From an uncultured Spirochaetota bacterium (GTDB lineage Bacteria > Spirochaetota > Brevinematia > Brevinematales > JAOACQ01), in NCBI GenBank assembly GCA_963835575.1, contig CAWIGG010000002.1, forward strand, positions 416,001-480,000: a stretch of 64,000 nucleotides of DNA, given 5' to 3'. Positions within the stretch are counted from its first letter, which is position 1; every line of letters starts with the position of its first letter. The position numbers were made by a program, and so were the translations under genes. The notes beneath the pieces are model-generated. The model was not told the DNA's origin, searched no databases, and saw only the letters and a program-made list of their open reading frames with translations. Below are positions 1-64,000 of the stretch, in pieces.

Positions 1-584
1 ATTTCTTCTACAATAGAAATTAAAGCGAGTTCAAGAATGCTTCTAATGCGTACGTTTTTACCATTTATATACATTAAAAATCTTTCAAGATTTACTTTAT
101 TTGCTTCTGGATAAGCATTTTGAGTTATTCTCAATTCTTTCAATTCAACTCTTCCGTTTTCATTTTCCCATTCATCGGTTTCTAAAATATGTTCTAATTC
201 TTGTATAGTTTGATTGTCTAACCCATAATGAGCCAAAATACGAGTTTCGATAATTTTTTGGGCTATTGGTAATAATTCAATGCCAATACTATTGCAACCA
301 AATAAAGATGAAGCAAATAAAGTTGTACCAATTCCTGCAAAAGGATCTAATATTGTGTTTCTCATCTGGTATTTATAAATCAAATATTCCACTAAGACAG
401 AAGAAAATGCTTCTTTATATTTATACCATCTAAAGGATTCGATTTTCTTATCTGCTTGGGAACTTACTGTTTTCCTCGATAAATTCGGATCTTCAACAAT
501 CAAATCCCTATAAAATTCTTCTAATTCTTCAGTTTGATTTTCTATATTATTTGCGCGGTGATTTATCTCTGCCATTAAGACCAT
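1..584 (-). CDS. DNA methyltransferase (amino-MTase, N4-C/N6-A type), 3' end outside window
   Basis: Manual translation from ATG 584 (RBS GAGG): ...RWYKYKEAFS...ILDPFAGIGTTLFASSLFGCNSIGIELLP, a SAM-binding motif I. AT-rich; not in the ORF track because it runs off the edge. Confidence 0.8.
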   Translation of the reverse strand, partial: MVLMAEINHRANNIENQTEELEEFYRDLIVEDPNLSRKTVSSQADKKIESFRWYKYKEAFSSVLVEYLIYKYQMRNTILDPFAGIGTTLFASSLFGCNSIGIELLPIAQKIIETRILAHYGLDNQTIQELEHILETDEWENENGRVELKELRITQNAYPEANKVNLERFLMYINGKNVRIRSILELALISIVEE

Positions 585-749
585 ATTAATACCTCTTTCA
601 ATTTATAAAACCATTTCTGAAAAATTATATTCATTATATTATTTTTTGGCAATAAATTTAAACAATAAAACACTGATCATTGCTGTCTAAATTGAAATTT
701 CAAATTTAAGATATAAACTTATTATTTTCATTTCAATCTTACGAATTGG

Positions 750-844
750 AACCACAGACGCCGTGGTGAGCTTGCCGAACCATTACACAGATTTCACCGA
801 TACATACAAAATTATAATCTGTGTTTTCTGTGAAATCTGTGGTT
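750..844. repeat. Inverted array of CACAGA-type 9-mer repeats with a 24-bp insert at 759-782
   Basis: aaccacaga...ttacacagatttcaccgat / atctgtgttttctgtgaaatctgtggtt. Confidence 0.7.
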
Positions 845-1003
845 TCGGCCTGTTGTTCATTCTCTATTAAACAGTTGGCATAGCTATGTGCCTAATCTCA
901 TTTGGACAAAAGTGAATGCTGATATAAATAGTAAAAAACATGCTTGCGATTTTTCTTCATTTTCATTACAATAAATGCCGAATTTTTATGCGAGGAGAAT
1001 TAT

Positions 1004-1972
1004 ATGTACAGACCGGAGATTAAAGTACTGGACTGTTCCATCAGGGACGGCGGGTTGATCAATAAATGGCAGTTCAGCGATGAGTTTGTAAGGGCGAGTT
1101 TTAAAGCGGCGACTGAAGCCGGCGTTGATTATATGGAAATTGGGTATAAAGCCTCCAAAGAGCAGTTTGACCCGAAGGAATTCGGTAAATGGCGTTTCTG
1201 TAATGATGATGATGTAAAAAAAATCGTGGAAGGCATAGAATCAAAAACAAAGCTGGCATGCATGGTCGATATCGGGAGGGTGGAAGAAAAGGACGTTCTT
1301 CCGAAAAATGAATCCCCTTTCAGCATGATCCGGGTCGCGTGCTATATCAAGGACGTGGATAAAGCGATTGACCTCTGCAATATGATCATGGACAAGGGTT
1401 ATGAAACAACGGTGAATATCATGGCCGTTTCCACCAATCTGGAAAGGGAAATTGATGAGGCCCTGAATGATCTCGGTAAAACAAAAGTCCCCATTGTGTA
1501 TGTCGTGGATTCATACGGCAATATGTACAGCGAGGATGTGACATTCCTTGTGAAAAAATATTTGAGCGCCCTGAAGGGTAAAACCGTCGGTATTCATACC
1601 CACAATAACCGCCAGCTTGCCTTCGGCAATACCATACAGGCGATCATAGACGGCGCGAATATGCTGGATGCCTCAGTTTACGGCATCGGCCGCGGCCCGG
1701 GCAATTGCTGTCTGGAGCTTTTGATGAGCTTTCTCCAGAACCCGAAATATAATCTGAGGCCTTTGTTAAAACTGATCCAGGAACATTATCTGCCTTTGAG
1801 GGAAAAGATAGAGTGGGGTTATATCATACCTTATATGATCACCGGAATGCTCAATGAGCATCCCCGCATAGCGATCGCTTTCAGGGATTCGCCTGAAAAG
1901 GATGATTTTGTCAGGTTTTATGATATGCTGACCACCCCGGAACCGGAAGATCTGATTAAAAAGGCAAAGTAG
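1004..1972 (+). CDS. DRE-TIM (HMGL-like) aldolase / pyruvate carboxyltransferase family protein
   Basis: LDCSIRDGG, HTHNN and GIGRGPGN motifs; RBS GAGGAG before ATG 1004. Confidence 0.85.
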   Translation: MYRPEIKVLDCSIRDGGLINKWQFSDEFVRASFKAATEAGVDYMEIGYKASKEQFDPKEFGKWRFCNDDDVKKIVEGIESKTKLACMVDIGRVEEKDVLPKNESPFSMIRVACYIKDVDKAIDLCNMIMDKGYETTVNIMAVSTNLEREIDEALNDLGKTKVPIVYVVDSYGNMYSEDVTFLVKKYLSALKGKTVGIHTHNNRQLAFGNTIQAIIDGANMLDASVYGIGRGPGNCCLELLMSFLQNPKYNLRPLLKLIQEHYLPLREKIEWGYIIPYMITGMLNEHPRIAIAFRDSPEKDDFVRFYDMLTTPEPEDLIKKAK

Positions 1973-1974
1973 AA

Positions 1975-2571
1975 ATGGGGCTTTTAAAAATCGGCATAGC
2001 CAGGGGTATTTCCGAAGGATCTCTCATTCCAGCCTTCGAGGCGGCTATAAAAGGCGGCTTCAATCTCCTTGAAGTGACGATGAATACGCCTGATGCTGAA
2101 AAGCTTATAGCATCGGCCGTCATGAACCTTAAAAACAAGGCTTCCATCGGAGCAGGCACCGTCACGACCATGAGGCAGCTGAAGGGAGCGCTTGACGCAG
2201 GTGCCGGATTTATCGTCAGTCCTGTCGCCGATCTTAAAATCATACGCTATTGCGTAAAAAGGAAAATCCCCGTTTATCCCGGCGCTTTAACACCGGCGGA
2301 AATTCTAAGAGCCTGGGAAGCTGGGGCCTCGATGGTCAAAGTTTTTCCTGTTGCTTCGATGGGAGGCCCTGATTATATCGGGGAACTGAAAGGGCCTTTT
2401 CAGCAGATCAGGCTTCTGGCCTGCGGCGGAGTGACGCCGGAGAATCTGCCCGAATATATCGCAAACGGCGTTGATGGGATAGCGATCGGCAGCCGGCTTT
2501 TTAAAAGCGAATGGCTGGATAAAAGGCAGTATGAAAAAATCACTGAAACGGCTTTAAAATATCAGGGATGA
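1975..2571 (+). CDS. eda: KDPG/KHG aldolase
   Basis: EVTMNTP, IGAGTV, FIVSP, VKVFP and ACGGV motifs. Confidence 0.85.
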   Translation: MGLLKIGIARGISEGSLIPAFEAAIKGGFNLLEVTMNTPDAEKLIASAVMNLKNKASIGAGTVTTMRQLKGALDAGAGFIVSPVADLKIIRYCVKRKIPVYPGALTPAEILRAWEAGASMVKVFPVASMGGPDYIGELKGPFQQIRLLACGGVTPENLPEYIANGVDGIAIGSRLFKSEWLDKRQYEKITETALKYQG

Positions 2572-2808
2572 ACCAGTTCATTTTAATACCTTTTCTTGGT
2601 AATCCAAAAAATAATGTATTTTATTTCAATATTCTTCTAGATTAATGAAATGTTCTTAAGAGAGAATGATTTGAGTTTTTTCTTTAATACGCCGAAAAAT
2701 TTTATGTTATATTATTTATGCCGTGGACCGGCTTGATTTATTTTAAAATGATCTGATATGGATTGCCAATTGAAATGGCACGATTCATCTGGAAAAAGGA
2801 TTTGTCTC

Positions 2809-3798
2809 ATGATAAGGAACATTTTTAAGGGGGTTTTATTTATTTCCGTGCTGATCATTATAGAAGCCGCGGGTTACGGGGATATTATTAGATTAAAAAA
2901 CGGGGTTATTCTGACCGGTGATATCATTGCTGAAACCGGGGCGGAATTTGTTATTAAAACGGAAAAATACGGAGAGGCCAGGGTCCAGAAGTTCTCGATC
3001 AGCTCCATAGAATACGGCAGTCAGCAGAGCCTGAACAATACGGCAGTCATCAGCAATGAAGCCGAGAACACGAACAGCCAGAATGTCACGGTCAGCACCA
3101 ACGTTCTTAAAAAAAACAAGACGCCGTCTGACAGGGCTAATCGTCCTTTATTCGGGCTCAATGCCGGCTTTATGCCGATGTGGTCGGGTTTATCGCTGGA
3201 AGTGCCGTCATCTTATTTGCCCCCGGGCGTGACTGAAAAAATTTATGAGGATTTTGAAGTCAGGAACTATATGCAGATCGGCCTGTTTCTGGATTTGATA
3301 TATGTCAGACTGGATTTAAGCTATGGTTTTTCCCTGGGGAAATTAAACGGCGTTACTCTCCGGGATGAAATGACGTCGTCTTCGGCAACAATTGTCATGA
3401 CAAATTACGGCCTTTTCATCAACAGTGTTTCTTCCCTGAATATCGCGATGATATTTAAAGTTCCGGTTAATATATCAGAGGGATCGACAGTCTGGCCGGC
3501 GGTCGGATTTGAATGCACAATCCCTCTGACTTATGAAATCAATGATACAAATGTTATTACAAACAGCTATTATGATCTGACCGATATATGGCTGAAGGCG
3601 GGTTTTGGAGTTAATATTAAAATAAGCGAGCAGGTCTATTTTGTGCCTTCTGTTTTCGTTTCTATTAATTTGACTCCCAACATTTATAAGGACACAGATA
3701 ACGATCCAATATCAGGGCCCTTATCATTTTCCGATCTGAAATATGCCTCTTACGCCTGGCGTCTGGACTTTAACATCGGGATTGCTTTCGGGTTATAA
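2809..3798 (+). CDS. Putative outer-membrane beta-barrel protein, paralogue 1
   Basis: Signal peptide, DIIRLKNG..LTG N-terminal domain, alternating beta-strands, C-terminus IGIAFGL. Confidence 0.7.
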   Translation: MIRNIFKGVLFISVLIIIEAAGYGDIIRLKNGVILTGDIIAETGAEFVIKTEKYGEARVQKFSISSIEYGSQQSLNNTAVISNEAENTNSQNVTVSTNVLKKNKTPSDRANRPLFGLNAGFMPMWSGLSLEVPSSYLPPGVTEKIYEDFEVRNYMQIGLFLDLIYVRLDLSYGFSLGKLNGVTLRDEMTSSSATIVMTNYGLFINSVSSLNIAMIFKVPVNISEGSTVWPAVGFECTIPLTYEINDTNVITNSYYDLTDIWLKAGFGVNIKISEQVYFVPSVFVSINLTPNIYKDTDNDPISGPLSFSDLKYASYAWRLDFNIGIAFGL

Positions 3799-4087
3799 TC
3801 AAAAAATTCCCGGCATTGTCCCTTTTTAACAGTATTGACGGCGGAATGTCCCGATATCAGCGCTGAAACATGGCCCCCCGGCTTAAATTTCCGTCAATAA
3901 CAAATCACAGTAATGAGAGGCGCAAAATATTTTATAAAATCCAATACTTTTTCCAAATTTATGGTATACTATGAATACGGAAGAATTTGAGTTTTTTCCC
4001 TCATTCGCCGAATAACTTTATATTCTATTGAGAAATAGAGCGGGACAATTAGATTATATTAGAGGCAAAAGTATTGATAAGGGAGAT

Positions 4088-5110
4088 ATGTTTATGATAA
4101 AGGGTATTTCTGCTCTGATAATCTTTTTTGCGGCGGTATTCTGCATAAAAGCAACCGGTTATGGGGACGTTGTCCGCTTAAAAAACGGGATTGTTTTAAC
4201 CGGTGATATAATTATGGAAACGGAAAATGAAATTGTGATAAAAATGGTCAAGTACGGTGAGGGAAGGATAAAAAAGTTTGCCATCAGCTCCATAGAATAT
4301 ACAGGGATGCCTGAAGTAAATTACAGCGTCGTTTCCAACGGCGTTGCTCAAGAACCTAAAAAAGAGCAGACTCTGAGTACCAACAGCACGGAAAACAAAA
4401 CCGAAAATTCAAATGAACCCCAGAAAAAAAACGATGATTATTTTCATGCAGCGTTCGGGATCAATACCGGTTTTTACCCGATGTGGTCAGGATATTCCAT
4501 GGAAGACACAGAAAATATATTTGGCGTTGATATGACAACAAAGCAGAGTATGGATTTTGATGCGAATTATTATATGAATACCGGATTTTTTATCGATCTT
4601 ATGTTCCTCCGGTTCGATATCGGTTATGGTTTTGTTCTCTCAACTAATACGGCTGCAACTGGAACAATATCAACGACTGCCTCCGGCATACCGATACCGA
4701 TTTTTGCAGCAACAAATAGAATGATAATGAGTTACAGCTATTCATATCTCAGCCTGAGTCTCCTTTTTAAAATACCTCCCTCTTCAACTGGCCCGGTTTC
4801 ATTATGGCCGGCCCTGGGAGTGGAGTATGATTTTGCTTTAACCTACAATATCAACGGTTTAAATATGATGACAAATAAGGATGCAAATTTGAATAACTTC
4901 TGGATTCTTGCGGGCGGCGGAATGAATATCAAACTGGCGGAGCATTTTTCTATTATCCCAACAATTTTATTCGGATATAATTTAAGGGCAGCGCTTTTTA
5001 ATGATACGGATACCGATCCTTTATCCTATTCAAAATCATTTTCCGATATTAAATTATTCGCTTACGGTTTTAAGATAAATGTCAATCTGGGCTTTGCTTT
5101 CGTACTATAA
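4088..5110 (+). CDS. Putative outer-membrane beta-barrel protein, paralogue 2
   Basis: Same architecture as 2809-3798 (DVVRLKNG, GF.PMWSG, WPA.G.E, DTD.DP); C-terminus LGFAFVL. Confidence 0.7.
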   Translation: MFMIKGISALIIFFAAVFCIKATGYGDVVRLKNGIVLTGDIIMETENEIVIKMVKYGEGRIKKFAISSIEYTGMPEVNYSVVSNGVAQEPKKEQTLSTNSTENKTENSNEPQKKNDDYFHAAFGINTGFYPMWSGYSMEDTENIFGVDMTTKQSMDFDANYYMNTGFFIDLMFLRFDIGYGFVLSTNTAATGTISTTASGIPIPIFAATNRMIMSYSYSYLSLSLLFKIPPSSTGPVSLWPALGVEYDFALTYNINGLNMMTNKDANLNNFWILAGGGMNIKLAEHFSIIPTILFGYNLRAALFNDTDTDPLSYSKSFSDIKLFAYGFKINVNLGFAFVL

Positions 5111-5288
5111 TTCTTCAATCTGACCGGCAGAAAATACATAAATAAATTCTCCGGAAGTTATATTCAGGGCAGTTCTAAAGAAATCAATTATCTTTCAAAA
5201 ATTCGGCAGCGGAAATTGTACTGCGATTGATTTGCGATTATTTCCAAAATTATTTTATAATCAATCTATATTTAAAAGGGATAAAGTA

Positions 5289-6581
5289 ATGTCTGATCAT
5301 ATAAATCTTGACAGGTATTTCTGGCGGAATACGGTCTCCATTTCCGGGGGCGAATTTTTATGGGGGCTCGGTCTTCCCATAGTCATGGAATCGACATTTG
5401 TGACTATCTTTTTGAGCGTCATAGGGGCAACGAACTCGCAGATAGGGCTTTGCGGCATGATATTGAATCTGTCTTTTGCCCTTGTTCCTGTTTTCGCGGC
5501 CTATATGACAGCCCGGATGCCGTACAAAAAAGGGCCGACGGTCTGGCTGCAGGTCATCCCTTCTGTCGGCATCATCCTGCTGGGGATTTATTATATAGCT
5601 CTTGGTATTCATCGGAACGCATATACAGCTTTTGTCATTTTTTATACATTGTTTGCCGTCGGTATTGCCTCAACGGTTCCCGTCTGGCAGAATTTTATTG
5701 TTAAAATATTTACTCCGCAAAATAGTGTCCGCGGAATTTCCATTATGATGGTCGCACAGAATACAGCCAAGCTTCTCAGCGGATCTGTTCTGACCCTTGC
5801 GCTGGGAGTCGTCGGTTTAAAGCTGGACTCCGCGGGACTTATTTTCTTTTTATCCGGCACGGTGTTTCTTATTGGATCGTTCATTTTTTCTTTTGCAAAA
5901 GAAAACCGCGATGAAATTGATCATTCAACGGCAGAAAATCCGGTGAAGTATTACAGGCATTATTTCAGGCATATTCTGAAGAACCGCAATATGCTTCTTT
6001 ATCTTCTGCAGGATGTCGAATTTACAGCGGCGGTTGTAGCGATTACATTTTACGCCCGTTATGCCGTTGATTACTGCGGCATCCCGGTTTCAGCGGCGGG
6101 AGGTATTTTTATCATAATGATTTTCCTGGGAGCCGTTTTTGCCAGTTTAATCCTTGGTTTTATAAAAAATTTGACCATGAAATTCCGTTACTGGATCATC
6201 AAAATCTGCTCGATTGCCGGATTGGCCCTGCTTATTTTGCTGAAAAGTGAAATTGCTTTTCTGGCAGCGAGCTTTTTTCTCGGATTCTCCAGGTCAGGCA
6301 GGCTTCAGCTTTACGGGCCGGTTGTGAAGGGTTTTTCCGGACTGCAGGACGCGAGCCCTTACTATGCCATAGCTCCGATTCTCATGCTTCCGGTCAGTTC
6401 ATGGTTCCCCATCGCTTTAGGTTTCCTTCTTGATAAGTTGTCGGTATTGAAAGCAGTTTCATTTCAGATAGGATTTGTCTGCCTGATCGTGATTGTTCTG
6501 CTCAGTCTGATCCCTTTTATTCTGCTCCGCTTTCCGGAGAAAACGGACGAAACTGCCCCGCCTTCGGTTATTGAAGGGTAA
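5289..6581 (+). CDS. MFS transporter
   Basis: About 12 hydrophobic segments in two halves with a central loop. Confidence 0.8.
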   Translation: MSDHINLDRYFWRNTVSISGGEFLWGLGLPIVMESTFVTIFLSVIGATNSQIGLCGMILNLSFALVPVFAAYMTARMPYKKGPTVWLQVIPSVGIILLGIYYIALGIHRNAYTAFVIFYTLFAVGIASTVPVWQNFIVKIFTPQNSVRGISIMMVAQNTAKLLSGSVLTLALGVVGLKLDSAGLIFFLSGTVFLIGSFIFSFAKENRDEIDHSTAENPVKYYRHYFRHILKNRNMLLYLLQDVEFTAAVVAITFYARYAVDYCGIPVSAAGGIFIIMIFLGAVFASLILGFIKNLTMKFRYWIIKICSIAGLALLILLKSEIAFLAASFFLGFSRSGRLQLYGPVVKGFSGLQDASPYYAIAPILMLPVSSWFPIALGFLLDKLSVLKAVSFQIGFVCLIVIVLLSLIPFILLRFPEKTDETAPPSVIEG

Positions 6582-6675
6582 GGATTATAGTCGAAAGTCG
6601 ACAGTAGGATTTCGGATGTTTGCTGCCGACTCATTTATTGATAAAAGATATTATTTTGAGTTTTAAAGCCGGCGC

Positions 6676-9027
6676 TTAAATCTGTTTTTTTGCTCTGTTC
6701 TTCTTTTTTTTCTTATTTTCGTAAAGGCGGCTGTCGGCTTCGGACATCAAATATTCAAGGGTATATTCCACCCCGGGTTCATAAGGGGCGGCTCCCAGCG
6801 TTATATTGAGCGAAAATTTTGTCTTACCGCTATTGTTATATTTTTTGAGCAGGCCGCACATTCTGCTTTCTATTGCGGTGAATTCCTTAAAAATGGTATC
6901 GATGGCAAGGATGTTGAACTCATCGCCGCCGATCCGGGCAACAATATCCGTACTCCGGAAGCATTCTTTGAGAATTCCGGCTGTTTGTATTATAGCCAGG
7001 TCTCCGGCGTCATGCCCGAACCGGTCGTTGATATCCTTCAAGCCGTCCATATCCGCGAAAATCAGCAGAAAGAAACGCTTTTTCCTTTTTGACAGGCTGA
7101 AATGCTGTTCGGCCAGCATCTGGAAGCCTCTTCTATTATAAAGTCCTGTCAGATGATCATGCATGGAAATTTCCTGTATTTCCTTATTACGCTCAGACAA
7201 TTCTTTCAAGGTTATTTTCAATTGTTTTTCAGTCTCCTGTTTATTAATAATCTCATTTTTCAAAAGAATATTTGTTTCCACGAGTTCAGATGTCCTCATA
7301 GAGACTTCATTTTCAAGGTTCTGCTTCTGTTCCCGGATTTCCTCAATCATTGCGATATTTTTGATTGAATAGCTGATCTTGTTCCGGAAAAAATCATAAA
7401 ATTTATTTCCCTTCAAATCCATACTCATCATCAATAGGCCTAAGGGTTCTTCTCCGACATAGAGGAGCTGATTGATGACACATGAACTTCCGCAGCTGAA
7501 TAACAGACCGTCAGGCAGAAGCTTTCTGCCGTTGAATACCGGGGATTCCGGATAAAAATCCTGACTTTTCCCGCAGCTGTGAATGATAAAAGCCTTCATC
7601 CGTTCCAGGGAACGGTCTTGAGAAGCAAAAAAAGTTATGGCAAGAAATTTGATATGAAAAAAATCGGTCCAGTGGTGAAGGCGCTTATTAATGTCATCAA
7701 ATGACCGGCATAAAGCCAGGTCTTCCCCGAAATCATTCAGTTGCTCCAGCTGATGGTCGGAAATAATCTGATAATCGATCTCCCTTTCTTCTGTCGCTTT
7801 CTCTAAAAGACGGTCGGCATCCCGGAGATAGCTTTCGATCCTTGATATTGCGGCCGGCTCGGCGGCCAGACTGAGAATTTCCCTGGAGAGAAGGGAAAGA
7901 AAAAGCTGATAATCGCTTATTTCAATTCTGTCGGCGGCTGCCTGGCCGGCGATTTTCCTGACAAACGGCAGTAAAGCCTGGTCTTTAACAGAATTCAGCT
8001 GTTCTTCCATAAAGCCGGTCAAGCGGAATGTGTTCCGGTAAAAAAGTTCGGGCCTGTTTGGAATCAGCAGCCGCGTCAGGCGTAATATATTCTCCCTGTC
8101 CAGACGGAACCGGACCGGTTTGTGTTTTTTTTTCACTGTTTCATTATCCGGCTGGATTTCTTTTGTAAAGCAGCCGCAGCTCATCCTGATGATGGGTTTG
8201 CTTTCCAGAATTGTTTCCTTGGAAACAGCTTCTCCGGACAGTATTCCTGCAAGAATTTCAGCGGCCATCCTTCCCTGCATAAAGAAAGGTTGTTTTACAG
8301 TGGTCAGATCAAGGTTGCGGCCGATATCAAAATTATCGAAACCTGTGACCGCAAAATCCCCCGGGACTTTATAACCTCTGGTCCTCAATTCCTCGATGGC
8401 GCCTGAAGCCATTATATCGTTTGCCGCAATAACGGCGTCAAACTTTATTTTACGTACATCAAGGAACTCTCTAATCGCTTCGATGCCGGCCTGAAAAAGA
8501 AAATTCCCTTCAAAATATTGACCGGCTGAAAAATAAAGGCCATGCCTGTTCAGTTCCGTTAAAAAAATCTCGAACCTCTGCTGGCTGTCTGCATTATTTG
8601 CCCCGCCGGAAATGAAAACAAAGTTGCTGTAATGATGCACTTCAATGAGATGGTTCATCAGCGCCTGCATACCGCTCTGGTTGTTGATGAGGATCCCGGG
8701 CACGCCCGGATAAGCCCTCCCCAGGGATACAAGCGGTAAGTTCCTGAAACGCTGTATAAAATCCTCTGAACGGTAAATTCCTATGGAGTTTGAGAGAGAT
8801 GATGTCAGCAGGATCAATCCGTCCGACCTTGATGAGTAATCACATTCAAAAAGCTTGTTTTTAACCCGGTCCAGTAAAAATGAAGATTCGAATTGACCGG
8901 TCACATAAACTAACATTTTATGATTAAATTCGTCGGTGAAGCTCCGTATGCCGGAAAGGATGCTGGAATGATAAGCCGTAACTATCCAGTCCGTTAAAAC
9001 GCCGATTGTGTAGCTCATTTCCGCCAT
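6676..9027 (-). CDS. Diguanylate cyclase with N-terminal LacI-type sugar-binding domain
   Basis: AANDIMA, AVTGFDN, LTTVKQP sensor motifs; coiled coil; DHLTGLYNRRGF, DMDGLKDINDRFGH, RSTD I-site, GGDEF. Confidence 0.9.
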   Translation of the reverse strand: MAEMSYTIGVLTDWIVTAYHSSILSGIRSFTDEFNHKMLVYVTGQFESSFLLDRVKNKLFECDYSSRSDGLILLTSSLSNSIGIYRSEDFIQRFRNLPLVSLGRAYPGVPGILINNQSGMQALMNHLIEVHHYSNFVFISGGANNADSQQRFEIFLTELNRHGLYFSAGQYFEGNFLFQAGIEAIREFLDVRKIKFDAVIAANDIMASGAIEELRTRGYKVPGDFAVTGFDNFDIGRNLDLTTVKQPFFMQGRMAAEILAGILSGEAVSKETILESKPIIRMSCGCFTKEIQPDNETVKKKHKPVRFRLDRENILRLTRLLIPNRPELFYRNTFRLTGFMEEQLNSVKDQALLPFVRKIAGQAAADRIEISDYQLFLSLLSREILSLAAEPAAISRIESYLRDADRLLEKATEEREIDYQIISDHQLEQLNDFGEDLALCRSFDDINKRLHHWTDFFHIKFLAITFFASQDRSLERMKAFIIHSCGKSQDFYPESPVFNGRKLLPDGLLFSCGSSCVINQLLYVGEEPLGLLMMSMDLKGNKFYDFFRNKISYSIKNIAMIEEIREQKQNLENEVSMRTSELVETNILLKNEIINKQETEKQLKITLKELSERNKEIQEISMHDHLTGLYNRRGFQMLAEQHFSLSKRKKRFFLLIFADMDGLKDINDRFGHDAGDLAIIQTAGILKECFRSTDIVARIGGDEFNILAIDTIFKEFTAIESRMCGLLKKYNNSGKTKFSLNITLGAAPYEPGVEYTLEYLMSEADSRLYENKKKKKNRAKKQI

Positions 9028-9106
9028 TAAGGCCTCCCGGGTTAATTGAAAAACAAGTTTACTTAAATTGAGGGATTTCTTATTTTAATACATAGCGTAT
9101 ATAATT

Positions 9107-9159
9107 CCCCTCACTATTTTGTTAGGCTGCACCGGAGTAGCAAACAAAATGGTGAGGGG
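9107..9159. repeat. 53-bp hairpin repeat (CCCCTCAC...GTGAGGGG), copy 1
   Basis: Imperfect palindrome; homologues at 43457-43510 and 60973-61025. Confidence 0.85.
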
Positions 9160-9318
9160 CTATTTATAAGCTTTTGTTAAAAGAATTGCTCAATTTAGGC
9201 TTATATTACTTTAAAACCAACAATACTCTTTGTCAATCCGGGATCTTTTTGATTTTTTCTTTCGGGATTGCCTGGCCGCCTGTCTGTTGATTATTAATTT
9301 TGAATTATATTCTTCAAA

Positions 9319-10905
9319 TTAATTTTCTTGATATTCAAAATAATCAAAATCTGCTGCAAGTTTTTTGCCGGACAGGTCCTGACAGCATATTCCGACAAAG
9401 GCGCCGGTAAAGTGGGCGTCGGCGCCGCCCGGCCCGAACTCGTCCGAAAGCGTACTGGCGTCAAAAACAGGACCTATACTTTTCCATGACTTTTCATCGG
9501 GAGAATAAAAGAATTTAAGCTCGTGATATTCCACCTGCGCTTTCAAATGACAGTTTTTCCAGCCCTTAATAGAGACGGTGTCTTTCAAACCGGATTGAAA
9601 ATTACCGTTTCTGCATGTGAGGATGGAAAGACATTTCCCGATCTTTTCATCGGCAGAAATATAGAGGTAATAAAAATTAGTCGTGTCATACATGCAGATG
9701 AGGCCCGCCGCCTGCTGAAATGTGTCCGGCTCGAACTCGACGCATGTCTGCGCCGTATACCGGAAAGACATCTGCCGCCTGGCGATGAGGCTCTGATGAT
9801 GGAAGGATGAAAGAGATTCGCCGCCCTTGAGCCTCAAAAATCCCTTCCGCTCTTTTAATGACAGGAAATCCTCTCCGAGAGGAGTTCGTAGGGTCTGGAA
9901 ATGCAGGCTGAGCTTATCGGAATTAAAATCATCCCGTTCCGGCTCTTTTTCCCAGGGCTGTTCTTTAATTTCAGGTGCCGGTATTTCCACTGCCGGTTTA
10001 TTGCCGCCGCCGGCAACCCGGAGCCAGCCGTCATCGGTCCAGGTCATTTTTTGAATGGCGGTTTCCCTGCCTAAAACGCAGTGGCCGTTTGAGGGTATTG
10101 GCCTTCCGCAGAGATGCGCCAGATACCATTCTTTTGTCTGCGTTTCTACCAGGGATGCATGCCCGGCCCGCTGGAGCTTGAGCAGGGAGTCATAACGCGA
10201 TGTGAGAATCGGGTTTTCAGGGTCCACTTCATAAGGCCCGGTTATTTTTTTTGACCTTGCCATGGTAACGGCATGTGTCAGGCCGGTCCCGCCTTCGGCT
10301 GTCATCAGGTAATAAAAGCCGTTCCTTTTATAAAGATGCGGCCCTTCCGTTACGCCGATTTCCGTTCCTTTAAAGATATTGACGGCCTGTCCGGTTAATT
10401 TTTTTTCTTTTTCTGAATATTCCTGCAGAATGATCCCGGAAAAAGGGTTCCTGCCGGGGCGGTAGTCCCAGATCATATTGAGAAGCCATTTTTTTCCGTC
10501 ATCATCATGAAAAAGGGAAGAATCAAAACCGGAACTGTTGAGATAAACTGGTTCGGACCAATCGCCTGTAATGTCTTTTGAAGTGACAAGGTAATTATGA
10601 GTGTCCTTGAAAATCGTTTGATGGGTTTTCACATCCGTGTATATGAGATAAAAAATTCCCTTGTCGTATGAAAGGCATGGCGCCCAGATACCGCCTGAGT
10701 TCGGGTTGCCGAGCATATTGAGCTGTGAAATTCTATTGAGCGGCCGGGCGATCACTTTCCAATGGATCAGGTCCCTGGAATGATTGATCTCGACGCCCGG
10801 GAACCATTCAAAAGTCGATGTGGCTATATAATAGTCTTCCCCGACCCTCAATATGGACGGATCGGGATGAAAGCCGGGCAGGATGGGGTTTTGAATTTGT
10901 CTCAT
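9319..10905 (-). CDS. xynB: GH43 beta-xylosidase/arabinofuranosidase
   Basis: NPILPGFHPDPSI, WAP, GFDSSLFHD, TEGPH motifs and C-terminal beta-sandwich ending ADFDYFEY. Confidence 0.9.
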   Translation of the reverse strand: MRQIQNPILPGFHPDPSILRVGEDYYIATSTFEWFPGVEINHSRDLIHWKVIARPLNRISQLNMLGNPNSGGIWAPCLSYDKGIFYLIYTDVKTHQTIFKDTHNYLVTSKDITGDWSEPVYLNSSGFDSSLFHDDDGKKWLLNMIWDYRPGRNPFSGIILQEYSEKEKKLTGQAVNIFKGTEIGVTEGPHLYKRNGFYYLMTAEGGTGLTHAVTMARSKKITGPYEVDPENPILTSRYDSLLKLQRAGHASLVETQTKEWYLAHLCGRPIPSNGHCVLGRETAIQKMTWTDDGWLRVAGGGNKPAVEIPAPEIKEQPWEKEPERDDFNSDKLSLHFQTLRTPLGEDFLSLKERKGFLRLKGGESLSSFHHQSLIARRQMSFRYTAQTCVEFEPDTFQQAAGLICMYDTTNFYYLYISADEKIGKCLSILTCRNGNFQSGLKDTVSIKGWKNCHLKAQVEYHELKFFYSPDEKSWKSIGPVFDASTLSDEFGPGGADAHFTGAFVGICCQDLSGKKLAADFDYFEYQEN

Positions 10906-11007
10906 AAAACCTCCTGGAAGAACTTTTCTGAATTAAATTTGCATGCATCATAACATAATCGTGAAACCTTTTCAAAGAAATTTTAAAATATTATTTCGGA
11001 AACTTGA

Positions 11008-11036
11008 TTGACAGAACTGAAACAGCTGTCTATAAT
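11008..11036 (+). promoter_or_regulatory. Sigma70 promoter
   Basis: TTGACA-17 bp-TATAAT perfect consensus. Confidence 0.75.
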
Positions 11037-11177
11037 ACGTTTAAATCCTGTGCCGCAGCATAAAGAATTTTGCCGATTAAAAAAATTTGATTGTGTTTAA
11101 AATCTGCTGTTTCAAGCGGATCAGGTTTTTTCTAATAATAAATTCTTTTATTAAAAATAAATTTTAAAGATGGCGTT

Positions 11178-11954
11178 ATGATCAATTTTCTGATTAAAAA
11201 AACTTTTTTCGATATCTGGGACAATTTATTGAGAATTATTCTGCTCAATACAGGTTTTTTAATTTTATCAGCAATACCTGTCTATCTGTTATTCCTTTTA
11301 AGACCGAATCATTTTTTTTCTTTTATCATCATTTTTCTGGGATTGATTTTAATCTCGGTTTATGCAGGTGCGGTTTCTATAACGGCAGTGGAAATTTCCG
11401 AAAACAAAAAACCGGGAGCGGATGATTTTTTTAATAATATAAGGAAAACCTGTAAATCGGGAATATTGTTTTCCCTTATCATCAGTCTCTATTCACTAGT
11501 CATATTTATTTCAATGCCTTTTTATCTTTCTCTCAGAAATTATTTCGGCATTCTCTGTTTTTCAATTTTATTCTGGATTACTTTAATTTTTATTATGTCT
11601 TTCCAGTATTATTTCCCGGTTTACGGAAGTCTTAAAAAAAATTTCCTGAAAGTTGTCCGAAAATGTATTTTACTCTTTTTTAATAACATTGGGTTTTCCC
11701 TCGTGCTTTTTTCCGGCGTTATTTTTATCATCTGTATTTCCGTCTTTGTGATTTTTATTATACCGGGATTGGCAGCTGTTTTTATATGGCTGAATACAGG
11801 TTTTAAAATCCTGCTATATAAATATGATTATCTGGACCGGAATCCCGATGCTGTCGGGAAAAAAATACCATGGAAAGAACTTATTAAGGATGATATTGCC
11901 CAAATTGGAAAAAGAACATTGAAAAATATGTTCCTTCCCTGGGATGAAAAATAG
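11178..11954 (+). CDS. Integral membrane protein (DUF624/YesL-like, sugar ABC accessory)
   Basis: Multiple TM helices; located in a sugar ABC locus. Confidence 0.6.
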   Translation: MINFLIKKTFFDIWDNLLRIILLNTGFLILSAIPVYLLFLLRPNHFFSFIIIFLGLILISVYAGAVSITAVEISENKKPGADDFFNNIRKTCKSGILFSLIISLYSLVIFISMPFYLSLRNYFGILCFSILFWITLIFIMSFQYYFPVYGSLKKNFLKVVRKCILLFFNNIGFSLVLFSGVIFIICISVFVIFIIPGLAAVFIWLNTGFKILLYKYDYLDRNPDAVGKKIPWKELIKDDIAQIGKRTLKNMFLPWDEK

Positions 11955-11993
11955 TTTGTAAAATAATTTATATAAAAATTAAAGAGGAATAAA

Positions 11994-12998
11994 ATGATTA
12001 CTCAGAAGGAAGTGGCTGAAAATGCGGGCGTTTCAATTATAACTGTTTCACGGGTTCTCAATAATAATGGTTATGTCAAAGATGAAACACGCGAAAAGAT
12101 TTTGAAGGCCATTAAAGAACTCAATTATTATAAGAATCATATCGGCCAGGCGCTTCGCAATAAAATGGTCAATACATTGGGGGTCATCATACCGGAACCC
12201 CCTATGATTCCGGTTCATGGGATGGAATATTATAATTTGCTTATGCAGGGAATTGACCGCTCCACAATGGCGCACAAATACGATATACTCCTGTCGACAT
12301 ATAAACAGGATGATCCAAGTGTGGATTATTTCAGGCTTTATTTTCAGCATAAAGTTGACGGTATGATCCTTTTTATTCCTGATATGCGGCGCCTTGACAT
12401 CCATGAAATCGAGAAAAAAAATATTCCATGCGTCATTATCGGGGAACGCCCGTCAGGTAAGAGCATCAGCTATGTGGATTCGGAAAACTTTATGGGAATT
12501 TACAGGGCTACGGAATATCTCATATCGAAAGGTTTCCGGGATATTGCGTTTCTTAAAGGAAAGCCTTTTATGCAGAACTCGAATGACCGTCTGGATGGAT
12601 TTTTAAAAGCCATGAAAGACAATGGTCTTGAAGTCCGCGGGGATTACTTATTTGAAGGAGATTATACCACTGTCGCGGGTCAAAAGGCGATGAAAGAAAT
12701 TCTCTCAAAAGGAAAGCTGCCGGATGCCATGATCTGCTCAAACGATCTTATGGCGATTGGAGTTCTTACCGAATCGAAAATAGAGAACATAAAGATCCCG
12801 GAAGACATGTCTCTGATCGGCTTTGATGATATCAGTATATCTTCATTTTCCGATCCGCCGCTGACGACTGTCAGACAGCCTCTTTTTGATATGGGCTTTA
12901 CCGCATCGGAATTCCTTTTTAATAAAATCAAGAACCCGGGCGGACTTCAGGAAACCAGGATTTTACCTGTTGAGTTGATTGTCAGGAAAAGCGCCTAG
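11994..12998 (+). CDS. LacI family transcriptional regulator
   Basis: TQKEVAENAGVSIITVSRVLN HTH; GFDD and PPLTTVRQP motifs. Confidence 0.95.
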   Translation: MITQKEVAENAGVSIITVSRVLNNNGYVKDETREKILKAIKELNYYKNHIGQALRNKMVNTLGVIIPEPPMIPVHGMEYYNLLMQGIDRSTMAHKYDILLSTYKQDDPSVDYFRLYFQHKVDGMILFIPDMRRLDIHEIEKKNIPCVIIGERPSGKSISYVDSENFMGIYRATEYLISKGFRDIAFLKGKPFMQNSNDRLDGFLKAMKDNGLEVRGDYLFEGDYTTVAGQKAMKEILSKGKLPDAMICSNDLMAIGVLTESKIENIKIPEDMSLIGFDDISISSFSDPPLTTVRQPLFDMGFTASEFLFNKIKNPGGLQETRILPVELIVRKSA

Positions 12999-13041
12999 CC
13001 GGTTATTGACAAATAATTTTTTAATTTATTTGCTTTTTGTA

Positions 13042-13086
13042 TTGACAAAATAGTTTTTAGAATTTAAAATATGTTAACGTCTATCA
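13042..13086 (+). promoter_or_regulatory. Sigma70 promoter of the ABC operon plus candidate LacI operator
   Basis: TTGACA-17-TAAAAT followed by quasi-palindrome TGTTAACGTCTATCA (13072-13086). Confidence 0.55.
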
Positions 13087-13220
13087 TATTTACGGTTAAA
13101 TTACCTTTTCGGGTACAATCTGAAGATGGGGTAACCGGTTTTTATCAGAGGCGAGCCTTTTTTGTTCTTTCTCTATCATGATTTCGTATTTTAAAGAAAT
13201 TATATAGGAGGAGGTTAAGT

Positions 13221-14483
13221 ATGAGGTTTAGCAAGTTGTTGTCTGTTTTTGTTCTGGTGTTCTTATTTGCGTTCACTATGGGCAATGCGGCGGACAAGAA
13301 AGTTGTGATCAACTGGTGGCATCTTGATGTCCAGGATGATTACAAAGCCGAATGGCAGAAGATGGCTGATGCTTTTATGGCATCTCACCCGAATGTCACT
13401 ATTGAGATAACTGTTCTGGAAAATGAAGCTTTCAAATCAAAAATTGCGACGGTTATGCAGTCGGGAAACCCGCCTGATCTTTTCAGGAGCTGGGGCGGCG
13501 GAGTGATGAATGAGTACGCAAAGGCCGGCCTCTTGAAGGACATTACGGCGGATGTAGTCGGTACCGAATGGGGTAAGTCCATCGGTAAAGGAGCTATGGG
13601 AGTATATGGTTACCAGGGTAAATATTATGGTGCGCCTTATGATATGGGAGCAGTCGGCATCTGGTACAATAAAGCGATGTTTAAAAAGCTGGGAATCAAA
13701 CCTTTTAAAACATGGAAAGAGCTTCTCGCTGGCGTCAAGAAAATTAAAGCAGCAGGCTTAATACCCATTGCTCTTGGTGAAGGAGATAAGTGGCCGGGTC
13801 ATTTCTGGTGGGTTTATTTAGCCGTCCGCCTGGGCGGAAAAGGAGCTTTTGATAGTGCATACAGCAGAAAAGGCGCATTTACTGATGCTCCATTTGTAAA
13901 AGCCGGAGAAATGCTTCAAGAACTTATGAAGCTCGATCCGTTCCAGACCGGCTTCCTGGGTGCGGCTTATAATGACGAGGCTTCTCTTGTCGCCAACGGC
14001 AAAGCGGCTATGGAACTGATGGGACAGTGGGCTCCTTATACTGAGGCTTCGACCACATCGGATAAAAAGGGCCTTGGCGATGACCTCGGATGGATGCCAT
14101 TCCCGATGGTTGAAGGCGGCGCCGGCAAGGGTAGTGATGTTATGGGCGGAGGGAACGGTTATATACTCGGTAAAAACGCTCCTCAGGAAACTGTTGAATT
14201 TCTGAAGTTTATAACAAGTCTCAATAATAATTCTATCCTGGCAAGCCAGGGCAGAATCACTCCTGTTGTCAAGGGTGCCGAAAAGTCTCTGAAGGACAAG
14301 AATTCTAAAGATATTGCAAGAGCGGTTTCCGAGGCGCAATACTATCAGCTTTATTATGATCAGTATCTTCCGCCTGCTGTAGGCGAAGTTGTTAAAAACG
14401 CTGTGCAGGAATTATTTGCCGGAACAAAGACGCCTAAGGAAGCGGCTCAGATGATTGAAGATTCTGTAGTGGCCTCAAAGTAA
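13221..14483 (+). CDS. Sugar ABC transporter substrate-binding protein (probably xylo-oligosaccharides)
   Basis: Signal peptide, PPDLFRSWGG, KAAMELMGQW; locus context. Confidence 0.9.
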   Translation: MRFSKLLSVFVLVFLFAFTMGNAADKKVVINWWHLDVQDDYKAEWQKMADAFMASHPNVTIEITVLENEAFKSKIATVMQSGNPPDLFRSWGGGVMNEYAKAGLLKDITADVVGTEWGKSIGKGAMGVYGYQGKYYGAPYDMGAVGIWYNKAMFKKLGIKPFKTWKELLAGVKKIKAAGLIPIALGEGDKWPGHFWWVYLAVRLGGKGAFDSAYSRKGAFTDAPFVKAGEMLQELMKLDPFQTGFLGAAYNDEASLVANGKAAMELMGQWAPYTEASTTSDKKGLGDDLGWMPFPMVEGGAGKGSDVMGGGNGYILGKNAPQETVEFLKFITSLNNNSILASQGRITPVVKGAEKSLKDKNSKDIARAVSEAQYYQLYYDQYLPPAVGEVVKNAVQELFAGTKTPKEAAQMIEDSVVASK

Positions 14484-14530
14484 GAATATTGGGCTAATCT
14501 AAGGGCTGAGGCTTGTAGATAGTATGATAT

Positions 14531-14565
14531 TTTCCCCGTCCTGTTAAGGAAACGGGACGGGGAAA
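14531..14565 (+). terminator. Intercistronic stem-loop after the SBP gene
   Basis: tttccccgtcc...ggacggggaaa inverted repeat. Confidence 0.6.
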
Positions 14566-14600
14566 GTTAATTTGACCGAATATTGAATAAGGGTAGTTGT

Positions 14601-15542
14601 ATGATTTCTGGTAAAATAAAAAAAATCACACGCTCTGCCGAATTTAAAGCCGGTGCTTTAAGGATGAAGGTTAATAAAAATCTGGCGGCACTCGGCTTTC
14701 TTATTATTCCCCTGCTTTTTTATATTGTTTTCGTGATCGCTCCTGTTTTTCAGGGAGCTTATTTCAGTTTTTTTAAATGGAACGGTCTTGTACCTCTAAC
14801 CCATGCCGACAATGTAGGTCTGAAAAACTATATTGACATTTTAAATGACGGGATCTTCCGGAAAGCCGTGACGAACAATCTGCTTATAATTATCCTTTCG
14901 CTTATATTTCAGCTGCCGACAGCGCTTATTATCGCCCTGGCCATCGGCAGAAGATTCAAGGGAAGCGTTATTTTCAGAAGCATCTTCTTTCTCCCGTACA
15001 TATTAGCGGAAATCATCACGGGAGCGATCTTTTATTTTATTTATAATCCTAATTACGGGCTGCCTAATTCCATTTTTGCACAAATCATTCCTCCTCTCGC
15101 TTCGACTGCGTTTCTCAGCGACCCGAAAACGGTATTTTATGCCATTTTTGTTGCACTCTGGTGGAAGTATTTCGGACTGCATATGATCATCTATATCGCC
15201 GGTCTGCAGGGGATTCCCGATGAGCTTGAAGAGGCGGCTTATGTCGATGGAGCAACCAGCTGGCAGATAAACTGGCATATTATCCTTCCCCTGCTGAGGC
15301 CGACGATCGTTGTATCCATATTTTTCTGCATTGTCGGTTCATTCCAGGTTTTCGATATTGTCTGGGCCATGGGGAGGGGAGGACCGGTCCATGCGGCAGA
15401 AACAATGGTCACATACCTTATTAATTACGGCTTCGCCGGTTTCCATATGGGGTATGGAAGCGCGGTGGCTGTTGTGATATTCCTCATCTGTCTGGTTTTC
15501 AGCATAGTTTATCAAAGAATCCTCATGAGACAGGAAAAATAA
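14601..15542 (+). CDS. Sugar ABC transporter permease
   Basis: EAA motif ELEEAAYVDGA; start uncertain (14583/14601/14664). Confidence 0.9.
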   Translation: MISGKIKKITRSAEFKAGALRMKVNKNLAALGFLIIPLLFYIVFVIAPVFQGAYFSFFKWNGLVPLTHADNVGLKNYIDILNDGIFRKAVTNNLLIIILSLIFQLPTALIIALAIGRRFKGSVIFRSIFFLPYILAEIITGAIFYFIYNPNYGLPNSIFAQIIPPLASTAFLSDPKTVFYAIFVALWWKYFGLHMIIYIAGLQGIPDELEEAAYVDGATSWQINWHIILPLLRPTIVVSIFFCIVGSFQVFDIVWAMGRGGPVHAAETMVTYLINYGFAGFHMGYGSAVAVVIFLICLVFSIVYQRILMRQEK

Positions 15543-15558
15543 TTATAGGGAATCATAT

Positions 15559-16395
15559 ATGATTAAGCGCAGTAAAACAGGTCTGGCTGTAAAATATGTA
15601 TTATTATCTCTGTTCGCCGTTATAACATTATTTCCGATTTTTGTAACGGTATGGGGAGGCTTAAAATCGCTGGCCCAGCTCCGCCTGGACCTTTTCGGTG
15701 TGCCGAATCCCGTCATGTGGGAGAATTTCACAGGGATTTTTGATTTAAAAAAATCAAAATTTTTCATTTACCTGTTCAACTCAACCTTTATAATGGTTTT
15801 AACCGTGGCGCTCGATCTATTACTTTCCGGCCTTGCCGCCTATGCTCTTTCAAAAATAAAATTTTTCGGAAGAGAGATAATCTATAATTTCTTTTTAATT
15901 GGGCTTCTCTTTCCCTTTGCCGTTATCATATTGCCCCTGTACCTGGTGATAGATAACCTTAAATTGATCAATACTTATTTCGGGGTCATCCTTCCCCAGG
16001 TCGCGTTCGGTATGCCCTTTCACATTATGCTGATGAGAAGTTTCTTTATGATGATTCCTAAAGAACTGGAAGAAGCAGCTACCATAGATGGGTGCGGCCA
16101 TTTTCGCATACTTATCAACATTATTCTTCCATTATCAACCCCTATTTTAACGACAATAGCGGTGCTGACTATGGTGGGCAGCTGGAACGGTTATCTGCTT
16201 CCCCTGCTGGTGCTTAATGACAGTAAAATGTTTACTCTGCCTCTGGGAGTTATGGATTTTCAGACCCAGTACCTTTTTGAATGGAACAGGGTTCTCGCGT
16301 TTATTTCTCTGGCTATGGTGCCTGTTATAGCTTTCTATATTTTTGCGCAGAAATATATCATCGCGGGATTGACAGGCGGCGCCCTTAAGGGGTAA
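15559..16395 (+). CDS. Carbohydrate ABC transporter permease
   Basis: ELEEAATIDG; C-terminus GLTGGALKG. Confidence 0.9.
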   Translation: MIKRSKTGLAVKYVLLSLFAVITLFPIFVTVWGGLKSLAQLRLDLFGVPNPVMWENFTGIFDLKKSKFFIYLFNSTFIMVLTVALDLLLSGLAAYALSKIKFFGREIIYNFFLIGLLFPFAVIILPLYLVIDNLKLINTYFGVILPQVAFGMPFHIMLMRSFFMMIPKELEEAATIDGCGHFRILINIILPLSTPILTTIAVLTMVGSWNGYLLPLLVLNDSKMFTLPLGVMDFQTQYLFEWNRVLAFISLAMVPVIAFYIFAQKYIIAGLTGGALKG

Positions 16396-16542
16396 GGAAT
16401 TATTATTCCATATTGTTTTTATTTTATTCTTAATTCAATATATCTTTTTGTTCCTGCCTGAGGAGTGGCGTTTATTATTAATAAAAATAAATATTTTTTT
16501 ACCAAGATTTTTTTTGATTATGAGGATTTAAAGGAGAGATTT

Positions 16543-18810
16543 ATGATAATTAGTAAAAGGCTGTTTATTTTATTCATTATTTTGTGCTTTTCCGGGATTT
16601 TAATAAGCGCCGGCTTCTCTGAAGAGAAAAGCAAACTCAATCTTAGAAAACTCGCAGACGCGAAGGGTCTCCTGATCGGCGCCGCGGTCATGCCGGAATA
16701 TCTTGAAGATCCGGCTTTTGTCGAAGTACTGACAAACAATTTTAATTATATCACTCCGGAGAATGGCATGAAATGGCAGATGATCCATCCGGATGAAAAA
16801 CGTTACGATTTTTCAGGAGCGGACAGGATCGTAAATTTTGCAGTCAAGAACGGGATGAAAGTCCGGGGGCACAACCTGGCCTGGCATTCCCAGAATCCTG
16901 TGTGGCTTATGACCACTCCTTCAATGAAAAAAAATGCAAAGAAAATCCTCAAAGATCATATTATGAAGGTTGTCAGACATTTTAAGGGAAAAATCCGGGA
17001 CTGGGATGTTATTAATGAACCGCTCGATGAAAACGGCGCCCTGCGCAGGAACATCTGGTACCTGACCATCGGGCCTGAATACATAGAGCTTGCCTTTAAA
17101 TGGGCTCATGAGGCGGATCCGGGCGCTAAACTCTTTATAAACGATTTCGGCATCGAAGCGCCCGGGACAAAGGCTGACGCTTTCTATAAAATTGTAAAAG
17201 ACTTAATTGCAAAAAAGGTGCCGGTCAATGGAGTGGGAATGCAGTTCCATGTGGAAGGACAGTACATGCCTGACTTCGGCGGGATTGCGCAGAACTTCCA
17301 GCGCTTTTCAGACCTTGGAGTCGAGATCCAGATAACGGAGCTTGATGTCCGCATGAAGGGGGCGCCCCAGGAAACCAGCATTGCCCAGCATTCGAAAATC
17401 TACAGTGAGCTTATAAAGCTGGCACTGGCATTTAAGGCCAGTGCTTTCATCACCTGGGGAGTGAGCGATAAACAGTCATGGGTCCCTTCTTTTTTCCCCG
17501 GTTATGGTTACGGTCTTCTTTTTGATAATAATTATCAGCCCAAACCTGCCGCTTTTGCGGTGCAGGATGTTCTTTCAGGAGAGAGGCCGACGCCGGATTA
17601 CTTTAAACGCTATGCGGTTTCTACGGCAAATACCCGTGCTCTCCCCCCGTTCAGGGCGGTTAAGGCTATAAAAACTCCTGATATTGACGGAAAATACGAT
17701 CCGGACGAATGGAAAGGCGCATATATTTATGGTCTGATGTTCAACCAGCTCAATGTCCAGAATTTCAATCCGCCGCTTCCCCAGAAAGATATATATGGGA
17801 CCTGGAGGATCCTCTTCCAGGGCAGTAAGATTTACGGCCTGGTAACGCGTGTTGATAATATTACGGTCACAAATCATCCTCATCCCTGGGATAATGATAA
17901 TTTCGAGGTCTTCTACAGCATTGACGGCAAATGGAAACAGATCCGGACCATCGTCGGACAGGGCTGGCAGGTCGGTAGCGATGTGAACGGCAAGGCGGTC
18001 TGGAGCAGGGATGGAACCATACTCGAGTTTGAGGTTGACCTTGGTACAGATTTGACCGGAAAAACTGTCGGCTGGAATGTGGCGCTCTCTGATAACAATA
18101 CGCCGAAGGACAACCTGCGTCTTTGCCAGCTTTATCCGATCGTCGGGGATAACGACGGCTGGGAGGGCAACGGCTTCGGTGAAATGACTTTTCAGAATGA
18201 CGAAGGGCAGTTTATAGACGGTCCTCCGATCGGCGCTGTCATGCCTTTCATCACGTCAGCGGCGGAAAAACCTCCGGTGATGGACGCTGATACTTATGAT
18301 GCATTGTGGAAGGACGCCGTCAGTTATCCCTTTGCTTATAACCAGCTTTCAATGGACCAGAGCGTACCTTTTACCGGCGCTAATCCGGGTAGCTTTAAAT
18401 TTCTTACTTCAGGGAATACTATTTTCGGTCTTGTGACGCTTTCCGACAGCGAAGCGGCAAAATATGACGCATTGGAATTTGCGTTCTCTCTGGAAGGAAA
18501 TACGGCTGTCCTGACATGCGAAGCGGGTAAAGATTTCACGAATCCGGCATGGACAAAACCGGCAAAGGCGGTATGGAGCCGGGATAAAAAGAGTGTGGCA
18601 TTCATGGTTGAACTATCCGATCATCAGCTTTCCGGAAAGAAAGGAAAATTCTCAATCGGGATTCTGGGAGTAAAAGATGCGTCAGGAAGAATGTCAGCAG
18701 CGCTTTATCCATTCTGCGGCTATAACCGGATCGGCGGAAATACCGGCAAAGACCTCAGCGAGATCATGACAAAAAAGGGAATCGAATTTGCCGACATTCT
18801 TTTTCAGTAA
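16543..18810 (+). CDS. GH10 endo-1,4-beta-xylanase with C-terminal CBM9-like domains
   Basis: TPENGMKW, RGHNLAWHSQ, WDVINE, QITELD catalytic motifs; signal peptide; P.IDG..D..W repeats in the C-terminal part. Confidence 0.9.
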   Translation: MIISKRLFILFIILCFSGILISAGFSEEKSKLNLRKLADAKGLLIGAAVMPEYLEDPAFVEVLTNNFNYITPENGMKWQMIHPDEKRYDFSGADRIVNFAVKNGMKVRGHNLAWHSQNPVWLMTTPSMKKNAKKILKDHIMKVVRHFKGKIRDWDVINEPLDENGALRRNIWYLTIGPEYIELAFKWAHEADPGAKLFINDFGIEAPGTKADAFYKIVKDLIAKKVPVNGVGMQFHVEGQYMPDFGGIAQNFQRFSDLGVEIQITELDVRMKGAPQETSIAQHSKIYSELIKLALAFKASAFITWGVSDKQSWVPSFFPGYGYGLLFDNNYQPKPAAFAVQDVLSGERPTPDYFKRYAVSTANTRALPPFRAVKAIKTPDIDGKYDPDEWKGAYIYGLMFNQLNVQNFNPPLPQKDIYGTWRILFQGSKIYGLVTRVDNITVTNHPHPWDNDNFEVFYSIDGKWKQIRTIVGQGWQVGSDVNGKAVWSRDGTILEFEVDLGTDLTGKTVGWNVALSDNNTPKDNLRLCQLYPIVGDNDGWEGNGFGEMTFQNDEGQFIDGPPIGAVMPFITSAAEKPPVMDADTYDALWKDAVSYPFAYNQLSMDQSVPFTGANPGSFKFLTSGNTIFGLVTLSDSEAAKYDALEFAFSLEGNTAVLTCEAGKDFTNPAWTKPAKAVWSRDKKSVAFMVELSDHQLSGKKGKFSIGILGVKDASGRMSAALYPFCGYNRIGGNTGKDLSEIMTKKGIEFADILFQ

Positions 18811-18890
18811 TATATTATGAGGAAAGATTTAATTATCAATACATTAGAATTTTATTGATGGCAAGACAAATTAGAAAACCGGAGGAAGCC

Positions 18891-20414
18891 ATGTCATTAT
18901 TACTGGGTATAGATATTGGAACGTCCGGGACGAAAACAATACTTATTGATGAGAAAGGGAATCTCATAGGCAGCGCTTTGTATGAATATCCCATGTACCA
19001 GGACAGAATCGGCTGGGCGGAACAGGAACCTGAGGACTGGTGGCAGGCTGTCTGCAGGACTGTCAATGAAGTCATAAGGAAAAATTCCATCAACCCATCC
19101 GATATCAAAGGGATCGGTTTGACCGGCCAGATGCATGGGGCCGTGCTCCTGGGAAGCGATGACAGGGTTCTCAGAAGAGCTATTATCTGGTGCGACCAGA
19201 GAAGTTCCGACGAATGCGCTGAAATAACAAGCCTTATAGGTAAAAAGCGCTTGATAGAAATCACCGCGAATCCGGCCCTAACAGGCTTTACGGCTTCTAA
19301 AGTCCTCTGGGTAAAGAATCATGAAAGACAGACATTTGATAAAATTAAAAAAATCCTTCTTCCCAAGGATTATATCCGTTTCAAATTGACGGGTGAAACT
19401 GCGACGGATGTTTCGGACGCGAGCGGCATGCAGTATATGGACATTCCAAAAAGAACATGGAGCGAAGAGATTTTAAACAAGCTCGGTCTGGATCGATCGA
19501 TGCTCGCAAGACTTTATGAGTCCCCTGAGGTGACCGGCATGATCACGAAAAAGGCCTCAGAAGAAACCGGATTGAAAGAAGGCACTTCTGTAGTCGGCGG
19601 CGCCGGCGACCAGGCGGCGGGCGCGGTCGGCAACGGTATTGTTAAAAAGGGATTGATCTCGACGACCATCGGGACATCCGGCGTTGTTTTTGCCTATTCC
19701 GACGATGTGCTCATCGATCCGGAGGGGCGCGTCCATACCTTCTGCCATGCGGTTCCCGGGAAATACCATATCATGGGGGTGACCCAGGGAGCGGGGCTTT
19801 CTTTAAAATGGTTCAGGGATAATTTTTGTCAGAAGGAAAAACACGAAGCGGAGATAAAACGGATTGATCCTTATGATATTATGAGCCGGGAAGCCGAGGG
19901 CTCAAAACCGGGCAGCAACGGCATTGTTTATCTGCCGTACCTTATGGGCGAGCGCACGCCGCACCTGGATCCCTATGCCAGGGGCATATTTTTCGGCCTT
20001 TCGGCAAAGCATGTGAAAAATGATATGATCAGGGCGGTCATGGAAGGCGTTGTTTACAGTTTGAAGGACTGCCTGGCCGTCATTGAAGGATTGGGCATAG
20101 ACATCGGCGAAGTCAGGGCCTCGGGCGGCGGGGCCAGAAGCAATTTATGGCGGCAGATGCTCTCTGATATATTTAATAAAGACATCATGGTTGTGGAGAA
20201 CGGCGAAGGGCCTGCCCTGGGCGCCGCCATCCTGGCGGGAGCAGGGGCCGGGATTTATAAAAGCGTCGGGGAAGGATGTGATAGTGCTGTTAAAGCACGG
20301 AAAGTAAACAGTGTTGATCAGGAAAATCGCCGGCAGTACATGAGATACTATGAAATATATCAAAAGCTCTATCCGGCGCTGAAAGATATGTTCAGGGAAA
20401 TATCTAAAATTTAA
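18891..20414 (+). CDS. xylB: Xylulokinase
   Basis: GIDIGTSGTK, GQMHG, GAGDQAA, YLPYLMGERTPH motifs. Confidence 0.95.
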   Translation: MSLLLGIDIGTSGTKTILIDEKGNLIGSALYEYPMYQDRIGWAEQEPEDWWQAVCRTVNEVIRKNSINPSDIKGIGLTGQMHGAVLLGSDDRVLRRAIIWCDQRSSDECAEITSLIGKKRLIEITANPALTGFTASKVLWVKNHERQTFDKIKKILLPKDYIRFKLTGETATDVSDASGMQYMDIPKRTWSEEILNKLGLDRSMLARLYESPEVTGMITKKASEETGLKEGTSVVGGAGDQAAGAVGNGIVKKGLISTTIGTSGVVFAYSDDVLIDPEGRVHTFCHAVPGKYHIMGVTQGAGLSLKWFRDNFCQKEKHEAEIKRIDPYDIMSREAEGSKPGSNGIVYLPYLMGERTPHLDPYARGIFFGLSAKHVKNDMIRAVMEGVVYSLKDCLAVIEGLGIDIGEVRASGGGARSNLWRQMLSDIFNKDIMVVENGEGPALGAAILAGAGAGIYKSVGEGCDSAVKARKVNSVDQENRRQYMRYYEIYQKLYPALKDMFREISKI

Positions 20415-20538
20415 ATTTGGTTTTATGGTCCCGAAGATTTTATCGAAAATCTGTGGGCTCAATGCTCTGTGGTTTCATTTGTAATTAAGTTTAAAATAAA
20501 ATCAGTATTAATATAAGGAATTCTGAATGGAGGATTGT

Positions 20539-21672
20539 ATGGCAGGAAAAAAATCGCTTCACAGCATCTGCGCCTGGACCTTTAACGCCGGTAAAGGCGG
20601 GTTCGTTCCGGATGATATGCGCCCGGAATGGAAATCTGATAATTTAAGTACGGCCGGCGTGATACAGATCATTAAAAAGAAAATAGCCCCTAGGCTGCCT
20701 CAGAATATCGAGCTGGGCTTTGAGGCGCATTATGATAACGAGTATAATGAAAACAACGCCGCGGAACTGGCCGACGCTCTGACAGACGCCGGGATTTCCC
20801 TGGCCATGGCAACGCCGGGGGCGCACAAGCATTTTGCCTATGGAGGTATCGCATCGCTTGATCCGGAGGAAAGAAAAGAAGCGAATGAATTCGGCATGAA
20901 AGCTGTCGATCTGGTTTACGGACCATTAAAAAAAGCCTGGCACAAGGAAGAAAGCAAGGCGCCGGCATTCGTCCTGTGGAACGGTTCCTTCGGATATGAT
21001 CTGGCGACTATCGGAGTTAAAGGTATGTATCAGAATCTAAAGGACAGCGTCGCGCAGCTCTGCAGATACGAGGAAAAGAAAGGAGGAAAGCTCTATTTCG
21101 CAGTCGAGCCCAAGCCGAACGAAGGGCATCCGGCCATGCTCCTGCCGACTGTCGCCAGCGCCATTGTCTTCTGGAACAGGATCATTGATGAATATAAGCT
21201 GAAAAGGGAAAAAAAAGGCGTCAATAAGGAATTCGGCCATTCTGAAATGATCGGCCTGGACATCGTTAACGATACAGTGGAGGAGATTGACAATAACATG
21301 CTTGTCCATATGCATCTCAACAGCCAGGGATATAATGACGGGATCATTCTGGGAGGTCCCGGCAAATATGACATAGACCACGGAGTACGGATTAACGGCA
21401 TGAATATAGCCGTCGACGGATTGATACAGCAGGCAGGGTACAGCCGCTGGAAAGGCCATGACATGCAGGCTAGGGCGTATGATAGTGAGGAACAGGCAGT
21501 TGACAGGGTGATCCGGAGTATTTTAAGCTGGGAAGCCTGTGAAAGAGCGGCGGAGGAACTCAATCAAAAAGAGCTGATGGATTTTCTGGAAAAGAGGGAG
21601 ACGGCAAAAGCCGAAGACATGGTGCGGCATGCCGTTGTCAGCGCGCAGAAGCATTTTGACGAAATGTATTAG
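20539..21672 (+). CDS. xylA: Xylose isomerase, divergent class I-like
   Basis: FVLWNG, VEPKPNEG, EFGH, HLNSQ, DIDH motifs; adjacent to xylB. Confidence 0.7.
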   Translation: MAGKKSLHSICAWTFNAGKGGFVPDDMRPEWKSDNLSTAGVIQIIKKKIAPRLPQNIELGFEAHYDNEYNENNAAELADALTDAGISLAMATPGAHKHFAYGGIASLDPEERKEANEFGMKAVDLVYGPLKKAWHKEESKAPAFVLWNGSFGYDLATIGVKGMYQNLKDSVAQLCRYEEKKGGKLYFAVEPKPNEGHPAMLLPTVASAIVFWNRIIDEYKLKREKKGVNKEFGHSEMIGLDIVNDTVEEIDNNMLVHMHLNSQGYNDGIILGGPGKYDIDHGVRINGMNIAVDGLIQQAGYSRWKGHDMQARAYDSEEQAVDRVIRSILSWEACERAAEELNQKELMDFLEKRETAKAEDMVRHAVVSAQKHFDEMY

Positions 21673-21706
21673 CAATAAACAGCTATTTTTATTCGGCATT
21701 TATTCG

Positions 21707-21744
21707 GGGCAGTTCTAACAAACCGCAGTATAGTTGGACTGCCC
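21707..21744 (+). terminator. Stem-loop downstream of xylA
   Basis: gggcagttctaac...gttggactgccc followed by ttt. Confidence 0.5.
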
Positions 21745-21943
21745 TTTAATTTTTAACTTATTTTTACGAATTCATCTGACCGGCTAAAACCGGTAAAAAC
21801 TTCCTTTCAATTTAATATCTTATCTTGATTAAAATTTTCACGGAAAATTATTTTTGTTACTTTTACAGGTTTTCTCCGTAGTTATTATCAGGCAAGGTTA
21901 ATTAAACGATTAACCGCAAATATTTCTTATTAAGGAGAAAAAT

Positions 21944-22855
21944 ATGAGTAGAAGAATTTGTTTGATGCTGTTTATCACTGTTAGCCTGGTTATTGTATCA
22001 TGCTGCGGGAAGAAGATTATTGATGAAAAAAAAGAAGTTCAGAAATCGGCGAGCCCGGAGGCGCTGTCACTCCAGACAGATCAGGAGAGCAGGGCCGGTA
22101 ATTTCTACGGCAGGATGGAAGAGAAAGATGCGGATACATCCGCAAAAGAGGACGATTCTCTTAATTTTACTTTTATGCCGCAGACAAAAAAAGAATTGAT
22201 TAAAGGGCGTTATCTGGAATATATCGCCAATCTCACTTACAGAACGGCTCATTTCGCGGAATCCCGTCTGGAGCTGTTGAATATCATTGAAAAGTACGGG
22301 TTTCTTGTATCCGCAAGCGCTAACGCTGAATTATCGGCGTCAATGAACGTACAGGCTAATATTAAAGCAGAGTCTCTCTATCTTGTCATTAAGGAACTGG
22401 AAAGAGTCGGCGCCCTTGTTTCCGAGAACATCACTGTCAGCGATCATACGGGAGAAAGAGTATGGGCGAGTATCAAAGCCGACAGGGAAAAAATCCGTGT
22501 TGAAAGAAAAAACAAGGCTATCGGACAGATTACCGCCGCAAAAAGGACATGGGAAGGGGTCGAGGCCTCGCTGGAAGCGAGCGAAGACGCCGCCGACCAG
22601 GCCGAATACCAGGAATGGTCCATTAATGATCTTGTCAGCTGGGCTAAATTCAATATTCAGCTGGAAGGCCCGAAAAAGCTTGATAACATTCAGGCCCCCG
22701 ATTACCGGAAAGCCGGAATATTACTCCTGAATTTCCTCATCCGGTTATCATATTATCTATTAATCGCATCGCCCTTTATAGTCTCAGCAGTCATTGTATT
22801 ATGGAAGAGAAAAGCGATACTCGGTCTATTAAAAAAGAAAGAAAAAAGAAATTAA
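21944..22855 (+). CDS. DUF4349-like lipoprotein with C-terminal TM anchor
   Basis: Lipobox-like VSCC, coiled coil, C-terminal hydrophobic helix with basic tail. Confidence 0.65.
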   Translation: MSRRICLMLFITVSLVIVSCCGKKIIDEKKEVQKSASPEALSLQTDQESRAGNFYGRMEEKDADTSAKEDDSLNFTFMPQTKKELIKGRYLEYIANLTYRTAHFAESRLELLNIIEKYGFLVSASANAELSASMNVQANIKAESLYLVIKELERVGALVSENITVSDHTGERVWASIKADREKIRVERKNKAIGQITAAKRTWEGVEASLEASEDAADQAEYQEWSINDLVSWAKFNIQLEGPKKLDNIQAPDYRKAGILLLNFLIRLSYYLLIASPFIVSAVIVLWKRKAILGLLKKKEKRN

Positions 22856-22869
22856 TAGTAATGAGAATT

Positions 22870-22901
22870 AAAATACCCGCTGAATCGGCGGGTATTTTTT
22901 T
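22870..22901 (+). terminator. Rho-independent terminator
   Basis: aaaatacccgc...gcgggtattttttt. Confidence 0.8.
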
Positions 22902-23063
22902 ATACTATAAATAAATCTATCTTCCACGAATTAATTTTAAAAAGTTACAATCTGAATTTTATTATAGTGATTTACCATCATTCTAATTTATTTTTTAATT
23001 ATTATTGGGGAGATCAGGGGAGTTGGGCAAAATAGTACGCTAAGAGATTTCAACCCGTAAAGA

Positions 23064-23372
23064 TTATATCTTCAGGAGAGTATAAGAATCCTTTTTATAC
23101 TCTTTTTTGTTCGGGTGCGCTATGATTTCCAAGCCCACGTCAAGACTGGATAAATATTCAATCAAGGTAGATATTTTAATATCTTTTCTGTTTTCGATTT
23201 GAGATATGCTCTCCTGGGAAAACCCTATCATGTCACCCTGCCTTATCCCTAATTTTTCCCTCATTTCTTTAAGGTGGTATTGTAACGCCTTCGCTTCGGC
23301 TCTCGCATTAGCTTCCTGGACTTTATCATGAGGTAAATTTTTTTCTGCTTTTTTAAAATAATCGCCTACCAT
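23064..23372 (-). CDS. HTH (XRE/HigA-like) antitoxin
   Basis: LKEMRE..SQESISQIENRKDIKISTL HTH; downstream of the toxin. Confidence 0.85.
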   Translation of the reverse strand: MVGDYFKKAEKNLPHDKVQEANARAEAKALQYHLKEMREKLGIRQGDMIGFSQESISQIENRKDIKISTLIEYLSSLDVGLEIIAHPNKKEYKKDSYTLLKI

Positions 23373-23384
23373 ATCAGACCTCCG

Positions 23385-23735
23385 TTATTTGATATATTTA
23401 TCATACAATTTTTCCGCTATCGGAATATACTCATTATAGAATCTATTATTTCCCCGTTTATCGCCGCCGATTAAAAGTATTCCTTTTCTGCTAGGATCGA
23501 AAGCGTAAAATATTCGATAAACATGCTTGTTATGTTTGATCCTTAGCTCTTTTAAATTTTTGTACTTGCTCCCATGAATCGTATCGGCGTAAGGTCTGCC
23601 TAACTCCGGGCCGATAAGGCTCAAATACCTAACATCTTCATAAATGGCTAAACGGGTATCATCATCCAGCGGGTCATGCCATTCGTCAAATTCATCAACA
23701 CTGATTATATCCCACTTATTTTTTAAATTTATCAT
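23385..23735 (-). CDS. RelE/ParE-superfamily toxin (Gp49/HigB-like)
   Basis: LGRPYADT..KNLKELR..RIFYAFDP..ILLIGGDK. Confidence 0.9.
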   Translation of the reverse strand: MINLKNKWDIISVDEFDEWHDPLDDDTRLAIYEDVRYLSLIGPELGRPYADTIHGSKYKNLKELRIKHNKHVYRIFYAFDPSRKGILLIGGDKRGNNRFYNEYIPIAEKLYDKYIK

Positions 23736-23751
23736 GCTTACCTTCGTTTAT

Positions 23752-23780
23752 AATATAATGCACACATTATATAATGTCAA
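23752..23780 (-). promoter_or_regulatory. Toxin-antitoxin promoter with palindromic operator
   Basis: Minus-strand TTGACA-17-TATATT overlapping ATATAATG-CACA-CATTATAT. Confidence 0.65.
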
Positions 23781-23987
23781 GATTATATTAAATATCATAT
23801 AAAAAAGAGAGGCAGTTCACGAAACGGAAAATATCGTACGATAAAACAATAATTTCAACGTTGCTAAAACAAACTAAAATAGCAACATGGAGAGCTAAAA
23901 TAGCCCTGGAAGTCAATAAAATATCTGGACAAAATGGCTAAAATCAGTTAATATGTTGCTATAATAATGATATAGCATGGAGCGCAA

Positions 23988-24581
23988 ATGGACAATTATT
24001 ATCCCGCAATACCACCTTCTTCTGAAACCGATATTCCGGATCAAGGTCCTGGCGATTGGTATGATGGAGAAACAATCAAGTATTTTACCATGGATGAAGC
24101 TGACAAAATACTATCTTCAGTTTCAGATTGGTACAAACTTGTTTACCTTTTTTTGTTTGAAACAGCAACCCGAATTCAGGAAGCTCGCGCGATCCGGATC
24201 CGGGACATCGATTTCAGAAGTAACCGACTCCGGGCAAATACTCTTAAACAAAGAAAAACAGCTTCCCGGATTCTTCCTATATCCGACCGGCTTAAATCTA
24301 TGATACTTCTGCACCAGGTTCAGCATGGGTTAATAGCAGAAGATTTTGTTCTGGCCAAGGAAACGGGTCAGAAATCGATCTCCCGTCAGGTGATCCATAC
24401 AAGCATGATCCGACACTGTAAAGAACTGGGTATTGAGAAAGATAAAACATCACCTCACACCTGGCGGCATACCCGCGCGATCCAGCTGCTTGAATCCGGA
24501 GAGATAGATGTGGTACGCTTAAAGGACTTCCTGGGTCACCGTAGCCTTGCTTCTACACTTGTTTATGTGAAATTTCTCTAA
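23988..24581 (+). CDS. Tyrosine recombinase, probable cointegrate resolvase; possible frameshift near 24574 with true end 24636
   Basis: Catalytic set TRIQEA, K, HTWRH, LGH...Y; directly upstream of tnpA. Confidence 0.85.
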   Translation: MDNYYPAIPPSSETDIPDQGPGDWYDGETIKYFTMDEADKILSSVSDWYKLVYLFLFETATRIQEARAIRIRDIDFRSNRLRANTLKQRKTASRILPISDRLKSMILLHQVQHGLIAEDFVLAKETGQKSISRQVIHTSMIRHCKELGIEKDKTSPHTWRHTRAIQLLESGEIDVVRLKDFLGHRSLASTLVYVKFL

Positions 24582-24647
24582 CAAACAAGTTAACGAGGCC
24601 GTACAGAGGGCGAATATGAAGTTAGGGCTTCGATAGGAGAAAAACGC

Positions 24648-27614
24648 ATGACCTTTCATTCCATACTTTCTGCGACCGAGCGAACCAGTCTTCTGATCCT
24701 CCCGGACAACCAGAACGATTTGATCCGTTATTACACGTTTAACGAGACAGATTTGTCTCTTATCCGACAACGCCGCGGCGATCCCAACCGGATCGGATTT
24801 GCAGTTCAATTGTCACTATTCCGGTATCCTGGAACCGGTCTTACTGACGATCTTGAGATTACCCCGACATTCCTCCAATGGATCGGGAAACAGATCGGGG
24901 TTGACCCGGAAGTATGGAATCATTACGCCCTGCGGGACGAAACCCGCCGGGAACACTATCAGGAAATCCGGTCTTACCTGAATATGGAAACCTTTGGACT
25001 TCATCATTTCCGTCAGCTTGTGACCAACTTGACAGAGATGGCGATGCAAACCGATAAGGGAGTTCTCCTGGCTTCCAAAGCAGTCGAACTTCTCCGGGAA
25101 AAGCAGGTCATACTCCCATCTCTCCAGGTGATCGAAAGAATATGCCTGAAAGCTATTACAAGCGCCAACCGCCGTATCTACAGGACGCTGGTTGAACCGT
25201 TATCTGATACCCACCGGAAAATGTTAGACCTCCTTCTGACTATCCGGCCTGAAAGTAATATCACCTGGCTTGTCTGGCTCCGGCAATCCCCATTTAAGAC
25301 CAGTTCCACATATATTCTAGAACATATAGAACGCCTGAATACCTTTAAAACTTTGGCGCTTCCGGACGGTATCGGTCGTCTGATCCATCAAAACAGGCTC
25401 TTAAAAATCGCTCGTGAAGGGTCTCAGATGACTCCAAAAGATCTCAAAGATTTTCATGATGATAGACGTTATGCTACAATGATCGCTATTGTACTTGAGG
25501 GGATGGCAACTATTACAGATGAGCTGATAGCCCTTCATGACCGGGTGATGATGAAACTTTTCAGCACAGCCCAGCATAAACACCAGCAGCAGTTTCAAGA
25601 ACACGGAAAATCTATCAACGAGAAAGTCCGACTATACTCCCGGATAGGTCATGCCCTTATGACTGCTAAGGATAAGGGGGAAGATCCCTTTAAAGCTATT
25701 GAAAATATTCTTTCATGGGATGATTTCACTCGCAGCATTTCTGAAGCAGATACACTCGCTCAGCCTGAATCCTTCGACCACTTACACCTGATCGTTGAGC
25801 AATTCAGTACCCTGAGACGTTACACTCCGAAACTTCTGGATGTTTTACAGTTGCGAACCGTTCCGGCCGCCCAGTATATACTGGATGCCATTAATTTAAT
25901 CCGGCAGATGAACCAAGAAAACACCCGTAAGATACCGCAGGATGCTCCCACTGAATTCATCAAACCCCGGTGGAGACCTTTGGTATTAAAGGAGGACGGA
26001 ATTGACCGCCGATATTATGAAATATGCGCCCTTTCGGAACTGAAAAATTCCTTGCGTTCCGGAGATATCTGGGTCTATGGCTCCCGGCAGTTTAGGGATT
26101 TTGATGAATACCTGCTTCCGCTGGAAAATTTTCGGAACCTCCTGGAAACGAACACTTTACCCGTAGAGGTGGACACGGACTACGACCGATACTTGAAAGG
26201 ACGTTTAACGCTACTGGAAAACCAATTATCCACAGTCTGTCGGTTGGCTGAATCAAATGAACTTCCGGACACAATCATTACCGAATCTGGTTTCAAGATA
26301 TCTCCACAAGAAACCGTGGTACCCGCGGAAGCACAGACCCTGATCGACCATACAGGTTCCTTACTTCCCCGCGTCAAGATCACAGAACTTCTTATGGACG
26401 TAGATGAATGGACGGGTTTTTCCCGTCATTTCGTCCACCTGAAGGACGGCGAACCGGCTAAAGACAGAACCCTTCTTCTGGCAGCGATTCTATCCGATGC
26501 CATTAACCTCGGATTGTCTAAAATGGCGGAATCATGTCCTGGCATGACATATTCCAAGTTATCCTGGCTCCAGGCATGGCACATCCGGGACGATACATAT
26601 TCCTCCGCACTGGCTGAATTGGTCAATGCCCAATACCGTCATTCATTCGCGGCTTATTGGGGTGACGGTACCACTTCATCATCCGATGGCCAACGATTCC
26701 GCGCCGGCAGCAAAGCTGAAGCAAGCGGACATATAAATCCGAAGTACGGAAGTGAACCGGGAAGGTTGTTTTATACCCACATATCAGATCAGTACGCTCC
26801 CTTCAGTTCTAAACTGGTCAATGTAGGTATCAGGGATTCTACCTTTGTGCTTGATGGACTTCTTTACCACGAATCAGACCTTCGGATCAAGGAACATTAT
26901 ACCGATACGGCAGGTTTCACCGACCATGTTTTTGCCCTTATGCACCTTCTTGGGTTCCGTTTCGCGCCCCGCATCCGAGATTTGAAAGATACAAAACTAT
27001 ATCTCCCCAATAACGGGCAAGAATACACCATTCTGGGGCCGATGATCGGCGGAAAAATCAATTTCAAACAAATCCGGGATCATTGGAACGAGATACTCCG
27101 GCTGGCCGCATCTATTAAGCAGGGTACCGTGACGGCATCTTTGATGATCAGAAAACTTGGCAGTTACCCTCGACAAAATGGGCTGGCAGTTGCTCTCCGG
27201 GAACTGGGAAGGATCGAGCGAACCCTGTTCATCCTGGATTGGTTGCAGAATGTCGAACTCCGGCGGAGAGTGCATGCAGGCCTCAATAAAGGCGAGGCTA
27301 GAAATGCCCTGGCTCGCTCCGTATTCTTTAACCGTCTGGGAGAAATACGTGACCGGAGTTTTGAACAACAGCGGTACCGGGCGAGTGGATTGAACCTGGT
27401 AACAGCTGCAATTGTTCTTTGGAATACTGTTTATCTGGAAAGGGCTACAAATGCACTTCGGGAAAAGGGCCGCAAAGTGAATGTGGAATTGCTTCAGTAT
27501 CTGTCACCTTTGGGATGGGAACATATCAACTTGACTGGTGATTATGTTTGGCCGGAGAATCCAAGGCTGCCGGGAGAAGGGACATTTCGACCTTTACGGA
27601 CAGGAGAAATCTAG
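24648..27614 (+). CDS. tnpA: Tn3-family transposase (Tn21/Tn1721-like)
   Basis: 988 aa; [39 protein letters not shown] motifs. Confidence 0.97.
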
Positions 27615-27696
27615 CCCATGCAGATTATTTCTTGTTGCAAGAGTATTTGGTTCAGTCCAAAAAAAGATATATGGATATTGCATTATTTCAAAAATA

Positions 27697-28290
27697 CTAA
27701 ACATTGCACAAATTTATAAGCCTGGTAATTAAATTATCTATATATACAGCTAAATCAATTTTACTATCCAATATCACTGAATCGAAAGCCATGTCCGCGA
27801 AAGAAACGAGTATCCTTGTCAGTATTTGAACATCAATATAATCCAAATCTGGGTAACGCTGTTTGATCACATCAAAAAGTTGATTATGTGAGACGTCAAG
27901 CTGCAATAACCATGCTGCGCGAAGAGACGGAGTTTTACGGACTAATTTCACCAGTAGTTCAAGGCGGGTATTCATCGCTTCTTCCACAGTCGCCTGGATA
28001 GCGTTCCTTAATGAAATCAACGGCTTTTCATCTGCCGGACGATTTGACAAAAAAATCAAGGTCAATTTACCTAAATCGACAATGTTGCTCAGAATCACAT
28101 CTTCTTTCGATTTGAAGTAGCGAAAAAAAGTTCGTTTTGAAGTACCGGCTGCTTTAACTATTTGATCGATGGTTGTTTCTTCATACCCTTGACTTTTAAA
28201 AAGTTCAAAAGCAGCATCAAAAATACTATTAAGAGAAAACTCATGCTGCCGGGTGCGAAGATTTTTTATCTGGCTATTATTTTCAATCAT
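27697..28290 (-). CDS. TetR family regulator, copy 1
   Basis: GYEETTIDQIVKAAGTSKRTFFRYFKSKED. Confidence 0.92.
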   Translation of the reverse strand: MIENNSQIKNLRTRQHEFSLNSIFDAAFELFKSQGYEETTIDQIVKAAGTSKRTFFRYFKSKEDVILSNIVDLGKLTLIFLSNRPADEKPLISLRNAIQATVEEAMNTRLELLVKLVRKTPSLRAAWLLQLDVSHNQLFDVIKQRYPDLDYIDVQILTRILVSFADMAFDSVILDSKIDLAVYIDNLITRLINLCNV

Positions 28291-28308
28291 ATAATCATTA
28301 TATATTAA

Positions 28309-28427
28309 TTGGCATTAAGTGTCAATATGATATATATAGAATAAAAATAATATATTATGCCACTATTGACATATAGTGTCCGATATGGTACAATGATACC
28401 ACAGACACTATATGACACTTAGTGCCA
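28309..28427. promoter_or_regulatory. Divergent promoter region with candidate TetR operators
   Basis: TTGGCATTAAGTGTCAA (28309), TGACACTTAGTGCCA (28413), promoter TTGACA-17-TACAAT (28366-28394); similar boxes occur in copy 2. Confidence 0.65.
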
Positions 28428-28450
28428 ATTTAATTTTTTGGAGGTTATTT

Positions 28451-29224
28451 ATGAAAGTACAAATTATGGTAATGGGTTGTCTGCTTTTCGCTTCGGCAGC
28501 ATTTGGTGCTCCAGACGCAGATGAGATAATGAGCAAGTCTTACGGCTTGCCGAAGGCTAACGATATGGTCTCTACCACAATAATGACATTGAAACAGGCC
28601 GGTGGTTTAAAAAAACGTGCCATCAAATCCTATATGCGGAAAACCGATTTAGGCAATGATTCTCTGGCTGAGTTTGTATCTCCGGCGGATGTGGCCGGTA
28701 CCAAATTCCTGACGATCGGAAATAAAAAAGAAGGGGATGTTCAACATTTATTCCTTCCTGCATTGGGAAAAATCAGGAAAATAGCGTCATCTGGCAAAAG
28801 CGGGAAATTTATGGGGTCAGAATTATCTTATTACGATATTGAAGAGCATTCCCAAGAAGATTTTAGCTATACTTATTTAAGTACCGGCCAAATTCAGGCT
28901 GTCAGAAACGAGACCAATACAACTATTTCCTGCTATTTGATTCAAAGTATACCCAAAAAGCTTGATGCTCCCTATTCGAAAATTATCCTTTGGATAGCTC
29001 AGGATGATTACTTTACCTATAAATCAGAAATGCATGATAAGAACGGTGAACTGGAAAAGACCGTATATAATAATGAAGTGAAAACTATAAACGGTATAAT
29101 CATAGCTGTACAAACGGTTGTAGAAAGTGTATCTGGTAATTCCACTACGATACAAACTGAAAAATGTGTCATCAATAACGGGGTTCAACCAGATATTTTC
29201 AGCATAAAATATCTGGAGAAGTAA
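28451..29224 (+). CDS. LolA-like outer-membrane lipoprotein-sorting family protein, copy 1
   Basis: F.SPADVAGTKFL, LFLPALGKIRKI, FMGSELSYYD motifs; signal peptide. Confidence 0.85.
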   Translation: MKVQIMVMGCLLFASAAFGAPDADEIMSKSYGLPKANDMVSTTIMTLKQAGGLKKRAIKSYMRKTDLGNDSLAEFVSPADVAGTKFLTIGNKKEGDVQHLFLPALGKIRKIASSGKSGKFMGSELSYYDIEEHSQEDFSYTYLSTGQIQAVRNETNTTISCYLIQSIPKKLDAPYSKIILWIAQDDYFTYKSEMHDKNGELEKTVYNNEVKTINGIIIAVQTVVESVSGNSTTIQTEKCVINNGVQPDIFSIKYLEK

Positions 29225-29227
29225 CTT

Positions 29228-30907
29228 ATGAAGTGGCTAAACTATTTTATAATAGTTATTGTCGTCCAGTTTGCCGTATTCAGCACAGATAATGTATTCG
29301 CCAATGATATTAAGCTGTTTGACAAAGCGACTATGGAGTATTTTGTTCCGATTGCCGATTTTCCAAATGATAGCTCTCTGACGGATTACATTCGTTCGCC
29401 TAAAATCAGAAATCAATTCGGGATGGACATCGATTCCGGCGATTTGAAATTTGTATCTCATTGGAACGGCGATCTGATCTTCGGTGGTAATAATTCAAAT
29501 AACCTGGTGGAATTGACTGCCGATGAAAACTTTATCGCATGGAATCCATCCGGTTTCAGGCTTGCGGCTGGAAATCAGATTTTTTCATGGGGTAAAGCCG
29601 ACGGAATCAATCCGACCGCGGTCATCAACCGGTTTGATTACCGCGACCCAGCTGATGTAAGAAAAATTCCAAATCCTTCTGTCACGTTTTCTGGATATCC
29701 GGCTTCCTGGATGTCCATCGATGTGGTATACCTTCCGTTTAAACAGGTGAGTTTATTCCCATACAGTATTTCTGATAAATTTCCTCAAGCCCTGTTTAAT
29801 GAGCATGTTGTGAGCAGTTTCGCGCTGAATATAACAAACTTCAATATGGGAACAGGCGCACTTGGGATAACATCAACGGAATCGGTTACAGATTCGGTTA
29901 TGAGCAAAAATATCAGTTATGAGAATGATATGGATTTGAAAAGGCCGGTCGTGGCATTGCGCGCCAATCTCTTTACAGGCCCGGTCGATCTTTCAATTAT
30001 GTATGCGAACGATATTGATCAGTTCTATTCACCAGTCATTGAACTGGAACAATATAACCCTATGCCGGATTCAATACGGGATAATGCCGTTAACACGGCG
30101 GTCTCGAACGCAGTCTCAAACGGCATTATCCCTAATAATCCTGTACTGATAGCCCAACTGGAAGCTTCGCTTTCGGCCAATATCAGTCAGTCTGCGTACC
30201 GTATTTCTTCCATCAGCCTTGAGCGCAAGCGCATCCATAGGTTCGGGCTTGATTTTAAAACAACCGTCGGACCGGTCGGTCTGTGGGGTGAAACATGTTA
30301 TTCCATCGGAGATAATTTTACGGGCCCCAGTATTTCAATCCGCAGTCCACAACTGGACTGGACTGCCGGGTTTGACTTTTCTTACGGTCCTGACAATGCC
30401 TGGTATGCTGACATACAGTATACAGGGACATACGTGTTTAACTACGATTCAGGGTTTTTTACCGATTATCTTAATGGAAAGCCGGACGCTGGAAAATCCG
30501 GAGACGAAGCATACATGAAAAAATATTACTATAGGGCGTTTACACAGGCTCTTGGTAGTCAATTCGAGGGAATAACGCATGGGTTTGTTATTCATTCCAG
30601 GTGGCCGCTGCTGGATGATACTGTCACTCCATCTCTTTCGCTCAATTATTTTCTGCCTGTAGATTATGATGAGAAAGAAAAAACAAGGTACGGACGGGGA
30701 ATTATAATGCCTGATATCAAGTGGCAAGTATCCGATGATTTGAGCATCTCAGCCGGGGCCTCTTTTTTCTTTGCTCTTATAAAGGGAAATGACGGATCGT
30801 TAAAAATTGACCGTAATGATCCTGTCGGTATGTTTTATGATGATTCTACCGCATACATAAAGTTATCGTATGCGTGGAATTATAGTCCGCAATCATCAAA
30901 GGAGTAA
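29228..30907 (+). CDS. Putative outer-membrane beta-barrel (DUF1302-like), copy 1
   Basis: GNQIFSWGKADGINPT motif; C-terminal AYIKLSYAW. Confidence 0.7.
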   Translation: MKWLNYFIIVIVVQFAVFSTDNVFANDIKLFDKATMEYFVPIADFPNDSSLTDYIRSPKIRNQFGMDIDSGDLKFVSHWNGDLIFGGNNSNNLVELTADENFIAWNPSGFRLAAGNQIFSWGKADGINPTAVINRFDYRDPADVRKIPNPSVTFSGYPASWMSIDVVYLPFKQVSLFPYSISDKFPQALFNEHVVSSFALNITNFNMGTGALGITSTESVTDSVMSKNISYENDMDLKRPVVALRANLFTGPVDLSIMYANDIDQFYSPVIELEQYNPMPDSIRDNAVNTAVSNAVSNGIIPNNPVLIAQLEASLSANISQSAYRISSISLERKRIHRFGLDFKTTVGPVGLWGETCYSIGDNFTGPSISIRSPQLDWTAGFDFSYGPDNAWYADIQYTGTYVFNYDSGFFTDYLNGKPDAGKSGDEAYMKKYYYRAFTQALGSQFEGITHGFVIHSRWPLLDDTVTPSLSLNYFLPVDYDEKEKTRYGRGIIMPDIKWQVSDDLSISAGASFFFALIKGNDGSLKIDRNDPVGMFYDDSTAYIKLSYAWNYSPQSSKE

Positions 30908-30910
30908 ATT

Positions 30911-33400
30911 ATGCAGTTTCTTTATGACAACCATATACTGATTATAGTGCTTGCAATTTTTGCTACCGTATATATGATTTATCGTCTGATCGGCATCGAG
31001 CGTATCGCTCATGCGGTAACTCGCAATCCGGTAATATCCATTATCCTTTCCTTCGTGTTGATAGCCGCATTGGGAATTGGTGTAAAGAACCTTAAGGTTG
31101 ACGTTGATACAAAATCGATTATGCCGTCTACAGTCCCTAGCGACATAGCGACAAAGAAAATCGACAAACTCTTCGGCGGCGTTGAAACCGTTTTTATTGC
31201 AATTGAGGCAAAGAAAGGCACAATCTGGACCCCTGCAATCTTAAAAAAAGTTCAGGCTATCAGCCGTGAACTGAAAGAAGCCAGGTATGTAGAAAGCGTT
31301 ATTTCCCTGTCGGAGACAAAGGATGCGGCCATTGAAGACGACACTCTGGTTACCCGCTCTTTTATGGAGAAAGTTCCAGAGACTCAGGCTGAAATGAATG
31401 CGCTTCAAGAAAGGGTGAAAAAAAACAAATTTCTCGGCAGTAAACTGGTGAGCGCCGATGGCACTGTGACGCTTATTCTGGCGAAAGTGAGCCAGGATAT
31501 ATCCGTTACGTCTAACGGTATGCCGATAACCATAAAGGTGGATAGAAGTGAAATCTGCGCCCTGGATGAAAAACATCCCGACAAACCGACGCTTGAAAAT
31601 CTCAAAGCAAAATATGAAGACGACAGTGTGAAAATTTCTCTTTCAGGGTATTTATATGTGAATTATGACACCCAGGGAAATACCACGGGGGAAATGAAAC
31701 TTTTCATTATCGGCAGTATTGTTCTGATGCTATTTATTTTATATTTTTTCTTCCGCAGCATAAGGGGTATGCTGCTCCCATTTTTTGTCGTTGCTCTGAG
31801 TATGGTTGGATTATACGGATTTATCGGATGGATGAAAGAAATACTCTTTATTCCGTATGTTATTATTCCGCCAATGTTTATTGCAATCGCACATAATTAC
31901 GGAACTCAGCTGATGGCGAATTATTATGAAGATGTCCAGAAAAATTCTGATAAAAAAGATATGAGTAGTGTGGCCAGATCAGGCATTATCAAAATGTCCA
32001 CTCCTATTTTCCTTTCCGTTGCCACGGTAATTATCGGTTTTCTGGCTATGTACGGGCATCCGCTGAAAAGCATCGCCTATCTGGGATTTTTCAGTGCGTT
32101 CGGCATCATTCTTGCTTTTATTCTCACAATAGTGCTGACTCCGTCTATTCTGAGCCTGTTGAAAGCACCCTCTCATCTGCTGAAAGGAAAACACGGAACA
32201 ACTATCGATCGGCTGCTCGGACTGATTGCATCATTTATCATACGTTACCGGGTTGCATTAGTTGTCTGTACAATATCCGTTCTGGCTTTGTTTGCCATTT
32301 TGATACCACGTGTTGAAGTTGACAATAATGCAATCGATTTTTACAAGCAAAACAATCCTGTAAGGCAGACATTTGAAATGCTTGGCAAAAAATTTTCAGG
32401 TGCGGCGTCAATCAGCCTTTTGATTGAATCTAAACATCCGGTCTCAATCGACAGCGCTGAAGACGGCCCGATAAAAAGCCCTGAAATGCTGAAATGGATG
32501 GAGCGGCTGCAGGCGTATGCAAAATCTCTCACCAATTCCGCAACCGGTAAACCGATGGTCGGGGATGCCTATTCGCTTGCCGATGAGATTGCTTATCTCA
32601 ATTCGGTAATGCAAGGTGATGAATCGAAAAACTTTGTCCCGGACAACAAAAACCTGATCGCGCAATACCTGCTGCTTTTTGAAAGCGCTGGCGGTGGAAA
32701 AGACACGGCAACGCTCGTTGATTATAAATATAATAATGCACAGATAATTATTCAAATGCCGGAAATGAGCACGAGTTATGTTAAGACAGTGGTCGATGCC
32801 TTGAGAGACTTTATAAAAAAAGATCCGCCCCCTGATGCAGCCGCCTCATTCGGCGGGAACATTATGTACAGTCTGGAACTTTCTCCGATGTTGGTCCAGG
32901 GCCAGATTTTCAGTATAATACTCAGCGTTGTCGTGATACTGATCTGTTATATGGTTGTTTTCCGTTCATTCACCGCCGGATTAATAGCGGCGGTGCCGCT
33001 AATCAGTGCGATTCTTTCCGTTTTCGGCGCCATGTCTCTTTTCCATATCAAACTGAATCTGGTTACGGTCATTCTTTCCAGTATTATGATTGGAGCCGGT
33101 ACCGACTATACCGCGTATTTTTTGTGGAGGCTGCGTGAGATGATGCAGCAATTCGGCAATCTTGAAAAGGCCTATCATGCGACTATGACCACGATCGGTA
33201 AAGGTATTGTTTTCAACGGGCTTTCTGTTGTAATCGGATTTGTGGTGTTATTATTCAGCCATTTCCAGCCGGTAATCGATTTTGGATTTCTCATAGCTTC
33301 ATCTATAATGATATGCATTATCGCAGCGCTGACTATAATGCCGGCGGTGATCATTATGATAAAGCCGAAATTTTTAAGCAGAAAGACAGGGGATCGGTAA
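30911..33400 (+). CDS. MMPL/RND family transporter, copy 1
   Basis: Two TM repeats with large periplasmic loops; GAGTDY. Confidence 0.9.
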   Translation: MQFLYDNHILIIVLAIFATVYMIYRLIGIERIAHAVTRNPVISIILSFVLIAALGIGVKNLKVDVDTKSIMPSTVPSDIATKKIDKLFGGVETVFIAIEAKKGTIWTPAILKKVQAISRELKEARYVESVISLSETKDAAIEDDTLVTRSFMEKVPETQAEMNALQERVKKNKFLGSKLVSADGTVTLILAKVSQDISVTSNGMPITIKVDRSEICALDEKHPDKPTLENLKAKYEDDSVKISLSGYLYVNYDTQGNTTGEMKLFIIGSIVLMLFILYFFFRSIRGMLLPFFVVALSMVGLYGFIGWMKEILFIPYVIIPPMFIAIAHNYGTQLMANYYEDVQKNSDKKDMSSVARSGIIKMSTPIFLSVATVIIGFLAMYGHPLKSIAYLGFFSAFGIILAFILTIVLTPSILSLLKAPSHLLKGKHGTTIDRLLGLIASFIIRYRVALVVCTISVLALFAILIPRVEVDNNAIDFYKQNNPVRQTFEMLGKKFSGAASISLLIESKHPVSIDSAEDGPIKSPEMLKWMERLQAYAKSLTNSATGKPMVGDAYSLADEIAYLNSVMQGDESKNFVPDNKNLIAQYLLLFESAGGGKDTATLVDYKYNNAQIIIQMPEMSTSYVKTVVDALRDFIKKDPPPDAAASFGGNIMYSLELSPMLVQGQIFSIILSVVVILICYMVVFRSFTAGLIAAVPLISAILSVFGAMSLFHIKLNLVTVILSSIMIGAGTDYTAYFLWRLREMMQQFGNLEKAYHATMTTIGKGIVFNGLSVVIGFVVLLFSHFQPVIDFGFLIASSIMICIIAALTIMPAVIIMIKPKFLSRKTGDR

Positions 33401-33464
33401 TATCACAGGTTTTACAAAAAATTAAACATTGGGAAATAGTCTTTAAAAATAAATTACGAAAAAA

Positions 33465-33493
33465 AAGCGTCCGTTTTTGATAAACGGACGCTT
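33465..33493. terminator. Stem-loop after the MMPL gene
   Basis: aagcgtccgttt...aaacggacgctt preceded by an A-run. Confidence 0.55.
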
Positions 33494-33724
33494 CATATAT
33501 TCTTCCCCAGTTGGTGTCTCAAAACGTACTTTTGTGAGACGTTATAAAGCTTGAAATGAAGCGTAAGCTAAAATCCATATCAAAATAAGCCTTCTTATAG
33601 CATTGTTAAGAAAACACTTGACAATTGCTCTGTATGAACCTATCATAAATCCTTAGCGTACTATTTTGCCCGAATCCCCTGATCAGCCCTTATTTGACTA
33701 TTATATTTAAAATTTAATATAGTA

Positions 33725-35300
33725 CCTAAATTCCCAGAGTTCCGCGATTTCCGCTTGAAATCAGCCTTGCGCGGCACTGCTTGGCATCGGTTTATCATCC
33801 CAGTCTCGCGGCTGCTGCAATTACAAGCCTTGGCGATGCCTGAATACTCGTAAATCCACAAATTCCGCTGCTCCGGGCGCAACACACCCTTGTGGCGGCC
33901 TTCACATCATCCGGTTGGGAACTCGCTATATCTGCAGCTCACATAAGTGGCAGTAAAATTTCCGCCACCGGTCCTTATCCGCAAAATAACGGCTCAACAC
34001 CAGTTTTACCTGATGGCCCTGTCTCACGATTTTCCCCGCAACCCGAATAAACCACGCCCGGAATGTTTCCGGTTCTTCCCGGTGACTTTTCCGGTCAACC
34101 AGATACCGCATCCAGATTCCAACGTTATACGCCAGCACGCTGCAGCTCCACAGAAAATCATTCACCCAGAAATCTTGCGTCAGAAGCATCCCGGCGAACA
34201 TCTGCTGCTTCACGGCTTCGATCCAGTTTTCACACGTACCCCGGTCACCGTAAAATTTATGGCCCTGCCAAGGTTTCAAACGCATATTCGTACAATAGCA
34301 AAAATAGTCATAAACCGCTTTCGGGAATACCAGCCCTTCCGTTTCTATCCGGATCAGCTTTCTGACAGCTATGAACCGCCTCACATGTTTCCATCCATGC
34401 GCCCGGTACTCAAATTCCGCCTGTTCCCAGCCGCTTCGATCCGGAACCGCTGTCCAACCCCTGTTTTCCAGAAACGCCGCGAGGTTTTTCATTTTGGCTT
34501 TGACCAGAAAAAAAGCCCCTTTCATTTCTTCGATGACATCGAAAATCCTTCCGTCGAAAAATCCGCTGTCCATCCGGAACACAAGTTTTTTCCAGCCGGT
34601 ATGGAGTATTCCGTAAATGTGCCGGATAAATTCAGGCGCGTTATTCGCTGTGTAAGCGTCGCCCGGCCTGAAATAGGAGAGAATACATTCCCTTGTGCTG
34701 TTCAGGAATGCCAGAAGCGGATGATAGCTCTTCGCTCCCTTTTTATGCGGATTGTAGCCTGCCGCCGCTCCTTCCTGGCTTCCGTAAACCGTCTTGACGG
34801 TCGAATCGCAGTCCACGATTTTCGTTTTTACCCGGAACTTCGCGTGGACTTTGCGGGAAAGCTTTCCGTTCAACTCATTCATCGCGTAAGATTCTTTCAT
34901 ACCAACGTTTTCAATCCGCTTGATGATCGTAGAATCACTGATCGGCCCTTTCAAGCCCAGAGCTGCCCGGAACAATGGATCTTCAGTAAAATTCTCGACC
35001 TTCTTGATCCGGTTATACCCTGCCATCAGCGCGCACACGATTCCCGTAATAATTTGCCCGAACGAGAATTTCTGGTTACAATATTCCCGCACTGGAATAA
35101 ATTTTTTGAGCAACTGATTGAACCCAATCTTTTTCAAAAATACCAGCACGGGATAAATCCCGCTCACGCTGCTCAAATCCTGCGCCGTAAAACCAACTTT
35201 GATGTTTTTCACCATTTGGGTGCTCCTTCTGTTGTTTTGTAAAGCAATATATTATAACAGATTGGGGCCCCATTTGGTATTTTTACTTTGGGAATTTAGG
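33725..35300 (-). mobile_element. IS1380-family insertion sequence (1,576 bp)
   Basis: IRs CCTAAATTCCCA(G/A)AGT (15/16); 5-bp duplication TAGTA at 33720-33724 and 35301-35305. Confidence 0.92.
33926..35215 (-). CDS. IS1380-family DDE transposase
   Basis: DCDST..YGSQEG..GYNP, YHPL, RMDSGF, YGDRGTCENWIEAVK motifs. Confidence 0.92.
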   Translation of the reverse strand: MVKNIKVGFTAQDLSSVSGIYPVLVFLKKIGFNQLLKKFIPVREYCNQKFSFGQIITGIVCALMAGYNRIKKVENFTEDPLFRAALGLKGPISDSTIIKRIENVGMKESYAMNELNGKLSRKVHAKFRVKTKIVDCDSTVKTVYGSQEGAAAGYNPHKKGAKSYHPLLAFLNSTRECILSYFRPGDAYTANNAPEFIRHIYGILHTGWKKLVFRMDSGFFDGRIFDVIEEMKGAFFLVKAKMKNLAAFLENRGWTAVPDRSGWEQAEFEYRAHGWKHVRRFIAVRKLIRIETEGLVFPKAVYDYFCYCTNMRLKPWQGHKFYGDRGTCENWIEAVKQQMFAGMLLTQDFWVNDFLWSCSVLAYNVGIWMRYLVDRKSHREEPETFRAWFIRVAGKIVRQGHQVKLVLSRYFADKDRWRKFYCHLCELQI

Positions 35301-35355
35301 TAGTATTATTATTTATAGATAATCGAGGATTAAAGGATAAATTAAGGGGGATTTA

Positions 35356-35574
35356 ATGGCTGATTGTCAAAGTTTAGTTGCCTGTCCGTTTTTTAATGAC
35401 AAAATGGCAAACATGCCTACTATTGCCGGATTGATGAAGAGACATAAATGCCAAGGATATTTCGAGGATTGCGCCCGTTATATGGTTAAATCTAAAAAAG
35501 GAAAGGAAATGGTGCCGGACAATCTTTTCCCAAACCAGAAAGAACGGGCTCTGCAGATTATAAATGAGCCGTAG
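35356..35574 (+). CDS. Small four-cysteine hypothetical protein
   Basis: C-x5-CPFF...C-x6-CARY...VPDNLFP; RBS aggggg. Confidence 0.7.
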   Translation: MADCQSLVACPFFNDKMANMPTIAGLMKRHKCQGYFEDCARYMVKSKKGKEMVPDNLFPNQKERALQIINEP

Positions 35575-35628
35575 TTCAGCGCTCGTGAATTTTATTATTA
35601 TTGAGAAACAACGCTTTTTTGCTGATAA

Positions 35629-36402
35629 TTAGTTGGGTTTATTTTCTGCGTTGAGCAGCAGCTCTTTGACCCTTTTAACATTATCCTGGGCTGTGGTAAA
35701 AGCAGGATAATATTTAACTGAAATCTGGAAATATTTATAAGCTGTGGGAATGTCATGAAGGCCTTCATATGAAATGCCGAGATTGTTATAATAAATGCTT
35801 TTGGACGCCGGGCCTTCATTGGACGAAAAGAAGATCGCGGCCTTGAAAGCGGCCTCGGCCTGGTTGAAATTGGAAAGCTTGAGAAGGATCAGGCCGATCC
35901 TATTGTAGATTTCAGGATCGCTGGGCAGTAGCATTAAAGCGAACTGGTAGGAAATGAGAGCATTCTGGAAATCGCCCAGATATTTATTTTCATCGCCGAC
36001 GATCAGGCACCAGTTAACGGTACGGCCTATGTTCTGGATGGCTTTGAGCGCGGTTTTAAGCCGTTCTTTATGCTTGCCCTGGTTATTGTAGTAGCGGATA
36101 AGGCGGTTGTAAAGCTCGGCGCTTTTCGGATTGGCTTCTATCGCTGTCAGGAGTCTTGTTTCTTCGGTCCGGACCGGGGGCTCTTTATTTACGGCGGGTT
36201 TGGAAGAAGCCTCCTGAATATTGGTGTTTTCAGCGTTCTGGTCGGCTTTTTTTTCACCGGTTTCCGACAAACCTGTATCATCTTTTTTATTATCCTGAAC
36301 GGCGGGTTCAGAACTGATTTGAGAAGCAGCGGAATTAGACTCCTGTGAAAAGACAAGCGCGCTGAAAAATAATAAAACGATAAAAAAGTATATTTTTTTC
36401 AT
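35629..36402 (-). CDS. Exported tetratricopeptide-repeat protein
   Basis: Signal peptide, low-complexity linker, TPR motifs (YNRIG, YYNNLG). Confidence 0.8.
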   Translation of the reverse strand: MKKIYFFIVLLFFSALVFSQESNSAASQISSEPAVQDNKKDDTGLSETGEKKADQNAENTNIQEASSKPAVNKEPPVRTEETRLLTAIEANPKSAELYNRLIRYYNNQGKHKERLKTALKAIQNIGRTVNWCLIVGDENKYLGDFQNALISYQFALMLLPSDPEIYNRIGLILLKLSNFNQAEAAFKAAIFFSSNEGPASKSIYYNNLGISYEGLHDIPTAYKYFQISVKYYPAFTTAQDNVKRVKELLLNAENKPN

Positions 36403-36427
36403 AACCAGCTCCCCAACAATATTTTTA

Positions 36428-36511
36428 TGCCGAAGAGGGGACTTGAACCCCTACGAGATTACTCCCACTGGATTTTGAGTCCAGCGCGTCTGCCAGTTCC
36501 GCCACTTCGGC
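36428..36511 (-). tRNA. tRNA-Leu(CAA)
   Basis: Cloverleaf with long variable arm; anticodon CAA. Confidence 0.95.
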
Positions 36512-36512
36512 T

Positions 36513-37781
36513 TTATTTTGTTTTAATCAACGGCAATTTCGCTTTGGATTTAAATTGCGCTTTATTCATAAGGAACTGCAGAGCGGCGTCCATTTTAGCC
36601 GCTTCCAGGACATTCTCCCATTCTTCGCGGCTTGATTTCTGCTTGAATTCATCAAGGCTCTGATCGTGTTCCTTGGCATGCGAACGCGCGATCCTGTCGA
36701 TCAGCGCCTGGTCGGGCTTGATGGAATTCTTTTCCGCTATTTCCTTTGTCGCGAAATAAAATACGATGTTTTCATAGGTCCTGTCCAGAAGCCCGGAAAA
36801 ATCCTCCCTGATTTTTGATTCTGAAATCAGGTTTTTTAGTGAAATTTCCGTTATGTAAAAATTATTTTCGATAAATTTATTGATTTCCTCTTTAGAGCTT
36901 CTGAGAAACTCAGACTTCGGAAATTGGACCTTCGCGTTTCCGGCAAAGAAAGAAGCCAGCGAATTTTTCTTGTTCATTCCATTCAGGCCGGTAATCGTCT
37001 GCTCAAATCTTTTTTTGACGGAATCGCGGTATTCTTCGGCGGTTTTGAAGGGCGAGACTTCCTTGACAAGATCGTCTGTCAGGTTCTGAGCGGCGGGCCG
37101 CTCGACTTTAGTTATTTCGGCCTCTATAACATCGTTGTCGGTATTTCCCATAAAATCGGCCACATAGGAATCCAGGTCGTTAAAATCTAATTTTACTTTG
37201 TCGCCTGTCTTTTTTCCGGTAAGCGCTCTGACAATCTTGCTGGACAGTACCGCTTCCTTTTCTCCTTTATAACCATCGTTCAAAACCTGAATGGTGACGG
37301 TATCGTCTTCCTCAATTTTGCCTTTTACCGTTTCCAGGCTGCTGATGTCCTTCTGTATTGTCTGGTCGACCATTTTATCGTCGAAGTAGTATTCATCATA
37401 TTCTAGGACAAGATTATCGATATCGATATTCTGGACCACCCGGGGAACAACCTCAAAAACGAGCGAGAAGGAAAAAGGCTGGTCCTTGGAAAGGTTTTTA
37501 AAGGGTTTGAAACGCGGCTCCGAGTAAAGATAAACGCCATCGGCATGAAGCCTGTCGGCCGTCTGGACCACCATGGAGCGGATGATCTCATTCATCAGAT
37601 CATCAGAAAAATTCTTTTCGATTATATCAAACGGCACTTTCCCGACGCGGTAGCCGGGGAACTGCGCTTTTTTCTGAATGGAAAGAAAAGCTTCTTCATA
37701 GGCTTTATTGACTTCTCCGATTTCGAAATTGACAAACACCTGCCTGAGGCAGTCTTCATATTCTTTGACAAACAACTTCAT
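36513..37781 (-). CDS. tig: Trigger factor
   Basis: FPGYRVGKVP ribosome-binding signature; length; tRNA linkage. Confidence 0.85.
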   Translation of the reverse strand: MKLFVKEYEDCLRQVFVNFEIGEVNKAYEEAFLSIQKKAQFPGYRVGKVPFDIIEKNFSDDLMNEIIRSMVVQTADRLHADGVYLYSEPRFKPFKNLSKDQPFSFSLVFEVVPRVVQNIDIDNLVLEYDEYYFDDKMVDQTIQKDISSLETVKGKIEEDDTVTIQVLNDGYKGEKEAVLSSKIVRALTGKKTGDKVKLDFNDLDSYVADFMGNTDNDVIEAEITKVERPAAQNLTDDLVKEVSPFKTAEEYRDSVKKRFEQTITGLNGMNKKNSLASFFAGNAKVQFPKSEFLRSSKEEINKFIENNFYITEISLKNLISESKIREDFSGLLDRTYENIVFYFATKEIAEKNSIKPDQALIDRIARSHAKEHDQSLDEFKQKSSREEWENVLEAAKMDAALQFLMNKAQFKSKAKLPLIKTK

Positions 37782-37827
37782 TTTAAGATTTACTCCTTAA
37801 TAGATTGGGAAAAATTATAAAAAAAAT

Positions 37828-37900
37828 AGCGGGAAACGGGATTTGAACCCGCGACATCTACCTTGGCAAGGTAGCGCTCTACCAACTGAGCTATTCCCGC
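37828..37900 (-). tRNA. tRNA-Gly(GCC)
   Basis: gcgggaatagctcagttggtagagcg...GCC...ttcaaatc. Confidence 0.95.
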
Positions 37901-38014
37901 ATATCTTATTACCTTAGATAAAAACGCGCCCTGTCTTATTAAAGACCAGGCGAACCGTCAGAGTTGCACCTTTTGAGGCACGCCTTTTGAGATGCAGCTC
38001 TGAGGCACACCTCT

Positions 38015-38096
38015 TGCGAGTAGAGGGACTTGAACCCACACGCGTTACCGCACCAGATCCTAAGTCTGGCGTGTCTGCCAATTCCACCATACTCGC
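38015..38096 (-). tRNA. tRNA-Leu(TAG)
   Basis: Cloverleaf; anticodon TAG; long variable arm. Confidence 0.95.
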
Positions 38097-38140
38097 ATTT
38101 TGACAGGCTTAATGCCGGCTTTTAGACCTGCCCAGGCATT

Positions 38141-38213
<73 letters not shown>

Positions 38214-38234
38214 GTTTTATTTATTCTCGACCTC

Positions 38235-38308
38235 TGCGCCCGGCAGGACTCGAACCTGCGGCCTTCGGATTCGAAGTCCACTGCTCTATCCACCTGAGCT
38301 ACGAGCGC
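38235..38308 (-). tRNA. tRNA-Arg(TCG)
   Basis: Cloverleaf; anticodon TCG; top of anticodon stem imperfect. Confidence 0.9.
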
Positions 38309-38383
38309 TCATCCCCTTCTTATAAACATTATGTCTACCCGAGGGTGCTCCTTTGAAGCGAGCTTCCAGAGGCAAGCAAACTG

Positions 38384-38457
38384 GGTGGACAATGGGATTT
38401 GAACCCACAGCCCCCGGTGCCACAGACCGGTGCTCTAACCGTTGAGCTATGTCCACC
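38384..38457 (-). tRNA. tRNA-His(GTG)
   Basis: G-1:C73 pair; anticodon GTG. Confidence 0.95.
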
Positions 38458-38463
38458 AGGTAC

Positions 38464-38537
38464 TGCGCCTGACAGGAGTCGAACCTGTGGCCCACAGCTT
38501 AGAAGGCTGTTGCTCTATCCAGCTGAGCTACAGGCGC
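38464..38537 (-). tRNA. tRNA-Arg(TCT)
   Basis: Cloverleaf; anticodon TCT. Confidence 0.95.
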
Positions 38538-38541
38538 TCAT

Positions 38542-38616
38542 TCGGGGCGAGAAGATTTGAACTTCCGGCCCCCTGCTCCCAAGGCAGGTGCGCTAACCAA
38601 ACTGCGCTACACCCCG
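38542..38616 (-). tRNA. tRNA-Pro(TGG)
   Basis: cggggtgtagcgcag...TGG...ttcaaat. Confidence 0.95.
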
Positions 38617-38652
38617 AAAACAACAAACCTTTAACACTTTTTTGGGAGAAAT

Positions 38653-38681
38653 ATTTTAATCGATTTTTTTGCCCCTGTCAA
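38653..38681 (-). promoter_or_regulatory. Promoter of the tRNA-tig operon
   Basis: Minus-strand TTGACA-17-TAAAAT. Confidence 0.7.
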
Positions 38682-38853
38682 ATTTTGAAATGCTTTAATA
38701 TGGATTTGAATGGTTTTAAATTGAGCTGTTATTTAAACAAAAGCTTATATTTGCTAAAGATAAAAAAATAAATTGTTCATTTCAGGATGGTTGACAATTT
38801 TAAAGATTACAGTTATATTTTAAGATATTATAAAAAGAAAAAAAGGGGGGGGT

Positions 38854-38985
38854 ATGCCTCTTTATGTTATGATCATAGCGTCTCTCGGAATCGCGATATG
38901 TGTTTATGGAATTATATCAAAAATCATAGAAATTACAACCGACAGAGCATTAGATAAATACTTCCATAAAACACATACAAGATAA
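38854..38985 (+). CDS. Putative 43-aa single-TM protein
   Basis: MPLYVMIIASLGIAICVYGII...; G-rich RBS. Confidence 0.35.
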   Translation: MPLYVMIIASLGIAICVYGIISKIIEITTDRALDKYFHKTHTR

Positions 38986-39158
38986 TGAAGAAATTACTTG
39001 ACCGGTTTGTTTTAATTTTATTTTTTTCAATACTTTCTTTACTTATTATGTTATTATTAACTTATTCAAAGAGCGATATGGTTAAAGATTTATTAATAAC
39101 ATTTATCAGCATATTTTCGTTTTTGATTTTAATTTATGATAAATTGCTTAATAAATAA
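38985..39158 (+). CDS. Putative 57-aa two-TM protein
   Basis: TAATG stop/start overlap with the upstream ORF; hydrophobic. Confidence 0.35.
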   Translation: MKKLLDRFVLILFFSILSLLIMLLLTYSKSDMVKDLLITFISIFSFLILIYDKLLNK

Positions 39159-39292
39159 AATAATTTACAGTTATGTTTTTAATTTCCAAAATTCTTATCT
39201 AAATAATTCTAAAAATTAAATCTCATCTTATAATATTTATTGGACAGAATTCAGTCACAGGAATTGATTTATCATTTATTGAGGAGCCGGTA

Positions 39293-39899
39293 ATGATAGA
39301 AATAAAAACTTTGAAGATTCAATTTCCATCCAATAAACGCCTCAATATCGGCAATATTATTATAGCTGAAAAAGGCTCGTTCCTGATCTTCGGCGGCAAC
39401 GGGAGCGGAAAGACAACCCTGGTCCGCTGTATACTCGGACTTTATCAGGATTACAAAGGCAGTATCCTGCTGGACGGCAGGGACGCGAAAAGCCTCGGGC
39501 GGAAGGAGATCGCCGCTTTTATTTCCTACCTGCCGCAGACGGGCGGCGCCGATACGGATTTTACCGTTGAGGATTTTATCCGGCAGGGGCTTTATGCCGT
39601 TCAAAATGATTATATGGACGAGGTAGTCGATATTCTACGGTTAAAACCCTATCTGAAAAGGCGCTATTCGGAACTGAGCGGCGGCGAGAAACAGCTCTCG
39701 CGTATCGCCCGGGCGATGGCCGCGGACGTGAAATACAGCTTTCTGGACGAGCCCGACGCATTCCTCAGCAAAAAAAAACAGGGAGCTTCTGTTTGACCTG
39801 ATCGACTGGTTCGCTAAAAGGCGGAGCGTTGTGATCATATCACATGCGGATATACAGGGGAGGAAGAAGCCGGAGACGCTGCTGGAACTGGAGGAGTGA
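39293..39899 (+). pseudogene. ABC transporter ATPase with frameshift in an A9 run (39770-39778)
   Basis: GGNGSGKT, LSGGEKQ, FLDEP; removing one A restores ...VVIISH (H-loop) to TGA 39899; may be a sequencing error. Confidence 0.75.
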
Positions 39900-40209
39900 A
39901 ATTTGCCACGGAGACAGAGTACACAGAGGTCTGGGTTGATATTGGTGTGTCCGGTGATTAGTGGCGCTTTATGGCGGATTTACAGGCATTTATTATAATA
40001 GACTGTAATGGAAAAAAAACAGGAAGCCGGGAAGGCTTGAAGAACTACGAAGGAAAGGAACGGAAACCGCAAATGGACGCGAATAAACGCGAATGGGAAT
40101 TGCGGGTGATGCGTGAGTTTTTGGGTGTCTTTTGAATTAAACGGAACGAAAACGGTGCATTATTGTCAGGAATTCGATGTCTGATAACGATAGGACAGCC
40201 ATAGAAAGG

Positions 40210-40235
40210 GTAGAGACGCGCGGCGTGCGTCTCCC
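40210..40235 (+). repeat. GTAG-type REP upstream of RAYT
   Basis: GTAGAGACGCGCGGCGTGCGTCTCCC hairpin. Confidence 0.8.
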
Positions 40236-40246
40236 GTAAATTATAT

Positions 40247-40894
40247 ATGGCATTATTTAAAAACAAATACCGGATTGAATCGAACCGGCGGAAAGGGTGG
40301 GATTATTCAGGTCCGGGATATTATTTTGTAACCATTTGCGTAAAAAACAGGGAATTTTTATTCGGACAAATACAGGATGGGGAAATGATGTTGTCGGAAA
40401 CCGGGGAAATTGTACAAAAAATATGGAATGAGATACCTGATCATTTTGATAACGCGGGATTGGATTGTTTTATTATAATGCCCAATCATATACATGGAAT
40501 TATAACAATAGAAGAGACGTTTTGCCGTAGAGACGTTGTATGCAACGTCTCTACGGGGGCGGTTAATATGGGGGATAATACGAGGGGTAATGCGGTGTCA
40601 GATAATGCGGGGATGGAAAATACGGGGACGGGGATAACGATGGCGGGAATATCGCCGAAAACGGGATCATTGTCCGTGGTATTGCGGTCATTTAAATCCG
40701 CGGCGACGAAACGGATCAATGAATCCCGAAAAACACCGGGCGAAACAATATGGCAATCCCGGTATTACGACCATATTATCCGGGACAGACGGGAATTAAA
40801 ACGGGTGCGTGAATATATCTCGAACAATCCCCAAAATTGGGCGAATGACGAAATGTACGGCAATACAGCCGTTTCATTGACCGGGACAGAATAA
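40247..40894 (+). CDS. REP-associated tyrosine transposase (RAYT, Y1 HUH)
   Basis: YFVTIC, MPNHIHG (HUH), WQSRYYDHIIR, YISNNP; flanking REPs. Confidence 0.92.
   Translation: MALFKNKYRIESNRRKGWDYSGPGYYFVTICVKNREFLFGQIQDGEMMLSETGEIVQKIWNEIPDHFDNAGLDCFIIMPNHIHGIITIEETFCRRDVVCNVSTGAVNMGDNTRGNAVSDNAGMENTGTGITMAGISPKTGSLSVVLRSFKSAATKRINESRKTPGETIWQSRYYDHIIRDRRELKRVREYISNNPQNWANDEMYGNTAVSLTGTE
40525..40556. repeat. REP palindrome inside the RAYT coding sequence
   Basis: ccgtagagacgttg-tatg-caacgtctctacgg, perfect 14-bp arms. Confidence 0.85.
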
Positions 40895-40924
40895 AACCCG
40901 CGGTGTATAAAAACGTACCGCGAT

Positions 40925-40951
40925 CGTAGAGACGCTGCATTGCAACGTCTC
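40925..40951 (+). repeat. GTAG-type REP downstream of RAYT
   Basis: cgtagagacgctgcattgcaacgtctc. Confidence 0.8.
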
Positions 40952-41023
40952 AAAAATGAAACGTTTTTAAAACAGGGTTAGATAAACAATAAAAAAGAAC
41001 ATAAAACAAACAGGAGACGCAAA

Positions 41024-43177
41024 ATGAGATATCCATCGTCATTATTATAACCGCGGCGCTGATGTGCGCGTGCGGGGGAGGGACGCACCCCGCGATGGTG
41101 AAGCAGACAAAAATAGAGAAAAAACAAGGAATTTCTTCCTATGATGACGCTGTTCAGAAAATAGCCAATTATTTTACGACAAAGGAATACACAGGGAAAA
41201 TAAAATATTATACATCAAAGGATTTCAAGGAACCGGAGGAACTGACAAAAGCCATTCAGACAATAAGCATTTCAAATAAGGATTTCAGCTATACAAAGCT
41301 TCTTCAGGATGAAATTCTGGCAAGGAATAAAAACCTTCTTCAAGACAATATCGATCAGAAAAATCTTTAATTTCACAATATGGTACGACCAGAAAGCCGC
41401 AAAGAACGGAGCATCTAAACAGGGAGGTCTGAATCTGACCGAAAGGGAAAACCTGGACAGGATCAATAAAATAGAAAAAAATAGCTATCAAATGGATTAC
41501 TGAGACGAAGTTTCAGGAAAGGAATTGGCTAAAATTAAAACTGAAATCAAAGCGGAAGATTTATACAGGACTAACAATAACTATTTTGTCCGTTACTATT
41601 GGCTGAACGGTATCGGCCTGAAAGACGCCGGTGTGGAATGGAAAACAAACCTTCCTTATATAGGAGATGTGAAGCAGCTCAATAAAGAAGAGATAAAGCA
41701 AAGACTTTACAGCGAGATGTCCTTTATGGCCCTGAAGGATGAGAATGAAATAAAAATGGACACATACAAGGAGGAGACAAAGAAGGTCTATGAGGAAAGG
41801 CTGAAAAGTGTTCAGAGCAATGTCAATAAAATAGAGGAATATGAAAAGCTCGGCGGGCCGCTGATTCCCCAGGGAACGGTGGTTTATAACGACACCGGCA
41901 AAGAGATAAAAGCCAGAATTACATCCTACGCCGACCCGAACTAGATCGGGGTTTATGCGCCATCGGATCAATTCCAGGAGGGGCAGCAGGATTTATACAG
42001 CTATGATGCCAGCGCTTTTTCCAGCATGTCCTTAATATCGAAAAAATATGTCGAATTGGGGACTCCATTGGGCCAGGCCATATTCAACGCGGAAGAAGGT
42101 TATCTTGAATATGCCGTGCTTCTACCCAATATCTACAAGCTGGATCAGAAAGGCAAAGTAATCTACGACACATTGAATAATAAAAATAAGATCAATGAAA
42201 AAATACCGGATTATTTCGGCAACCCTATGCTGGGCATGAACTATGACATTACCCATGACCTGTCGTGGGGGGTGGATGTGGATAGGAATAGATTTAGTAT
42301 ACCGGAAGGAAAAGATCAAGGTGGTGGGACTTATTTTTATTCTACATATAAAAACCTGAATTGGTTGTCTGGTTATAATTACAATACCATAAGAGAGTTA
42401 AGAAACCAAAAGAAATTGGTGGAAATCAAGACATCTTGTTCTTTTAATGTAATCAATGACAAATATTTTTATGGATCATTACAAGTTATAGGTAGTAATG
42501 TATATTTAGGAAATTTATTGTTATACTCTGAAGATAAGTTTAAAAAGTATCCGGTTTATACTTATATAACTACGATTGATTCTTTATTATGGTCGAATAC
42601 AAATAATTGGATTTATTACAAGCCTCAAAATAAAATGCAATTATTTCAGGAAAAAGAAACAGTGTATAAAGGCATTCCTTCTTATTTTTCTACACCATAT
42701 GCTTATGACTGGAGCTTTAATCCGGATAAAGAAGAAAATCTCTGGATTGATATTTACCCAATTCAAAATGATAAAGCTATTAAAAGAATTTTTGTAAAAG
42801 ATATAAAAATCAGAGAAAAAATAAAAGAATTTATTGAAAAAACAAAGTCAAAAAGGAAGCTTGATAAGGTACCGGAAGTTACTTCTATCAGATTTATCAG
42901 CGATGATATAAATGGCTTGATTTATTTTGATGTAAAATTGGATTTGGAATATTATGATTTTGCACCATTGGTTATGGCTATTGATAGAGATGGAAATTTA
43001 AAATTGTTAGCAAGACTCTGGAACGCGGCAGGAGATGTAAAAGCCATAAAAGAAACCGCCAGGATGGGCTCGGGTTTTTATGATTACCGGGCGGTTTTAA
43101 CGACGAATGGGGATATATTTACAATCTGGAATGGGTCGAAGGGCATCGGCATAGGCAAATTAGAGATGGGAAAATAG
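41024..43177 (+). pseudogene. Fragmented lipoprotein gene (about 700 codons)
   Basis: RBS and ATG 41024; lipobox-like LMCAC in a shifted frame; ORFs 41309, 41525 and 42026 share one frame, separated by single TGA (41501) and TAG (41942) stops; another frameshift near 41360. Confidence 0.65.
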
Positions 43178-43321
43178 GGGTTTACCCATAATTCCTCCGT
43201 TACCAGCATACTGCTCCAAAACTCAGCCATGCGTCGAATGAACTCTTTAAAACATCAATATGATTAATAGTTCTTTATGCTCAGGTTTACAGACATTTAT
43301 AGTAATAATACGTTAGGGAAT

Positions 43322-43439
43322 AACCACAGGAATCACAGAACACTGAGAACACGGAGATACTTAATATAAATTAACTTTTTTTAATTTATAAAGATTCCTC
43401 TGTGTTCACTTCGGCTAACGCTCAGTGTATCGCTCCGTG
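43322..43439. repeat. Inverted CAC.GAG 9-mer repeat array with a 26-bp insert at 43407-43432
   Basis: accacagg..cacagaa cactgagaa cacggaga / ctctgtgtt[..]ctccgtg. Confidence 0.7.
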
Positions 43440-43456
43440 ATCGGAGTTTATCTTGA

Positions 43457-43510
43457 CCCCTCACCACTTTGTTAGCTTTTTTTAGTGTAGCCCAACAAAG
43501 TGGTGAGGGG
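43457..43510. repeat. 54-bp hairpin repeat, copy 2 (opposite orientation)
   Basis: cccctcaccactttgtt...aacaaagtggtgagggg. Confidence 0.85.
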
Positions 43511-43668
43511 CGAAGGATGTTAAAAATTTGCTTTTGGGATAATCCCATATTTAAAATTTATAATATACACCGATGCCGATATCCGTAATATCTTTCGTTT
43601 TCTTGTTAAATTAGCAGTTTTCCTATAAAATCTATTCTTTAAAATTTAATGCATACCGGAGGTTTTAG

Positions 43669-44772
43669 ATGCGGATAGTGCTGGATGCCAGAATGGCCGG
43701 AATGTCGGGAATCGGAAGATATATTGAATCCATTATTCCAATAATAAAAAAAAGTCATGAGCTTATCATGATAGGGAATAAAAATGACCTGGATAAATAT
43801 GGAGTGGAAATCATTTCATCCAATGCGAAGCCTTATTCCCCGGCCGAACAATTGGATCTGCCGTTAAAAATCCCGCAGACAGATCTCTTCTGGACCCCGC
43901 ATTTTAACGCGCCGTTTATGCCGGTTAAAGCCGGAAAAAGGGCCGTGACAATCCATGATGTTTTTCATCTGACAAGGTCGGCCCCATATGGGGTCGTAAA
44001 AAGAATGTATGCCCGGTCTCTCTATGCAAACGCCGTTAAAAAATCGGATATTATCTTTACCATATCTGAATTCACAAAGAGCGAGATCCTCCGTTCTTTC
44101 CCGTTTATTGAAAAGCATCAGGATAAGATTAAAGTGATATACCGGTATCCCGATCAGATGTTTGATAGGATTGAAGAAAGCGATAAAAAAGCGAAGACTT
44201 TTTTAAAGAAAGCCGGAATTCCGGAGAACTATATTCTTTATGTCGGAAATATCAAGCCGCATAAAAATATTGAAGGTCTTTTAAGGGCATTCAGCCTGGC
44301 GTCAGGCAAAGTCCCCGGATATAATCTAGTCTGTGTCGGTCAGAAGGACAAATTTTTAACAGGTTTCAATCAAAGAGAAGACCTCATAGAATCGCTTCTT
44401 ATTAAGAAAAAAGTGTTTTTTACAGGAATTATTAACGATGAGGAGCTTGTTCAGCTCTATAATCACGCCCGGCTCTTGATACTGCCGTCTTTTTACGAGG
44501 GATTCGGCCTGCCGCCTCTTGAGGCCATGGCATGCGGCTGTCCGGTGATTGTTTCAGATATCCCTCCGCTTAAGGAAGTTTGCGGCGAAGCCGCCTTTTT
44601 TATTACTCCTTCATCGGTGGAGAGCATTATGAACGGCTTGATCATCATGATAAAGGATGAAAAACTCCGCTCAAAACTGATAGAAAAAGGTTATAAACAG
44701 GCCGCGCGTTTTAAGAAAGAGAAGATAGAAGCGGCATATTCGCGCGAGCTTAAAAAAGTACTGGCCGGATAG
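43669..44772 (+). CDS. Glycosyltransferase family 4
   Basis: SGIGRY, VTIHD, YVGNIKPHKN, EGFGLPPLEAMACG. Confidence 0.92.
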   Translation: MRIVLDARMAGMSGIGRYIESIIPIIKKSHELIMIGNKNDLDKYGVEIISSNAKPYSPAEQLDLPLKIPQTDLFWTPHFNAPFMPVKAGKRAVTIHDVFHLTRSAPYGVVKRMYARSLYANAVKKSDIIFTISEFTKSEILRSFPFIEKHQDKIKVIYRYPDQMFDRIEESDKKAKTFLKKAGIPENYILYVGNIKPHKNIEGLLRAFSLASGKVPGYNLVCVGQKDKFLTGFNQREDLIESLLIKKKVFFTGIINDEELVQLYNHARLLILPSFYEGFGLPPLEAMACGCPVIVSDIPPLKEVCGEAAFFITPSSVESIMNGLIIMIKDEKLRSKLIEKGYKQAARFKKEKIEAAYSRELKKVLAG

Positions 44773-44835
44773 TATGAATGCGTTTTTTATTAAAATCTAA
44801 ATTGAACGATATACTTTTAATAGTATATATAATTG

Positions 44836-44874
44836 CGCTTTTCCACCCCGCGCGAAGCGCGGGGTGGAAAAGCG
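44836..44874. repeat. Perfect 18-bp hairpin with GAA triloop
   Basis: cgcttttccaccccgcgc-gaa-gcgcggggtggaaaagcg. Confidence 0.8.
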
Positions 44875-44940
44875 ATTATTATTTGTCATTATTAAAAAAT
44901 TGTTCGATTTAAGTATAAAACATTTCTTTTAGGAGAGCAA

Positions 44941-46179
44941 ATGCAGGCGCTCATTTTAGCGGGCGGATTCGGGACAAGGCTTTCCCATATTGTGAAGGAT
45001 TTACCGAAGCCGATGGCGCCCATTCAAAATAAGCCTTTTCTGGAAATCCTGATCTCATATTTAAAAAAACAGGGAATCAATGATATTATTTTGTTAACTG
45101 GTTATAAAAGCGAAAGTATCGAGGCGTACTTCCAGGAGGGTAAAAAATCCGGTCTTTCTGTACGCTATTCGATTGAGAAGGAGCCGCTGGGAACCGGCGG
45201 CGCAGTCAAAAAGGCGGCTCTCACAATGGTCCAGGATGAGGATTTTCTCCTGATCAACGGCGATACTTATTTTGATGTGGACTGTAAATACCTCATGGAT
45301 TTTCATAAAAGAAACGCCGCGCTTCTGACTATTGCCCTGAAATATAAAGAGGATGTCAAGCGGTACGGTTCTGTCAGGCTTGAGGACGGCCGGATTATGG
45401 AATTTATCGAAAAAAGCGATTGTCTTGAGGACGGCTTGATCAACGGCGGCGTTTCTGTTTTGAGTAAAAAAGCGCTTCAATATTTTAAAAAGGATGGATT
45501 TCTTTCCATAGAAAAAGAAGTGATGCCTCTTCTCCTCGATGAAGGAAAGGTTTACGGCGTTCCCTTCGGCGGGAAATTCATCGATATCGGCGTGCCCAGG
45601 GATTATTACCGCGCCGGTAAAGAAATCCCGGGATGGCTTAAAAAGCCCAAAATTAAAGCGGCTTTCCTCGACAGGGACGGCGTTCTGAATGTGGATGAAG
45701 GTTATACTCATAAAGCGGAGGATTTGCGCCTAGTGGACGGCGTGATTCCTTTCTTAAAAGATTTGAGGAAAATGGGTTTTAAGTTTATTATAATTACGAA
45801 CCAGGCGGGGATCGGCAAGGGGTTGTTTAAAAATGAAGACTATGACCATTTTCAAGAAACATTATTAAAAAAACTGAGCCGGGAAGGGATAGAGATCATA
45901 GACAGTTTTTACAGCCCGTATCACCCCGAAGCGGTCCTTGAGGAATATAAAAAGGAGAGCCTGTTAAGAAAACCCGGGCCGGGGATGGTTCTTCTTGCCG
46001 CCGATAAGCATCATATCGACCTGAACCGGAGCATCATGATCGGCGACAGGGACAGCGACCGCATCAGGCTCCCTTATTTAAGGTCCTTTATTTTAAAAAG
46101 CAGGTACGGGAGCAATCCTGAATTCAAGACATATGCGGATTTCAACGAAATTACGGAGGCTCTGAAAAATGGGAAATGA
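44941..46179 (+). CDS. Heptose-1-phosphate guanylyltransferase (HddC) fused to heptose-1,7-bisphosphate phosphatase (GmhB)
   Basis: LAGGFGTRL..PKPMA, LGTGGA, NGD; then FLDRDGVL, ITNQAGIG, RKP.PGM, MIGDRDSD. Confidence 0.9.
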   Translation: MQALILAGGFGTRLSHIVKDLPKPMAPIQNKPFLEILISYLKKQGINDIILLTGYKSESIEAYFQEGKKSGLSVRYSIEKEPLGTGGAVKKAALTMVQDEDFLLINGDTYFDVDCKYLMDFHKRNAALLTIALKYKEDVKRYGSVRLEDGRIMEFIEKSDCLEDGLINGGVSVLSKKALQYFKKDGFLSIEKEVMPLLLDEGKVYGVPFGGKFIDIGVPRDYYRAGKEIPGWLKKPKIKAAFLDRDGVLNVDEGYTHKAEDLRLVDGVIPFLKDLRKMGFKFIIITNQAGIGKGLFKNEDYDHFQETLLKKLSREGIEIIDSFYSPYHPEAVLEEYKKESLLRKPGPGMVLLAADKHHIDLNRSIMIGDRDSDRIRLPYLRSFILKSRYGSNPEFKTYADFNEITEALKNGK

Positions 46180-47203
46180 AATTGTCAGAAGTAAAGCTCC
46201 TCTCCGCCTTGGACTGGCAGGCGGAGGAACAGATGTTTCCCCTTATTCGGAATTGTACGGCGGGGCGGTCCTGAACGCGACGATCGATATGAGCACTTAT
46301 ACAACTCTGGAAGTATTAAGCAGGCCCGTTATCATAATGGAAGCCCTGGAAAGGAATGAAAGCTGTGAATATCCTTTAACGGACGCTCTTCCTCTGGACG
46401 GCGAACTTCTGCTTCATAAGGGAATATATAACCGTGTCATAAAGGAATTTAATAATGGAAAGCCCATTCCCGTCAGAATAACGACCCATTCAGACGCGCC
46501 GGCCGGTTCAGGCCTGGGCACGTCTTCCGCCCTGGTTGTTTCGATTTTATCCGCTTTTCAGGAGCTGTTGAGCCTTCCACTCGGGGAATATGAGCTCGCG
46601 CATCTGGCTTATGAAATTGAGAGGATTGACCTGAATATGGCAGGCGGCAAACAGGACCAGTACGCGGCGACGTTTGGCGGCTTTAATTTTATTGAATTTT
46701 ACAAGGAAGATAAAGTGATTGTCAATCCTCTGCGTATAAAGAAAAAGTTCATCAATGAACTGCAGTACAATCTCTTCCTTTATTTTACGGGAACAAGCCG
46801 CCTTTCTGCCGAGATCATAAAAAAACAGGTGGAGAATGTGCAGAGCGGGAAGAAAAAATCGATCGACGCCATGCATAAGCTTAAAGAGCAGGCTGTGATG
46901 ATGAAAGAGGCCCTGCTTAAAGGCGAAGTAAATAAGATAGGGGAAATTTTGAACTACGGCTGGCAGTATAAGAAGGAGATGACAGGTAATATATCCAACT
47001 CCGTGATAGATTCCATTTATGATACGGCATTAAAATGCGGCGCAATCGGCGGAAAGGTTACAGGCGCCGGCGGCGGCGGTTTTTTGATGATCTACTGCGA
47101 CGGATTAAAGCGGTATGATATCCGGAAAGGCCTGGAAAAATTCGGCGGCAGTTTTGTCGATTTTCATTTCAGCGAGCAGGGCGCCGAGGCATGGAGACTT
47201 TGA
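46169..47203 (+). CDS. hddA: D-glycero-alpha-D-manno-heptose-7-phosphate kinase
   Basis: KAPLRLGLAGGGTD, PAGSGLGTSS, GGKQDQY, GAGGGGF. Confidence 0.9.
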   Translation: MGNEIVRSKAPLRLGLAGGGTDVSPYSELYGGAVLNATIDMSTYTTLEVLSRPVIIMEALERNESCEYPLTDALPLDGELLLHKGIYNRVIKEFNNGKPIPVRITTHSDAPAGSGLGTSSALVVSILSAFQELLSLPLGEYELAHLAYEIERIDLNMAGGKQDQYAATFGGFNFIEFYKEDKVIVNPLRIKKKFINELQYNLFLYFTGTSRLSAEIIKKQVENVQSGKKKSIDAMHKLKEQAVMMKEALLKGEVNKIGEILNYGWQYKKEMTGNISNSVIDSIYDTALKCGAIGGKVTGAGGGGFLMIYCDGLKRYDIRKGLEKFGGSFVDFHFSEQGAEAWRL

Positions 47204-47294
47204 TAGCTATTAGCTATTAGCTATTAGCTATTAGCTTTTAGCTATTAGCCCGAAGCCAGAAGCTAGAAGCTAAAGGCTAAAGGCTAATAGCTGA
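47204..47294. repeat. Inverted heptamer tandem array (TAGCTAT)n / (RGCTARA)n
   Basis: About 6.5 units of TAGCTAT followed by about 6 complementary degenerate units. Confidence 0.85.
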
Positions 47295-47384
47295 TCCGGT
47301 GATATTCTTGCGATAAAAATCAATGTAAACTAGAATAGGTTAATATTAAGCAGGGTTAAAGCCCTTATTGTTTGATAAGAAGTT

Positions 47385-48416
47385 ATGGAAAATAGAATAT
47401 ATAAAAAAAGTTTTTATCTTCTCGCGCTTCTGCTGATACCCGCTTTACTCTCCGGCTGGCGGAGCTATTCCCGTTATTTTGCGGGGAGCGACGCCGACGG
47501 GATAGGGGGAGCGGCGGTAGCCGACGCCTCGTCGGAAACAGCCGTTTATTATAACCCTGCCGGACTGGTTCAGACGCAGTCAATGAAATCCAACCAGAAT
47601 TTCTTTTTTATGTATGAAGTTTCCACAAGCCTCTTTATCTCCGACTTGTTTGCCTGGGATGTGACCGCCAAATTCGACACTTTCCCGTTTTTTGCCGTTG
47701 CCTATAACGGATGGGATTTAAAAGCGGGCCTTTCAATCAATACATTATTTTATTCACAGAATAAAGAGAACGATTTTACTTTACACACTGCCCATCTTAC
47801 ATTCGCTTTTCCAATCGGTGATTCTCTATCTATCGGATTCGGCGGAGGCCCCGCTTTTGCTCTGGAGAGATCGGGGGTGGGTTATTCCTATGACTACACG
47901 GCCGGTATTTTATGGAAATTACTGCCGGAATTGAAAATCGGGGCCTGTTTTCATTCGCCTATTTCAATTGCCTGGTCATCAACAGAGGTCGGCAAAAGCC
48001 TTTCGGAAACATTCCCCTCAATTACCGAGCTTGGGCTGGCTTATAATATGAGCGGAACGTCCGTATACTTTTTCAGTCTTGATTATACCGATGTGGATTC
48101 AATCCGCTATATTCTGGATGGGAGTGATTATTCTCCGGCAATAGGGAATAACTTTATGGCCAGGCTCCATCTGCATACCGGTTTCCGCTTTCTTGAGGAG
48201 AATACCGGAGCGCATATTTCGGCCGGTTTTATGACAGGCAGTTTTAATTATGATAAAGGGAGCATCAACCAGTATCTTTTGACTTTAGGGGTCCGCGCCT
48301 ACGGCGAAGATATGGTATTCAGGGCCTCGCTTATCGATGCTCTTATTCTTGGTTTATTTTTTTCAGGGAATGTGCCGGATGAGCAGATTAATTTAAGCTT
48401 TGACTTTAATTTTTGA
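47385..48416 (+). CDS. Outer-membrane beta-barrel (FadL/OmpP1/PorV-like)
   Basis: GIGGA.VA...AVYYNPAGL motif; C-terminal FDFNF. Confidence 0.7.
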   Translation: MENRIYKKSFYLLALLLIPALLSGWRSYSRYFAGSDADGIGGAAVADASSETAVYYNPAGLVQTQSMKSNQNFFFMYEVSTSLFISDLFAWDVTAKFDTFPFFAVAYNGWDLKAGLSINTLFYSQNKENDFTLHTAHLTFAFPIGDSLSIGFGGGPAFALERSGVGYSYDYTAGILWKLLPELKIGACFHSPISIAWSSTEVGKSLSETFPSITELGLAYNMSGTSVYFFSLDYTDVDSIRYILDGSDYSPAIGNNFMARLHLHTGFRFLEENTGAHISAGFMTGSFNYDKGSINQYLLTLGVRAYGEDMVFRASLIDALILGLFFSGNVPDEQINLSFDFNF

Positions 48417-48531
48417 ATTTTTCATGCAAAGCTTGTATTGTCCCTCGACCCGGCTCGGGAACCAAGCTTGCCGAATGTGATGCCCCCGTTGACAGAAATC
48501 CGGGTTTTTAATATACTTTTCAAGACCAGAA

Positions 48532-50478
48532 ATGAAAATAATTTCTAAGGATCATAAAATGAAATTGTTTGTTCCGGGAAGAATCTGTCTCTTCGGCGAG
48601 CATAGCGACTGGGCCGGAGGTTATAGAAGAATCAATGCGGAAATTGAAAAGGGATTTGCGGTTATATCCGGAACAAATCAGGGTTTATACGCGGAAATAA
48701 AACCGCATCCTAATAAGCTGATATTCCATTCAACCCGGAATGACGGCACGGCGGAAACATTCGAATGCCCGATGAAACGGGAAGACCTTCTCAGGGAAGC
48801 GGAAAAAGGGGGATATTTCAGCTATTCCGCGGGTGTCGCTTTTCAGATTCTCACTCATTACCGGGTCCATGGGCTCGAAATCGAAAATTACAAAACAGAC
48901 CTCCCAATCAAAAAAGGCCTTTCTTCGAGCGCGGCCGTCTGCGTACTGGTCGCAAGGGCTTTTAACCGTATCTACGATTTAAAAATGACTGTACGCGGAG
49001 AAATGGAATTCGCCTACCTGGGGGAAATCACCACACCCTCCCGGTGCGGAAGGCTCGATCAGGGCTGCGCTTACGGGACCCGGCCGATTATGCTGACCTT
49101 TGACGGCGACCGGATTGATGTTGCCGAGCTCAACGCCGGCAAAGACCTTCATTTTGTGATCGTGGATTTGCATGCATCCAAAGATACCAAAGAAATCCTG
49201 TCCAAACTGAATCATTGTTTTCCTTTTGCCGAAAATGATATCCAGAAAGGCGTTCAGAACTATCTCGGCCCGATTAACCGCCGGATTGTCCATGAAGCGG
49301 CTGAAGCGCTCAGGGAAGGCAATGCGGAAAAAATCGGAAGTTTGATGCGGAGTGCCCAGGAACAGTTTGATCAATACTGTATTCCGGCCTGCCCATCCCA
49401 GCTTGAGGCGCCGGTACTGCATAAAATATTAAATTATCCTCCCATCCAGAAATATATTTTCGGCGGAAAAGGCGTCGGCTCACAGGGAGACGGAACGGTC
49501 CAGTTCATTGTCAAAGACGCCGATGCCCAGGATCAAGTCGTATCCATTCTGGAAAATGACCTGAAGCTTTCCGCTTTAAAACTCACTTTACCGTCCGTCA
49601 GGGGGATCAGAAAGGCTGTCATTCCGGCGGCGGGATTCGGTACCAGGCTTTTCCCGGCTACAAAAGCCATAAAAAAAGAGCTTTTTCCGGTTATTGACAA
49701 GACCGGCCGCATCAAACCGGCAATTATGGCTATCGTGGAAGAAGCGTTATCCGCGGGAATAGAAGAAATCTGCATCATTATTCAGGCCGGAGACAGAGCG
49801 GTATTCGAAAATTTCTTCCGGAATCCGCCCCCGATCGAGCATTTCAATAAGCTTTCCAGGGAAGACCAGCAATACTGTGATTTTCTTCTCGAAATCGGCC
49901 ACCGGATTACCTTTATTGAACAGCAGGTCCAGGAAGGATTCGGGCATTCGGTTTTCTGTGCGCGTGAATGGGTAAACAATGAAACTTTTCTGCTGCTCCT
50001 GGGTGATCATCTGTATTCTTCCGGCAGTGAAGAATCCTGCGCAAAGCAGATGCTTACCGCCTTTGAAAAATATGGAAAAAGCGTTGTCGGGCTCATGACG
50101 GCCCGCCTGGATGAGGTTAAGAATTTCGGCTGTATTACCGGAAATTGGGAAATAGAAAACAGTGTTTTAAACATTACCGAATTTTATGAAAAGCCTTCCG
50201 AGGAATACGCGCGGGAATATCTGTATATTCCCGGCATGCCTGAAGATACCTATTTGACTGTTTTCGGACAATATGTTTTATCATCTAAAATATTCGAGTT
50301 TCTGGAAGAGCATATCAGTCACAATATCAGGGAAAAAGGCGAATTCCAGCTGACTTCATGTCTGGATGAACTGCGCCGGCAGGAAGGTTTTGTCGGCCAG
50401 GTTATTAAAGGCAAACGCTTCGATATCGGGATTCCGGAGTCGTACCGGGAAACCCTGAACCAATTCCGGAATAGCTGA
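48532..50478 (+). CDS. GHMP sugar kinase fused to GalU-like NDP-sugar pyrophosphorylase
   Basis: PGRICLFGEHSD, PIKKGLSSSAA; then KAVIPAAGFGTRLFPATKAIKKELFP, GFGHSV, LLGD, GEFQLT. Confidence 0.88.
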   Translation: MKIISKDHKMKLFVPGRICLFGEHSDWAGGYRRINAEIEKGFAVISGTNQGLYAEIKPHPNKLIFHSTRNDGTAETFECPMKREDLLREAEKGGYFSYSAGVAFQILTHYRVHGLEIENYKTDLPIKKGLSSSAAVCVLVARAFNRIYDLKMTVRGEMEFAYLGEITTPSRCGRLDQGCAYGTRPIMLTFDGDRIDVAELNAGKDLHFVIVDLHASKDTKEILSKLNHCFPFAENDIQKGVQNYLGPINRRIVHEAAEALREGNAEKIGSLMRSAQEQFDQYCIPACPSQLEAPVLHKILNYPPIQKYIFGGKGVGSQGDGTVQFIVKDADAQDQVVSILENDLKLSALKLTLPSVRGIRKAVIPAAGFGTRLFPATKAIKKELFPVIDKTGRIKPAIMAIVEEALSAGIEEICIIIQAGDRAVFENFFRNPPPIEHFNKLSREDQQYCDFLLEIGHRITFIEQQVQEGFGHSVFCAREWVNNETFLLLLGDHLYSSGSEESCAKQMLTAFEKYGKSVVGLMTARLDEVKNFGCITGNWEIENSVLNITEFYEKPSEEYAREYLYIPGMPEDTYLTVFGQYVLSSKIFEFLEEHISHNIREKGEFQLTSCLDELRRQEGFVGQVIKGKRFDIGIPESYRETLNQFRNS

Positions 50479-50555
50479 TCTTTCGCCATTTCAGCAGAGG
50501 CATTTCTTTCCGATCCGTCATCAATGTATTGAATTTATAAAAATAGAAAAAACTC

Positions 50556-51652
<1,097 letters not shown>

Positions 51653-51678
51653 TTTAATATTCCTGTCTTTTGAGTGTC

Positions 51679-54159
51679 TCAGGTCTTTCTGAACAAAAAT
51701 TTCGGTTTTATCATCAGGATTACAGAGGGCATAATGGTGAGCGCCGCGATGATGCAGATCATGATGGACGAAGCAATGAGAAATCCGAAATAAACCACCG
51801 GCTGGAAATTACTGAAGAGCAGCACCACAAATCCGATTACCACGGAAAGTCCGTTGAATACGATCCCCTTGCCGATGGTCGTCATGGTCGCGCGGTAAGC
51901 CTCTTCGAGATTGCCGAATTTCTGCATCAACTCACGCAGACGCCACAAAAAGTAAGCGGTATAATCGGTTCCGGCGCCGATCATAATGCTGGATAGAATG
52001 ACCGTAACCATGTCCAGTTTGATGCGGAAAATGGACATGCACCCGAAAACAGAAAGAATTGCAATAATCAACGGAACCGCTGATACTAATCCGGCGGCAA
52101 ATGACCGGAAAATCACCATATAACAGATTATTATAACGCCGATACTGAGCAAAATACTGTAAATCTGGCCTTCGATCAGTAGCGGGGAGAGTTCCTGGCT
52201 ATACATGATGGTACCGCCGAATGATGTGACGGCATCCGGGGGCGGGTCTTTTTTTATAAAATCTTTCAGCGCGTCAATGACGGCTTGAACTTTACGAGTG
52301 TTCATTTCCGGCAGCTGGATAATGATCTGGGCATTGTTATATTTAAAATCCACCAGCGACGAAAGGTCTTTTCCGCCGCCGGCGCTTTCAAACAGGAGCA
52401 GATATTGCGCGATCAGGTTTCTGCTGTCCGGAACAAAGTCTTTTGAAGCATCATCCTGCATGACTGAATTGAGGTAGGCTATCTGATCGGCTAGCGAATA
52501 GGCATCACCGATCATCGGCCTCCCGGTCATGGCATTTGTCAGCGATTTCGCGTATTTCTGCAGCCGTTCCATCCAGTGCAGCATTTCAGGGCTTTTCATC
52601 GGACCGTCTTCGCCAGATTCAGGAACGACGGGATTCCGGGATTCGAGCAGCAGATTGATGGACGCCGCTCCTGAAAACTTCCTGCCCAGCATTTCAAAAG
52701 TCTGCCGGACTGGATTGTTTTTCTTGTAAAACTCGACCATATTATTATCCACATCGATGCGGGGTATCAATACAGCGAACAGCACCAGAACGGCGGCCGT
52801 ACCGCCAACCAGCGCTGTTTTGTTGCGGATAACAAACGATGCAGTCTTTCCAAGCAGACTGTCGGTAAATGACCCATGCCTGGCTTTCAGCAGATGCGAG
52901 GGCGTCTTCAACAGGCTCAGAATGGACGGCGTGAGCACAACCGTTAGAATAAAAGACAGAACAATACCGAACGCGCTGAAAAAGCCGAGATAGGCGATGC
53001 TTTTCAGCGGGTGCCCGTACATCGCCAGAAAACCGATGATCACCGTTGTTACGGAAAGAAAAATGGGCGTGGACATTTTGATAATGCCTGACTTTGCCAC
53101 GTTATTCATCGCATTTTTCCCGAGATCCCGCTGAACATCCTCATAATAATTTGCGATCAGCTGGGTCCCGTAACTATGAGCAATGGCAATAAACATCGGC
53201 GGTATGATAACATATGGCAGAATGAGCACTTCTTTCATCCACCCGATAAAACCGTATAATCCGGTCAGGCTCAGCATGACGACGCAGAGGGGAAGCAGCA
53301 TACCACGCTTGCTGCGGAAAAAAGCGAACAAGACCGCCAGCATAATCATAATTCCGAAGATAAGAAACAGCATCATTTCAATAACTGTTTTCCCGAATGT
53401 GTCGTACCGCAGGTAGGTATATCCCGACAGGGAAATTTTTACGCTGTCATCTTCATACTTAGCCTTGAGGTTTTCCAGGGTCGGTTTTTCGGGGTGTTTT
53501 GCGTTCCGGCCGCAGATTTCGCTGTCATCCACCCTGACGGATACCTGCTGCCCATTGGAAGTTAAGGATATATTCTGGCGCACATTGGCCAAGATAAGAG
53601 TGACCGTGTCATCTGCGCTGACCAGTTTGCTGCCGAGGAGTTTATTTTTCTTCACCCTCGATTTAAGATCTTCCATTTCAGACGGGGTCCGGGGAATCCG
53701 CTCCATAAAAGGGCGGGTAACCAGTGTGTCATCTTCTATGGCAGCGTCTTTTGCTTCGGACAGGGAGATAACGGTATCGACGTATGGGGCTGTTTTCAGT
53801 TCGCGGCTGACAGCCTGAACCTTTTCCAGGACGGCCGGGTCCCATATTGTGCCTTTCTTTGACTCAATGCTGATGAAAACGGATTCAACGCCGCCGAAGA
53901 GCCTGTCAATTTTCTTTGTCGCGATGTCGCATGGCACCGTTGACGGCATGACCGATTTCAGGTCTACATCAATCCGCAGATTCCTGGCGCCGATCCCCAG
54001 TATTGCTATGAAAATGCATGAAAGGGCAATGGACACTTTCGGATGATTTGTTACGGTATGAGCGATCCGCTCTATGCCGATCAGCCGGTATATCAAGTAT
54101 ACAATGAAAAAACTGGCCAGCACAATAATGAGAATGTGGTTGTCAGTGAGAAACTGCAT
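51679..54159 (-). CDS. MMPL/RND family transporter, copy 2
   Basis: Collinear paralogue of 30911-33400. Confidence 0.9.
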   Translation of the reverse strand: MQFLTDNHILIIVLASFFIVYLIYRLIGIERIAHTVTNHPKVSIALSCIFIAILGIGARNLRIDVDLKSVMPSTVPCDIATKKIDRLFGGVESVFISIESKKGTIWDPAVLEKVQAVSRELKTAPYVDTVISLSEAKDAAIEDDTLVTRPFMERIPRTPSEMEDLKSRVKKNKLLGSKLVSADDTVTLILANVRQNISLTSNGQQVSVRVDDSEICGRNAKHPEKPTLENLKAKYEDDSVKISLSGYTYLRYDTFGKTVIEMMLFLIFGIMIMLAVLFAFFRSKRGMLLPLCVVMLSLTGLYGFIGWMKEVLILPYVIIPPMFIAIAHSYGTQLIANYYEDVQRDLGKNAMNNVAKSGIIKMSTPIFLSVTTVIIGFLAMYGHPLKSIAYLGFFSAFGIVLSFILTVVLTPSILSLLKTPSHLLKARHGSFTDSLLGKTASFVIRNKTALVGGTAAVLVLFAVLIPRIDVDNNMVEFYKKNNPVRQTFEMLGRKFSGAASINLLLESRNPVVPESGEDGPMKSPEMLHWMERLQKYAKSLTNAMTGRPMIGDAYSLADQIAYLNSVMQDDASKDFVPDSRNLIAQYLLLFESAGGGKDLSSLVDFKYNNAQIIIQLPEMNTRKVQAVIDALKDFIKKDPPPDAVTSFGGTIMYSQELSPLLIEGQIYSILLSIGVIIICYMVIFRSFAAGLVSAVPLIIAILSVFGCMSIFRIKLDMVTVILSSIMIGAGTDYTAYFLWRLRELMQKFGNLEEAYRATMTTIGKGIVFNGLSVVIGFVVLLFSNFQPVVYFGFLIASSIMICIIAALTIMPSVILMIKPKFLFRKT

Positions 54160-54162
54160 AGA

Positions 54163-55842
54163 CTACTCCTTGGGTGACTGCGGAATGAAATTCCACGCGT
54201 AGGATAATCGGACATACGCGGTTGAATCATCGTAAAACATACCGAGGGGATCATTGCGGTCAATGCGTACAGTTCCGTTATTGTCCTTGATAACGGCGTA
54301 GAAAAAAGACGCCCCGACTGATACGCTCAAATCATCTGATATCCGCCACTGGATTTCCGGCATGACAGACCCTCGTCCAAACCTTGTTTCCTCTTTTTCA
54401 TCATAATTGACTGGTAGAAAATAGGAAAGCGTCAGGGATGGAATGACAGATTCATTGAATAGCGGCCACTGGGAACGGGTAACAAAACCATGCGTCAGTC
54501 CCTCAAACTGATTGCCCAGCTGCTGCGTGAACGCCCTGTAATAATACTCCTTCATGTATGCCGCATTTCCGGCCTGGCTGGTATCGGGCATGCCGTTCGG
54601 ATAATCCGTAAAGAAAGCTGAGTCATAGGCAAACACATATGTTCCCGTGTACTGCATGTTGATATACCACGCGTCATCCGGGCCATAGGACAGGTCGAAC
54701 CCGATGGTCCAGTCCAGCTGGGGGTTACGTATAGAAATTTCGGAGCCCGCTGGGCGCTCTCCAATGGAATAGCAGGCTTCGCCCCACAGCCCGACGGGAC
54801 CGGCGGCCGTCTTAAAATCTAACCCCAACCGGTGGATCCTTATACGTTCCATGCTTATGGAAGAAATACGCTGTGCGGACTGATTGATGTTTGACGAAAG
54901 CGAGGATTCCAGTTGGGCTATGAGCGCGGGATCATTCGGGATAATGCCGTTTGAGACCGCATTGTTCACTGCCGTGTTTACCGCGTTATCCTTTATGGAA
55001 TCCGGCAGCGGGTTGTATTCCTCCAGTTCGATTACGGGAGAATAGAACTGGTCAATATCATAAGCGTACATAATGGAAACATCGACCGGGCCTGTAAAGA
55101 GGTTGGCCCGCAGCGCCACCACCGGTTTTTTCAAATCCGTATCTTCTTCAAAGCGGATATCTTTGCTCATAACAGAATCTACTGTTGAAGACGCAGATGT
55201 TATCCCCATATCGCCGGTTGCCATATTGAAGCTCGTTATATTAAGCTTAAAGTTATTTACGATGTGTTTATTGAAAAACTCTTGCGGGATTTTATCCGCG
55301 GCATTGTAAGGGTAGAGGCTTTCCTGTTTAAACGGCATGTAAACAGCGTCAACGGAAATCCAGGAGGCAGGGTACGCTGTAAACAGGAAAGAAGGATTCG
55401 GCAATTTTTTTATATCCGCGGGATTACGGTAATCGAACCGGTTGAAGATTGCAGTCGGATTTAATCCGTCGGCCTTGCCCCAGGCAAAAACCTGATTTCC
55501 AACGGAAAGCCGCATACCGGACGGATTCCATGCGATAGTGTTTTCATCGGCATAAAGTTCAACCAGGTTTGTCATATTATTGTATCCCATAATCAGGTCG
55601 CCGTTCCAATGGGACACGAATTTAAAGTCTCCGGAATTGATATCCACTCCGAAAAGATTTCTGATTTTGGGTGAACGGATATAATCAGTCAGAGAAGTAT
55701 CATCCGGAAGGCCGGTAACCGGGAGAAAATATTCAATCGCCGTTTTATCAAACAGTTTCATTTCGCCTGCAGATGCCGTTTTTATGCTGAAAACGGCTAT
55801 CTGAACAATAATACTGATCACTAAACAGATGGACCGCCGCAT
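54163..55842 (-). CDS. Putative outer-membrane beta-barrel (DUF1302-like), copy 2
   Basis: 559-aa paralogue of 29228-30907. Confidence 0.7.
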   Translation of the reverse strand: MRRSICLVISIIVQIAVFSIKTASAGEMKLFDKTAIEYFLPVTGLPDDTSLTDYIRSPKIRNLFGVDINSGDFKFVSHWNGDLIMGYNNMTNLVELYADENTIAWNPSGMRLSVGNQVFAWGKADGLNPTAIFNRFDYRNPADIKKLPNPSFLFTAYPASWISVDAVYMPFKQESLYPYNAADKIPQEFFNKHIVNNFKLNITSFNMATGDMGITSASSTVDSVMSKDIRFEEDTDLKKPVVALRANLFTGPVDVSIMYAYDIDQFYSPVIELEEYNPLPDSIKDNAVNTAVNNAVSNGIIPNDPALIAQLESSLSSNINQSAQRISSISMERIRIHRLGLDFKTAAGPVGLWGEACYSIGERPAGSEISIRNPQLDWTIGFDLSYGPDDAWYINMQYTGTYVFAYDSAFFTDYPNGMPDTSQAGNAAYMKEYYYRAFTQQLGNQFEGLTHGFVTRSQWPLFNESVIPSLTLSYFLPVNYDEKEETRFGRGSVMPEIQWRISDDLSVSVGASFFYAVIKDNNGTVRIDRNDPLGMFYDDSTAYVRLSYAWNFIPQSPKE

Positions 55843-55846
55843 AGGA

Positions 55847-56620
55847 TTATTTCTCCAGATATTTTATGCTGAATACATCCGGATTGACCCCGCCGTTGAT
55901 AACGGTGTTTTCCATTTGAATGATGGTGGAACTGCCCGATGCGCTGACCGCAGCTGTTTTCAGTGCCATGAGTATCCCGCTGATTGTCTTTACTTCCTGG
56001 ATAGCGACGGTCTTATCCAGCGCTCCGCTTTTATCATACATCTCAGATTTATAAGTGAAGTAATCATCCTGGGCAACCCAGAGTATGGATTTTGAATACG
56101 GAGCGTCGATCTTTTTGGGTACGCTTTGAATTACATAGCATGAAATTGATTCATCGGTCCCATTCCGTACTGCCTGGATTTGATCGGTTTTTATATAGGA
56201 ATAGGTGTAATCTTCCTGGGAATGCTCTTCCATATCATAATAGGTAAAATCCGACCCCATAAATTTCCCGCTTTTACCGGACGCCGCTATTTTCCTGATT
56301 TTCCCAAGAGCCGGAAGGTACAAACGCTGATTGTCCCCTTCTTTATTATTCCCGATTGTCAGGAATTTAGTGCCGGCCACATCCGCCGGAGATATAAACT
56401 CCGCGAGGGAATCGGTGCCAAAATCGGTTTTCCTCATAGTGGATTTAATGGTCCTTTTTTTAACTCCGCCGGTTTGTTTCAATGTCATAGTAATGGTGGA
56501 AGCCATATCATTGGCTTTCGGTAAACCGTAAGACTTGCTCATAATTTCATCAGCGTCCGGTGCGCCGAATGCCGTAGAAGCGGCAATAAGGCAGCCTATC
56601 AGGATCAGTTGAAATCTCAT
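55847..56620 (-). CDS. LolA-like outer-membrane lipoprotein-sorting family protein, copy 2
   Basis: Paralogue of 28451-29224; RBS GGAGG before ATG 56620. Confidence 0.85.
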   Translation of the reverse strand: MRFQLILIGCLIAASTAFGAPDADEIMSKSYGLPKANDMASTITMTLKQTGGVKKRTIKSTMRKTDFGTDSLAEFISPADVAGTKFLTIGNNKEGDNQRLYLPALGKIRKIAASGKSGKFMGSDFTYYDMEEHSQEDYTYSYIKTDQIQAVRNGTDESISCYVIQSVPKKIDAPYSKSILWVAQDDYFTYKSEMYDKSGALDKTVAIQEVKTISGILMALKTAAVSASGSSTIIQMENTVINGGVNPDVFSIKYLEK

Positions 56621-56784
56621 AAATAACCTCCTGTGTTTAGAATACAAAAATGGCACACAGTGTCATTTTTGTATTTAATAACAATGTAACACAAACTGAA
56701 CTGTTTGTCAAGAACGGCACAAAATATTTTTTATGTTAAATGAATCATATTGACACTCAATGACAATTGCTATATAATCAATCT

Positions 56785-57378
56785 ATGAATGAAAATGATG
56801 AGAGTGTAAAAAACCTTCGAGAACGGCAGTATGAGTTCGCACGTAAAAGTATCTTTGATGCAGCTTTTGAACTTTTTAAAACGAAAGGCTTTGAAGAAAC
56901 AACCGTTGACGACATCGCCAGGGCTGCCGGAACTTCCCGGCGGACCTATTTCCGTTACTTTAAGACGAAAGAAGATGTGATCCTGAGTTATATCGTCGAT
57001 CTTGCCAGATTGGCCATAACATTTCTGTCAAATCGTCCGGCTGATGAAAAGCCGATAGTTTCATTACGGTATGCGATCCAGGCTGCAGTAGAAGAGGTAA
57101 TGAACACCAGTCTTGAAACGCTTGAGAAATTGGTCCGTAAAACACCATCTCTCCGCGCGGCATGGCTTTTGCATCTTGATGTTGTGCAAGAACAATTTTC
57201 CGATGTGATTAAACAGCGTTATCCCAATCTGGATAATACGGATGCCCAGATACTGACAAGAATGCTGATTTCCTTTGCGGACATGGCTATTGCATCCTGG
57301 ATATCGGATGTTAAACTTGATCTGGCTTCTTATATTGATGATTTATTAACCAGGCTTATTAAATTGTGCAATGTATAG
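56785..57378 (+). CDS. TetR family regulator, copy 2
   Basis: HTH; paralogue of 27697-28290 (LVRKTPSLRAAWLL; ends LCNV). Confidence 0.92.
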   Translation: MNENDESVKNLRERQYEFARKSIFDAAFELFKTKGFEETTVDDIARAAGTSRRTYFRYFKTKEDVILSYIVDLARLAITFLSNRPADEKPIVSLRYAIQAAVEEVMNTSLETLEKLVRKTPSLRAAWLLHLDVVQEQFSDVIKQRYPNLDNTDAQILTRMLISFADMAIASWISDVKLDLASYIDDLLTRLIKLCNV

Positions 57379-57384
57379 AAATTC

Positions 57385-57618
57385 TTGACGGCAAACCCGG
57401 CATCGCTAACTGCAAAGGAGTTTTATTTCATTGTGACCGCCGTCGACGGAAGCAGAAAGATCATGGTAAGGACTCTGGAAGGATTCAGGGCGTTCACCTC
57501 CTGCCTCGATGGAACGAAAGAAAAGGGTGTCATCTATGGGACCGGCGCCTGGAAAATGGTTGAGAACAAGGGAAAGCCCGCATTTAAGCATGCGTACGAA
57601 ATGGGAAAACAGGTGTAA
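57385..57618 (+). pseudogene. C-terminal fragment of a flavodoxin/NADPH-FMN reductase family protein
   Basis: KEFYFIVTA...GFRAFTSCL...GVIYGTGAW...AYEMGKQV with the N-terminal half missing. Confidence 0.7.
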
Positions 57619-57704
57619 CGTGAATTTAGACACTCTTACTTTTTCCAATAACGATACCAGACCGTTTTATGCTATTCTGATCTGTCCAGCACTCAACTTT
57701 TTTT

Positions 57705-58465
57705 TTAATCTAAAGGAGATTTTTGTGTGAACACGCAGAGATATTCTACATTGCCGCTCTTCTGTCCCTGATCGGCGATTCGATGACTTCGCTATGACTT
57801 AATCCGATCGAATCCGAGTAACCAAGCACATGATCAAGTGCTTCCTGCCGGTGCTCTGAACTCACGAGACCTTTTTTCCCGACCCTCTTTTTGTCCAGCT
57901 CGAACTGCGGCTTGATGAGCGCGATTATGATGGAGCCTTCCTTTAATATCCGGGACACCGGTCCCAGGATTTTAGTCAGGGATATGAATGAGACATCGAT
58001 GACGGCTAGGTCAGGCCTTGGATCAAAAACAGTTTGATCGATAAACCGGGCGTTTGTCTTTTCCATGGAAACGACGCGCGGGTCTTTCCGGAGCTTCCAG
58101 TCCAATTGATTGGTACCGCAATCAACGGCATAAACCCTGGCGGCCCCTCTTTCAAGAAGCGCCTGTGTGAATCCGCCGGTCGAGGCCCCGATATCGACGG
58201 CGGTTTTACCCGCGACATCAATATGAAAATGGTCCATCGCATGGAAAAGCTTGAGGCTTCCTCTGCTGACATAGGGAAAATTTTCCCTGATGCGGATTTG
58301 CGATTCAATAGAAACGGAGGTCCCCGCCTTTGTGACCGGGACTTCATTAATCAGCACTTCCCCGGCAAGAATGAGGGCCTGCGCCTTCTGCCTGGATTCA
58401 CAGAGGCCTTTTTTGACAAGAAGGACATCCAGCCTTTCTTTTTCTATATTTTTTTTATTTTCCAT
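57705..58465 (-). CDS. tlyA: TlyA-family rRNA methyltransferase; apparent 1-base deletion near 57767
   Basis: S4 domain, YVSRG.LKL, DIGASTGGFT, DVSFISL, LIKPQFE; adding one G restores SPIRG..GNVEYL to stop 57705. Confidence 0.9.
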
Positions 58466-58519
58466 ACATAACCTTTAAAATTAGCTATAATTGCCACAGG
58501 CACGGAGATGGTATGATAT

Positions 58520-58750
58520 TCCTGCAAAAGAATCATAGGTGATGTAACTTTAATTCGACGGAATTAAAGGGCCGGCGGCACAGGTTGTCCGTGTCGTGGG
58601 ACAAATCGATGGAGTAACATCGAAAGATCCCGTCACAGAGATTAATCGTCAACCGGCCACCGAACATCCTTGTGTGAGTCGGGGTCTTGACCCCTTCATC
58701 ACGTATAGAAGTAAGGTGTTACACGCTTATGATTTTAAAGCCCCTTGGTT
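58520..58750 (+). ncRNA. Putative IS110 bridge RNA
   Basis: Non-coding left end downstream of the junction promoter; several hairpins; segments matching target (cacagag) and donor (atagaag); boundaries approximate. Confidence 0.6.
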
Positions 58751-58779
58751 CTGTTAATTTTATTAAAAAGGGGAAAAAG

Positions 58780-59874
58780 ATGCAAGAAAAAGTTGGTATT
58801 GCCGGAATTGATTTAAGCAAGAGAAGCATGGTCGTTGTACGGTTGACTGATGGAGGAGAGAAAGTTCAGAGAGGTACTTTTACAACGAACCGGATCGGCA
58901 GAGAACGTTTTATGAAGTGGTTAAAACCCGAAGACACGGTTTACATTGAAGCCGGAAGCAGTTCATTCGGGTTAGCGAAAGAAATCAAGAATGAAGTCAA
59001 AGCAGAGGTTATTGTATTGAATCCCGGCGACATAGCTATGATATACAGGTCATTGAAGAAGACGGATAGAGAAGACGCGTTAAAATTGGCAAGATTGGGA
59101 TTGAGAATACCGAGAGAAGAATTGCCCGAAGTTGCCATTCCTTCAGATGAAGAGGAGGATTGCCGGAGACTGATAAGCGAACATGCTTTTTATACTAAAG
59201 AAAGGACCGGTTTGATCAACCGGCTGCATTCTGTATATTATCAAGCAGGATTAACGGAGCTGACAAAAAAAGACCTGAAGACAAAAGTAAACCGGGATAA
59301 TAGTTGCCGGCTCTTAAGCGAGAGATATTGCGGTGAGGCAAAGCGATTAATGAAAAGGATAGATGAAATCGAAAATGATTTGGAAGAGATTCATAACAAA
59401 GCAATAGAAGTATTAAAAAGCCATTTGGACATAACATCTATTTATATGTCGATGACAGGAATAGGGCCTATAATCAGTCTCGCTTTGTTTTCACACATAG
59501 GGTATTTTGACAGGTTTTCGAAGGCAAAGCAGGTAAGCAATTATGTAGGATTAACTCCAAGGGTAGATCAGTCCGGTAATACAGAAAAAAAAGGAAGAAT
59601 CAGCAAGAGAGGCTGCCGTCAGATCAGAAGAGTTATTGTGCAGGGAGCCTGGTCTTTAGTTCGGTCAAAGAAGAAAAGTCCATTAAAAGATATGTTTACA
59701 CGGATTTGTGTTTCAAGAGGCAAGTTTATAGCTATTACTGCTGTGGCAAGAGCAATGATTGAGATACTATTTTATATGGTTAAAAGACGGCAATATTATT
59801 ATGGAACCAGTCAAACAGAAGTTCTTAAAAAGCTTCGGTTTTATGGTTTATTAAATTCAGGCCAAGGGGCTTGA
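58780..59874 (+). CDS. IS110-family recombinase/transposase
   Basis: GIDLSK, IEAG, KTDREDA (DEDD); GIGPI, YVGLTPRVDQSG (catalytic Ser region). Confidence 0.95.
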   Translation: MQEKVGIAGIDLSKRSMVVVRLTDGGEKVQRGTFTTNRIGRERFMKWLKPEDTVYIEAGSSSFGLAKEIKNEVKAEVIVLNPGDIAMIYRSLKKTDREDALKLARLGLRIPREELPEVAIPSDEEEDCRRLISEHAFYTKERTGLINRLHSVYYQAGLTELTKKDLKTKVNRDNSCRLLSERYCGEAKRLMKRIDEIENDLEEIHNKAIEVLKSHLDITSIYMSMTGIGPIISLALFSHIGYFDRFSKAKQVSNYVGLTPRVDQSGNTEKKGRISKRGCRQIRRVIVQGAWSLVRSKKKSPLKDMFTRICVSRGKFIAITAVARAMIEILFYMVKRRQYYYGTSQTEVLKKLRFYGLLNSGQGA

Positions 59875-60022
59875 CAAATAACATAGAAGGACACAGAGGC
59901 CGGAAAAAATTTGGGGTTGTTTAAATTAATGCCCTTATCCTATTTTTATAAATTTTAAGATATAATAAGTAATTGAGGGCTATTATAAAACATATAAATT
60001 AAATTAACATTCAATATTATAA

Positions 60023-60057
60023 CTCTGTGCCCTCTGTGTCTTCTATGTCTCTGTGGC
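60023..60057. repeat. Right arm of the 9-mer repeat array interrupted by IS110
   Basis: Reverse complement gccacagagacatagaagacacagagggcacagag. Confidence 0.75.
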
Positions 60058-60839
60058 TACCTCAAAAACCCGGTCAACGGCGAGCTGGCGGAAGCCGTTT
60101 TCTGTTCTTCCCTTAATTTTAAAAGATAGGCGGTCCTGCCGGCCTGGACGGCAAGGGAAAAAGCCCTGCTTATGGCAGCCGGGTCTTCCGATGTGGCTAT
60201 CGCCGTATTGACCAGGACTGCGTCCGCGCCCAATTCCATTGCTTCGGCAGCATGGGAAGGCCTGCCGATACCGGCGTCGACAACAACTGGCAGCTTTGAA
60301 TTTTCAATGATCATCTCGATAAAATCCCGCGCCTTTAAGCCCCTGTTTGAACCGATCGGCGAGCCCAACGGCATTACTGCGGCGGCCCCGGCGTCATAAA
60401 GCTTTCTGCAGGTGACCAGGTCCGGCTGGATATACGGCATAACGATAAAGCCTTCTTTTGCCAGGATTTCCGTAGCTTTGACCGTTTCCTCGTTATCCGG
60501 CATCAGGTATTTCATTTCATGGATCACTTCAATTTTAATAAAATTGCCGCAGCCCATTTCCCTGGCCAGCCGCGCGATCCGGACGGCTTCGCCGGCGTTC
60601 CGGGCGCCTGAAGTGTTCGGCATAAGCGTGACATTTTTCGGGATGTAGGACAGGATATTCTCATCGCCGGCCTTGCTGTCCACCCGCCTGAGGGCCACGG
60701 TAATTAATTCCGAAGAACTGGCTTTCAATATTTCGGGAATAAGCCGCGGGGAAGATAATTTCCCGGTGCCGATAAAGAGCCTGCTGGTGAATACTTTGTC
60801 CCCGATTTTTAAAACGTCAGTTTTATTTTCTTTATTCAA
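60057..60839 (-). CDS. thiG: Thiazole synthase
   Basis: [45 protein letters not shown]. Confidence 0.96.
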
Positions 60840-60861
60840 GACTCAAACCTCCAATAGAGAT

Positions 60862-60894
60862 AAAAAAAGCACACCCCCGGTACGGAAGGTGTGC
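60862..60894 (-). terminator. Riboswitch expression-platform terminator
   Basis: Minus strand gcacacc...ggtgtgc-ttttttt. Confidence 0.8.
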
Positions 60895-60913
60895 GTCAGC
60901 AATAAATGCGTCC

Positions 60914-61036
60914 GCTTCCCTCCGCCGGTATTATCCGGATCAGGTTACAGGGTTGGAATACAGTCCTCTCAGCCCCTCACCAGTTTGTCAGGCTTCACCA
61001 GAGAAGCAAACAAACTGGTGAGGGACACCCCTAGCT
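60914..61036 (-). ncRNA. TPP riboswitch
   Basis: ctaggggtgtcc...gggCTGAGAgg...accctgtaaCCTGATCcggATAATaccggcggAGGGAAgc upstream of thiG. Confidence 0.95.
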
Positions 61037-61239
61037 TTTAATAATAATACTACTGAGGTCTTTAATTGTCAATTTTATAAAGGTTTCCTTTTCCTTGACG
61101 AAATGAAGAAATTCAATTTAAAATAGAGGGTAGGGGATTAATGAAATAATATCTGGTATTGGGATAAAAAAAAGCTTTTCAATCAATTTTATCTTTCCGT
61201 TTGTCAGGGGATTAAAACGGACTGATATAAAGGAAGTTT

Positions 61240-62847
61240 ATGCAGCTTTTATCAAATCTTTATTTTGCGGCGTTTATTATTTATCTTTTTTTTGGGCATT
61301 ACAGCCTCGTCTATTCCCGGCAGTCCGCGGGGAAATTAAGACTCTTTATTTCATTTCTGATTTTGTGTTTCAATATGGCCCTCTGGTCGCTTGTTTATGC
61401 ATTTCTTGTTGCGGCGCCGGATGAAGCCACATGTCTTTTGTATTTTAAAATATCACTGCCTTTTTTGTCGTTCTTTCCATATTTGTTTTTGATCTTTTTC
61501 TATAATTTGACTAAAGGGAAAAACAGCGGTCAGAAATTTGTTTTATCCGGAAAGAATAAATTTATTTTAATGGCCGTCCTGGCTGTCCCGCCGCTGTATT
61601 TTATAATAAAAGGACTGACAGGGGATTTGATGGTAAAAGGTTTTCAAATGACTTCCGCAGGCTGGCAGGCCGTCCATGCCACCAATTCTTTAATTTATAA
61701 TCTCTTTAACGTTTATTATATGGGTTATCTTTTATTCTGCATCGGTTTAAACATCAGATGGCTGATAAAAGCTGAAAATAAAAGAGAAAAAAAACAGGCG
61801 CAGATTATTCTGGCCGCGTCTATCATAACCATGCTGATAAATGTTTCACTGGAAACATTTATGCCGCTGTTAAACATTATGCATATTCCTAAAATCGCCC
61901 AGATCGCTACTTTAATATGGATATTCGGAATCGGTTACGCCATTCATAATTATCAGCTGATGATGTTCTCTCCCGCATTGGCTGCCGAGGAAATATTGTC
62001 CAAGATGGTCAATATACTGTTTCTTGTTGATCCGCAGGGGATCATAGTCAATGTGAATCAGCATGCTGAAAGCCTGCTCGGTTATGTCAGAACCGAATTA
62101 TTAAACAAGCCTGTTCACTCATTTTTTAAAGAGGGAACAAATTTGAGTAATGAGCTGGAAAAGATGAAGAAAAAAGTTTCTCCCGATTATTTCGGGGATT
62201 TTCATCTGGCAACTAAAAATAAAGAAATCATCCCTGTCAGCATTTCCGGTTCGGCGATTATTGATAAGGCCGGGGAACTTATCGGCATTTTGATTATTGC
62301 CGAAGACAGAAGGGACACTCTGCGGCTGAAGATGGAAGTGGAAAAGAGGGAAGGAGCGGAAAAAGAACTGCAGATATTGAATAAAAAACTGGAAAGCCTT
62401 GTAAATGAAAGGACCCGGGAGCTGGAGAGTCTGAATGAAAAACTTCAGGCAGAAACAGGGGAAAGAAAAAAAATAAACGAACAGCTTTTCAACGCCTTTA
62501 CCCGCATCAACAGCATATTTGATATCTCTCCTTTTGCCATTGTCATTGCAGACACAAAAGGCAATATTGAGGACTGCAACACGCCTATGCTTATCATGGG
62601 AGGATATTCGCACAAAAATGAATTAATCGGAAAAAACGCGCTGCAGTTTATTATGGAAAAAGACAGAAAAAAGGGCGAAAAGAAAATTCAGGAGGTTTTG
62701 AAGAGCGGGGAAACAATCAGTGATAATTTCACCCTTCTGAATAAAAATGGAAAGGAATATGATGTACGGATTACGGCGCATCGTATTAATGATTATTGGG
62801 GTAAACCGTCCGGTTTTGTAGCATTTATTATTGAAACAAAGCTATAA
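61240..62847 (+). CDS. 7TM sensor with two PAS domains, no output domain
   Basis: Seven hydrophobic segments, PAS (VNVNQHAE.LLGY), coiled coil, second PAS, stop. Confidence 0.75.
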   Translation: MQLLSNLYFAAFIIYLFFGHYSLVYSRQSAGKLRLFISFLILCFNMALWSLVYAFLVAAPDEATCLLYFKISLPFLSFFPYLFLIFFYNLTKGKNSGQKFVLSGKNKFILMAVLAVPPLYFIIKGLTGDLMVKGFQMTSAGWQAVHATNSLIYNLFNVYYMGYLLFCIGLNIRWLIKAENKREKKQAQIILAASIITMLINVSLETFMPLLNIMHIPKIAQIATLIWIFGIGYAIHNYQLMMFSPALAAEEILSKMVNILFLVDPQGIIVNVNQHAESLLGYVRTELLNKPVHSFFKEGTNLSNELEKMKKKVSPDYFGDFHLATKNKEIIPVSISGSAIIDKAGELIGILIIAEDRRDTLRLKMEVEKREGAEKELQILNKKLESLVNERTRELESLNEKLQAETGERKKINEQLFNAFTRINSIFDISPFAIVIADTKGNIEDCNTPMLIMGGYSHKNELIGKNALQFIMEKDRKKGEKKIQEVLKSGETISDNFTLLNKNGKEYDVRITAHRINDYWGKPSGFVAFIIETKL

Positions 62848-62984
62848 TAATCCATATCTTTAATTTAAGATAAAATATTTGTCCTGTCGATATTTAAATA
62901 TTGATTATTAATTAAAAAAATTTTAAAATATAAATAATCTTTAATTGACTATTTCTCTTACATTATTAATATCCGGGAGGTAAA

Positions 62985-63833
62985 ATGGAAATAGCCGGAC
63001 TTAAAAACAAAAAACTCAGCCTGAAAAATGACGGGGTTCTTTCATTATTTTTTGCCGGGATCGGCAGCGCTTTCACTAAAAGGCTTTATCAGACAAACCT
63101 GCTTATTATAAAAGGCGATGATCATCTTCTTATCGATTGCGGGACTAAATTCTCCCAATCGCTCTTTGAATTAGGGCTCGGCGTTACCGATATAGAAAAT
63201 ATCCTCATCACGCATTCGCATGCCGATCATATCGGAGGCCTTGAGGAAGCGGCGCTGATGGGCAGATATTTCGCTAAAAAAAAGCCCAATATGTTCATTA
63301 CGGAAACCTATCAGCAGTGCCTCTGGGATATGTCTCTCCGAGGGGGCTGCGCTTATAATGAAGAGAAAAACGGGTCTGTTCTGGAATTCAGCGATCTATG
63401 GAATGTGGTCCGTCCTCAATCTTTAAAGAATTATCCGCGTGAGACTTATGAATTAAACGCAGGATCGATCAATATCAAGATGTTCCGTACAAAACATATA
63501 CCCGATAATTCGGAAAGCTGGGAAACTTCGGCATGGAGCTGCGGCGTTATTATTGACGACAGGGTCATGTTCACCGGCGACACCCGCTATGACGAGGACC
63601 TTATTTTATCTTTTGACAGGCTCTTTCACCTGGAAAACATCTTTCATGACTGCCAGTTTTTTACGGGAGGGGTCCACGCATCGCTGGATGAGCTCAACAG
63701 CCTTCCGCCGGATATAAAGAAGAAAACGGTCCTGACTCATTACGGCGATAATTGGGAGAAATTTGAGGAAAGGGCATTGGAGTACGGGTTTATCGGGCTG
63801 GCAAAACAGCATGTCTATTACAAATTTATCTGA
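62985..63833 (+). CDS. Metallo-beta-lactamase-fold hydrolase
   Basis: LIDCG, THSHADHIGG, FTGDT, FHDC, VHA, THY. Confidence 0.88.
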   Translation: MEIAGLKNKKLSLKNDGVLSLFFAGIGSAFTKRLYQTNLLIIKGDDHLLIDCGTKFSQSLFELGLGVTDIENILITHSHADHIGGLEEAALMGRYFAKKKPNMFITETYQQCLWDMSLRGGCAYNEEKNGSVLEFSDLWNVVRPQSLKNYPRETYELNAGSINIKMFRTKHIPDNSESWETSAWSCGVIIDDRVMFTGDTRYDEDLILSFDRLFHLENIFHDCQFFTGGVHASLDELNSLPPDIKKKTVLTHYGDNWEKFEERALEYGFIGLAKQHVYYKFI

Positions 63834-63855
63834 TGGTTCAATAATCCTTTTCTTT

Positions 63856-63903
63856 AACCACCAAGAACACCAAGGGCACAAAGATCACTAAGGACCATCA
63901 ACG
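63856..63903 (+). repeat. CAC.AAG 9-mer tandem array
   Basis: caccaagaa caccaaggg cacaaagat cactaagga; a related unit at 63978-63994. Confidence 0.65.
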
Positions 63904-64000
63904 GGTGACTTTTAGTATATTCCATTCTTTATTAATTGCTTCAAACCTTTTTTATTTCAGCATTCCTTTAATTGAAAACACAGAGAACACGAAGCCAATT

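Follow-up and report, generated by a model that had tools for sequence, protein, structure and literature searches.

The insertion sequence and its ends

The window, by which we mean the whole 64,000-nt stretch of spirochaete DNA analysed here, has a 1.59-kb spacer between tlyA and thiG. Within it lies a transposase gene with a 272-nt non-coding left end and just 15 nt past its stop codon at the right, set into an array of short CAC-containing words. The features of the locus, and the parts assigned to them in the following sections, are these:

58501..58507, + strand: left target half plus core, CACGGAG, adjoining the element and one base off the loop 7-mer
58508..59889, + strand: the complete insertion sequence of 1382 bp, taken to include the AG core at the right end but not the one at the left
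58512..58520, + strand: left subterminal inverted repeat, including a −10-like TATGAT (58512-17)
58548..58717, + strand: bridge (seek) RNA core with 5' hairpin, target loop and donor loop, assigned from fold, covariance model and stem covariation
58589..58595, + strand: 5' strand guide of the target loop, CCGTGTC, complementing the core G and the right flank
58634..58642, + strand: 3' strand guide of the target loop, CACAGAG, equal to left flank plus core and followed by a handshake-like AT
58705..58711, + strand: 3' strand guide of the donor loop, ATAGAAG, equal to the element's last 7 nt
58780..59874, + strand: transposase/recombinase gene, 364 aa, assigned from Pfam domains and alignment to IS621
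59871..59889, + strand: right end, comprising a −35-like TTGACA (59871-76), the right subterminal inverted repeat (59877-85), GA and AG (59888-89)
59890..59899, + strand: right target half, where the interrupted CAC array continues
60023..60057, − strand: inverted partner array, forming a convergent pair with the interrupted array

The transposase scored above the cut-off with two Pfam models, DEDD_Tnp_IS110 (PF01548, the RuvC-like DEDD domain; 4.6e-15, 56.2 bits) and Transposase_20 (PF02371, the serine domain; 1.5e-23, 83.4 bits). It also aligns, distantly, to IS621 chain 8wt6_A (E = 6e-11), with D11, E57, D96, D99 and S265 lining up with acidic and serine residues that are conserved in IS621. 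The residue numbers used in matching the first four are those that we take to be the IS621 DEDD residues. For the fifth, the excerpted text of PMC11208158 gives S241 as the catalytic serine of IS621. Comparison with plasmid and PDB sequences failed to place the protein in either the IS110 or the IS1111 group: PDB matches were remote, and among the plasmid matches listed (25 records spread over a total of 3185) all except ISLin1 reached at most ~36% identity.

The ends were set by comparing two copies, which are 100% identical, and from the guide–flank matches given below. The second copy, on another contig (G000:C5:6904-8285, minus strand), is identical across all 1382 bp, and the mutual identity stops at the ends defined by 58508 and 59889. 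The genome holds only these two copies. An initial annotation of this DNA had drawn the element as 58493..60057, which starts 15 nt early and overruns the right end by 168 nt of flank, as far as thiG. The two junctions that it quoted are present in the sequence. On the left, ...cacggAG (AG at 58506-07) is followed by ATGG and TATGAT; on the right, TTGACA is followed by 13 nt closing with AG, and then by gacacagagg. The AG before the left end and the AG closing the right end are found in both copies and in relatives, and the element has a short core common to the target and both ends, without terminal inverted repeats or target duplication. It does have a subterminal inverted repeat of 9 bp with one mismatch, lying 4 nt in from either end. 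Joining the ends at AG puts 13 + 4 = 17 nt between TTGACA and TATGAT (read by eye), the same promoter-like arrangement that the initial annotation had given for the circularised form. The TTGACA-like box is kept in most relatives.

In a related genome (G004), tlyA and thiG nearly abut, with a gap of ~10–15 bp, so that the whole 1.59-kb spacer is inserted DNA; this comparison is too coarse to place the ends at single-base resolution. No alignable empty site was found in the same genus, because the tlyA genes of these relatives are just 66–72% identical. Any effect on the host would be ordinary, the insertion lying in an intergenic repeat with no gene disrupted. Among the sequencing runs on record, no RNA run contains the stretch; one DNA run contains a small share of it, assembled as four short contig pieces with no joints.

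A structured left end whose loops follow the flanks

The left end folds at −91.7 kcal/mol (MFE z = −6.3), and none of 200 shuffles folds equally well. A covariance model made from four left ends gave this RNA 201 bits and found 41 full-length matches in 49 sources, all upstream of a transposase gene on its sense strand, in relatives reaching down to ~35% protein identity. (These relatives were retrieved from genome contigs with an alignment query, a single-protein scan having come back empty.) Across 34 distinct relatives, 93.7% of the alignment cells pair, versus 76.5% in shuffled alignments and at most 52% with the partners slid, and 35 of the 42 stem pairs show changes on both sides. None of 500 shuffles attained any of these measures, a count that overstates the significance, given that the alignment was fitted to a structure that we supplied and that the relatives are kin. 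The G–U pairs point to the sense strand as the RNA, which probably starts near 58524 and is closed by a predicted outer stem at 58535-58730. A search of 58000-60500 against Rfam found no family (best E = 2.2).

The guide 7-mers sit in internal loops between the covarying stems. Three internal motifs had been picked out in the initial annotation, and all are in their places: CACAGAG at 58634-40, in the 3' strand of the first loop; GTCCGTGTC at 58587-95, around the 5' guide; and ATAGAAG at 58705-11. Moreover, the loop segments covary with both target halves. First, in four close elements the loop 7-mers CACAGAG, CGCGAAG, CACCAAG and TAAGAAG are each the same as the element's own 7-nt left flank. 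When this left guide was compared with the flank at the five non-core positions in 35 insertions (20 distinct guide pairs), 27 matched at 5/5, seven at 4/5 and one at 3/5, a mean attained by none of 20,000 flank shuffles. At the second copy here, where CACAGAG lies to the left and ACACGG to the right, the left flank matches the loop 7-mer at 7/7. Second, among 15 cognate pairs the longest exact stretch of complementarity between the right guide and the core with its right flank has a mean of 5.2 nt, versus 3.32 nt in non-cognate ones, and again no shuffle in 20,000 attained the cognate mean. Perfect matches of 7–8 nt occur in the second copy here and in L008, L012, L013 and the L026 group; the guide is weak in L007 and L010 (3 nt) and in L029, L032, L011, L051 and L009 (4 nt). 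The complementarity of the 5' guide to the right flank, as initially proposed, thus holds for the second copy (7/7 for CCGTGTC), but the copy in the window pairs over only 5 nt, and with a shift of one. The register itself varies by 1 nt, being 0 in L008 and L013 and −1 in G009 and L026, and since perfect 7–8-nt matches occur in two registers 1 nt apart, the right guide does not keep to one register. Third, the core changes in concert: in L012 the target, the right end and the 7-mers of the two loops all have AT instead. The AU after the left guide equals the first two bases of the element, and L013 reads AG in both; these nucleotides fit the handshake rule as given in the available part of PMC11208158.

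The second loop relates to the element itself. In relatives its guide shifts to ATAGGAG or ATAGGAT along with the right end, and in every full-length locus its 7-mer located the right end, 13 nt past the TTGACA-like box. For a guide to the left end, we compared 58662-58671, the donor-loop strand expected to read that end, with the first 10 nt of the element in contiguous, bulged and distal registers across the relatives and found no convincing complementarity and no covariation.

A left end of this kind might instead be a mere 5' leader that controls translation of the transposase, with the protein picking the target and the flank matches being coincidences or low-complexity echoes. A hairpin located past the RNA core and ahead of the start codon (alignment columns 241–277) could indeed cover the ribosome-binding site, the target words are simple, and the right end of the element is itself word-like. 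However, the 7-mer moves in step with the flank through 20 distinct guide variants, including those aimed at non-CAC targets (TAAGAAG, TTTGGAG, and TCCATAG in 9/9 copies of one Leptospira genome). Further, variation within the left end clusters in the two loop strands, the remainder being ~89% conserved. We therefore regard a leader of this sort as very improbable.

We favor a guided cycle along the following lines. The element would excise as a circle in which the right and left ends are joined at the shared dinucleotide, creating the TTGACA-17-TATGAT promoter. From this junction the left end would be transcribed as a two-loop bridge (seek) RNA of ~200 nt, together with the transposase gene behind it. 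In the target loop, the 3' strand CACAGAG, having the sense-strand sequence of the left target half and core, would pair with the antisense strand, and the 5' strand CCGTGTC would pair with the sense strand at the core G and the right target half; ATAGAAG in the donor loop would act likewise on the element's own right end. The recombinase, with its DEDD and serine domains, would then exchange strands at the core, which in the antisense reading is the usual CT. Formation of the circle, promoter activity, expression and processing of the RNA and the chemistry of exchange are all predicted from the anatomy of the element and from these covariations. We place the probability that this is an intact, recently active, RNA-guided element of the IS110/IS1111 family that follows such a cycle at roughly 0.9. 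The original proposal, namely that the element belongs to the IS110 family, that its left-end RNA holds guides to the target and to the element's own ends, and that it is aimed at a repeat family, is to this extent supported. Three checks drawn from the conditions set for its refutation went in its favor: the site of the second copy, the placing of the 7-mers in loops between covarying stems, and their covariation with the flanks.

Arrays of CAC words as the target

The preferred site would run from the close of a CACAGAG word into the beginning of the word after it, within short intergenic arrays of 9-bp words. The second copy, too, lies at a CAC.GAG site, as was anticipated for other copies. 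In the window CACRGAG occurs 16 times versus 6.3 expected, a count attained by one of 100 shuffles. Genome-wide the 7-mers show no enrichment (CACAGAG 239 versus 215 expected, CACGGAG 170 versus 176); what is enriched is the periodicity. CAC triples number 94 at period 9 and 56 at period 10, versus 1–6 at the other periods tested (5 to 15). Pairs of CAC..AG number 136 at period 9, versus at most 20 at neighboring periods (22 at 17 and 51 at 18), and triples 34 versus 0. In all, the genome has ~166 intergenic CAC arrays of period 9 or 10. Open frames of 120 codons or more cover 87% of the genome, yet 142 of the 166 arrays fall outside them. Neighboring arrays on opposite strands are convergent in all 32 pairs. 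In at least one case the pair encloses a PD-(D/E)XK gene, the complete gene being a PDDEXK_3 member (E = 3.5e-38).

Most arrays use words that the guide here does not match, and the guides of relatives spell other array words. The target is therefore a minor word variant inside a much larger family of CAC arrays, and the earlier idea of a repeat-class target stands in respect of the period-9/10 arrays but not of the 7-mer. Similarly, arrays exist at all five places in the window where CAC(A/G)GAG units had been named, with that word confined to those at 39905, 43322 and 60023; the words are of the CACAGAT type near 816, and CACCAAG/CACAAAG at 63859. Free sites were scored against the ideal 13-mer. 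No perfect one is left in the genome, one has a single mismatch, and 43 have two, ~25 of these in an unrelated repeat.

The last 9 nt of the element recur as a 9-mer in the partner array, 150 bp away, as might be expected if the arrays were footprints or by-products of the element and not pre-existing targets. Yet the unit holding that 9-mer differs from the facing unit by three transitions only, 166 arrays stand against two copies of the element, and the majority carry words that its guide does not match. The convergence of 32/32 pairs, at least one enclosing a PD-(D/E)XK gene, is a further argument for pre-existing targets, and an origin of the arrays as footprints is barely credible. In being dispersed, intergenic and paired in inverted orientation, they resemble REP/REPIN sequences; they differ from these in that the complete gene found between arrays is a PDDEXK_3 member and not a RAYT tyrosine transposase.

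Relation to the IS110 and IS1111 groups

The mechanism proposed here has been known since 2024; the target class is new and the layout uncommon. As the excerpts of PMC11208160 and PMC11208158 describe them, IS621 and ISCro4 resemble our element in having a DEDD and serine recombinase, a guide RNA in a long left end and a circle-junction promoter (here a predicted one). Two internal loops, each reading both strands about a 2-nt core, are a further likeness, with the qualification that the registers compared gave no guide to the left end in our element. Handshake-like nucleotides after one guide and a dispersed intergenic repeat as natural target are likewise shared. This invites the reading, also that of the initial annotation, of an IS621-type bridge recombinase of the IS110 group with a truly different AG core, the left guide coming first and the right second. 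A guide RNA that precedes the gene within a long left end, together with a very short right end, is indeed the IS110-group layout, according to the same portion of PMC11208160.

Against this, the order of the guides within each loop is reversed. In IS621, on the partial account of PMC11208158, the bottom-strand guide (~nt 53) comes ahead of the top-strand guide (nt 77–80), and the handshake nucleotides come after the top-strand one. Our element has the top-strand complement first (58589-95) and the bottom-strand match second (58634-40), with the handshake-like AU behind this second guide. The left guide is also shorter, with 5 + 2 nt versus 7 + 2 in what is given for IS621. Further, subterminal inverted repeats of 6–12 bp are present in all 16 distinct elements (just 6 bp in three of them), versus the 2–3 bp reported for the IS110 group. 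Finally, reading the other strand agrees throughout with a CT core, so that AG is not a new core but the ordinary CT seen from the transposase-sense strand. An IS621-type system is thus unlikely; guide order and subterminal repeats are IS1111-like.

The seekRNA elements of the IS1111 group, namely ISEc11, ISKpn4, ISPa11 and ISPst6, share with ours, in the accessible sections of PMC11187229, the subterminal inverted repeats and short terminal extensions. They also target other repeats or the ends of mobile elements (REP, attC), with natural reprogramming in relatives, and their guide order, with the complement of the transposase-sense strand first and the identical guide second, is the one seen here. 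The 9-bp repeat falls within the ~7–17 bp characteristic of IS1111 elements. Two differences are evident from those sections. IS1111 elements have a long non-coding region downstream of the gene, whereas here and in every matched relative the RNA lies upstream, although PMC11187229 mentions, in the part available, a few exceptions with an upstream region, e.g., ISMtsp17, giving no description of their RNA there. The terminal extensions here are 4 and 4 (6 and 2 with the core counted on the left), versus 7 on the left and 3 on the right given for IS1111; extensions of 4 and 4, with the core counted on the right, are found in 11 of the 16 elements.

The closest named relative among the matches listed is ISLin1 of Leptospira, a name taken from the annotation of a plasmid record, whose protein is 47.5% identical to ours over 98% of the length. 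It shares the left-end RNA (55–62 bits with the covariance model), the 7-mer rule and the subterminal repeats. It differs in its guides (TCCATAG, CCCATAG or CCAATAG) and in that its copies lie in a different repeat, one locus being a 31-bp tandem array. The literature searched contained no publication linking bridge RNA with Leptospira; ISLin1-like elements may already be in the supplementary data of PMC11208160 and PMC11187229.

We tentatively suggest, with somewhat less than an even chance of being right, that the ISLin1-like clade represents a third layout of RNA-guided DEDD elements. It would combine the strand logic and subterminal repeats of IS1111 with a guide RNA moved to before the gene. 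In spirochaetes its target loops would have been re-written again and again to the words CACAGAG, CACGAAG, CACCAAG, CACAAAG and CACGGAT, variants found in the inverted arrays on either side of small PD-(D/E)XK nuclease cassettes. If so, the clade would be a guide-programmable parasite of another, still undescribed family of mobile elements, linking two mobile systems, with the uncharacterised PD-(D/E)XK word arrays acting as landing pads. The ~20 guide variants, readable against their junctions, amount to a clean natural experiment in the programming of bridge/seek RNAs, in one variant of which the core has changed at all four places. The element also shows that whether the RNA lies in front of the gene or behind it is separable from the strand logic of the loops, which bears on the relationship between IS110 and IS1111 and on the search for engineerable orthologues.

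The element, its boundaries and its setting

The insertion sequence in the window belongs to the IS110/IS1111 family. Its transposase, which displays DEDD_Tnp_IS110 and Transposase_20 domains, was located by an ORF listing and by a reading of 58300-60300, along with its two neighbours:

57746-58465, minus strand, tlyA/FtsJ-like gene
58780-59874, plus strand, transposase ORF (364 aa)
60057-60839, minus strand, thiG

The genome (7 contigs, 4.39 Mb) contains two copies of this element, namely that in the window and one at C5:6904-8285 (minus strand), which are 100% identical across 1382 bp; this second copy is the sole sign suggestive of recent movement. Alignment of the flanks of both copies places the ends at 58508 and 59889: the left flanks have GAG alone in common (CACGGAG in the window versus CACAGAG), and the right flanks part at once past ...ATAGAAG. 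These ends agree with those proposed in the initial annotation (a start at ATGG-TATGAT and an end at TTGACA-13 nt with a final AG). The span it gave, 58493..60057, does contain the element, but begins 15 nt too early on the left and is 168 nt too long on the right.

In a genome from the same genus (G004), tlyA and thiG nearly abut, with a spacing of ~10-15 bp (L070:1430-1500). Thus, the whole 1.59-kb spacer in the window is a nested insertion, with its AT-rich spacer, a convergent pair of arrays of tandem CAC words and the insertion sequence all being lineage-specific additions. The array pair came first, and the insertion sequence entered its left arm later. At 60040-60048 (minus strand), the final 9 nt of the element recur within the partner array; this 9-mer occurs 14 times in the genome, two of these being the element's own ends, and the unit holding it is three transitions apart from the facing unit of the interrupted arm. 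The 9-mer of the partner array may be a coincidence, a footprint or the origin of the element's end.

A structured RNA and its guides

For the sense strand of 58524-58779, the predicted fold has an energy of -91.7 kcal/mol (z = -6.3). The left ends of an element from a family relative (G009; 71% identical to the window element) and of two metagenomic loci (L007 and L008) are ~89% identical to that of the window, whereas their transposases are only 67-69% identical, and the differences between these left ends are concentrated in two short stretches. In the RNAalifold consensus, an outer stem and a 5' hairpin are accompanied by two internal loops. The first is closed by GGCCGG/CCGGCC and has GGGA/UCCC as its inner stem; the second contains a separate inner hairpin. 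These four sequences, with the loops set as unpaired, were used to build a covariance model for 58548-58717, which recovered 41 full-length matches among 49 sources, all 5' of the gene and on the sense strand, including Leptospira ISLin1-like elements. In the 34 distinct rows of its alignment, which are kin and were fitted to the supplied structure, 93.7% of the cells are paired, compared to 76.5% upon shuffling and no more than 52% once the pairing partners were slid. Both sides change in 35 of the 42 pairs and none of 500 shuffles equalled any pairing measure, with the caveat of kinship between the rows. Another hairpin is predicted at 58744-58779, in the interval that separates the RNA core from the start codon; it would mask the ribosome-binding site and is kept in the four close relatives, where informative changes are few. 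One decayed relative (L016:964-1728) is missing the first loop and the start of the transposase gene while retaining the second loop and right end.

The second loop carries ATAGAAG (58705-11), the last 7 nt of the element, and in relatives this 7-mer and the right end vary jointly (ATAGGAG, or ATAGGAT in the locus L012). In L012 the core, i.e., the 2 nt shared by target and ends, is AT rather than AG in the target, the right end and both loop 7-mers, making it the most telling case. A search for a fourth guide, corresponding to the element's left end, found none.

Directly past the inner stem, the first loop has on its 3' strand the 7-mer CACAGAG in the window and CGCGAAG, CACCAAG and TAAGAAG in G009, L007 and L008, respectively; all four are identical to the 7 nt adjoining the left end of their element. 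For a wider survey, 44 plus-strand rows were obtained with an nhmmer profile. Three duplicates of the window or G009 were removed, as were 8 rows with a truncated or degenerate left end, fewer than 9 guide columns or a boundary lacking a -10-like box (among them L057, L061 and L065, whose inferred boundary fell on an upstream repeat copy). Adding both copies of the window element by coordinates brought the set to 35 insertions, which represent 20 distinct guide pairs. At the five non-core positions, the left guide matches the flank 5/5 in 27, 4/5 in 7 and 3/5 in 1 of these, as against 5/5 in 23 of 380 non-cognate pairs; none of 20000 flank shuffles attained the observed mean. The AU right after the left guide equals the element's first two bases (both are AG in L013), as predicted by the 'handshake' rule in the passages drawn on from Hiraizumi et al. 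(PMC11208158).

The 5' strand of the first loop complements the core G and the right flank. Perfect matches of 7-8 nt are seen in the second copy of the window element, L008, L012, L013 and the L026/L036/L024 group. Shorter ones occur in G009 and L025 (6 nt), in L027 and the window copy (5 nt), and in L007, L010, L029, L032, L011, L051 and L009 (3-4 nt). The mean longest match is 5.2 in cognate versus 3.32 in non-cognate pairs, with 0/20000 shuffles as high. The core occupies two registers, 1 nt apart, relative to the inner stem, and the right flank of the window copy fits only if shifted by 1 nt. Hence, the window insertion looks like an off-register or second-best site, whereas the second copy occupies a perfect one.

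The covariation of left guide and flank bears out the earlier suggestion that 7-mers of the left end match the target and, with the conserved structured RNA, favors the broader claim of an RNA-guided insertion sequence with a repeat target. This reading of the window element is well-supported; its expression and activity are predicted.

Arrays of CAC words as targets

The initial annotation had described the target as a dispersed repeat family. This holds for arrays, as CAC words at 9- or 10-bp spacing are strongly enriched in the genome, but not for the 7-mers CACAGAG and CACGGAG, which show no genome-wide enrichment. With an array defined as three or more CAC..A units, we found 166, of which 142 lie outside long open frames, though such frames cover 87% of the genome. 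The 32 neighbouring pairs on opposite strands all converge, at distances of 11-365 bp. When arrays are sorted by their most frequent word, the largest groups are AGAA (40), AGAT (38), GAAG (26), GGAA (14), CAAG (14) and AAAG (10), with only 7 arrays of the guide-matching GGAG/AGAG kind.

The ideal site of the guide straddles the boundary between two consecutive words. A genome search found no free perfect site and one with a single mismatch, inside an array on C3. The 43 two-mismatch sites include about nine in arrays and ~25 (e.g., C2:365679 and C2:498916) in an unrelated multi-copy repeat that is probably another insertion sequence, with 37 or more bases identical between its copies.

One convergent pair of CACAGAT arrays (C5:384512-385107; L073) brackets a complete 125-aa PD-(D/E)XK gene (PDDEXK_3, 'GxxExxY'; E = 3.5e-38), and at C2:746835-747395 and C6:107806-108351 arrays enclose fragments of genes of this kind. 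Among the papers listed for the word GxxExxY, none concerns such arrays, judged by title. Elsewhere in the window, a heptamer repeat (TAGCTAT x 6.6) at 47204-47287 is followed by more period-7 repeats.

In other genomes, relatives carry guides for CACCAAG, CACGAAG, CACAAAG, CACGGAT and CGCAGAG, flanked by arrays of the same words. By our reading, CAC/CGC arrays are the target of roughly half of the 20 guide variants; the others are directed at different sequences, among them a Leptospira tandem repeat of 31 bp. Leptospira ISLin1-like copies (L061:785-908; also L059, L065 and L043) lie in or beside such repeats, every unit of which holds the 7-mer read by their guide.

Relationship to known bridge and seek RNA systems

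In IS621, whose core is CT, pairing with the bottom strand involves the left guide (~nt 53), located on the loop's 5' strand, and pairing with the top strand involves the right guide (nt 77-80), located on the 3' strand just ahead of the handshake nucleotides 81-82 (Durrant et al., PMC11208160; Hiraizumi et al., PMC11208158). The guide order of the window element is the opposite and is therefore that of the IS1111 type described by Siddiquee et al. (PMC11187229). Read on the strand antisense to the transposase gene, target and donor have the very arrangement of IS621, CT core included; the AG core, initially taken as a different one, is therefore not new. In line with an IS1111-type reading are the subterminal inverted repeats of the ends (9 bp with one mismatch, starting 4 nt from each end); repeats of 6-12 bp occur in 16 of 16 distinct elements.

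The position of the RNA 5' of the gene is shared with the IS110 group. PMC11187229 mentions that a non-coding region lies upstream in a few relatives of IS1111 (ISMtsp17), of whose RNA we met no description in the sections drawn on. In sequence, the transposase is remote from those of IS621 and ISCro4 (E ~1e-11); the nearest named element among the matches listed is ISLin1 (47.5% identity). A literature search found no paper linking 'bridge RNA' with 'Leptospira'.

The mechanism itself has been published since 2024. The window element combines IS1111-type logic with an upstream RNA, an uncommon combination, and is a good natural example of guide-target covariation, with the CAC arrays as a new class of repeat target.
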